Virus record (IMG/VR): IMGVR_UViG_3300008255_000406
Coordinates: 1-26,983 of that record
Reading direction: 5' to 3' (one strand)
Source: a virus
Taxonomy: Duplodnaviria; Caudoviricetes
DNA length: 26,983 bases
The notes under the pieces are model-generated. The model was not told the origin of the DNA and did not search any database. It saw nothing but the letters and a program-made list of their open reading frames with translations. Of the stretch, positions 1-26,983 are shown piece by piece. Positions within the stretch are counted from its first letter, which is position 1. Each line of letters starts with the position of its first letter. Made by a program: the position numbers and the translations under genes.

Positions 1-398
1 AAAAACAACGCAAAAACGCCCAACATCACATACAAGCCCCGTTGGGTGCTGATACCCCGCCCAAGTTCTTTCGATGGCTCGGCAACAACTGGCGTTTCGA
101 TGGGCGGTATCGGCTTCGCAGCCTGAAAGGCTATCGGCTCAGTAGCCTGAACATCGGGCACCTGAACGCCCATGTTTTTCAGAGCCGCAAAAAGAGCATC
201 CGCCGCTTTTTCTCGTGTTTCTTGGGCTTTTCGGGCGGCCTCTTTCTGCTTGGCCTCGGCTTCCCGCTTGGTTTTTTCGGCCTCTAGCTTGGCAAGTTGC
301 GTTTTGAGGTCGCTTAGTTCGGCGTTCAAATCGGTGTGTTCGGTCAGTGCTTTCATTTTGCCTAACGGTTTGTTGTTAATTGTTTTTGCTGGTTCCAT
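1..398 (-). CDS. Partial hypothetical protein: coiled coil, Pro-rich linker, start of a hydrophobic segment (runs off window)
   Basis: Manual translation from ATG 398: MEPAKTINNKPLGKMKALTEHTDLNAELSDLKTQLAKLEAEKTKREAEAKQKEAARKAQ...KPIPPIETPVVAEP...GLYVMLGVFALF, open to position 1; not in ORF track; alternative ATG at 356. Confidence 0.7.
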   Translation of the reverse strand, partial: MEPAKTINNKPLGKMKALTEHTDLNAELSDLKTQLAKLEAEKTKREAEAKQKEAARKAQETREKAADALFAALKNMGVQVPDVQATEPIAFQAAKPIPPIETPVVAEPSKELGRGISTQRGLYVMLGVFALF

Positions 399-699
399 GC
401 TTTTTTGGCTTCATTCTTCTTGAAAACTTATAGTGCTTTGTGCCGAGCCAAACGCCCGTTTTTTCTATTTTACAACGCTCTCTATCAACTAAGGTCTGCC
501 TGTTTATTCGCAGAAATTTTGACGGGAAACGCCTTTCAAAATACCGTAGGCAATATCCCGACACAAACTTGATTTCGTTTGCTAAAGTTACGATGGTATA
601 GTTGCCGTCGGCTTCGCAACAAACGATTTCGTCGGGGTATAAAACCCGATTTTTAAATCGCAGCTTAGGCAGTTGCTGCGTTATTTGGGTTCTCGACAA
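376..699 (-). CDS. Stand-alone LytTR-family DNA-binding domain protein
   Basis: EIVCCEADGNYTIV...LRYFERRFPSKFLRINRQTLVD...FSRR matches the LytTR pattern; start uncertain (TTG 699 chosen; track start 852 overlaps the upstream gene heavily). Confidence 0.8.
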   Translation of the reverse strand: MSRTQITQQLPKLRFKNRVLYPDEIVCCEADGNYTIVTLANEIKFVSGYCLRYFERRFPSKFLRINRQTLVDRERCKIEKTGVWLGTKHYKFSRRMKPKKHGTSKNN

Positions 700-1081
700 A
701 GATTTCGTAACAGTTAAACACAAGCACAGTGCTGTAATTCTGGCATTTAATAAACTCATCAATGTCAATCTGAAACGGTACGTAATTAGACTCCTCGTTT
801 TTCCACGCCACAAAACGGTTATGGTTGTTGGCGTAATTATTGCACAGTTCATCCATCTGAGATTTGTAGCCCGGATCTAAGGCGGCCATTTCGTCGTCAT
901 ATTCGTTGGCGGTTTTTGCCTCGGCAAACAGTTCATCGCTTAAAGCATTCCATGCTAGTAGCGTGTCTTTCATTTTGGCCTTGTTTTTTAAAATGCCAAA
1001 CTTGACAGTCGCCGTCAGCACACTCGACATTTCGAGGGTCTGTAAATTCTGAAAAATGTGTATTACACGTTCGTTGGTCAT
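665..1081 (-). CDS. Hypothetical helical phage protein (possibly DUF1617-like)
   Basis: 138 aa ORF in operon with AACTAACCA leader; position after a fibre gene. Confidence 0.7.
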   Translation of the reverse strand: MTNERVIHIFQNLQTLEMSSVLTATVKFGILKNKAKMKDTLLAWNALSDELFAEAKTANEYDDEMAALDPGYKSQMDELCNNYANNHNRFVAWKNEESNYVPFQIDIDEFIKCQNYSTVLVFNCYEIFVENPNNAATA

Positions 1082-1090
1082 AATTATTGG

Positions 1091-1525
1091 TTAGTTAAGT
1101 GCTGCTACAAATACTTCTGGAAATTCATCTATCAAAAATTGTTCATCCATAAAACCCACGATATCGGCTTGGTTAATGGTATAAATGGTGTAAGTCGTTA
1201 CGGGTTGCGACAAATAGGCTTGCAATTCGGGGTTAGCCGCAATAAACTGCGTTTGCAGGGCTTCGAGTTGCTGTAAATAGGCGGTATCTGTTTCGAGCCT
1301 ATCTAAGTCTGGATAAGGCTCTCCGGTGTTAACCTCTAACAACTCCATGAAATCCGACCGCCACGCCAGTTTAATCACCTCAAATTCGGCAATAAACGCA
1401 CCTAATCGGTGGAGGTTCACCAGAATCCCGTACTGCACGGTATTAGTAAAATATTGCCAGTTTTCGTCTTCACTTAGCTGCCAAAACAGCATTACATATT
1501 TCAAAATCGTTTCTACGGTCATCAT
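1091..1525 (-). CDS. Hypothetical acidic phage protein, apparent paralog of 665..1081
   Basis: 144 aa; shares TxTV[KQ][FY]GILxN with its neighbour. Confidence 0.7.
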   Translation of the reverse strand: MMTVETILKYVMLFWQLSEDENWQYFTNTVQYGILVNLHRLGAFIAEFEVIKLAWRSDFMELLEVNTGEPYPDLDRLETDTAYLQQLEALQTQFIAANPELQAYLSQPVTTYTIYTINQADIVGFMDEQFLIDEFPEVFVAALN

Positions 1526-1540
1526 GATGCGTGTGTGGGC

Positions 1541-2965
1541 TTAGTTTAGTTTGATCCAATATCCGGCGTTCATTTTCATCATAACCATCTTGGCATCAAA
1601 AGTTGTCGGCAGCGACGTAAATGTATCCGCCCCCGCATTGACCGCAATAGTAAAAACTTGGTTGGCGGTATAATTGCCTTTCACGCCGCCCGGAAACTCA
1701 ACGCTGATAGAACCCGCCTCGGCGGCATTGACAATCGTCAAGGCCAATTCTGAAGGGTAATTGGCCGGAATCGTCAGGGTCTTGTCGCCCTCAAACGTCA
1801 TTACCACCACGCTATCTACCGCAATGGCTTCACTGAGTGCGTGTGTGGCGGTAGTTACGGTCTGCACAGTTCGGCCTAAACCCCGTGGGCCGTTGAGGGT
1901 CAGCTTCCAAGTATTAAACGTTCCTGAGCCGTTAACCTCGTCAACGTTGACCGTCACGTTGGTGCGGCTCACGGCCGTAATGGTACCGCTTAGGTAGTAA
2001 CCCGCATTGATTCCCGTCGAGACCGTCAGCCGCACGTACTGCCCAACGGCTAAAGCTTGCACATTATTGACCGTAAAAACCTTACTCGCTACCGTAATAG
2101 CGTGGCTGGTGCTACTCGTGATGTTCTCAAAACCGTAGCCCCGTGGGCCTCGCATATCCGCAATCTTGATGAAGTATGTATTATTGGGCAGCATCAACCA
2201 AACGCCAATACTTGGCGGTGCCGTCAGGTCGGTTTTTTGCCACAACGCTCCGCCCGTGGTGTCAAGATAAATATCACCAACGGCCATTTCAAACTGATTC
2301 AACGCCGCCGTTACGTCACCACTGCCGCTTAATATTTGCGTATGCCCTTCGCCGGGGTCTCCTTTTTCGCCCCGTGGACCGACTTGCCCCGTGGGCCCAG
2401 CAACGCCCTGAACGCCTTGTATTCCCTGAATACCTTGCGGCCCAGTTGGGCCAGTTGGACCCCGCTGCCCCGTTAATACAATATCCCAATCGTTATGCGT
2501 TGCTAGAGCTTCACCCGTCCAGCTCAAAAAATTAATCGTGATTGTATTACCAATTACAGCCGTTACTTGGCCAAACTTGAAGTTTCCGGCGGTAGCTCCC
2601 GAACGGCTCAACAAATGTACCCAGTTACCCACCCGAAACGCCCCAACGCTGTTAGTGGTATGCGTAACCTCACCCATTTGTCCCAGTCTGTCGTTGGTGC
2701 TGCTTACCACGTTGTCGTAGCGTAGCCCACCTGCTTGTATTGGGTTTGCCACATAAACCCATATCGGTTGGTTTGGGGTATATGGCTGCGGTACAGGCGG
2801 TAGCGGGTTGGTTCGCACCACAATAGTATAAGCCCCACCGCCCAAACTCGTGCGGATATATTCTTCCGCATCATCTTGCTCAACAAAATACTCGCCGTCG
2901 TTGGCTCGCCAAAGCTGCGTTAATTGCGGAAACCGCGTAAAAATCTCTATTGCTTTTGCTTCCAT
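1541..2965 (-). CDS. Collagen-like (Gly-X-Y) fibre or decoration protein
   Basis: [40 protein letters not shown]; Thr/Gly/Val-rich beta domains with an internal duplication. Confidence 0.85.
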
Positions 2966-2974
2966 AATTTAAAT

Positions 2975-3012
2975 TCCCTTCCCCACCGTTGGGCAAGGGC
3001 AAGGGGATGGGG
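2975..3012. repeat. BoxC/PIT-like purine-pyrimidine palindromic element
   Basis: Minus strand CCCCATCCCCTTGCCCTTGCCC-AACGGT-GGGGAAGGG. Confidence 0.5.
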
Positions 3013-3014
3013 TT

Positions 3015-3425
3015 TTAACCGTAGATTATATCGAGAAAAATGAACGGCACCGTAACCTCCGCAAACTTATCGTTTTGGTTGTAGCCTTCGCCGCTGCTGG
3101 TGGCCGCACAGCCAATCAGGGTGCGGGTCGTGATACGGCCTTCTTTGGCGTACGCAATCACTATCGTCAAATCACGAAGCCCCGCTGTGCCTTTGTTGCC
3201 CTTCAGTTCCAGCAGTTTTTCTAACTCCGACTGATGAATCTTCAACTCACCTTCGTACTTGACGTTCCCGTCGTTGACGGCGATGGGCTTGTTGCCCTTG
3301 CCGTAGATGAGTTCTCGCTCGATGTCGTCTTTGAACGATATGCCCGTGGCGGCCAGCATCGTCTGCCCGTTTACCCCAATCGTTACGTCTTTCCAACCAA
3401 ACTCGTTGCTATTAAAATTTGCCAT
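3015..3425 (-). CDS. Tail tube protein
   Basis: 136 aa directly after sheath; EFGWKDV, IYGKGNKP, YEGELKI motifs typical of these tubes. Confidence 0.82.
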   Translation of the reverse strand: MANFNSNEFGWKDVTIGVNGQTMLAATGISFKDDIERELIYGKGNKPIAVNDGNVKYEGELKIHQSELEKLLELKGNKGTAGLRDLTIVIAYAKEGRITTRTLIGCAATSSGEGYNQNDKFAEVTVPFIFLDIIYG

Positions 3426-3463
3426 ATTAAATACCCGTTAAAAGTTTTATTTCCCTGTAAGTT

Positions 3464-4666
3464 TTACGCCGCCGCCGGATTCCTAAAACCCAAACTCACC
3501 ACAATCGACTTGGCGTAGCCCACGGGCGTAATTCGCAGCACCACGTCGAGGCGGTCGGTAGCCAAAATGTTTTGTGCGGGGTCAATGAATACCTCAACCC
3601 CCGAAGCTTCCCCCCGCGACACCATCGCCAGGTTGATGGCGTTCCGAACGGCCTGCTCCAAGTACGCCACCTTGGTAAGTTCCAGTTGCCCGGCTTCATC
3701 CACCAAAATTTCGTCGTTGATTTCATTAACATACGTCGTGTATGCCAAGAATAGGGCTTTGTCAATCACCCGGTTGTTGGCCAGCGTCAGGTAGTCGTCG
3801 GTCGGGAGTGTTGCCGTGGGGTCATCGGCCAAAAAGTAGCCCGTTCTGCCCACAAACGTGCGGGGCGTGATGTAGCGTTTGTTGTGAATGGCATCTATCT
3901 GAGCATCCGAAAACTCCTCTAAATTAGCCCCGTTGGTGTAATACAGCTTCGCTACGTTCAGCGTATTATCCTTCACCCGCCCGATATTGCGTTGCACAGG
4001 TAGCTTCGCTGCTCGGCCCAGCACCAAGCCCACGGCGGCGGCGGTTTTGTTGGGTTCCGTTGTGGCCAACACCACCGAACACTTCGGAAATGCGTACGTA
4101 CCGAGGTCGGTCAAATCCGCCACTTCACCGTTCCAACCCCGCCCGTCCAGGATAATACTGAAGGGCTTGAAATTATTCCGGTATTCGATTGCCAAGGCAT
4201 TACCTTTCGGTAGGGCCGTGTGTACGTCTTCATCCAAACCACCTTGCGTTACTTGGGCGTACGTAATCGTGCTGTCGATGTAGCGGCTAATGCCCAACAG
4301 CCGAATTCTCCCCTGGGCAGCGTCCAGCAGCTTGCGTGCCGAGTTCGTTGTGTTGGTGGGGTCTAGCAGTTCGGTCATGGTGCGGGTCAGCGGCACGGTC
4401 ATCAGCCACAACTCGGCGGCGTTTCCGGCCTCGTCATAAAACTCTTTGATTTGCTGCCACGTGTCCACCTTGTCAAGTTCGTCGGCGGCTTGCGTTAAGC
4501 CCAAAGCCTCGGCTTCGGCTAACGAGAAAATCTGCTTGGGCGTATAAAGCGGCAGGTCGGTTTTGGCCATACCTACCACAATCAGCCCCGCCACGCCGTC
4601 GGCGGTGGTGGTTATACGGCCTAAAGCCCCATTTTCAAGTACAATACTTACTCCTGGCAATGCCAT
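3464..4666 (-). CDS. Tail sheath protein (DUF2586-like)
   Basis: MALPGVSI..NGALG N-terminus; RVIDKA, IDPAQNILAT, PVGYAKSI C-terminal sheath motifs. Confidence 0.88.
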   Translation of the reverse strand: MALPGVSIVLENGALGRITTTADGVAGLIVVGMAKTDLPLYTPKQIFSLAEAEALGLTQAADELDKVDTWQQIKEFYDEAGNAAELWLMTVPLTRTMTELLDPTNTTNSARKLLDAAQGRIRLLGISRYIDSTITYAQVTQGGLDEDVHTALPKGNALAIEYRNNFKPFSIILDGRGWNGEVADLTDLGTYAFPKCSVVLATTEPNKTAAAVGLVLGRAAKLPVQRNIGRVKDNTLNVAKLYYTNGANLEEFSDAQIDAIHNKRYITPRTFVGRTGYFLADDPTATLPTDDYLTLANNRVIDKALFLAYTTYVNEINDEILVDEAGQLELTKVAYLEQAVRNAINLAMVSRGEASGVEVFIDPAQNILATDRLDVVLRITPVGYAKSIVVSLGFRNPAAA

Positions 4667-4689
4667 AATATCAAAACGTTAAGAGGTGA

Positions 4690-4941
4690 TTACTTGCCTT
4701 TCTTATGGGCTTTTTCTTCGGTTTCCGCTGGCTCAGCAGCGGCCTTTTCTTCCGCAGCGGCTTTCTGCTCGGCTTCTGCTTTATCGGTGGTTTCAACCGG
4801 ACGGGTTACCTTAGTTGGCTTTCCGAGATTAAAGTGTTTGGCGTGAGCCAGTGCGTCAGCTTCGTTCATAAATGCCTGACGGTCAATTTCCCAAAGCTCT
4901 GTTGCGTCAGGAAAAAACTTGAATGCTTGATTTGTGTTCAT
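4690..4941 (-). CDS. Small capsid-adjacent protein with Ala/Glu/Lys-rich tail
   Basis: 83 aa between capsid and sheath genes. Confidence 0.75.
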   Translation of the reverse strand: MNTNQAFKFFPDATELWEIDRQAFMNEADALAHAKHFNLGKPTKVTRPVETTDKAEAEQKAAAEEKAAAEPAETEEKAHKKGK

Positions 4942-5076
4942 AGAAGTTAAGTTGTTGGTGTTTGAGCTACCCTGCCGTTATCACGCGGCAGGGGTCACAG
5001 CTCTTCGCTTCTGGGGGGGGGGGTTGTATGTGTTTGGAGTGGGGGTGGGGGTGAGGGGGGGGGCGTTGGCTTTCAG

Positions 5077-5110
5077 AAAAAGCCACCCGCTGGGTACAAC
5101 AACGGGGGCT
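5077..5110 (-). terminator. Intrinsic terminator after the major capsid gene
   Basis: Minus strand AGCC-CCCGTTG-loop-CAGCGGG-T-GGCT followed by a T run. Confidence 0.65.
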
Positions 5111-5151
5111 GTTCTACTATTCAACCAAACTAACCATTATATGAAAACTAA

Positions 5152-6060
5152 TTAAGCGGCGGCTTCCACGATGGCGTAAGCACCTCTACCGTCGCTGTAC
5201 GCTTTGCTTCCACCCGCTTGCAATTCGCAAGACATGATGCGTCCAAAATGTTCAGGCCGCGGCTCGGCATCCGCCAGCACGTTAACTACTGTTTTTGATT
5301 TCCCAACAAAAGCCGGGTGGTAAGCCAGCCCCGCTTTCGCATCAGTTGCCACCGTCGCGGCGGTTGGTAGCTTCGCTACGCCAGCATCGGTGTAACGCAG
5401 CACTTCGGCACGTTTCACGATGGTAAAGCCCAACACCTCGCCCAAGATTCCCTTGTTCAGGTCAGCCAGTTTGGAGTTGAAATTTTCTTTGATATCCGCA
5501 TCAAGAAACATCCCGTTGTACATCGTGGACGGCAACAAAATTCTACGCCCGGCGGCCGGAATCTTGTCGTTATCCATGGCGGTGTGCAAGTCAACGAGGT
5601 CATTGTATGTCAGCAGCTTGCGGTTACCCGTTGCCCCGGCAAGCGAGGTCGGTTTCGCCGCTCCGCTCGTTTGCAAAATCCTTGCGGCGATTTCCGCTCT
5701 CCAAGCGTACAATATATCAAGAGCCACGCCATCTTGAATATTCATCAGCATATTAAATATAACACTCTGCATTTTGTTGTAAGACATTTGCAGTTGCTCC
5801 AAATCTCGTACCCGCTGCGGGTTACTGGTATAGTCAACCATATCGTAGCTGATGTCTCCATCAGGACGTTCCGTGATTGGTGCAGGGAAAACCGTCCGGT
5901 TACGCTCGTATCCGGTAGGTGTTCCGGCTTGCGGAATAACCACGGTTTTGATACCTGCGTTGGCGTACTCATCCCAGTTCAGCGATTCGTTCAAAAACTC
6001 ATTCGGTGCGAAGAGGTTTTCCATGATGCGGGCCATCCACATCGTTCTCAATAAAGCCAT
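5152..6060 (-). CDS. Major capsid protein
   Basis: 302 aa directly after protease/scaffold; TVVIPQAG, IPAAGRRILL, GEVLGFTI resemble HK97-fold capsids. Confidence 0.85.
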   Translation of the reverse strand: MALLRTMWMARIMENLFAPNEFLNESLNWDEYANAGIKTVVIPQAGTPTGYERNRTVFPAPITERPDGDISYDMVDYTSNPQRVRDLEQLQMSYNKMQSVIFNMLMNIQDGVALDILYAWRAEIAARILQTSGAAKPTSLAGATGNRKLLTYNDLVDLHTAMDNDKIPAAGRRILLPSTMYNGMFLDADIKENFNSKLADLNKGILGEVLGFTIVKRAEVLRYTDAGVAKLPTAATVATDAKAGLAYHPAFVGKSKTVVNVLADAEPRPEHFGRIMSCELQAGGSKAYSDGRGAYAIVEAAA

Positions 6061-6102
6061 TTTTATATCTCGTTTAAAAAGTGATAATTAGGTCAGGTAC
6101 TG

Positions 6103-7035
6103 TTACTTGCCAAATTCAGCTTCGTACAAAGCCGTGAATGCGGCCTCATCGTTCAGTTGCATATCTTGCAAGCCTTTGGAGTCTTTTTCCTGCCAGTCGC
6201 TGAATTTCCAGTCTTTTCTACCTTCGTTTGCAGAAGGCGTTTTCGCCCCTTTCTTCACAATGTCAGCAAGCGTAACGGTTTTGGGAATTGAGACCAGCGT
6301 TTTCTCGAACAACTCAAAGTTCGTGTCGGCAAGTTGTAAGAAGGTAGCTTTTGATTCTTCCTCCAGCCGACCTTCCGCAACGGCGGCGTCGCAGAGCGTC
6401 ACGGCCTTGGCCTTTTGGGCGTTTTTGGTTGCGGCTTGGAGTGCCACCAAATCATGCATCGCCTGGGCGGCATCAGCTAACGCTACGTTAACTTGTTCCT
6501 CCGTCGCCGTTTCCGGCAAGCCAAATTGTTTGGCAATTTTCTTAATGTCCATTTCTGTCTTGGAATTAGTTAATGGTTTGATTGCCGGAAAGTCGGCGAG
6601 TTCAATGGCTGATTCATCCCGAACGGGGTTGTTGTCCTTATCGTAGAGCGTAAGAGCCGAGCGGTTGGCGGGTACACTTACTATGCTTACTTCGCACAGC
6701 TCGCAGTAGGTTACCTGTATCGCCGTGGTGCCGTCTTCGAGTTTAACTTCGTAGCCCTGCACGTTCCGTATGCCAATGCTGGCGGCCTTCAAAAAACCCT
6801 TGGTAACTTTGTTCGCAATGCCTTTGGCAAAGGCATCCTCGGTATCAAAAACGGGGTCAGCCAGCAGCTTTTCGGCTTCGATACGCAGCTTCTCCCAACG
6901 CCCAATAACGTGCTTTCTGTCGTGCATATACAGCATCACGGGGTTCTCCTCAAACGCCTGCGTGTCAATCGCCGTCGTCGGGATAATCAACCGTTTGGTA
7001 TTCAGCGAGCCGTCCGAAAGAATAAAGGTTTTCAT
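6103..7035 (-). CDS. Prohead protease with C-terminal scaffold
   Basis: NPVMLYMH, IGRW, GFLKAASIG, EVSIVSVPAN motifs; helical C-terminus. Confidence 0.9.
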   Translation of the reverse strand: MKTFILSDGSLNTKRLIIPTTAIDTQAFEENPVMLYMHDRKHVIGRWEKLRIEAEKLLADPVFDTEDAFAKGIANKVTKGFLKAASIGIRNVQGYEVKLEDGTTAIQVTYCELCEVSIVSVPANRSALTLYDKDNNPVRDESAIELADFPAIKPLTNSKTEMDIKKIAKQFGLPETATEEQVNVALADAAQAMHDLVALQAATKNAQKAKAVTLCDAAVAEGRLEEESKATFLQLADTNFELFEKTLVSIPKTVTLADIVKKGAKTPSANEGRKDWKFSDWQEKDSKGLQDMQLNDEAAFTALYEAEFGK

Positions 7036-7065
7036 GTCAGGATAAATCAGTTTTTCGTGATTGCC

Positions 7066-7181
7066 TTACAAAGATGGGCGGTGAAAATGGATGCCACAAC
7101 GCAGGCTTTTACAACAAAACGCCTTTACGGGGTTATTGTAATCGGGAGGAGGAAATACGTGTTTTTAGGTGCTTACTTTTG
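7066..7181. promoter_or_regulatory. Divergent late promoter region
   Basis: TACTTTTG (+, 7174-7181) and CATCTTTG (-, ~7069-7076) -7-like boxes; TTACAA...TTGTAA inverted repeat between them. Confidence 0.5.
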
Positions 7182-7220
7182 AATCAGAAACAAACCCAAA
7201 AACACCTAATTAAGTACTGC

Positions 7221-7676
7221 ATGGCATTATCAAGAGAAGAAGCTGCTAAAGAACTATATTTTCAGGAATTTACCCAAAAAAGAATTGCTGACCTCATAGA
7301 AGTGGCCGAGCAAACCATTAGTCGCTGGGCAAAAAAAGGCAACTGGGCGGAAGAACGTGCCGAACGCATGAACTCCAAAGAATCTATCCAAAACCGGGTA
7401 CTCAAGCTCATAGACTACCAACTCTGGTGCATCGAAAAGAAAGTAACGCAGGCAATGGAGGAAGGAACGCCAACGCCAATCGACAAAGGCGAAATTGATG
7501 CCCTATCAAAACTATTTGCTGGAGTTAAGGAAAAAGAAATCGGCTTTGTGCAATCAGTCAAACTGATAACCAAATTCACCGACTACATCAACACCCAAGA
7601 CCCCAAAGTAGCCAAGGGTATCCTCAAATACGCCGACGAGTTCATCTATAAACTCAAGCACGATTACGACACCTAA
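7221..7676 (+). CDS. Terminase small subunit-like HTH protein (DUF1804 / gpP N-terminal type)
   Basis: AKELYFQEFTQKRIADLIEVAEQTISRWAKKGNW HTH; precedes terL; start moved to ATG 7221. Confidence 0.75.
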   Translation: MALSREEAAKELYFQEFTQKRIADLIEVAEQTISRWAKKGNWAEERAERMNSKESIQNRVLKLIDYQLWCIEKKVTQAMEEGTPTPIDKGEIDALSKLFAGVKEKEIGFVQSVKLITKFTDYINTQDPKVAKGILKYADEFIYKLKHDYDT

Positions 7677-7691
7677 CCACACCAGGAAGCC

Positions 7692-9251
7692 ATGACACAG
7701 AAACAAGCCCTCGAACGCTACGACGAACTCAAACGCAACATCCAACGGGCAACTCCCGTTCCTACGCACGAAACCCCGCGTGAGAAAGAGGCACGCATTG
7801 AATCGCTCAAAGCGGATTTTGATGCGTTCTGTAAATATTACTTCCCGGATTACTTTGATCCCGAAAAAAAGGGTGCAGAGTTCGGTTGGTTTCATAACCA
7901 AGCCGCCCACCAAATCATCAATGACCAAGATATTTTTGCCGTGCTGGAGTGGCCGCGTGAACACGCCAAGTCCGTATTCGCCGACATATTCCTTCCGCTC
8001 TACTTGAAAGCCATTGGGCAACTGGAAGGGCTAATTCTTTCCTCCAGCTCCGGCGAAAAAGCAAAGGGGTTATTGTCCGACATCCAAGGGGAACTCGAAT
8101 CCAACCAACGGTATATCAACGACTACGGGCAACAATACAGCCTCGGCTCCTGGACAGAGGGCGAGTTCGTAACCCGTGACGGCGTTGGCTTTTGGGCCGT
8201 CGGGAAAAGGCAATCGCCCCGGGGTATCCGGGAAGGCGAGAAACGCCCGAACTTCCTGATTATTGACGACCTCGACGACGACGAAGAGGTTCGCAACGAA
8301 GCCCTCGTAGAAAAATCGCTCGACTGGATGAAAGGAGCGTTAATCGGTGCGTTGTCACTTATCCGCTCCCGTGTGGTTATGGTCGGCAACCGGATTGCCA
8401 AAAACTCCATCCTAGCTCACACCGTCGGCGATGTGGAGGAATCCGACCCGAAGAAAGAAGGCATTACGCACATCAAAGTATATGCCCTCGAAAACCCGAT
8501 TACCCACGAAGAAGACCAATCCGAACGGGGCGTTCCGGCTTGGAAAGAACGCTACGACCGTTCGCACCTACTCCGCCGAATGAAAATAATGGGCTACCGC
8601 ATGGCCCAACGGGAGTTCTTCCACCGCCAAATCAAGGAAGGCAAGATTTTCAAGAACGAGTGGCTCGTGTACGCACCAATGCCCGATTATAAATACTTCG
8701 AGGCCGTCACCATCTACTGTGATCCTTCGTTCAAGGACTCTAAGAAAAACGACTTCAAGGCAATTGTTGCTCTCGGCAGAATCGGCAATAAGGTCTATAT
8801 GCTGGACTGCTGGATTCGCCAAGCAAGCCGTGGCAGCATGGCCGCCGCTCACTACGATATGCACGCCGCCGCCGAAAGCAAGCACCCCCGCATCGTCAAA
8901 AGCTATATCGAAGCCAATTTCATGCAGGATCAGATGATTCAGGATTACCTCATCGAATCTATCGAGCGGGGTTATTTGATGCCCATCAACGAAGACAAAC
9001 GCCAAAAACCAAACAAGCTCGGACGTATCGAAAACCTCAGCCCATTATTTGAGCGGGGGCTGGTAGTAATCAACGAAGAGCTGCGGGGATCACTCGACTA
9101 TGAAGTGTTCAAATCACAGCTTACCGGATTCCCCAACGACCACGACGACGGCCCCGATGCCTTCGAGGGGGCTTACTTCAAACTCAAAGAAATGCACCGA
9201 ACCAGCCACGTACCCGTGGGCGGCACTTACCAAAAACGTAATCAATTCTAA
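7692..9251 (+). CDS. terL: Terminase large subunit
   Basis: PREHAKS (Walker A-like), LIIDD (Walker B), CDPS and HDDGPDA nuclease motifs. Confidence 0.93.
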   Translation: MTQKQALERYDELKRNIQRATPVPTHETPREKEARIESLKADFDAFCKYYFPDYFDPEKKGAEFGWFHNQAAHQIINDQDIFAVLEWPREHAKSVFADIFLPLYLKAIGQLEGLILSSSSGEKAKGLLSDIQGELESNQRYINDYGQQYSLGSWTEGEFVTRDGVGFWAVGKRQSPRGIREGEKRPNFLIIDDLDDDEEVRNEALVEKSLDWMKGALIGALSLIRSRVVMVGNRIAKNSILAHTVGDVEESDPKKEGITHIKVYALENPITHEEDQSERGVPAWKERYDRSHLLRRMKIMGYRMAQREFFHRQIKEGKIFKNEWLVYAPMPDYKYFEAVTIYCDPSFKDSKKNDFKAIVALGRIGNKVYMLDCWIRQASRGSMAAAHYDMHAAAESKHPRIVKSYIEANFMQDQMIQDYLIESIERGYLMPINEDKRQKPNKLGRIENLSPLFERGLVVINEELRGSLDYEVFKSQLTGFPNDHDDGPDAFEGAYFKLKEMHRTSHVPVGGTYQKRNQF

Positions 9252-9256
9252 AACCC

Positions 9257-9676
9257 ATGTTCATCCAAGCAACCGAACTCAACAGCAGCCTCTACCCCGA
9301 AATCCAACGGGCTATTGGCCGAAACCAAACCGACCTCGTCGAGCTGCACATCAACGAAGCCCTCGGCATGATTGAGAGCAAGCTCGCCGTCAAGTACGAC
9401 ATCACCGCCGAATTTCAGAAACGGGATGCCCAACGCCACCCCCTGCTGGTCAAGTTCGCCAAAGATATCGCCATCTATTACCTCTACGACCTCCCCGAAA
9501 CCATCCCGCTGAAACGAATCAAAGCGTTTGATGATGCCATGAAATTCCTCGACGATTGCATCGCCGGGCGGGCCGTCTTGCCGGGCGTTGACCCCGCCCC
9601 CGAAGATAACACCGCCGTGCCGATTGCCGGGCAAATCCTCAGCGGCTCGGATGTCAAACGAGATAATAGATTATAA
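9257..9676 (+). CDS. DUF1320 / Mu gp36-like head-tail connector
   Basis: 139 aa; KDIAIYYLY, FDDAMKFL; position between terL and portal. Confidence 0.8.
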   Translation: MFIQATELNSSLYPEIQRAIGRNQTDLVELHINEALGMIESKLAVKYDITAEFQKRDAQRHPLLVKFAKDIAIYYLYDLPETIPLKRIKAFDDAMKFLDDCIAGRAVLPGVDPAPEDNTAVPIAGQILSGSDVKRDNRL

Positions 9677-9780
9677 TACCGTTTAAATAATTTTTTAAAC
9701 GGGGTTTTAGCCACTTTCTCCCAAAAGTGGCACAATACTACAAACCAATCATTAAAACGGCTTAAAACGCCCCTTTTCAA

Positions 9781-11049
9781 ATGGCTAAAAAAAAGCAAGT
9801 TTCGCAGGTTAAACCACGGACAACCTTTCCAATCACGATTGTCCAAAAAGACAACCAACGCAAAACCCTCCAAAATTGGCGAACGGCGAAGGAAGTAGCC
9901 GAAAGCCTCTACAACCCAACCCGAAAACCGTTGGTTGATCTCTACGAAGACATCATCCTCGATACGCACCTTGACTCTACGCTCGACAAACGCCTAACGG
10001 CAATAACCAACGTGTCGTGGTCATTCCAACACGACGGCCTTGAAGTAGAGGAAGTCAAAGAACAAATCCTCAACAAACACTTCTTCGAGGAGTTGATTAC
10101 CTACATAATAGAGGCGAAATTTCACGGCCACTCGCTGATTGAAACCGACCTCCGAAAAGGGGTTATTCAGCTCATCCCACGGGAACACGTCATCCCCGAA
10201 CACCAAATCGTGGTTACCGACCCCTACATTACCAACGAGGGCGTTGATTACACCAAGCCGCCTTTCAACCGAACCACTTTCGAGGTCGGCAACGCCAAAA
10301 ACCTCGGCAAACTCTACAAAGTCGCTCCCTACGTGCTGTTAAAACGAGGCGACATCTCCGACTGGGCAACCTACTGCGAAGTATTCGGAATGCCCCTGCG
10401 GGTGGGTAAGTATGACCCCCAAATGCCCGGCAACGAAATCGCCGTAAAAAAATCGCTCGCAGAAATGGGGGCAAACGCTTGGGCAGCCATCCCGATGGGC
10501 AGCGAGTTTGAATACATTGCTGAGAGCGGAAAAACCGGAAACGATGTCTATGAACGCTTCGCAAATTTTGCTAACTCCGAAATCAGCAAGTGCATCGTCG
10601 GCCAAACCATGACCGCCGAAAACGGCAGCTCCCTGAGCCAATCAAAAGTCCACATGGAAGTGCAACAAGACATCCACCAAGCCGACCGCCGCTTCGTCGA
10701 GAAAATCCTCAACGAAAAGTTCGTGCCAATCCTCCGAGCTCAAGGCTTCAGTTTCCCCGAAGGTGCAAAATTTCAAGCCGTGGACGAGGAAGAAAGCCTC
10801 ACCAAAAAAGAGCGATTGGAGATGGACTTGAGAATCCACCAAGAAGTGGCAAACCTCCCGCTTGATTATTTCTCCGAAGAATACAACGTACCCATCGACA
10901 AAAACGCCCAACCCGTTCAGCAACAAAAGCAGAAAGAAAGCAAAGGCAAAGAAACCGAACTTGCTGATTCCTTCAGTACGACAGTTTCCCTCAAACCCCG
11001 CACCTTCTACCAAGCCTTCCTTGATTTTTTTCGCCAAGCCCCGAAGTGA
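9781..11049 (+). CDS. Portal protein (DUF935 / Mu gp29-like)
   Basis: WATYCEVFGMPLRVGKY, NSEISKCIVGQTMT, SQSKVH motifs. Confidence 0.92.
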   Translation: MAKKKQVSQVKPRTTFPITIVQKDNQRKTLQNWRTAKEVAESLYNPTRKPLVDLYEDIILDTHLDSTLDKRLTAITNVSWSFQHDGLEVEEVKEQILNKHFFEELITYIIEAKFHGHSLIETDLRKGVIQLIPREHVIPEHQIVVTDPYITNEGVDYTKPPFNRTTFEVGNAKNLGKLYKVAPYVLLKRGDISDWATYCEVFGMPLRVGKYDPQMPGNEIAVKKSLAEMGANAWAAIPMGSEFEYIAESGKTGNDVYERFANFANSEISKCIVGQTMTAENGSSLSQSKVHMEVQQDIHQADRRFVEKILNEKFVPILRAQGFSFPEGAKFQAVDEEESLTKKERLEMDLRIHQEVANLPLDYFSEEYNVPIDKNAQPVQQQKQKESKGKETELADSFSTTVSLKPRTFYQAFLDFFRQAPK

Positions 11050-12368
11050 TTGACCCCTTCGGGGCGGAACAGTCCCAACAATATAATGTACAGCTTGCAG
11101 ACGGCGGCGAAATAGTATTCACTAAACAGCTTTTAAAAGCCTTAAAAGAAGTCTATGAAAGAACCCAAAACCCAACGAACCAAGTCCTGCAAAAAGACCT
11201 GTTCGAGGTATCCTACAACGCCCTCAGCGTTGCGGTTACGCAGGGATTCGGAAACCCAAATTTCCAACGTGCCGACCTCAACTTCGTGTGGCAGTTGCAC
11301 AAATCTGCCCGGTTCTTCGTTGCCCGAAAAACCGCCCTCCAAGTAACGCAGCTCATCGGCCTCATCGCCGACGTTGACCGCGGCACTCGCCGACCGTTCC
11401 GAGAGTTCAAAAAACTGGCGAAAGGAATTGTGGGCAACTATAACCAAACGTGGCTCAAAACCGAGTACGATACCGCCGTGGCCGCCGCCCGTTCCGCCCG
11501 TGATTGGCTGACTTACGAAGCCGAAGCCGACCGCTACCCAAATATTGAGTACCTGCGGACGGTCTCCGCAGAACCCGACAAAGACCACCTCAAGTACGTC
11601 GGCATTATCAGGCCGCTTAACGACCCGTTTTGGGATACGCACCTACCACCGAGCCGCTGGAATTGCAAGTGCAGCGTCAAGAACACCGCCGCCCCAGTAA
11701 CGGAGATCCCCGCCGATATTGATGCCATTGACCCCGTCGTGCCAGCGTTCCAAAATAACCCCGGCAAAACCGCCAGCTTGTTCAATTTGCCCTATACCTC
11801 GTATGCACTTAACACCACGCAAATTCCCGATGCGGCAATTGCCAAAGAACTCAAAACCCGCATCTTGCCAGAGCTTGATATGTACATTCCGGCGTACTTA
11901 TTCCCGAACGGCGGCGAACTGATGATACATCCCGGGATAGCGGAAGAGGAATGGACTGAAAACACCTATTATGGCTCACTACTTGCCAGAAAAGGATATA
12001 AAGTTAAGCTAAGGAGGTACTCGTTTGCTGCGGGAAAAAATGTTGATGCGAGGGTGAATGGCATATTAACCGAGTTCAAAAACCCACGCTCAAATAATCC
12101 CGACCGAGTAATTAAGAATTCGGTATTTGAAGCTAATGAGCAGGGAGCTGAACACGTAATGATTGATATTTCAAAAAAGACAATTACAAAACCTGAGTTA
12201 TGGAAAGCAATTCGAGGGGCGATGATTAGGAATAACAAACCATATCACACGAATATTCAAAAAATTATACTGGTGTATGACAAAAATACCCTTGTTGAAC
12301 TGACCCGTGAAGAAATTGAAAATTACAAGGCTCTTGATAAGCTACAAAGCACGAAAAACAACCGATAG
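11046..12368 (+). CDS. MuF minor head protein with C-terminal PD-(D/E)xK-like (CdiA-CT-like) nuclease domain
   Basis: WLKTEYDTA and H...DPFW...PPSRWNCKC MuF motifs; C-terminal NVDARVNGILTEFK...EANEQGAEHVMID. Confidence 0.85.
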   Translation: MIDPFGAEQSQQYNVQLADGGEIVFTKQLLKALKEVYERTQNPTNQVLQKDLFEVSYNALSVAVTQGFGNPNFQRADLNFVWQLHKSARFFVARKTALQVTQLIGLIADVDRGTRRPFREFKKLAKGIVGNYNQTWLKTEYDTAVAAARSARDWLTYEAEADRYPNIEYLRTVSAEPDKDHLKYVGIIRPLNDPFWDTHLPPSRWNCKCSVKNTAAPVTEIPADIDAIDPVVPAFQNNPGKTASLFNLPYTSYALNTTQIPDAAIAKELKTRILPELDMYIPAYLFPNGGELMIHPGIAEEEWTENTYYGSLLARKGYKVKLRRYSFAAGKNVDARVNGILTEFKNPRSNNPDRVIKNSVFEANEQGAEHVMIDISKKTITKPELWKAIRGAMIRNNKPYHTNIQKIILVYDKNTLVELTREEIENYKALDKLQSTKNNR

Positions 12369-12422
12369 GCTGTTTTTCGTGTAGGAAGCGGTGAGGCAGT
12401 GCCCTTCCGCATCACAAATATA
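12345..12422 (-). ncRNA. Putative small RNA (promoter plus terminator) convergent with the muF 3' end
   Basis: TATATTTG box at 12422-12415; hairpin CACGAAAAACA...TGTTTTTCGTG at 12350-12381 spanning the muF stop codon. Confidence 0.5.
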
Positions 12423-12433
12423 ACACATAATTT

Positions 12434-12610
12434 ATGATTCCTGAAACACCTACCGAAATAGTTGAATTCATGCTCAACTACGTCAGCGAAACCGAAGCCA
12501 AACAAATCATTGAAAAGCGAATCACGGAACTGAAACAACAACCCCAACACGCTGAAGAACTGGAGTTCTTCCAAAACGTACAAAAACAACTTAACAACAA
12601 TGAAACTTAA
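12434..12610 (+). CDS. 58 aa acidic helical hypothetical protein
   Basis: Manual translation MIPETPTEIVEFMLNYVSETEAKQIIEKRITELKQQPQHAEELEFFQNVQKQLNNNET; below ORF-track cutoff. Confidence 0.6.
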   Translation: MIPETPTEIVEFMLNYVSETEAKQIIEKRITELKQQPQHAEELEFFQNVQKQLNNNET

Positions 12611-12892
12611 CGTAACTGAAATCAAAAACGACTTTATGAAAAATAGAATAGAATTTGAAGAAATGGGCTTGCTGAATATTAGAAAAACAGGCTTTTCATT
12701 CATCGCTGTAAGGGTAAAGAGAAACATGAAGCATGTAAAACCTGAATTTAAAGGCATGAAAGAACTCATTATGAGGTCATTTCTTGGCTTTTACAATACC
12801 GAAGAAAGGGTAAGGATTCACGTTGCTTTTTGTATGTGGGAAATAAAAAAACAACAACGAAACTCAACGTAACTGAAATCAAAAACGACTTT
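12593..12892. repeat. 43-bp direct repeat pair (12593-12635, 12850-12892)
   Basis: AACAACAAYGAAACTYAACGTAACTGAAATCAAAAACGACTTT, 2 mismatches. Confidence 0.9.
12600..12872 (+). CDS. Hypothetical AT-rich ORF bracketed by a direct repeat
   Basis: 90 aa ORF starting inside repeat copy 1 and ending inside copy 2. Confidence 0.45.
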   Translation: MKLNVTEIKNDFMKNRIEFEEMGLLNIRKTGFSFIAVRVKRNMKHVKPEFKGMKELIMRSFLGFYNTEERVRIHVAFCMWEIKKQQRNST

Positions 12893-12910
12893 TATAGGGT
12901 CGAATCAAAG

Positions 12911-13002
12911 CATCCCTCACCCCTCATCCCTCATCCCTCATCCCTCATCCCTCATTCCTCACCCCTCATCCCTCATCCCTCATCCCTCACCCCCTCACCC
13001 CT
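12911..13002. repeat. Heptamer tandem repeat (CAYCCCT), about 13 units
   Basis: Directly visible; ends 5 nt before ATG 13008. Confidence 0.95.
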
Positions 13003-13007
13003 AAAAC

Positions 13008-13541
13008 ATGGACTTATCCCAATTCCTCGCCCTCAAAACCGCCGAACTCACCCGCTACATTCAGCAGGATGCCCCCCGCATTATTGCCAAAGAAGGGCGG
13101 GACCACTTCCGGGAATCTTTCCAAGACGAAGGCTTCACCGATGCAACAATTGAGCCGTGGGCCGAAGTAAAACGCCGACAAGAAGACCGCTTGCGGCGAA
13201 ACAAAAACGGCACCATTTCAAAACGCCAGGGCAGGAATCAGAAACGCAAAATCTTGACCGACACCGGAGACCTCCGAAAGTCAATCACCACCGACATTCG
13301 GGGCATGACCGTCGAAGTAGGCACAGACCTGGACTACGCCGAGCCGCACAATGAAGGGTTTAAAGGTACGGTAACCATCCGGGCACACGAAAGGACAAGA
13401 AACGGTAATAGTCATTCGGTGCAATCTTACAGTCGGGACGTTGATTTAAAACAACGCCAGTTCATCGGTGAAAGCCGTGCCTTGGATGAAAAAATAGAAC
13501 GCCAATTTGAACAAGACATCACCAAAATATTAAGCCAATAA
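13008..13541 (+). CDS. Phage virion morphogenesis protein (Mu gpG / tail-completion type)
   Basis: ILTDTGDLRKSI, YAEPHNEG, RQFIGES motifs. Confidence 0.88.
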   Translation: MDLSQFLALKTAELTRYIQQDAPRIIAKEGRDHFRESFQDEGFTDATIEPWAEVKRRQEDRLRRNKNGTISKRQGRNQKRKILTDTGDLRKSITTDIRGMTVEVGTDLDYAEPHNEGFKGTVTIRAHERTRNGNSHSVQSYSRDVDLKQRQFIGESRALDEKIERQFEQDITKILSQ

Positions 13542-14050
13542 TGCTCTACCACCTCATCCAAGACCTCAACCGCCTGCTCCGTGCCGAGCTACCCGAAATC
13601 CGCATGATCGACTTCGACCGCGGCCAGCTTCAAAAACCCGAACGCTACGAGTCCATCCTGCAACCCGCCGTCTTGCTCGGCATCCCGAACATCAACTGGC
13701 GGGAACTGGCCAAACGAAACCAAGAAGGCGACATGACCTTCGTCACCAAGACTATCGTCCGGCTCCCGCACGATACATTTTTGTACAATGACCTGCCGAT
13801 CGAACAGAACGCCGCCCTCGATGCCAACATCGCCGAGAACGTCAACGAGCTGATGCTCGAAGATGCCGTCCACCAGCAAATCACCACCCTCGAAGGCGTG
13901 TGCCGCACCCGCAGTGCCTTCTACTTCGTTAATACCTTCTTCGTCGCCGAACACACCTATGGCGGCTACGTCTATTACGAAGCCCAAGAACGCTACACCC
14001 GCCGCCCCATAAACGTCAACATCAACGCCCAAATCAAACCAAAACTATGA
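13541..14050 (+). CDS. Putative tail terminator / Mu gp37-like neck protein
   Basis: EIRMIDFDRGQL...PAVLL; synteny. Confidence 0.6.
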   Translation: MLYHLIQDLNRLLRAELPEIRMIDFDRGQLQKPERYESILQPAVLLGIPNINWRELAKRNQEGDMTFVTKTIVRLPHDTFLYNDLPIEQNAALDANIAENVNELMLEDAVHQQITTLEGVCRTRSAFYFVNTFFVAEHTYGGYVYYEAQERYTRRPINVNINAQIKPKL

Positions 14051-14421
14051 AAACACCAACCCCCGAAAACACAATCGTAGAGAAGCTGTACGCTTTCATC
14101 CAGCCGCACCTGCCGCTGATAGTCGTGTGCCTGTTGGCTTACCAGTACTTCGTCAGTATGCCCAAAACGGCTACTGAAATCTCAACGGCTCAAAAAGAAA
14201 CAAACGAAGCCCTCCTGAAAGTCAAACTCGCCGAATCTCGGCTCAATGAGCAGGCTCAGATCATCAACGCCCTCCAAAATCAGGTCTCCATCCTGCAATT
14301 TGTAACCGAAAATTCACTGATAAGAATAACCGAGATTGACCGGGCATTCCACGCCCAAGCCGACACCACCCACGCCAACATCCTGAAACGCTCCGAAGCC
14401 ATCAAAAAGCAACTCCGATGA
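14047..14421 (+). CDS. Membrane-anchored coiled-coil protein
   Basis: LPLIVVCLLAYQYFV hydrophobic segment then heptads; ATGA overlaps at both ends. Confidence 0.7.
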   Translation: MKTPTPENTIVEKLYAFIQPHLPLIVVCLLAYQYFVSMPKTATEISTAQKETNEALLKVKLAESRLNEQAQIINALQNQVSILQFVTENSLIRITEIDRAFHAQADTTHANILKRSEAIKKQLR

Positions 14422-14858
14422 AAACACTACTCATCTTACTCTTACTCAACACCGCACCCGCCGACAGCCTCACGCCGCTATTGCCCAAAACCGTGCAACA
14501 TATTGAAACCGCAACGCCCGTACCAACCAACCTAAACGCCGAGATTATTGCCTTGCTGGATGATTACGAACGGCTCTACCAAAGCTGCATTACCGCCAAA
14601 AACAGCATCAAAAACGAAGCTACCGGGGCACTGAGCCAGACAATCGCCGAGCTTGACCGCATCCGGCAGTTACTCAACAACGCCGACCAAAACGCCCTGC
14701 TGCTCCGCTCTGACCTCGCCATCCTGAACGACCAACTACTGGGCATCCGCTCCGAGCTGAAGAAAGCCAAACGCCGGGCGTGGCTCGAACGCTCCGCCAG
14801 TTCTGCCATCATCATTACCCTAACCGCTATTTTAATCAAGCAAAATATCCAACAATGA
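14418..14858 (+). CDS. Exported coiled-coil protein with C-terminal hydrophobic segment
   Basis: MKTLLILLLLN signal-like start; SAIIITLTAILI near the end. Confidence 0.7.
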   Translation: MKTLLILLLLNTAPADSLTPLLPKTVQHIETATPVPTNLNAEIIALLDDYERLYQSCITAKNSIKNEATGALSQTIAELDRIRQLLNNADQNALLLRSDLAILNDQLLGIRSELKKAKRRAWLERSASSAIIITLTAILIKQNIQQ

Positions 14859-15064
14859 AAGCCTACGTCCAACTCCAAAACCTGCACGAAAATCAAAAAC
14901 TGACCGATAAAGTCTTCAATTGTGCCAACCTGCCCGTCGAAATAATCGACGATAACGGCATCGCCGAGTTTGAACACCGCGGCGACGTTTGGTACTTCCT
15001 ACCCGACGAATACATCATCCTCGGCAAAGAACACGACACCCAGAAGCCACTCAGTCGCTTCTAA
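14855..15064 (+). CDS. 69 aa hypothetical protein
   Basis: ATGA-coupled start MKAYVQLQNL. Confidence 0.6.
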   Translation: MKAYVQLQNLHENQKLTDKVFNCANLPVEIIDDNGIAEFEHRGDVWYFLPDEYIILGKEHDTQKPLSRF

Positions 15065-15110
15065 AAAACCGTTTTTATTCACTTTTTAAACACTTAATTT
15101 TATTTCAAAC

Positions 15111-15287
15111 ATGGAAAAATTCACAGCTCTCCAAACCCAATTAGCGGCCATCGAAGCCGATGCAAAGAAGTTCTACCTCGATGGCAACAAAGCCGCCGGC
15201 ACCAGGGTCCGCAACGGCCTCAACCAACTCCGCAAAGATGCCCAAGAGGTTAGGTTCGACATCCAACGCATCAAAAACGAAGCCTAA
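15111..15287 (+). CDS. Histone H1-like protein (Hc1 family, short Bacteroidota form)
   Basis: Manual translation MEKFTALQTQLAAIEADAKKFYLDGNKAAGTRVRNGLNQLRKDAQEVRFDIQRIKNEA; GNKAAGTRVR signature; below ORF-track cutoff. Confidence 0.88.
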   Translation: MEKFTALQTQLAAIEADAKKFYLDGNKAAGTRVRNGLNQLRKDAQEVRFDIQRIKNEA

Positions 15288-15317
15288 GCCCGTCACCCAG
15301 AGCAAAGGGCAACACAC

Positions 15318-15353
15318 AAAAAAGCCGACTACCATTACAGTAGCCGGCTTTTT
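15318..15353. terminator. Bidirectional intrinsic terminator
   Basis: A6-GCCGACTAC-loop-GTAGCCGGC-T5 between convergent units. Confidence 0.85.
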
Positions 15354-15397
15354 GCGTCATCATCACAATGACGTTAGGCTCTCAAAGATAACACTTT

Positions 15398-16222
15398 TTA
15401 ACCTTCCAACAACTTTTGGGCTAACCTTATCCGTAAATCATCATCTTTTATTTGCATGATTTCCTGCATGATGTCAAGTTTACGGTCTTTTGTCAACCGA
15501 TCGTGCTTTTCTTTCTTTGGCACTGGCACAGAGACCGTCTCACCGTGGCTTGCCTTCGGAAACAGGTTCTTCAAATAATCCATGAACGCCTTTGACCGAT
15601 TGCCCCGCACGTGCTTACCCATCTTTACCGCCCCAGATTTGGTATAGACTGTACTTTTAACCTCGGTCGAGTCAGGATAAAAATCAGATACATCCAGATT
15701 GTTAAAATAATCAAGGCCCTCAAAAAGCTCTTTATCTTTGTTATGAAACTTATGGCAACGCACCGTATTATGCGATACCCCATAACCCAACGCAACATCC
15801 CGCCCGATAATCAAAAAACCGTGGTCTTTATCCGCAATGATGTTTATCATCAATGGCTCTTCTTTAGGCTCTGTATCATTTATCTCATATTTGCCTGTTT
15901 TTCGCAATGAAGGAAGAACTTCCGATGTGACCCATTTACGGAAAGTCTTAGCCTCCTCCTTATTACTTCTGAAAACTAGACTATACAAGCCGCTTTCATT
16001 AATTAAATTTACATTCCTGTTTTGACCTGCCCTAAGAATCTCTGAGGTCAGCTTTTCATCATAATCTAAAGCTTTCAAACTCTCTGAGGGATTCGTAAGT
16101 CCAAGAACGTCACATATATCTTTAGCCACGAACCACGGCTCATTTTCTATCAGTACAATTTGAATGTCAGAATTGTTAAATTCAAAAATCTGCACTTCGT
16201 TGTTTTTACTTGAATTTTCCAT
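15398..16222 (-). CDS. BRO-N domain antirepressor-like protein with a second DNA-binding domain
   Basis: EPWFVAKDICDVLGL, INESGLYSLVFRS, FRKWVTSEVLPSLRKTGKY. Confidence 0.92.
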   Translation of the reverse strand: MENSSKNNEVQIFEFNNSDIQIVLIENEPWFVAKDICDVLGLTNPSESLKALDYDEKLTSEILRAGQNRNVNLINESGLYSLVFRSNKEEAKTFRKWVTSEVLPSLRKTGKYEINDTEPKEEPLMINIIADKDHGFLIIGRDVALGYGVSHNTVRCHKFHNKDKELFEGLDYFNNLDVSDFYPDSTEVKSTVYTKSGAVKMGKHVRGNRSKAFMDYLKNLFPKASHGETVSVPVPKKEKHDRLTKDRKLDIMQEIMQIKDDDLRIRLAQKLLEG

Positions 16223-16252
16223 GTTGTTAAAATTAAAAGGGTGAAAAAATGA

Positions 16253-16567
16253 TTATTGACGTGCCAAAGCGGCTACGTGGGCTTGCCAAAGCGGGCTATT
16301 CTCCCGGGCTTTTTCCAGCTCGAGGTGCCGTAGGTCTTGGAATGGCTCTACGGCATCCAAAAGCTGCCAAAATACCTCGAAATGGTACGTGATTTCCTCG
16401 CGGTACGCTTTGTCGAGGTCATCGCCGTGGCGTACCCAACTGGTGTACAGAGACAACAGCGATTTGCGGTAATTTGCGATGTGGTCGCAGTCAATAAAAT
16501 TTTTGAGGGTTTCCCGTTCTAAGTCACCAACGGGAAGGGTGTTGTTTTGCACTTCATTTTGTCGCAT
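16253..16567 (-). CDS. Hypothetical protein, first gene of the antirepressor unit
   Basis: Start MRQNEVQ at ATG 16567 after an AT-rich leader. Confidence 0.7.
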   Translation of the reverse strand: MRQNEVQNNTLPVGDLERETLKNFIDCDHIANYRKSLLSLYTSWVRHGDDLDKAYREEITYHFEVFWQLLDAVEPFQDLRHLELEKARENSPLWQAHVAALARQ

Positions 16568-16589
16568 TGTAATGAAATTGAAAGTGTTA

Positions 16590-16670
16590 AAAATGGGGGG
16601 GTCACTGCGACAAAATCTAATGCAATGCAGTAGAAGTGCTGACGGACTTTCACCGTTATGCCCCCCGTTT
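16590..16670 (-). ncRNA. C4/CI-like antisense RNA
   Basis: G6/C7 closing helix, ACGG-TGAAAGT-CCGT hairpin, ACTGC/GCAGT stem-loop; complementary targets upstream and at the downstream start codon. Confidence 0.7.
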
Positions 16671-16739
16671 CTTGAATTAACAGCCACGATTTGTAAATAC
16701 GCATTGCTTGTAGATTAAAATTTAGATTTTGTCGCATTA

Positions 16740-16769
16740 CAAACATAGCTGAAAAAATATATCCTCAAA
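16740..16769 (-). promoter_or_regulatory. Bacteroidota primary-sigma promoter
   Basis: TTTG (16769-16766), 18 nt, TATGTTTG (16747-16740). Confidence 0.75.
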
Positions 16770-16790
16770 AATTTTAGTGTTAAATCTTTT

Positions 16791-17024
16791 TTACGAACCG
16801 AAGTACTCGACGAAATTCGGGTTGAAAATTCGATAAGTAGTTCCGTTTTCTAACTCGACTACATAGTTCCACAATTGCATCCCGTTGCGTGGCTCATTTT
16901 CTTCAATTGATTTTACGCCATTTTCGCCAACCGTGAAACGACTAAAATCTTCACCTGCACCATCACGGTCAAAGGTTGAACCTACTTGCCTCCAATTGAA
17001 TAGTACTGATTTTACTTTTTTCAT
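16791..17024 (-). CDS. Hypothetical protein
   Basis: ATGA-coupled start MKKVKSV; 77 aa. Confidence 0.65.
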   Translation of the reverse strand: MKKVKSVLFNWRQVGSTFDRDGAGEDFSRFTVGENGVKSIEENEPRNGMQLWNYVVELENGTTYRIFNPNFVEYFGS

Positions 17025-17251
17025 TGTTGCGTCTTGTTTTGAGTCCAAAAATCTTCCGTTGGTTTGCCACAATGGTTACAGCACATCACGGAGGTCTCAC
17101 CAGAGCGGCTCTGGCAATCACAAGCAATATCCCTGTACGCTTCAAACGCCATTTCGTTGAGCACCTCGGCCATGCGGCCAGTGGTGATTTCGCCGTTAGA
17201 TATTTGCCTCTCCAACTGCCGTATATGGGCTATTTTGAATACTTTCTTCAT
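17021..17251 (-). CDS. Hypothetical protein with CxC...CCxxC putative Zn site
   Basis: ACDC...MCCNHCGKP. Confidence 0.65.
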   Translation of the reverse strand: MKKVFKIAHIRQLERQISNGEITTGRMAEVLNEMAFEAYRDIACDCQSRSGETSVMCCNHCGKPTEDFWTQNKTQQ

Positions 17252-17628
17252 TTCTGCCGTGTTATTTCCTCCCGTTTTACTTCCTTGTGTGAAATAACAA
17301 GCAACTCCCGATAATCCACGTGCGGGTTAAAAAGCACCGTGCCTTCAACAGTAAAGCCCTCCATGATCTCGTGTTCCACCGCCGCTTTGCAGGCCGCAAA
17401 AGCCGTTTTAATGATTTCGTCTGTTGTCATGTACTTGCTCAGATACCATTTGCGGCCACCCCACCAGTCATATTTACCCGTTTTGCGGCAGCGGTCGTGA
17501 TACCGCACCTGCAAGAAAATCCGCCCGTTGGGATATTCTTTGTCGTGGTGGGCTTCCAAGTGGAATTGTTGCCCAAACAACCTAAAATCAATGTTTTTGA
17601 TGATGTTCTGTACCTGCTCTATGCTCAT
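17248..17628 (-). CDS. Hypothetical phage protein
   Basis: GRKWYLSKYMTTDEIIKTAF...EHEIMEGF...FNPH; ATGA overlaps. Confidence 0.75.
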   Translation of the reverse strand: MSIEQVQNIIKNIDFRLFGQQFHLEAHHDKEYPNGRIFLQVRYHDRCRKTGKYDWWGGRKWYLSKYMTTDEIIKTAFAACKAAVEHEIMEGFTVEGTVLFNPHVDYRELLVISHKEVKREEITRQK

Positions 17629-17966
17629 TTCAATTCGTCAATTACGTTTTGCTGAAAATCTCGTAGGTACGTCAAAAAATCTGCCTGTATGCCCAGCTCG
17701 TGGGTAACAAACAGCAGGTCAAGCACAGACTCCGCCACGTCGGCAAGACCCTGAACGCTCGCAATGTACGCTTTGGGGTTAGTTGTTTCGGCAGCCACAA
17801 TCGTCTGCCGTAACTTTTGCCGCAGCTTGAGCGTATCTTTCACCCTCGCCGGGTTGAACAGCACGGAGCTTTCCAGTTCTTTGCTTCTCAAAACTTTGTC
17901 ATACAGCATACTCACCGCCAGTGCGGTGTTATGTGCCTTCATGAATTCGGGGGTGATTTTGCTCAT
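17625..17966 (-). CDS. Hypothetical protein
   Basis: 113 aa ORF in operon. Confidence 0.7.
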   Translation of the reverse strand: MSKITPEFMKAHNTALAVSMLYDKVLRSKELESSVLFNPARVKDTLKLRQKLRQTIVAAETTNPKAYIASVQGLADVAESVLDLLFVTHELGIQADFLTYLRDFQQNVIDELK

Positions 17967-17978
17967 TTCGTCTTTGTT

Positions 17979-18146
17979 TTACAGAGTAACTAAAAAGTAA
18001 ATACAGTACCCAAATGCCACGAGCCAAACGGCGAGTCCGGCTTTCCACCAGTTGCGGCGGAAGCGTTGCTCAATACTACCGAGCAGATACCCGCCCAGAA
18101 AAGCAACCAACAACATCAATCCAAAATAATAATGTGCGTATTCCAT
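17979..18146 (-). CDS. 55 aa two-TM membrane protein
   Basis: Manual translation MEYAHYYFGLMLLVAFLGGYLLGSIEQRFRRNWWKAGLAVWLVAFGYCIYFLVTL. Confidence 0.7.
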   Translation of the reverse strand: MEYAHYYFGLMLLVAFLGGYLLGSIEQRFRRNWWKAGLAVWLVAFGYCIYFLVTL

Positions 18147-18147
18147 C

Positions 18148-18366
18148 TTAAAACATACTTAGTTGATCTCTACCTTGCGGCTTGGGTTCGTCCTTATACT
18201 GCCCTTGCCTGTACACAATTTGTTCGATAGTCCCGCCGCTTAAAAAATATTTGCTGGCAAGGGTCTCCACCACGTGGCTTGTCCGCAGGTGCTTACGCTT
18301 CGTCATCACCTCAAAATCCTTTCGGATAGCATCGTTACGTTCGTCAAATTTTGTTTTTCGGGGCAT
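18148..18366 (-). CDS. Mor/C-like transcriptional activator
   Basis: RNDAIRKDF...LASKYFLSGGTIEQIV resembles the Mor/C C-terminal HTH; position late in the early operon. Confidence 0.7.
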   Translation of the reverse strand: MPRKTKFDERNDAIRKDFEVMTKRKHLRTSHVVETLASKYFLSGGTIEQIVYRQGQYKDEPKPQGRDQLSMF

Positions 18367-18368
18367 AG

Positions 18369-18689
18369 CTACTCATTAATCAAAATATCAAAAATTAGGG
18401 CAACCTCATAATCACCCCAGTAGTCCATACAGCCGTGCTCGTGGCACGTCTTCAGGGCGTATATTTCGGTGGCATTGAAGCTAAACTGTACCTTATCTTG
18501 CGTGCCGTACACGCACGTGGTGTATTTTTTCATCAGCCGCTCGGCAAGATTCCGCATCGTCGCCCGTACCAAATTACTCCAGCTTGCGTCGGGCAAAAGC
18601 GGCAGCTCCACCATGAGGGGGTTGTTAATTGCCCCCGCCAAATGCCGCAACTCGTGGGTTTTTAGCGTCACGTGTCGTTTCAGTACCAT
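18369..18689 (-). CDS. Hypothetical protein
   Basis: Likely start MVLKRHV at ATG 18689. Confidence 0.6.
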   Translation of the reverse strand: MVLKRHVTLKTHELRHLAGAINNPLMVELPLLPDASWSNLVRATMRNLAERLMKKYTTCVYGTQDKVQFSFNATEIYALKTCHEHGCMDYWGDYEVALIFDILINE

Positions 18690-18898
18690 AAAGCCGACTT
18701 TAAGATTCTGCCGCAAAGGCTGTTTTGCCGCCAATTCGCCCGTGCCGAAAACCGCCACTGGGCACCGTGCTTATTCACGCCGATAGCCGCTATATCAACC
18801 GGAAGCCGCAGCCAGTCCAGCATAATCACCAGCCACCGCCCAAAATCTCGGCAGAGGATAGATTCAATCAAAAACGGAAGTAGCAATAAGCTGTACAT
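18680..18898 (-). CDS. Hypothetical protein
   Basis: 72 aa, fills the operon gap, hydrophobic N-terminus. Confidence 0.5.
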   Translation of the reverse strand: MYSLLLLPFLIESILCRDFGRWLVIMLDWLRLPVDIAAIGVNKHGAQWRFSARANWRQNSLCGRILKSALWY

Positions 18899-18919
18899 AA
18901 GTTGTTCGTTTTAGGTTAG

Positions 18920-19372
18920 TTAGAGTTCCTTGATTGCCTTCGTAAGTTTGCCATCCTGCCACTTTTCCAGCCCCGTAATGCAGTGCCGCAGCTCGTCGAA
19001 GGTCAGTTCGTAGAACTTTTTGCCCCGAAACGTCTTGTCGCAGAACGTGTTCAGCCCTCGCCAGTCCATTTTGCCGCCCCCAAGTTCCACCACAATGCCC
19101 AGCCGTTTGGCGGTGTTGATGGCCTTGGCTTGCATTTTCTTCACCACCGTGGCACGTTGCTTCGTCAGCAGCCCGATGGCTTCCTGCAATTCGCCTTCCG
19201 TCATGTCTTTGGCAGACATCGTGCGGCGGTTTGTGCATTGCAACACAATCATCCGCTTTTCGTCGGCATCGCACTTATTCAGCGTCAAAAGTTGGTGGAA
19301 ACGGGCGTTCAGCTTCGTTCTGTCAACCGGAAATTTCTTGTAACCCAGTTGCTCTGTGTTGGTCGTGTTCAT
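18920..19372 (-). CDS. GemA / DUF1018 (Mu gp16)-like protein
   Basis: RTMSAKDMTEGELQEAI, W..LNTFC, ELTFDELRHCITGLEKW. Confidence 0.65.
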   Translation of the reverse strand: MNTTNTEQLGYKKFPVDRTKLNARFHQLLTLNKCDADEKRMIVLQCTNRRTMSAKDMTEGELQEAIGLLTKQRATVVKKMQAKAINTAKRLGIVVELGGGKMDWRGLNTFCDKTFRGKKFYELTFDELRHCITGLEKWQDGKLTKAIKEL

Positions 19373-19503
19373 CGTTTGTTTGGTTTAGCGTTTGCTTGCG
19401 TTGATGTGGCGTTTACGATGCTCCAAAGAGCCAACAAAACGGGTAGCTTCTGCCACTGTCCACGCTCCCGTGCGTACCGAAAAATCTCCAATAATTCATC
19501 CAT
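19369..19503 (-). CDS. 44 aa hypothetical protein
   Basis: MDELLEIFRY..., TGA overlaps next ATG. Confidence 0.45.
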   Translation of the reverse strand: MDELLEIFRYARERGQWQKLPVLLALWSIVNATSTQANAKPNKR

Positions 19504-19519
19504 AATCGTTAGTTTAGCG

Positions 19520-19617
19520 TGGCAATGCGGGGAGTCGAACCCCGGCGGAAAACCTGTCAAGAACCGCCATCTCGTGGAAAATTTCAAAAACCACGCTTAC
19601 CCAAAGTCACATTGCCA
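19520..19617 (-). ncRNA. tRNA-like element 1
   Basis: Acceptor-like stem GGCAATG/CATTGCC-A, T-arm CGGGG-TTCGACT-CCCCG, two internal hairpins. Confidence 0.65.
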
Positions 19618-19625
19618 GTTAAAAA

Positions 19626-19678
19626 GCCCTCCCCAGCGTTGGGTCGAACCGCCGATGCGGGAGGGGTTAGGTGGGGGT
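19626..19678. repeat. BoxC/PIT-like element
   Basis: Minus strand CCCCCACCTAACCCCTCCC...GGGGAGGG. Confidence 0.55.
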
Positions 19679-19679
19679 T

Positions 19680-20102
19680 CTACGCCGCCTTCACATCGTA
19701 CCGCACATCCTGCCGTATCTCCACACCAGCGGCCGTAAATACTCGCTTGAGGTTTTTATCCGTGTCAAACTTCTTCTGAACCCCTTTGTAATCAATATCC
19801 ACTACGCAGTATTCATTACCGATTTTGACTGCCAAATCCCCCCGTTCTTCTTTGCTCAACGGCTTATCCGTCTTCAAATCCACGCACTTCGGCGGGTTCA
19901 GAGCCGTTTTGACCTTCGCATTAGCCGCTTCGAGATGCCAAACGCCGTCAACCGCAACCTGATGAAACACCGAATCGCAAATAATCGTGAGTTCTGCTTT
20001 AAGCGTATCTTTTTCCGCCTTCGCATCTTTTTCCATTTTGTCCAGCTTCAAAATTTTGAAAGCCAGCTCGTTTGCCTGTTTTTCTACTTCCTGAATAGTC
20101 AT
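19680..20102 (-). CDS. Gam-like host-nuclease inhibitor (tentative)
   Basis: N-terminal coiled coil, C-terminal AGVEIRQDVRYDV; position after the B-like ATPase. Confidence 0.55.
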   Translation of the reverse strand: MTIQEVEKQANELAFKILKLDKMEKDAKAEKDTLKAELTIICDSVFHQVAVDGVWHLEAANAKVKTALNPPKCVDLKTDKPLSKEERGDLAVKIGNEYCVVDIDYKGVQKKFDTDKNLKRVFTAAGVEIRQDVRYDVKAA

Positions 20103-20137
20103 ATAAATTGTGTTTAAAAATTGGTTACTTGTTTTGT

Positions 20138-20170
20138 CGCCCTGCCCTGAGCGAAGCCGAAGGGTCGGGT
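20138..20170. repeat. REP-like palindrome
   Basis: CCCTGAGCGAAGCCGAAGGG hairpin in intergenic space. Confidence 0.55.
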
Positions 20171-20394
20171 CAGTTCTGCGGGAAATGATCGTTTGCCAAA
20201 TCGCTCAAAATCGCCATCGCCAGTTCCGGGTGGTTAATCAGTTCTTCGAGGAAGTGCTTCGCAAGCACGCTCACGTCACCTTCGTAATTGAGCCGCACCC
20301 AATTACCCTGCACATCCAGCCGCAGCCAGTGCTTTTTCGGGGTCTCACGCTTTTCTGGTGAGGAACTAAGCAAGGGGTTTCCCAAGGTGTCCAT
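20170..20394 (-). CDS. Hypothetical protein
   Basis: 74 aa in operon. Confidence 0.65.
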   Translation of the reverse strand: MDTLGNPLLSSSPEKRETPKKHWLRLDVQGNWVRLNYEGDVSVLAKHFLEELINHPELAMAILSDLANDHFPQN

Positions 20395-20402
20395 ATCAAA
20401 TG

Positions 20403-21338
20403 TTAGTTTAGTTGAATTTTAAAGGCCGACCTCCTGATTTCCCGCCGTATTGCCACCTTCACCGTCCGGAGGCACTCCACCACCGTCACGTATTTACCGT
20501 TCACCAGCCGCTCCGCCGGAAAACTGTTCGCCCACACCCGTTTTATCGCCTCCGGGTCGGTCAGGCCGTTGGCGTTCGCCACTTTCGTCACATCCCCCTC
20601 CGTCATACCCTGCAAATGCACAAACCTCCGCCCCAAACGGCTGTCCAGCTCGTCGTAGCCCTTCCAAGCCAACCGAACCCCCTTCTTAATCTCCTTTTCC
20701 AGATGCTCCGTCCCGCAAATCACCACCCCAACTTCGTCTTCAACCTGATTGTAGAGGTGAATCAGCCACCGTATCGCCGATGGCTTCAGCTTGTCCGCTT
20801 CGTCAATAATGACCAGCGGTTGCCCATCGGCCGCACGTTTCCGCAGGGCGTTCACCACGCCGTTAGAGAGCGTTTCGTTCAATGTGTTCTGCCCGAACGA
20901 AAGCCCCAACACCCGGGACAGTTCAAGCAGGAAGCGTTTGCGTGGCCACTCCTCGCACTGCACCACAAACACGCTGCTGGTCTCGTCATCCGCCGCAAAG
21001 TGCTTAATCGCCGTCGTCTTGCCGCTCCCAGCTTTTTCCGACACCGCCAGCCACATCGCCTCGCTCTGTGCCATGTTCAAAATACTGTGCATCAGCAAGA
21101 AATTCGACGTGTCCGCCACCTGCCAGCCCGTTTGCTTCAGCTCGTAGCCAAGTGCCTTGCCAACCTTCACCCACATCCCATCCTTAATCAGCGGCCAACG
21201 CTCGGCGTTCAAAATGTTGTTCGTGATAGTCGCCACCGCAACCCCGCACTTGTTGGCAACTTTCGAGTAGCTCCCCAGCCGCGAGCGGTCCCGCTCTATC
21301 AGCTCAATGATTTCCTCTTTCTGTACCGTAGTTATCAT
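20403..21338 (-). CDS. MuB-like AAA+ transposition ATPase with N-terminal HTH
   Basis: AGSGKT Walker A, LVIIDEAD Walker B, ELDSRLG; follows the transposase. Confidence 0.9.
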   Translation of the reverse strand: MITTVQKEEIIELIERDRSRLGSYSKVANKCGVAVATITNNILNAERWPLIKDGMWVKVGKALGYELKQTGWQVADTSNFLLMHSILNMAQSEAMWLAVSEKAGSGKTTAIKHFAADDETSSVFVVQCEEWPRKRFLLELSRVLGLSFGQNTLNETLSNGVVNALRKRAADGQPLVIIDEADKLKPSAIRWLIHLYNQVEDEVGVVICGTEHLEKEIKKGVRLAWKGYDELDSRLGRRFVHLQGMTEGDVTKVANANGLTDPEAIKRVWANSFPAERLVNGKYVTVVECLRTVKVAIRREIRRSAFKIQLN

Positions 21339-21369
21339 TCTATAATTGGTTAGTTAGTTCTAAAATTGC

Positions 21370-21433
21370 TCACTGGCAGGGAGTCGAACCCTGCAACTTC
21401 TACTGTGCCCAGTAGAGCGTCTCCGTTCAGTGA
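21370..21433 (-). ncRNA. tRNA-like element 2 (minimal)
   Basis: TCACTG/CAGTGA closing stem, GCAGGG-TTCGACT-CCCTGC T-arm, TCTACTG-GGCA-CAGTAGA hairpin. Confidence 0.65.
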
Positions 21434-21528
21434 TTCAAACCAGACACTATCTATTTGGTGTCGGTCAACCAGTTTTTTTACTTTCTTGCATCAGGGTTCG
21501 AGACTGGTCAACTCATAGCCCCATTTCT

Positions 21529-23664
21529 TTACACCTGATTCAGCACATAATCCATCAGTTCCAGCTCGTTCAACCCCGCACTCCGCACTTTCGGGGTAGC
21601 CGCTGCCCCCTTGTCTTTTGTCTTGCTTCTTTTGTCTTTTGTCTTAGCAGTCGGCTCAATCGGTGGGTGTTCTTTCAAGTACCGCCCCGTCGTTGAGTTC
21701 TCCGCCGCCAGCGTTACAGATTTCGGCAGCATGGTTGGCATCGTCAACTCAAGGATGTTATCGTCGCACCCAGCTTGAATTTCTTGCAGCTCCGCCGCCT
21801 TTTTTGCCTTCAAAACCTTATCCTTTGCTTTTTCTTCCTGTAACCTACCGTACTCCGCATCGGGCCCGTAGAGCTGAATCCGCTCGTACTCCGTCACGCT
21901 GTCCAGCAACTCCCCCGAAAGCGGGTTGAAAAGCATCACCTCACTCATATCAGCCGCATCGTAGCGTACTTCCACCTCCGAGAAGCTCCGCAGAATATCG
22001 TAGTAGCGTTCGTCCGTCAATCGGTAGATATGTTCCCGCCCGTTAACGGTCATGGTAACCATGTGGTGGTTGATTTTGATGCGTTTCCGCAACCAAAACA
22101 ACGAAGCAATCTCCCACTGCTCCACCGGGTGTACGTTCGGTCGCTCCGTCTCGGTTTCGTGCATTTCCCACGGGCTTTGGTCAATCTCCCTGAATTTTTT
22201 AGAGTAAAAACTCAGCGGCGTGTGGTTATAAAGCGTCAGCACTTCGTTTTCAGCCATCCACGCCTTTTCCCAGTCAAAACCCGCCGCTTTCAGTTCCTTG
22301 TGGGTCTTTTTCAAATATTCCTGCGTGGGTCGGGCGTAATCCCGTGTACTCCTAATTCCCTGCCCAACCCACTCTTTCCTGTCCATCTCAAACACACTTT
22401 GCAGCGTTCCGAACGCACGTTCAACCGCCGCCTTACCCGTCGCTACGCTCGTTTTCGTCAGTTTCACGCCGTGTTCTTTCAGTTGGGCAAATAGCGTTTC
22501 CATCACCTCATAATTGTGTCCAGGAAAACGGTCATACATCAGCTCAAACGGCAAGTAGCCCGTCAAACTCACCGCCATTTTCAAGGCTTGGATATACAGC
22601 AGGTGGCTCTCGGCCAACCCAAAGCTCCAGCCCACCCACGCCCCCGAATACACGTCCCGAATCGCCACAACGTACAAGTAGCTGTACCGCCCGCTCGTAT
22701 CATACGGTTGCAGTTGCACCCGTGTGCCGTCAGCTTGCCAGCATTCCCCCGCAAACATCGCCCGTGCCATCGGCGTGCTGAACCGCTGCGTCGCCGCCGC
22801 TTTGTTTTCAATCCCGAAACGCTGCAACGCCGTCAGCCCGTGCAAATCCGCCACGTGGTTACGCACCGTGGACTCCGATACTTTACCAAGGTCATTTTTT
22901 AGAAGCTGAAACCGCACTTTCCGGTAGATGGCACTGATACTCTCGTTCTTACCAGTGGCCAGTAGCCTCGCAATTACCCCACGTGTGTAGGTATAATTAG
23001 CCCCCTTGCGGTTTTCGTTGCCCGTGCGGGGGCGTTTGATCACGTCCTCAACCGCCGCCCCGTCCAACATTTTCTTTAGGTTTTCGTGCAAATGCCGCAC
23101 CGAGGTCGGCATATAGCGGTAGCCCTTCGGCCAGTAGTCTTCTTTGTGGGCGGCCAAATGCTCGCTCAATGCTATCAGCGGCTTGCGGTTGCTGGCACTC
23201 AGTTCGTGCAACTGGTAGAAATCCCGGATAGCCACCGTCACCGAGGCCGCCCGTGCCAAATACCGCCGTACCTTCATCCGTTGCTGCTCGTTTTCGATTG
23301 CAAAGCGGTATTTGTTCAAATAACCCGCAAAATGCTCGTAGCTTTCCTCAAAAACCTTCAAAAACTCAGCCTCAACATCTATTTCAGGCATTGGGTTGTC
23401 AAAATCAAAATACCGCACAAAGTCATATTTCTCAATTGCCCGCCACGGGTCTTCGCCCATAAACAGGATGTCCTGCAACTCCCGTTGGTATTTCTTCGGA
23501 ATAGACTTCCACCGGATAACCTTCCGCTTCGGGTCATGGGGGTCGGGTATCATGTGCCAGTAAGTAGAACCTTCCCTTACTGCTTTCCCAATACCCTGTT
23601 TCGTGATGATGTCCTCGGTCACATCACTGTACATTATCCATATTTCACCGTCAATTATCCGCAT
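21529..23664 (-). CDS. Mu-like DDE transposase
   Basis: WQADGT, MYDRFPG, AVERAFG catalytic triad; HTH KVSESTVRNHV; VRYD C-terminal barrel. Confidence 0.92.
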   Translation of the reverse strand: MRIIDGEIWIMYSDVTEDIITKQGIGKAVREGSTYWHMIPDPHDPKRKVIRWKSIPKKYQRELQDILFMGEDPWRAIEKYDFVRYFDFDNPMPEIDVEAEFLKVFEESYEHFAGYLNKYRFAIENEQQRMKVRRYLARAASVTVAIRDFYQLHELSASNRKPLIALSEHLAAHKEDYWPKGYRYMPTSVRHLHENLKKMLDGAAVEDVIKRPRTGNENRKGANYTYTRGVIARLLATGKNESISAIYRKVRFQLLKNDLGKVSESTVRNHVADLHGLTALQRFGIENKAAATQRFSTPMARAMFAGECWQADGTRVQLQPYDTSGRYSYLYVVAIRDVYSGAWVGWSFGLAESHLLYIQALKMAVSLTGYLPFELMYDRFPGHNYEVMETLFAQLKEHGVKLTKTSVATGKAAVERAFGTLQSVFEMDRKEWVGQGIRSTRDYARPTQEYLKKTHKELKAAGFDWEKAWMAENEVLTLYNHTPLSFYSKKFREIDQSPWEMHETETERPNVHPVEQWEIASLFWLRKRIKINHHMVTMTVNGREHIYRLTDERYYDILRSFSEVEVRYDAADMSEVMLFNPLSGELLDSVTEYERIQLYGPDAEYGRLQEEKAKDKVLKAKKAAELQEIQAGCDDNILELTMPTMLPKSVTLAAENSTTGRYLKEHPPIEPTAKTKDKRSKTKDKGAAATPKVRSAGLNELELMDYVLNQV

Positions 23665-23670
23665 CGTTCC

Positions 23671-24111
23671 TTACTTCTTAACCTCCGTTTTACTAGCGTT
23701 TAAAGGAATCACCTTCGGCGACCGCCGCACCGCATCCTTCACGGCGTTAATCTTCATCTCCCGGCGGTACGCCAGCATCGCCTCGCGGGTCAGCTCCGCC
23801 CGTTGGGCAACTTCCCGCAGCTCCACCACCTCCCGCTTCAGTTCGGCGGCGTGGCGTTGCAGCTTCACGTTCTCCGCAAGCACCTCATTTAGTGCATTCA
23901 GTGCCGCGTTCAGCTCGTCAGTCTTTTTCTGCACCAGCCCCCCGTACATCCTAATCGCCTGTTCCTTGCGTTTCCGCTGCTCCTCGGTGGCCAACGTCGC
24001 CGCCCGCAGGTTCGTCAAGGCCGCCGCCAGCCTATCTTCAAGGTGTTGCCTGTTGCGGGTGGCCGTAACTCCCGTCACATCCGCCCAAAAGCATCTTAAT
24101 GTGTCTATCAT
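23671..24111 (-). CDS. Coiled-coil hypothetical protein
   Basis: 146 aa with heptad pattern. Confidence 0.7.
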   Translation of the reverse strand: MIDTLRCFWADVTGVTATRNRQHLEDRLAAALTNLRAATLATEEQRKRKEQAIRMYGGLVQKKTDELNAALNALNEVLAENVKLQRHAAELKREVVELREVAQRAELTREAMLAYRREMKINAVKDAVRRSPKVIPLNASKTEVKK

Positions 24112-24219
24112 AATCGCTCGCCAACCCGGTTGGCACGTTTGTTGTAAATACTGGTTAAAAAATCACTACGCGATGCCCACTTATTCCGGAAACTCCCCCG
24201 TCAGCCTTCACCCTCTCCG

Positions 24220-24486
24220 TCATACTTGATCTAAAATGTACGCCATCATCGCTGAATTGGTTAGCCCGCCCTCAGCACCTTTACCTTTACCACGCCTGGG
24301 TTCATACGTTTGCCGCCTACTACCTTCTCCCCCAGCCACCAAAACCCTAATGTCGTCGTCGCAAGGGGTTTCGGTATTCTTTGGTGCTGTCAGCCCAATC
24401 AAATACCGCAACTGCTTCTGCTCCATTTCCGCAATCTTGCCCCACAGATAGGCGTTCTCTGCTTTTAAATCTTTGTTGTTCTTCAT
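24220..24486 (-). CDS. Small protein with a transposase-like C-terminal tail
   Basis: 88 aa ending GGLTNSAMMAYILDQV. Confidence 0.7.
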   Translation of the reverse strand: MKNNKDLKAENAYLWGKIAEMEQKQLRYLIGLTAPKNTETPCDDDIRVLVAGGEGSRRQTYEPRRGKGKGAEGGLTNSAMMAYILDQV

Positions 24487-24515
24487 GATGTTTGGTTGGT
24501 TAATTAGTTATCGGT

Positions 24516-25016
24516 TTATCTTAAATACTTCGCTATCAGCCGCATCCGCAGTTCCTTGGGTTCTACCTCCGCAAAATCCAACGCCATCTCCAACTGCTTC
24601 TCCGCCGTCAAACGCTTGTGGTTGCCCTTTGGGGTTGTTGGTAGCTTTATTTGCTTAGGCTTTGGGGCGTTCTCATCAAGGGCGTTCAACAATAAGTTTT
24701 CTGCCATGTCGCGAAATGCGACACCCCGAGGCGTTTTCACGAAAAAGCCAAACCGCAACACGCCCGCTTTGGTATAATAAATGGCGTTTGGTTGCACACC
24801 TTGATGTGTGTCGCAAATTGCGACACCCTTGATGTAGTGTATGCCACTTTTGAAATCTGAGGGGTTTCTACTTACAATACTTGCGATTGAATTCCTCGCC
24901 ATGCCGTAACCTTTCGCTACTTCGGTGGTTGCCATCAAATACCCGTGCTTTTCGTCGGTTATTACCGTTACTTGCTCGTTGGGCATGATGCTGATTTTCA
25001 TCTTCTGATTTTCCAT
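24516..25016 (-). CDS. Antirepressor-type (ORF6N-like) DNA-binding protein
   Basis: EVAKGYG, DFKSGIHYI, YYTKAGVLRFGFFVKTPRGVAFRD. Confidence 0.7.
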   Translation of the reverse strand: MENQKMKISIMPNEQVTVITDEKHGYLMATTEVAKGYGMARNSIASIVSRNPSDFKSGIHYIKGVAICDTHQGVQPNAIYYTKAGVLRFGFFVKTPRGVAFRDMAENLLLNALDENAPKPKQIKLPTTPKGNHKRLTAEKQLEMALDFAEVEPKELRMRLIAKYLR

Positions 25017-25036
25017 AATGTTGGTTGGTTAATTAG

Positions 25037-25267
25037 TTAGTTTAGTTTTGTCAAAAGTTCTTCCCGAAGCCGCCGCTTGGTGTCCAAGTACCGCCGCGTA
25101 AAATCCACGACCGCCTTGTTGTTCCGCTCTCCGGTTTGCAGCACCTTCACCACCAAACTTTTAGAGTACCCCGATAGCTCCGCTATCCGCTCATAATCCC
25201 CGTGTTCAAAGTCCTCCTTTGAAAATTGCGTATTTCTACGCTTTACCGGTGTTGTCTTTTTACCCAT
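25037..25267 (-). CDS. Cro/Ner-like HTH regulator
   Basis: GDYERIAELSGYSKSLVVKVL..GERNN; first gene divergent from the repressor. Confidence 0.78.
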   Translation of the reverse strand: MGKKTTPVKRRNTQFSKEDFEHGDYERIAELSGYSKSLVVKVLQTGERNNKAVVDFTRRYLDTKRRLREELLTKLN

Positions 25268-25296
25268 ATTTGCAAAGTGTTTTATTGATTACACGA

Positions 25297-25349
25297 CAAA
25301 CATATTAGTAAATGTTCTAATTTACAAACATTATTAGTATAAATTCTAA
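25297..25349. promoter_or_regulatory. Early leftward promoter and two operators
   Basis: Minus strand TTTG (25328-25325), 20 nt, TATGTTTG (25304-25297); TTAGTA-N4-TTCTAA at 25305-25320 and 25334-25349. Confidence 0.72.
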
Positions 25350-25355
25350 AAAACT

Positions 25356-25793
25356 ATGGAAGATTACCGAGACAGACTAAGATGCTATCTTGATAGTATT
25401 AGTGTTACACCCACCTATTTCGTAGATAATTTGGGATTTAGCAATGGACTTATAAATAATGTATTGAAAAAAGCAAGGCACTTAGGTACGGACAAAATAG
25501 AATATATACTAAATCATTTTGACGACTTAAATGCACGATGGTTATTTACAGGCAAAGGAGAAATGTCTTGGACAAAAGAAGCGATTGGGCATTCACAGGT
25601 TATTGGCACTACAAATGCGTTGGCAAATAGCTTAACCGAAGTTGGAGGTACTGAAATGCAGCTAAAAAAACAAGTAGAAGATTTACGTTATACAATAGAG
25701 GTTCAGCGAGATTTGATTGAAGAGTTAAAGGGTCAGCGTCAGCAGACTAAAGCCGTGTTGGTACTGCTGGTGTATAATGGTAGAGATAACTAA
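25356..25793 (+). CDS. CI-like prophage repressor (HTH plus coiled coil, no S24 peptidase seen)
   Basis: LGFSNGLIN, LNARWLFTGKGEM. Confidence 0.82.
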   Translation: MEDYRDRLRCYLDSISVTPTYFVDNLGFSNGLINNVLKKARHLGTDKIEYILNHFDDLNARWLFTGKGEMSWTKEAIGHSQVIGTTNALANSLTEVGGTEMQLKKQVEDLRYTIEVQRDLIEELKGQRQQTKAVLVLLVYNGRDN

Positions 25794-25808
25794 AAAAAAA
25801 ACCTAAGT

Positions 25809-26108
25809 ATGATACAAGTCAAATTTGATAACCAAGAAATGACTTCTAAGCAATGGAATGATGCCTGGCTATATTCCTATCAGGAGTTCTGTATTTTAAT
25901 GGATGAATACAGCAAAAAAAACGAAGATAAAGAAGCAACCGTTTGGTTCAAAAAAACACCCTTCGGTTCAGCCGGAGATTACCGCCTGTTACCCGAAATA
26001 ATAACCGAAAATCACGAGTTGCAAACTTGGATTTCGGAGCAAATAAACAGGCTTGTTGGCGGCCCTATTTTTAGATTAAATGAGAGCGGTCGCACGTGGC
26101 TTGATTAG
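25809..26108 (+). CDS. Hypothetical protein co-oriented with the repressor
   Basis: 99 aa AT-rich ORF. Confidence 0.6.
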   Translation: MIQVKFDNQEMTSKQWNDAWLYSYQEFCILMDEYSKKNEDKEATVWFKKTPFGSAGDYRLLPEIITENHELQTWISEQINRLVGGPIFRLNESGRTWLD

Positions 26109-26277
26109 GATAAATATGTTCGTCCAGCACCTCGCACAAATCCGTGTAAAATGCTGTTAGATATTCTGCCTTGGGGTTCACATTTTCGGCAAGTGTGTAG
26201 CTCAGTTTTAGCGGTATCGTCAGGGGCTGTTCCACGGGGCTGCCGTCGTGGTTTTTAATCTCGATCGTAAGTGTCAT
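26071..26277 (-). CDS. Hypothetical protein
   Basis: 68 aa. Confidence 0.55.
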   Translation of the reverse strand: MTLTIEIKNHDGSPVEQPLTIPLKLSYTLAENVNPKAEYLTAFYTDLCEVLDEHIYPNQATCDRSHLI

Positions 26278-26301
26278 TGTCAGTTATGTTTAGCAGTAAA
26301 C

Positions 26302-26493
26302 CTAAGCAACAGCAAGGCGTTCGCTCGTTAATAAAGTAGCGTTCAATTGCTCGTTAAAAACCGCCTTGAAATCACCGTCATCAGCGGGCATCAATCGCCC
26401 GTGAACGGTCACGTTTTCGAGGGTTGCTGCCCGCAGTTTTTCAGCGGGTATTACGCTCAGGTTTCCGGTGCTGTCTTCAACTAAATAATTCAT
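26302..26493 (-). CDS. Hypothetical protein
   Basis: Start MNYLVEDSTG at ATG 26493, downstream of a TATCTTTA box. Confidence 0.55.
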   Translation of the reverse strand: MNYLVEDSTGNLSVIPAEKLRAATLENVTVHGRLMPADDGDFKAVFNEQLNATLLTSERLAVA

Positions 26494-26584
26494 AATTAAT
26501 GGGGTTAAATTGGGGGGGATATTTTTTATAAAGATAACACTTTTTTCTAACTTTAAAGTGCCTAACCTCACCGCCCGGTGGCCT

Positions 26585-26950
26585 CCAAAAGTCGGCTCCT
26601 TCGTCGGGTCGGCTGTTGTTGTACTTTTCTAATGTAAAAGTTGTCCTGAAAAGTTGTCCTGACACCAAATGTTCACGTAATTTTTGCAAAAAGCGTCCGC
26701 AATTCCAAAAGTGCAAGTTAGCGGTATTTTTAAGCGTAAGTGGCTCAAAAGTGCCGCTAAAAGCCATTTAAAGCCTATTTAACTAAACACGTAATTAACA
26801 TTTACCTACAAAAAAGGCCACCTAAGTAGCCCAAAAATTAACATCATATTAACCCATAATCAACAACTTGCACTTTTAAGCATTTCGCAACTCGCTAATT
26901 ATTAACAACTTACAAAACCCAACTTTCACTTTTAGAACTACCCCTTAATG
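26585..26950. other. Candidate prophage end with repeated transposase-binding-like motifs
   Basis: AAAAGTGCAAGTT 26707-26719, perfect inverted copy 26865-26877, near copy 26921-26933; AAAAGTTGTCCTGA twice at 26636-26662. Confidence 0.6.
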
Positions 26951-26983
26951 ATAGGATTATTCAAAGCATTAATATTGCTATTT

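What the first reader, a model, noticed from the sequence alone, without database searches (positions are those of the whole stretch)
11900..12422. MuF virion toxin paired with a convergent small RNA: candidate RNA-antitoxin module
Seen: MuF carries an AT-richer C-terminal extension with a D...EFK...EQGA nuclease-like pattern. Just downstream on the opposite strand is a TATATTTG box (12422-12415). It would transcribe about 60-65 nt (GCGGAAGGGCACUGCCUCACCGCUUCC...) ending in a long hairpin that overlaps the muF stop codon. The 5' part has two competing pairings (GCGG/CCGC and GGAAG/CUUCC). Known: MuF polymorphic toxins usually have a downstream protein immunity gene, and type III toxin-antitoxin systems use structured RNA antitoxins. 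Inference: this capsid-associated nuclease could be neutralised by an RNA made in the lysogen, either by antisense pairing or by direct binding. The -33 element is weak.
Basis: partly seen in the sequence, partly recalled or inferred. Interest (0 to 1): 0.8.

Follow-up and report, generated by a model that had tools for sequence, protein, structure and literature searches.

The report
RNA antidotes for phage tRNA-cutting toxins
A phage head protein ends in a predicted tRNA-cutting toxin, and directly behind it, in the slot where related phages keep a gene for a likely protective protein, lies a predicted small folded RNA that likely neutralises the toxin by binding it as a decoy; the layout recurs in many related phages and bacteria.

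Summary
MuF (11046-12368) ends in a CdiA_C domain whose best fold match is the tRNase 4G6V. A reverse Bacteroidota -7 box (12422-12415) would start a ~65-nt two-hairpin RNA at 12410.

The box lies 30-110 nt behind 73 of 80 CdiA_C-like domains (5.8 expected), 1 of 8 short MuFs and 0 of 10 MuFs with non-nuclease toxins. In 8 of those 10, the same box precedes a convergent 76-84-aa ORF, so the RNA fills the apparent immunity slot.

RNA sequence tracks toxin subfamily and its stems covary. A sister toxin class (LPD3) displays a Tyr/Cys anticodon-arm look-alike (54 of 54). One phage carries an orphan RNA unit typical of a toxin it lacks. These points favour binding over antisense action.

No transcript, toxicity or rescue is shown. 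This RNA has only one distinct relative and shows no detectable tRNA mimicry, and the 58-aa ORF is not excluded as immunity.

The parts
11046..12368 (+). muF: minor head protein with a C-terminal toxin extension (440 aa, GTG start), between portal (9781-11049) and the virion morphogenesis gene (13008-13541) of a Mu-like phage
   Evidence: (Phage_Mu_F residues 132-211; Portal_Mu; Phage_tail_S)
11880..12368 (+). CdiA_C-like PD-(D/E)xK nuclease domain (residues ~279-440); predicted tRNase; likely catalytic E302, D334, E343, K345 (assigned by motif)
   Evidence: Pfam PF18451; profile hit to 4G6V E 7.7e-6; model pLDDT 94; Foldseek 4G6V E 2e-6; VIA Z 11.1, rmsd 3.1, 122 aligned, next Z 6.5; D/E and K columns conserved
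12415..12422 (-). Bacteroidota -7 promoter box TATATTTG (TAnnTTTG), pointing at the muF stop
   Evidence: sequence; consensus from PMC7366714 passage; positional conservation
12443..12446 (-). weak -33 element TTTC, 20 nt upstream of the box, inside the start of the 58-aa ORF
   Evidence: sequence; T-rich run ending mostly in G at this distance in 80 homologues
12346..12410 (-). predicted ~65-nt small RNA; +1 inferred at G12410; 3' end uncertain (weak U-tail)
   Evidence: unselected pyrimidine(-1)/purine(+1) at this offset in 74 and 77 of 80 homologues; folds
12388..12410 (-). 5' module: 23-nt hairpin (4-bp outer stem, internal loop, inner stem, ACU loop) followed by UUCC (12387-12384); candidate toxin-binding part
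   Evidence: gapless match to L007, 7 of 7 pairs kept, 3 double changes, n=2 only; z -2.57
12350..12381 (-). 3' hairpin of 14 bp over the muF stop codon (12366-12368); likely terminator or 3' protector
   Evidence: counterparts in homologues differ in sequence
12434..12610 (+). 58-aa ORF; rival immunity candidate; found only here and in L007
   Evidence: (59% to the L007 ORF)

Best explanation
This MuF protein carries a C-terminal nuclease with the CdiA-CT(1026b) fold, predicted to cut tRNA, and the convergent promoter likely makes a ~65-nt structured RNA that would bind the nuclease and hold it inactive, serving as the immunity gene. Shown: the domain fold, the box, the hairpins, their co-occurrence, and their shared slot with convergent small ORFs in non-nuclease MuF toxins. 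Inferred: a host housekeeping promoter facing against the late operon would keep the RNA present in the lysogen. It would then protect against toxin made during assembly or delivered by sibling virions. The 5' hairpin would be the toxin-specific, substrate-like binding part and the 3' hairpin the terminator. In the sister LPD3 class the binding part looks like a tRNA anticodon arm. For this RNA the mimicked substrate is not identified.
For: Slot logic: box 30-110 nt after the stop in 73 of 80 CdiA_C-like domains (5.8 expected), 7 of 7 BECR/LPD3-like, 1 of 8 short MuFs, 0 of 10 non-nuclease MuFs, 0 of 9 non-MuF long toxins. In 8 of the 10 non-nuclease MuFs the same box lies 4-35 nt before a convergent 76-84-aa ORF ending at the toxin stop. 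Small ORFs beside Bacteroidales MuF deamidases are proposed as immunity proteins (PMC11699363 passages). Real-RNA signs: unselected Y/R start signature; whole-unit z < -2 in 71 of 80 against 3 of 80 in-gene controls; 7 of 9 pairs with double changes in a 20-sequence subfamily, 0 of 500 shuffles, slid controls far lower. Toxin specificity: RNA 5' similarity rises with toxin similarity (rho 0.27, 0 of 500 permutations; upstream control -0.12). Binding rather than antisense: LPD3 tails have a GGA-UUGYAKY-UCC-type 7-nt loop in 50 of 54 and an 8-nt variant in 4, resembling a host Tyr/Cys anticodon arm; tandem units in L284, L303, L355, L357; L396/L397 carry the 45-nt unit of the unrelated L071 toxin, which the 97%-complete L396 record lacks. 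Stand-alone domains in Cytophagales genomes keep the RNA and mostly have no small ORF behind it.
Against: No transcript, toxicity, binding or rescue data. The RNA of this window has one distinct relative only; its covariation is not significant (70 of 500). Acceptor-stem mimicry is not above the null here (p 0.89) nor overall (2 of 80 under 0.05). The anticodon look-alike belongs to another toxin class whose RNase fold is only weakly supported (6CP9, E 0.048). Co-variation of RNA and toxin partly reflects linkage. The late mRNA would be fully complementary to the RNA, so antisense action is always possible. The 58-aa ORF is present in both phages of this subfamily. Toxin classes were assigned partly by eye after seeing the data.
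Confidence: 0.55

Rival explanations
1. Type I-like antisense antitoxin: the convergent RNA pairs with the 3' end of muF mRNA and triggers its decay, silencing leaky toxin expression.
For: Convergent geometry, with ~23 nt of the RNA inside the muF coding end and full complementarity to read-through mRNA. Pairing at 3' ends with RNase III decay is established for Bacillus txpA/RatA, bsrG/SR4 and yonT/SR6 (PMC6562991 passages).
Against: A cis antisense RNA is complementary by construction, so it needs no toxin-specific fold, anticodon-like loop, tandem copy or orphan copy. The same promoter slot holds protein genes for non-nuclease toxins. No pairing to the muF start region above shuffles (-18.3 against -18.5 +/- 3.7). 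It could not stop toxin delivered as protein (inference).
Confidence: 0.15
2. The RNA is real but not an antitoxin: a cofactor, guide or activator of the nuclease, a decoy against host or rival tRNases, or merely the product of a promoter-terminator element that dampens late transcription.
For: No function is tested. An orphan unit and anticodon look-alikes also fit a decoy aimed at foreign nucleases. Iyer et al. suggest non-tRNA targets for phage BECR domains (PMC5512222 passages).
Against: The RNA takes the place of the convergent small ORF, and most RNA-bearing MuF loci run straight into the next structural gene with no other immunity candidate. Short MuFs in the same operon lack the element (1 of 8), which argues against a general late-operon control.
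Confidence: 0.2
3. Classical MuF toxin-immunity pair: the 58-aa ORF at 12434-12610 is the immunity protein and the RNA is secondary.
For: [quoted passage not shown] The ORF is conserved in L007 (59%), the phage with the nearest toxin found with DNA (37%).
Against: It occurs in only these two phages among 422 loci, and not beside the next-nearest toxin L084. It is less diverged than the toxin. In other phages one small ORF at this place is shared by different toxin types (L087, L090, L096, L098), so it follows the backbone. It lies on the late strand with no promoter of its own identified.
Confidence: 0.1

Closest known systems
MuF polymorphic toxins of temperate phages (Jamet et al. 2017, PMC5576092; Bxa/Bsi/BAH and Apk2 as given in PMC11699363)
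   Same: MuF N-terminus, exchangeable toxin tail, head-morphogenesis locus between portal and morphogenesis genes, a protective element adjacent to the toxin end.
   Different: Described immunity factors are proteins. Here the slot holds a ~65-nt non-coding unit behind the same promoter box.
CdiA-CT/CdiI of Burkholderia pseudomallei 1026b (PDB 4G6V, Pfam PF18451)
   Same: Best sequence-profile and fold match. That toxin cleaves tRNA-Ala at the acceptor stem (PMC9086364 passage).
   Different: 16-19% identity, so the target is not transferable. It is delivered by CdiA, not a phage head, and neutralised by a protein.
Type III toxin-antitoxin systems ToxIN, CptIN, TenpIN (PMC3401426)
   Same: Works like them under the best explanation: an RNase held by a structured RNA that varies with it; tandem units occur in some relatives.
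   Different: Their RNA is a repeat array upstream on the same strand, followed by a terminator, and folds as a pseudoknot; their toxin is MazF/Kid-like. Here the RNA is downstream and convergent with its own promoter, mostly one hairpin unit, and the toxin is PD-(D/E)xK.
Convergent type I systems of Bacillus subtilis (txpA/RatA, bsrG/SR4, yonT/SR6; PMC6562991)
   Same: RNA gene facing the toxin gene and overlapping its 3' end, in prophages.
   Different: Those toxins are mostly small hydrophobic peptides and the RNA acts by base-pairing. Here the toxin is a nuclease domain and the RNA's own fold is conserved by toxin family.
Phage tRNAs that neutralise anticodon nucleases such as PARIS AriB (PMC11464382, search listing only)
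   Same: A phage RNA with tRNA features counters a tRNA nuclease.
   Different: Those are full tRNAs acting against host defence. Here minimal hairpins sit beside the phage's own toxin.

Membership tests
MuF polymorphic toxin | N-terminal MuF domain in a phage head module | tested here: met
   PF04233 E 1.5e-6, just under its cut-off (29.3 vs 29.6); phrog_220; portal upstream
MuF polymorphic toxin | Exchangeable C-terminal toxin domain | tested here: met
   CdiA_C; L007 is 66% identical overall but 37% in the tail; related MuFs carry deamidase, LPD3 and other tails
MuF polymorphic toxin | Adjacent protein immunity gene | tested here: inconclusive
   A 58-aa ORF follows here and in L007 only; most relatives have none
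MuF polymorphic toxin | Toxicity to bacteria | not testable with these tools
   needs expression
CdiA_C / PD-(D/E)xK tRNase | Fold and acidic/lysine active-site motif | tested here: met
CdiA_C / PD-(D/E)xK tRNase | Cleaves tRNA | not testable with these tools
   other members of the fold are DNases
Type III toxin-antitoxin | Tandem repeat array and terminator upstream of the toxin on the same strand | tested here: not met
   no tandem array upstream of muF; portal overlaps its start; the RNA is downstream and convergent
Type III toxin-antitoxin | ToxN/CptN/TenpN-type toxin | tested here: not met
   the domain is CdiA_C, PD-(D/E)xK fold
Type III toxin-antitoxin | Pseudoknot antitoxin | tested here: inconclusive
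   simple hairpins explain the covariation; the alternative pairing that could cross is not conserved in L007; no pseudoknot model was fitted
Type III toxin-antitoxin | RNA binds and inhibits the toxin protein | not testable with these tools
   inferred only
Type I toxin-antitoxin (convergent) | Antisense RNA overlapping the toxin mRNA | tested here: met
   geometry only: overlaps the muF stop
Type I toxin-antitoxin (convergent) | Small, usually hydrophobic peptide toxin | tested here: not met
   440-aa protein with a nuclease domain
Any Rfam family | Match at gathering score | tested here: not met
   only sub-threshold hits in the window; 0 matches in 20 related loci
tRNA mimic | Acceptor stem or anticodon arm resembling a host tRNA | tested here: inconclusive
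   this RNA: acceptor p 0.89, no anticodon-arm match; LPD3-class RNAs: anticodon-arm-like loops

The most novel reading that the evidence does not exclude
Bacteroidota phages and genomes carry a large, undescribed class of RNA immunity genes for polymorphic tRNases: each nuclease family is paired with its own minimal tRNA-like decoy (anticodon arm or helix end) made from a convergent promoter, and phages collect tandem and orphan units as RNA poly-immunity arrays against toxins of rival phages.
Probability: 0.45. Interest if true: 0.93.

Novelty: categorically new. Interest (0 to 1): 0.85.

Why it matters
Immunity to polymorphic toxins is described as protein-based, and protein-binding RNA antitoxins are known from three type III families. 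If this holds, nuclease-type MuF toxins that seem to lack immunity are covered by 25-65-nt RNAs that annotation misses. The RNA would also point to each toxin's substrate (for example Tyr/Cys anticodons for LPD3, a domain of unknown function). Dozens of natural toxin-RNA pairs, tandem units and an orphan unit make cognate specificity directly testable with short synthetic RNAs.

Tried and rejected
Expression: no RNA holder was listed; the one same-sample RNA run laid nothing. This is no evidence either way.

More copies of this RNA: a loose pattern scan gave 120 loci with no toxin upstream; the look-alike L240/L271 lies in an unrelated coding region and was dropped. A tighter scan gave 52 viral and 4 genome hits, of which only three copies of this phage and L007 had the outer stem and the toxin. 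Protein scans of viral and metagenome contigs returned only this phage; no match among GenBank phages. The DNA of the closest proteins P0002-P0004 (56-65%) could not be fetched.

Acceptor-stem mimicry: not above shuffled stems, although most of the Spirosomataceae subfamily scored best against tRNA-Asp. Trans antisense target in the window: best duplex -37.7, reached by 3 of 12 shuffles. GGAAG/CUUCC switch: not conserved. Sigma-70 scan is uninformative for this host.

58-aa ORF: no homologues beyond L007. A complex prediction with the toxin was not available, so binding is untested. My U-tract count was too lenient and is not used. An early note that the L007 ORF is near-identical was wrong (59%).

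Full report
Setting. The window is a 27-kb fragment of a Mu-like phage (virus record, 53% complete) with a transposase-like gene, a MuB-like ATPase, terminase, Gp36, portal, MuF and a virion morphogenesis gene. Named relatives are mostly Bacteroidota; the nearest named is Arcicella, 45% over residues 16-430. The Bacteroidota TAnnTTTG promoter (PMC7366714 passage) is therefore the right model.

Observation. Every element is present at the stated place. MuF residues ~279-440 are a CdiA_C domain. The predicted structure (pLDDT 94) matches the tRNase CdiA-CT of 4G6V far above anything else (Foldseek E 2e-6; Z 11.1 against 6.5 next). That enzyme cuts the tRNA-Ala acceptor stem, but some members of the fold are DNases (PMC9086364 passages), so tRNase activity here is inferred. 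The box alone is common (17 in the window).

Co-occurrence. I gathered MuF relatives and CdiA_C-like domains from sampled Bacteroidota genomes (24 of 401, 5 of 401, 33 of 351 and 6 of 401 genomes), 130 toxin or MuF ends in all. I grouped them by Pfam (97 of them) and partly by eye. Nine broken or split genes, 5 non-Bacteroidota or unknown-host MuFs and 2 other MuFs were set aside; none has the box. A reverse box lies 30-110 nt after the stop in 73 of 80 CdiA_C-like domains (5.8 expected from shuffles), 7 of 7 BECR/LPD3-like tails, 1 of 8 short MuFs, 0 of 10 non-nuclease tails and 0 of 9 non-MuF long proteins. Several of the 7 misses have the hairpins with a degenerate box. Many rows are close kin, so these are not independent events.

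The slot. In 8 of the 10 MuFs with papain-deamidase, peptidase-like or unassigned non-nuclease tails, the same box sits 4-35 nt before a convergent ORF of 76-84 aa that ends at the toxin stop; the other 2 also have convergent ORFs. Small ORFs next to Bacteroidales MuF deamidases are proposed as immunity proteins from structure models, and Bxa has proven ones (PMC11699363 passages; gene orientation was not in the passages read). Five non-MuF CdiA_C toxins have a same-strand ORF at the stop and no box. So a nuclease tail comes with either a small protein gene or this RNA. Most RNA-bearing MuF loci continue directly into the next structural gene, and stand-alone domains mostly have no ORF behind the box.

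The unit behaves like an RNA gene. Selecting on the box only, offsets 3 and 4 are pyrimidine in 74 and purine in 77 of 80, a start-site signature (recalled rule) that puts +1 at 12410. That base is paired in 62 of 80 folds; whole units have z < -2 in 71 of 80 against 3 of 80 in-gene controls, while the first 30 nt alone reach it in 22 of 80. In a subfamily of mostly Spirosomataceae solo domains (23 sequences, 20 distinct) the 5' part is a 9-bp hairpin, mostly with a GNRA loop, with double changes in 7 of 9 pairs (0 of 500 shuffles; covariation 0.49 against at most 0.13 when slid). RNA 5' similarity tracks toxin similarity while the upstream spacer does not; linkage contributes to this. No Rfam family matches.

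This RNA. It aligns without gaps to that of L007, whose toxin is 37% identical: a 23-nt hairpin around GGY-ACU-GCC, then UUCC. All 7 pairs are kept, 3 by double change, but with two sequences this is not significant (70 of 500). The GGAAG/CUUCC alternative is not conserved. The 3' hairpins of the two differ in sequence. No further relative was found.

Binding or antisense. Three observations favour binding. First, LPD3-tailed MuFs have the box in 42 of 43 distinct loci, and unselected folds show an apical stem with a 7-nt UUGYAKY-type loop in 39 of 42; 54 of 54 distinct proteins have this loop or an 8-nt variant, and GUA and GCA interchange at least 3 times on the tree. The stem covaries (5 of 6 pairs, on 24 windows chosen by loop pattern and fold, which favours pairing). 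It resembles the Arcicella tRNA-Tyr arm GCAGA-CUGUAAC-UCUGC. The LPD3 model's most probable match is the BECR tRNase 6CP9, but weakly (E 0.048). Second, some loci carry two units in tandem. Third, L396 and L397 carry, ahead of their own unit, the 45-nt unit that accompanies the unrelated L071 toxin, and the 97%-complete L396 record has no such toxin. This parallels orphan immunity genes; it is one event. Against a general tRNA-mimic claim, acceptor-stem likeness was at chance for this RNA and overall.

The 58-aa ORF. It occurs only here and in L007 among 422 loci, at 59% identity. It may be backbone cargo, but it is not excluded, and no complex prediction was available.

Literature. Searches (listings and abstract starts) listed no paper describing RNA immunity for MuF, CdiA_C or LPD3 toxins; subscription journals are mostly not covered. 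I read passages of PMC5576092 (plus section 8), PMC5512222, PMC9086364, PMC11699363, PMC7366714, PMC3401426 and PMC6562991, and no supplements. A 2026 bioRxiv classification of BECR nucleases was seen as a listing only and may bear on LPD3. This scan holds no look-alike by sequence; its anticodon-mimic notes concern Y-RNA-type scaffolds and tRNA clusters, not toxin-adjacent RNAs.

Verdict. A real, widespread toxin-plus-small-RNA module. I put an antitoxin role of either mode at about 0.7 and the binding mode at 0.55. It would work like a type III system but fails the type III and type I membership features tested, and it departs from MuF toxins in the nature of the immunity factor. All function is inferred from comparison.

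Noticed in passing
L342-L421 (LPD3-tailed MuF phages): The paired RNA is one long hairpin topped by a Tyr/Cys anticodon-arm look-alike; this predicts that LPD3 (PF18798) is an anticodon nuclease.
   Followed up: partly
L396, L397 (after the LPD3 stop) vs L071: Orphan RNA unit typical of a different toxin family placed ahead of the cognate unit: candidate RNA poly-immunity.
   Followed up: partly
L089, L096, L016: Other RNAs with a stem and 7-nt loop (CUGCGAA, CCGCGAA; UUGGUAU resembling Thr-GGU); L131/L132/L143 share a loop containing CAUAA.
   Followed up: no
L118, L119, L121, L291 (Spirosomataceae genomes): Stand-alone 160-175-aa nuclease plus RNA, several beside what reads like the 3' end of uvrB (recalled likeness); L291 and L116 hold two cassettes in tandem. 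Possible chromosomal toxin-antitoxin or abortive-infection modules.
   Followed up: partly
L289, L302, L303, L125: Toxin genes broken by stops or frameshifts while the RNA unit (checked in L289, L302, L303) remains; L303 has a duplicated unit.
   Followed up: no
L110, L111, L148: MuF-PBECR2 tails outside Bacteroidota or of unknown host lack the box; L110 and L111 are followed by GC-rich non-coding stretches that could be the same kind of RNA under another promoter.
   Followed up: no
window 12911-13002: 13 copies of a 7-bp repeat (CATCCCT) just before the morphogenesis gene; not seen at the matching place in L007.
   Followed up: no
window 12600-12872 and 12849-12894: AT-rich 90-aa ORF with no family; its first ~35 bases recur near its end, like an insertion scar. 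L007 has an unrelated 69-aa ORF here.
   Followed up: no
window 25290-25304, 16740, 15383: Other reverse TAnnTTTG boxes; the one at 25297 lies 30 nt before the 76-aa ORF opposite the putative repressor.
   Followed up: no
window 5152-7676: Capsid and prohead protease genes lie on the minus strand, divergent from the terminase-portal-muF block.
   Followed up: no
window 15111-15287 (+): Histone H1-like Hc1 protein (PF07432, E 5e-19).
   Followed up: no
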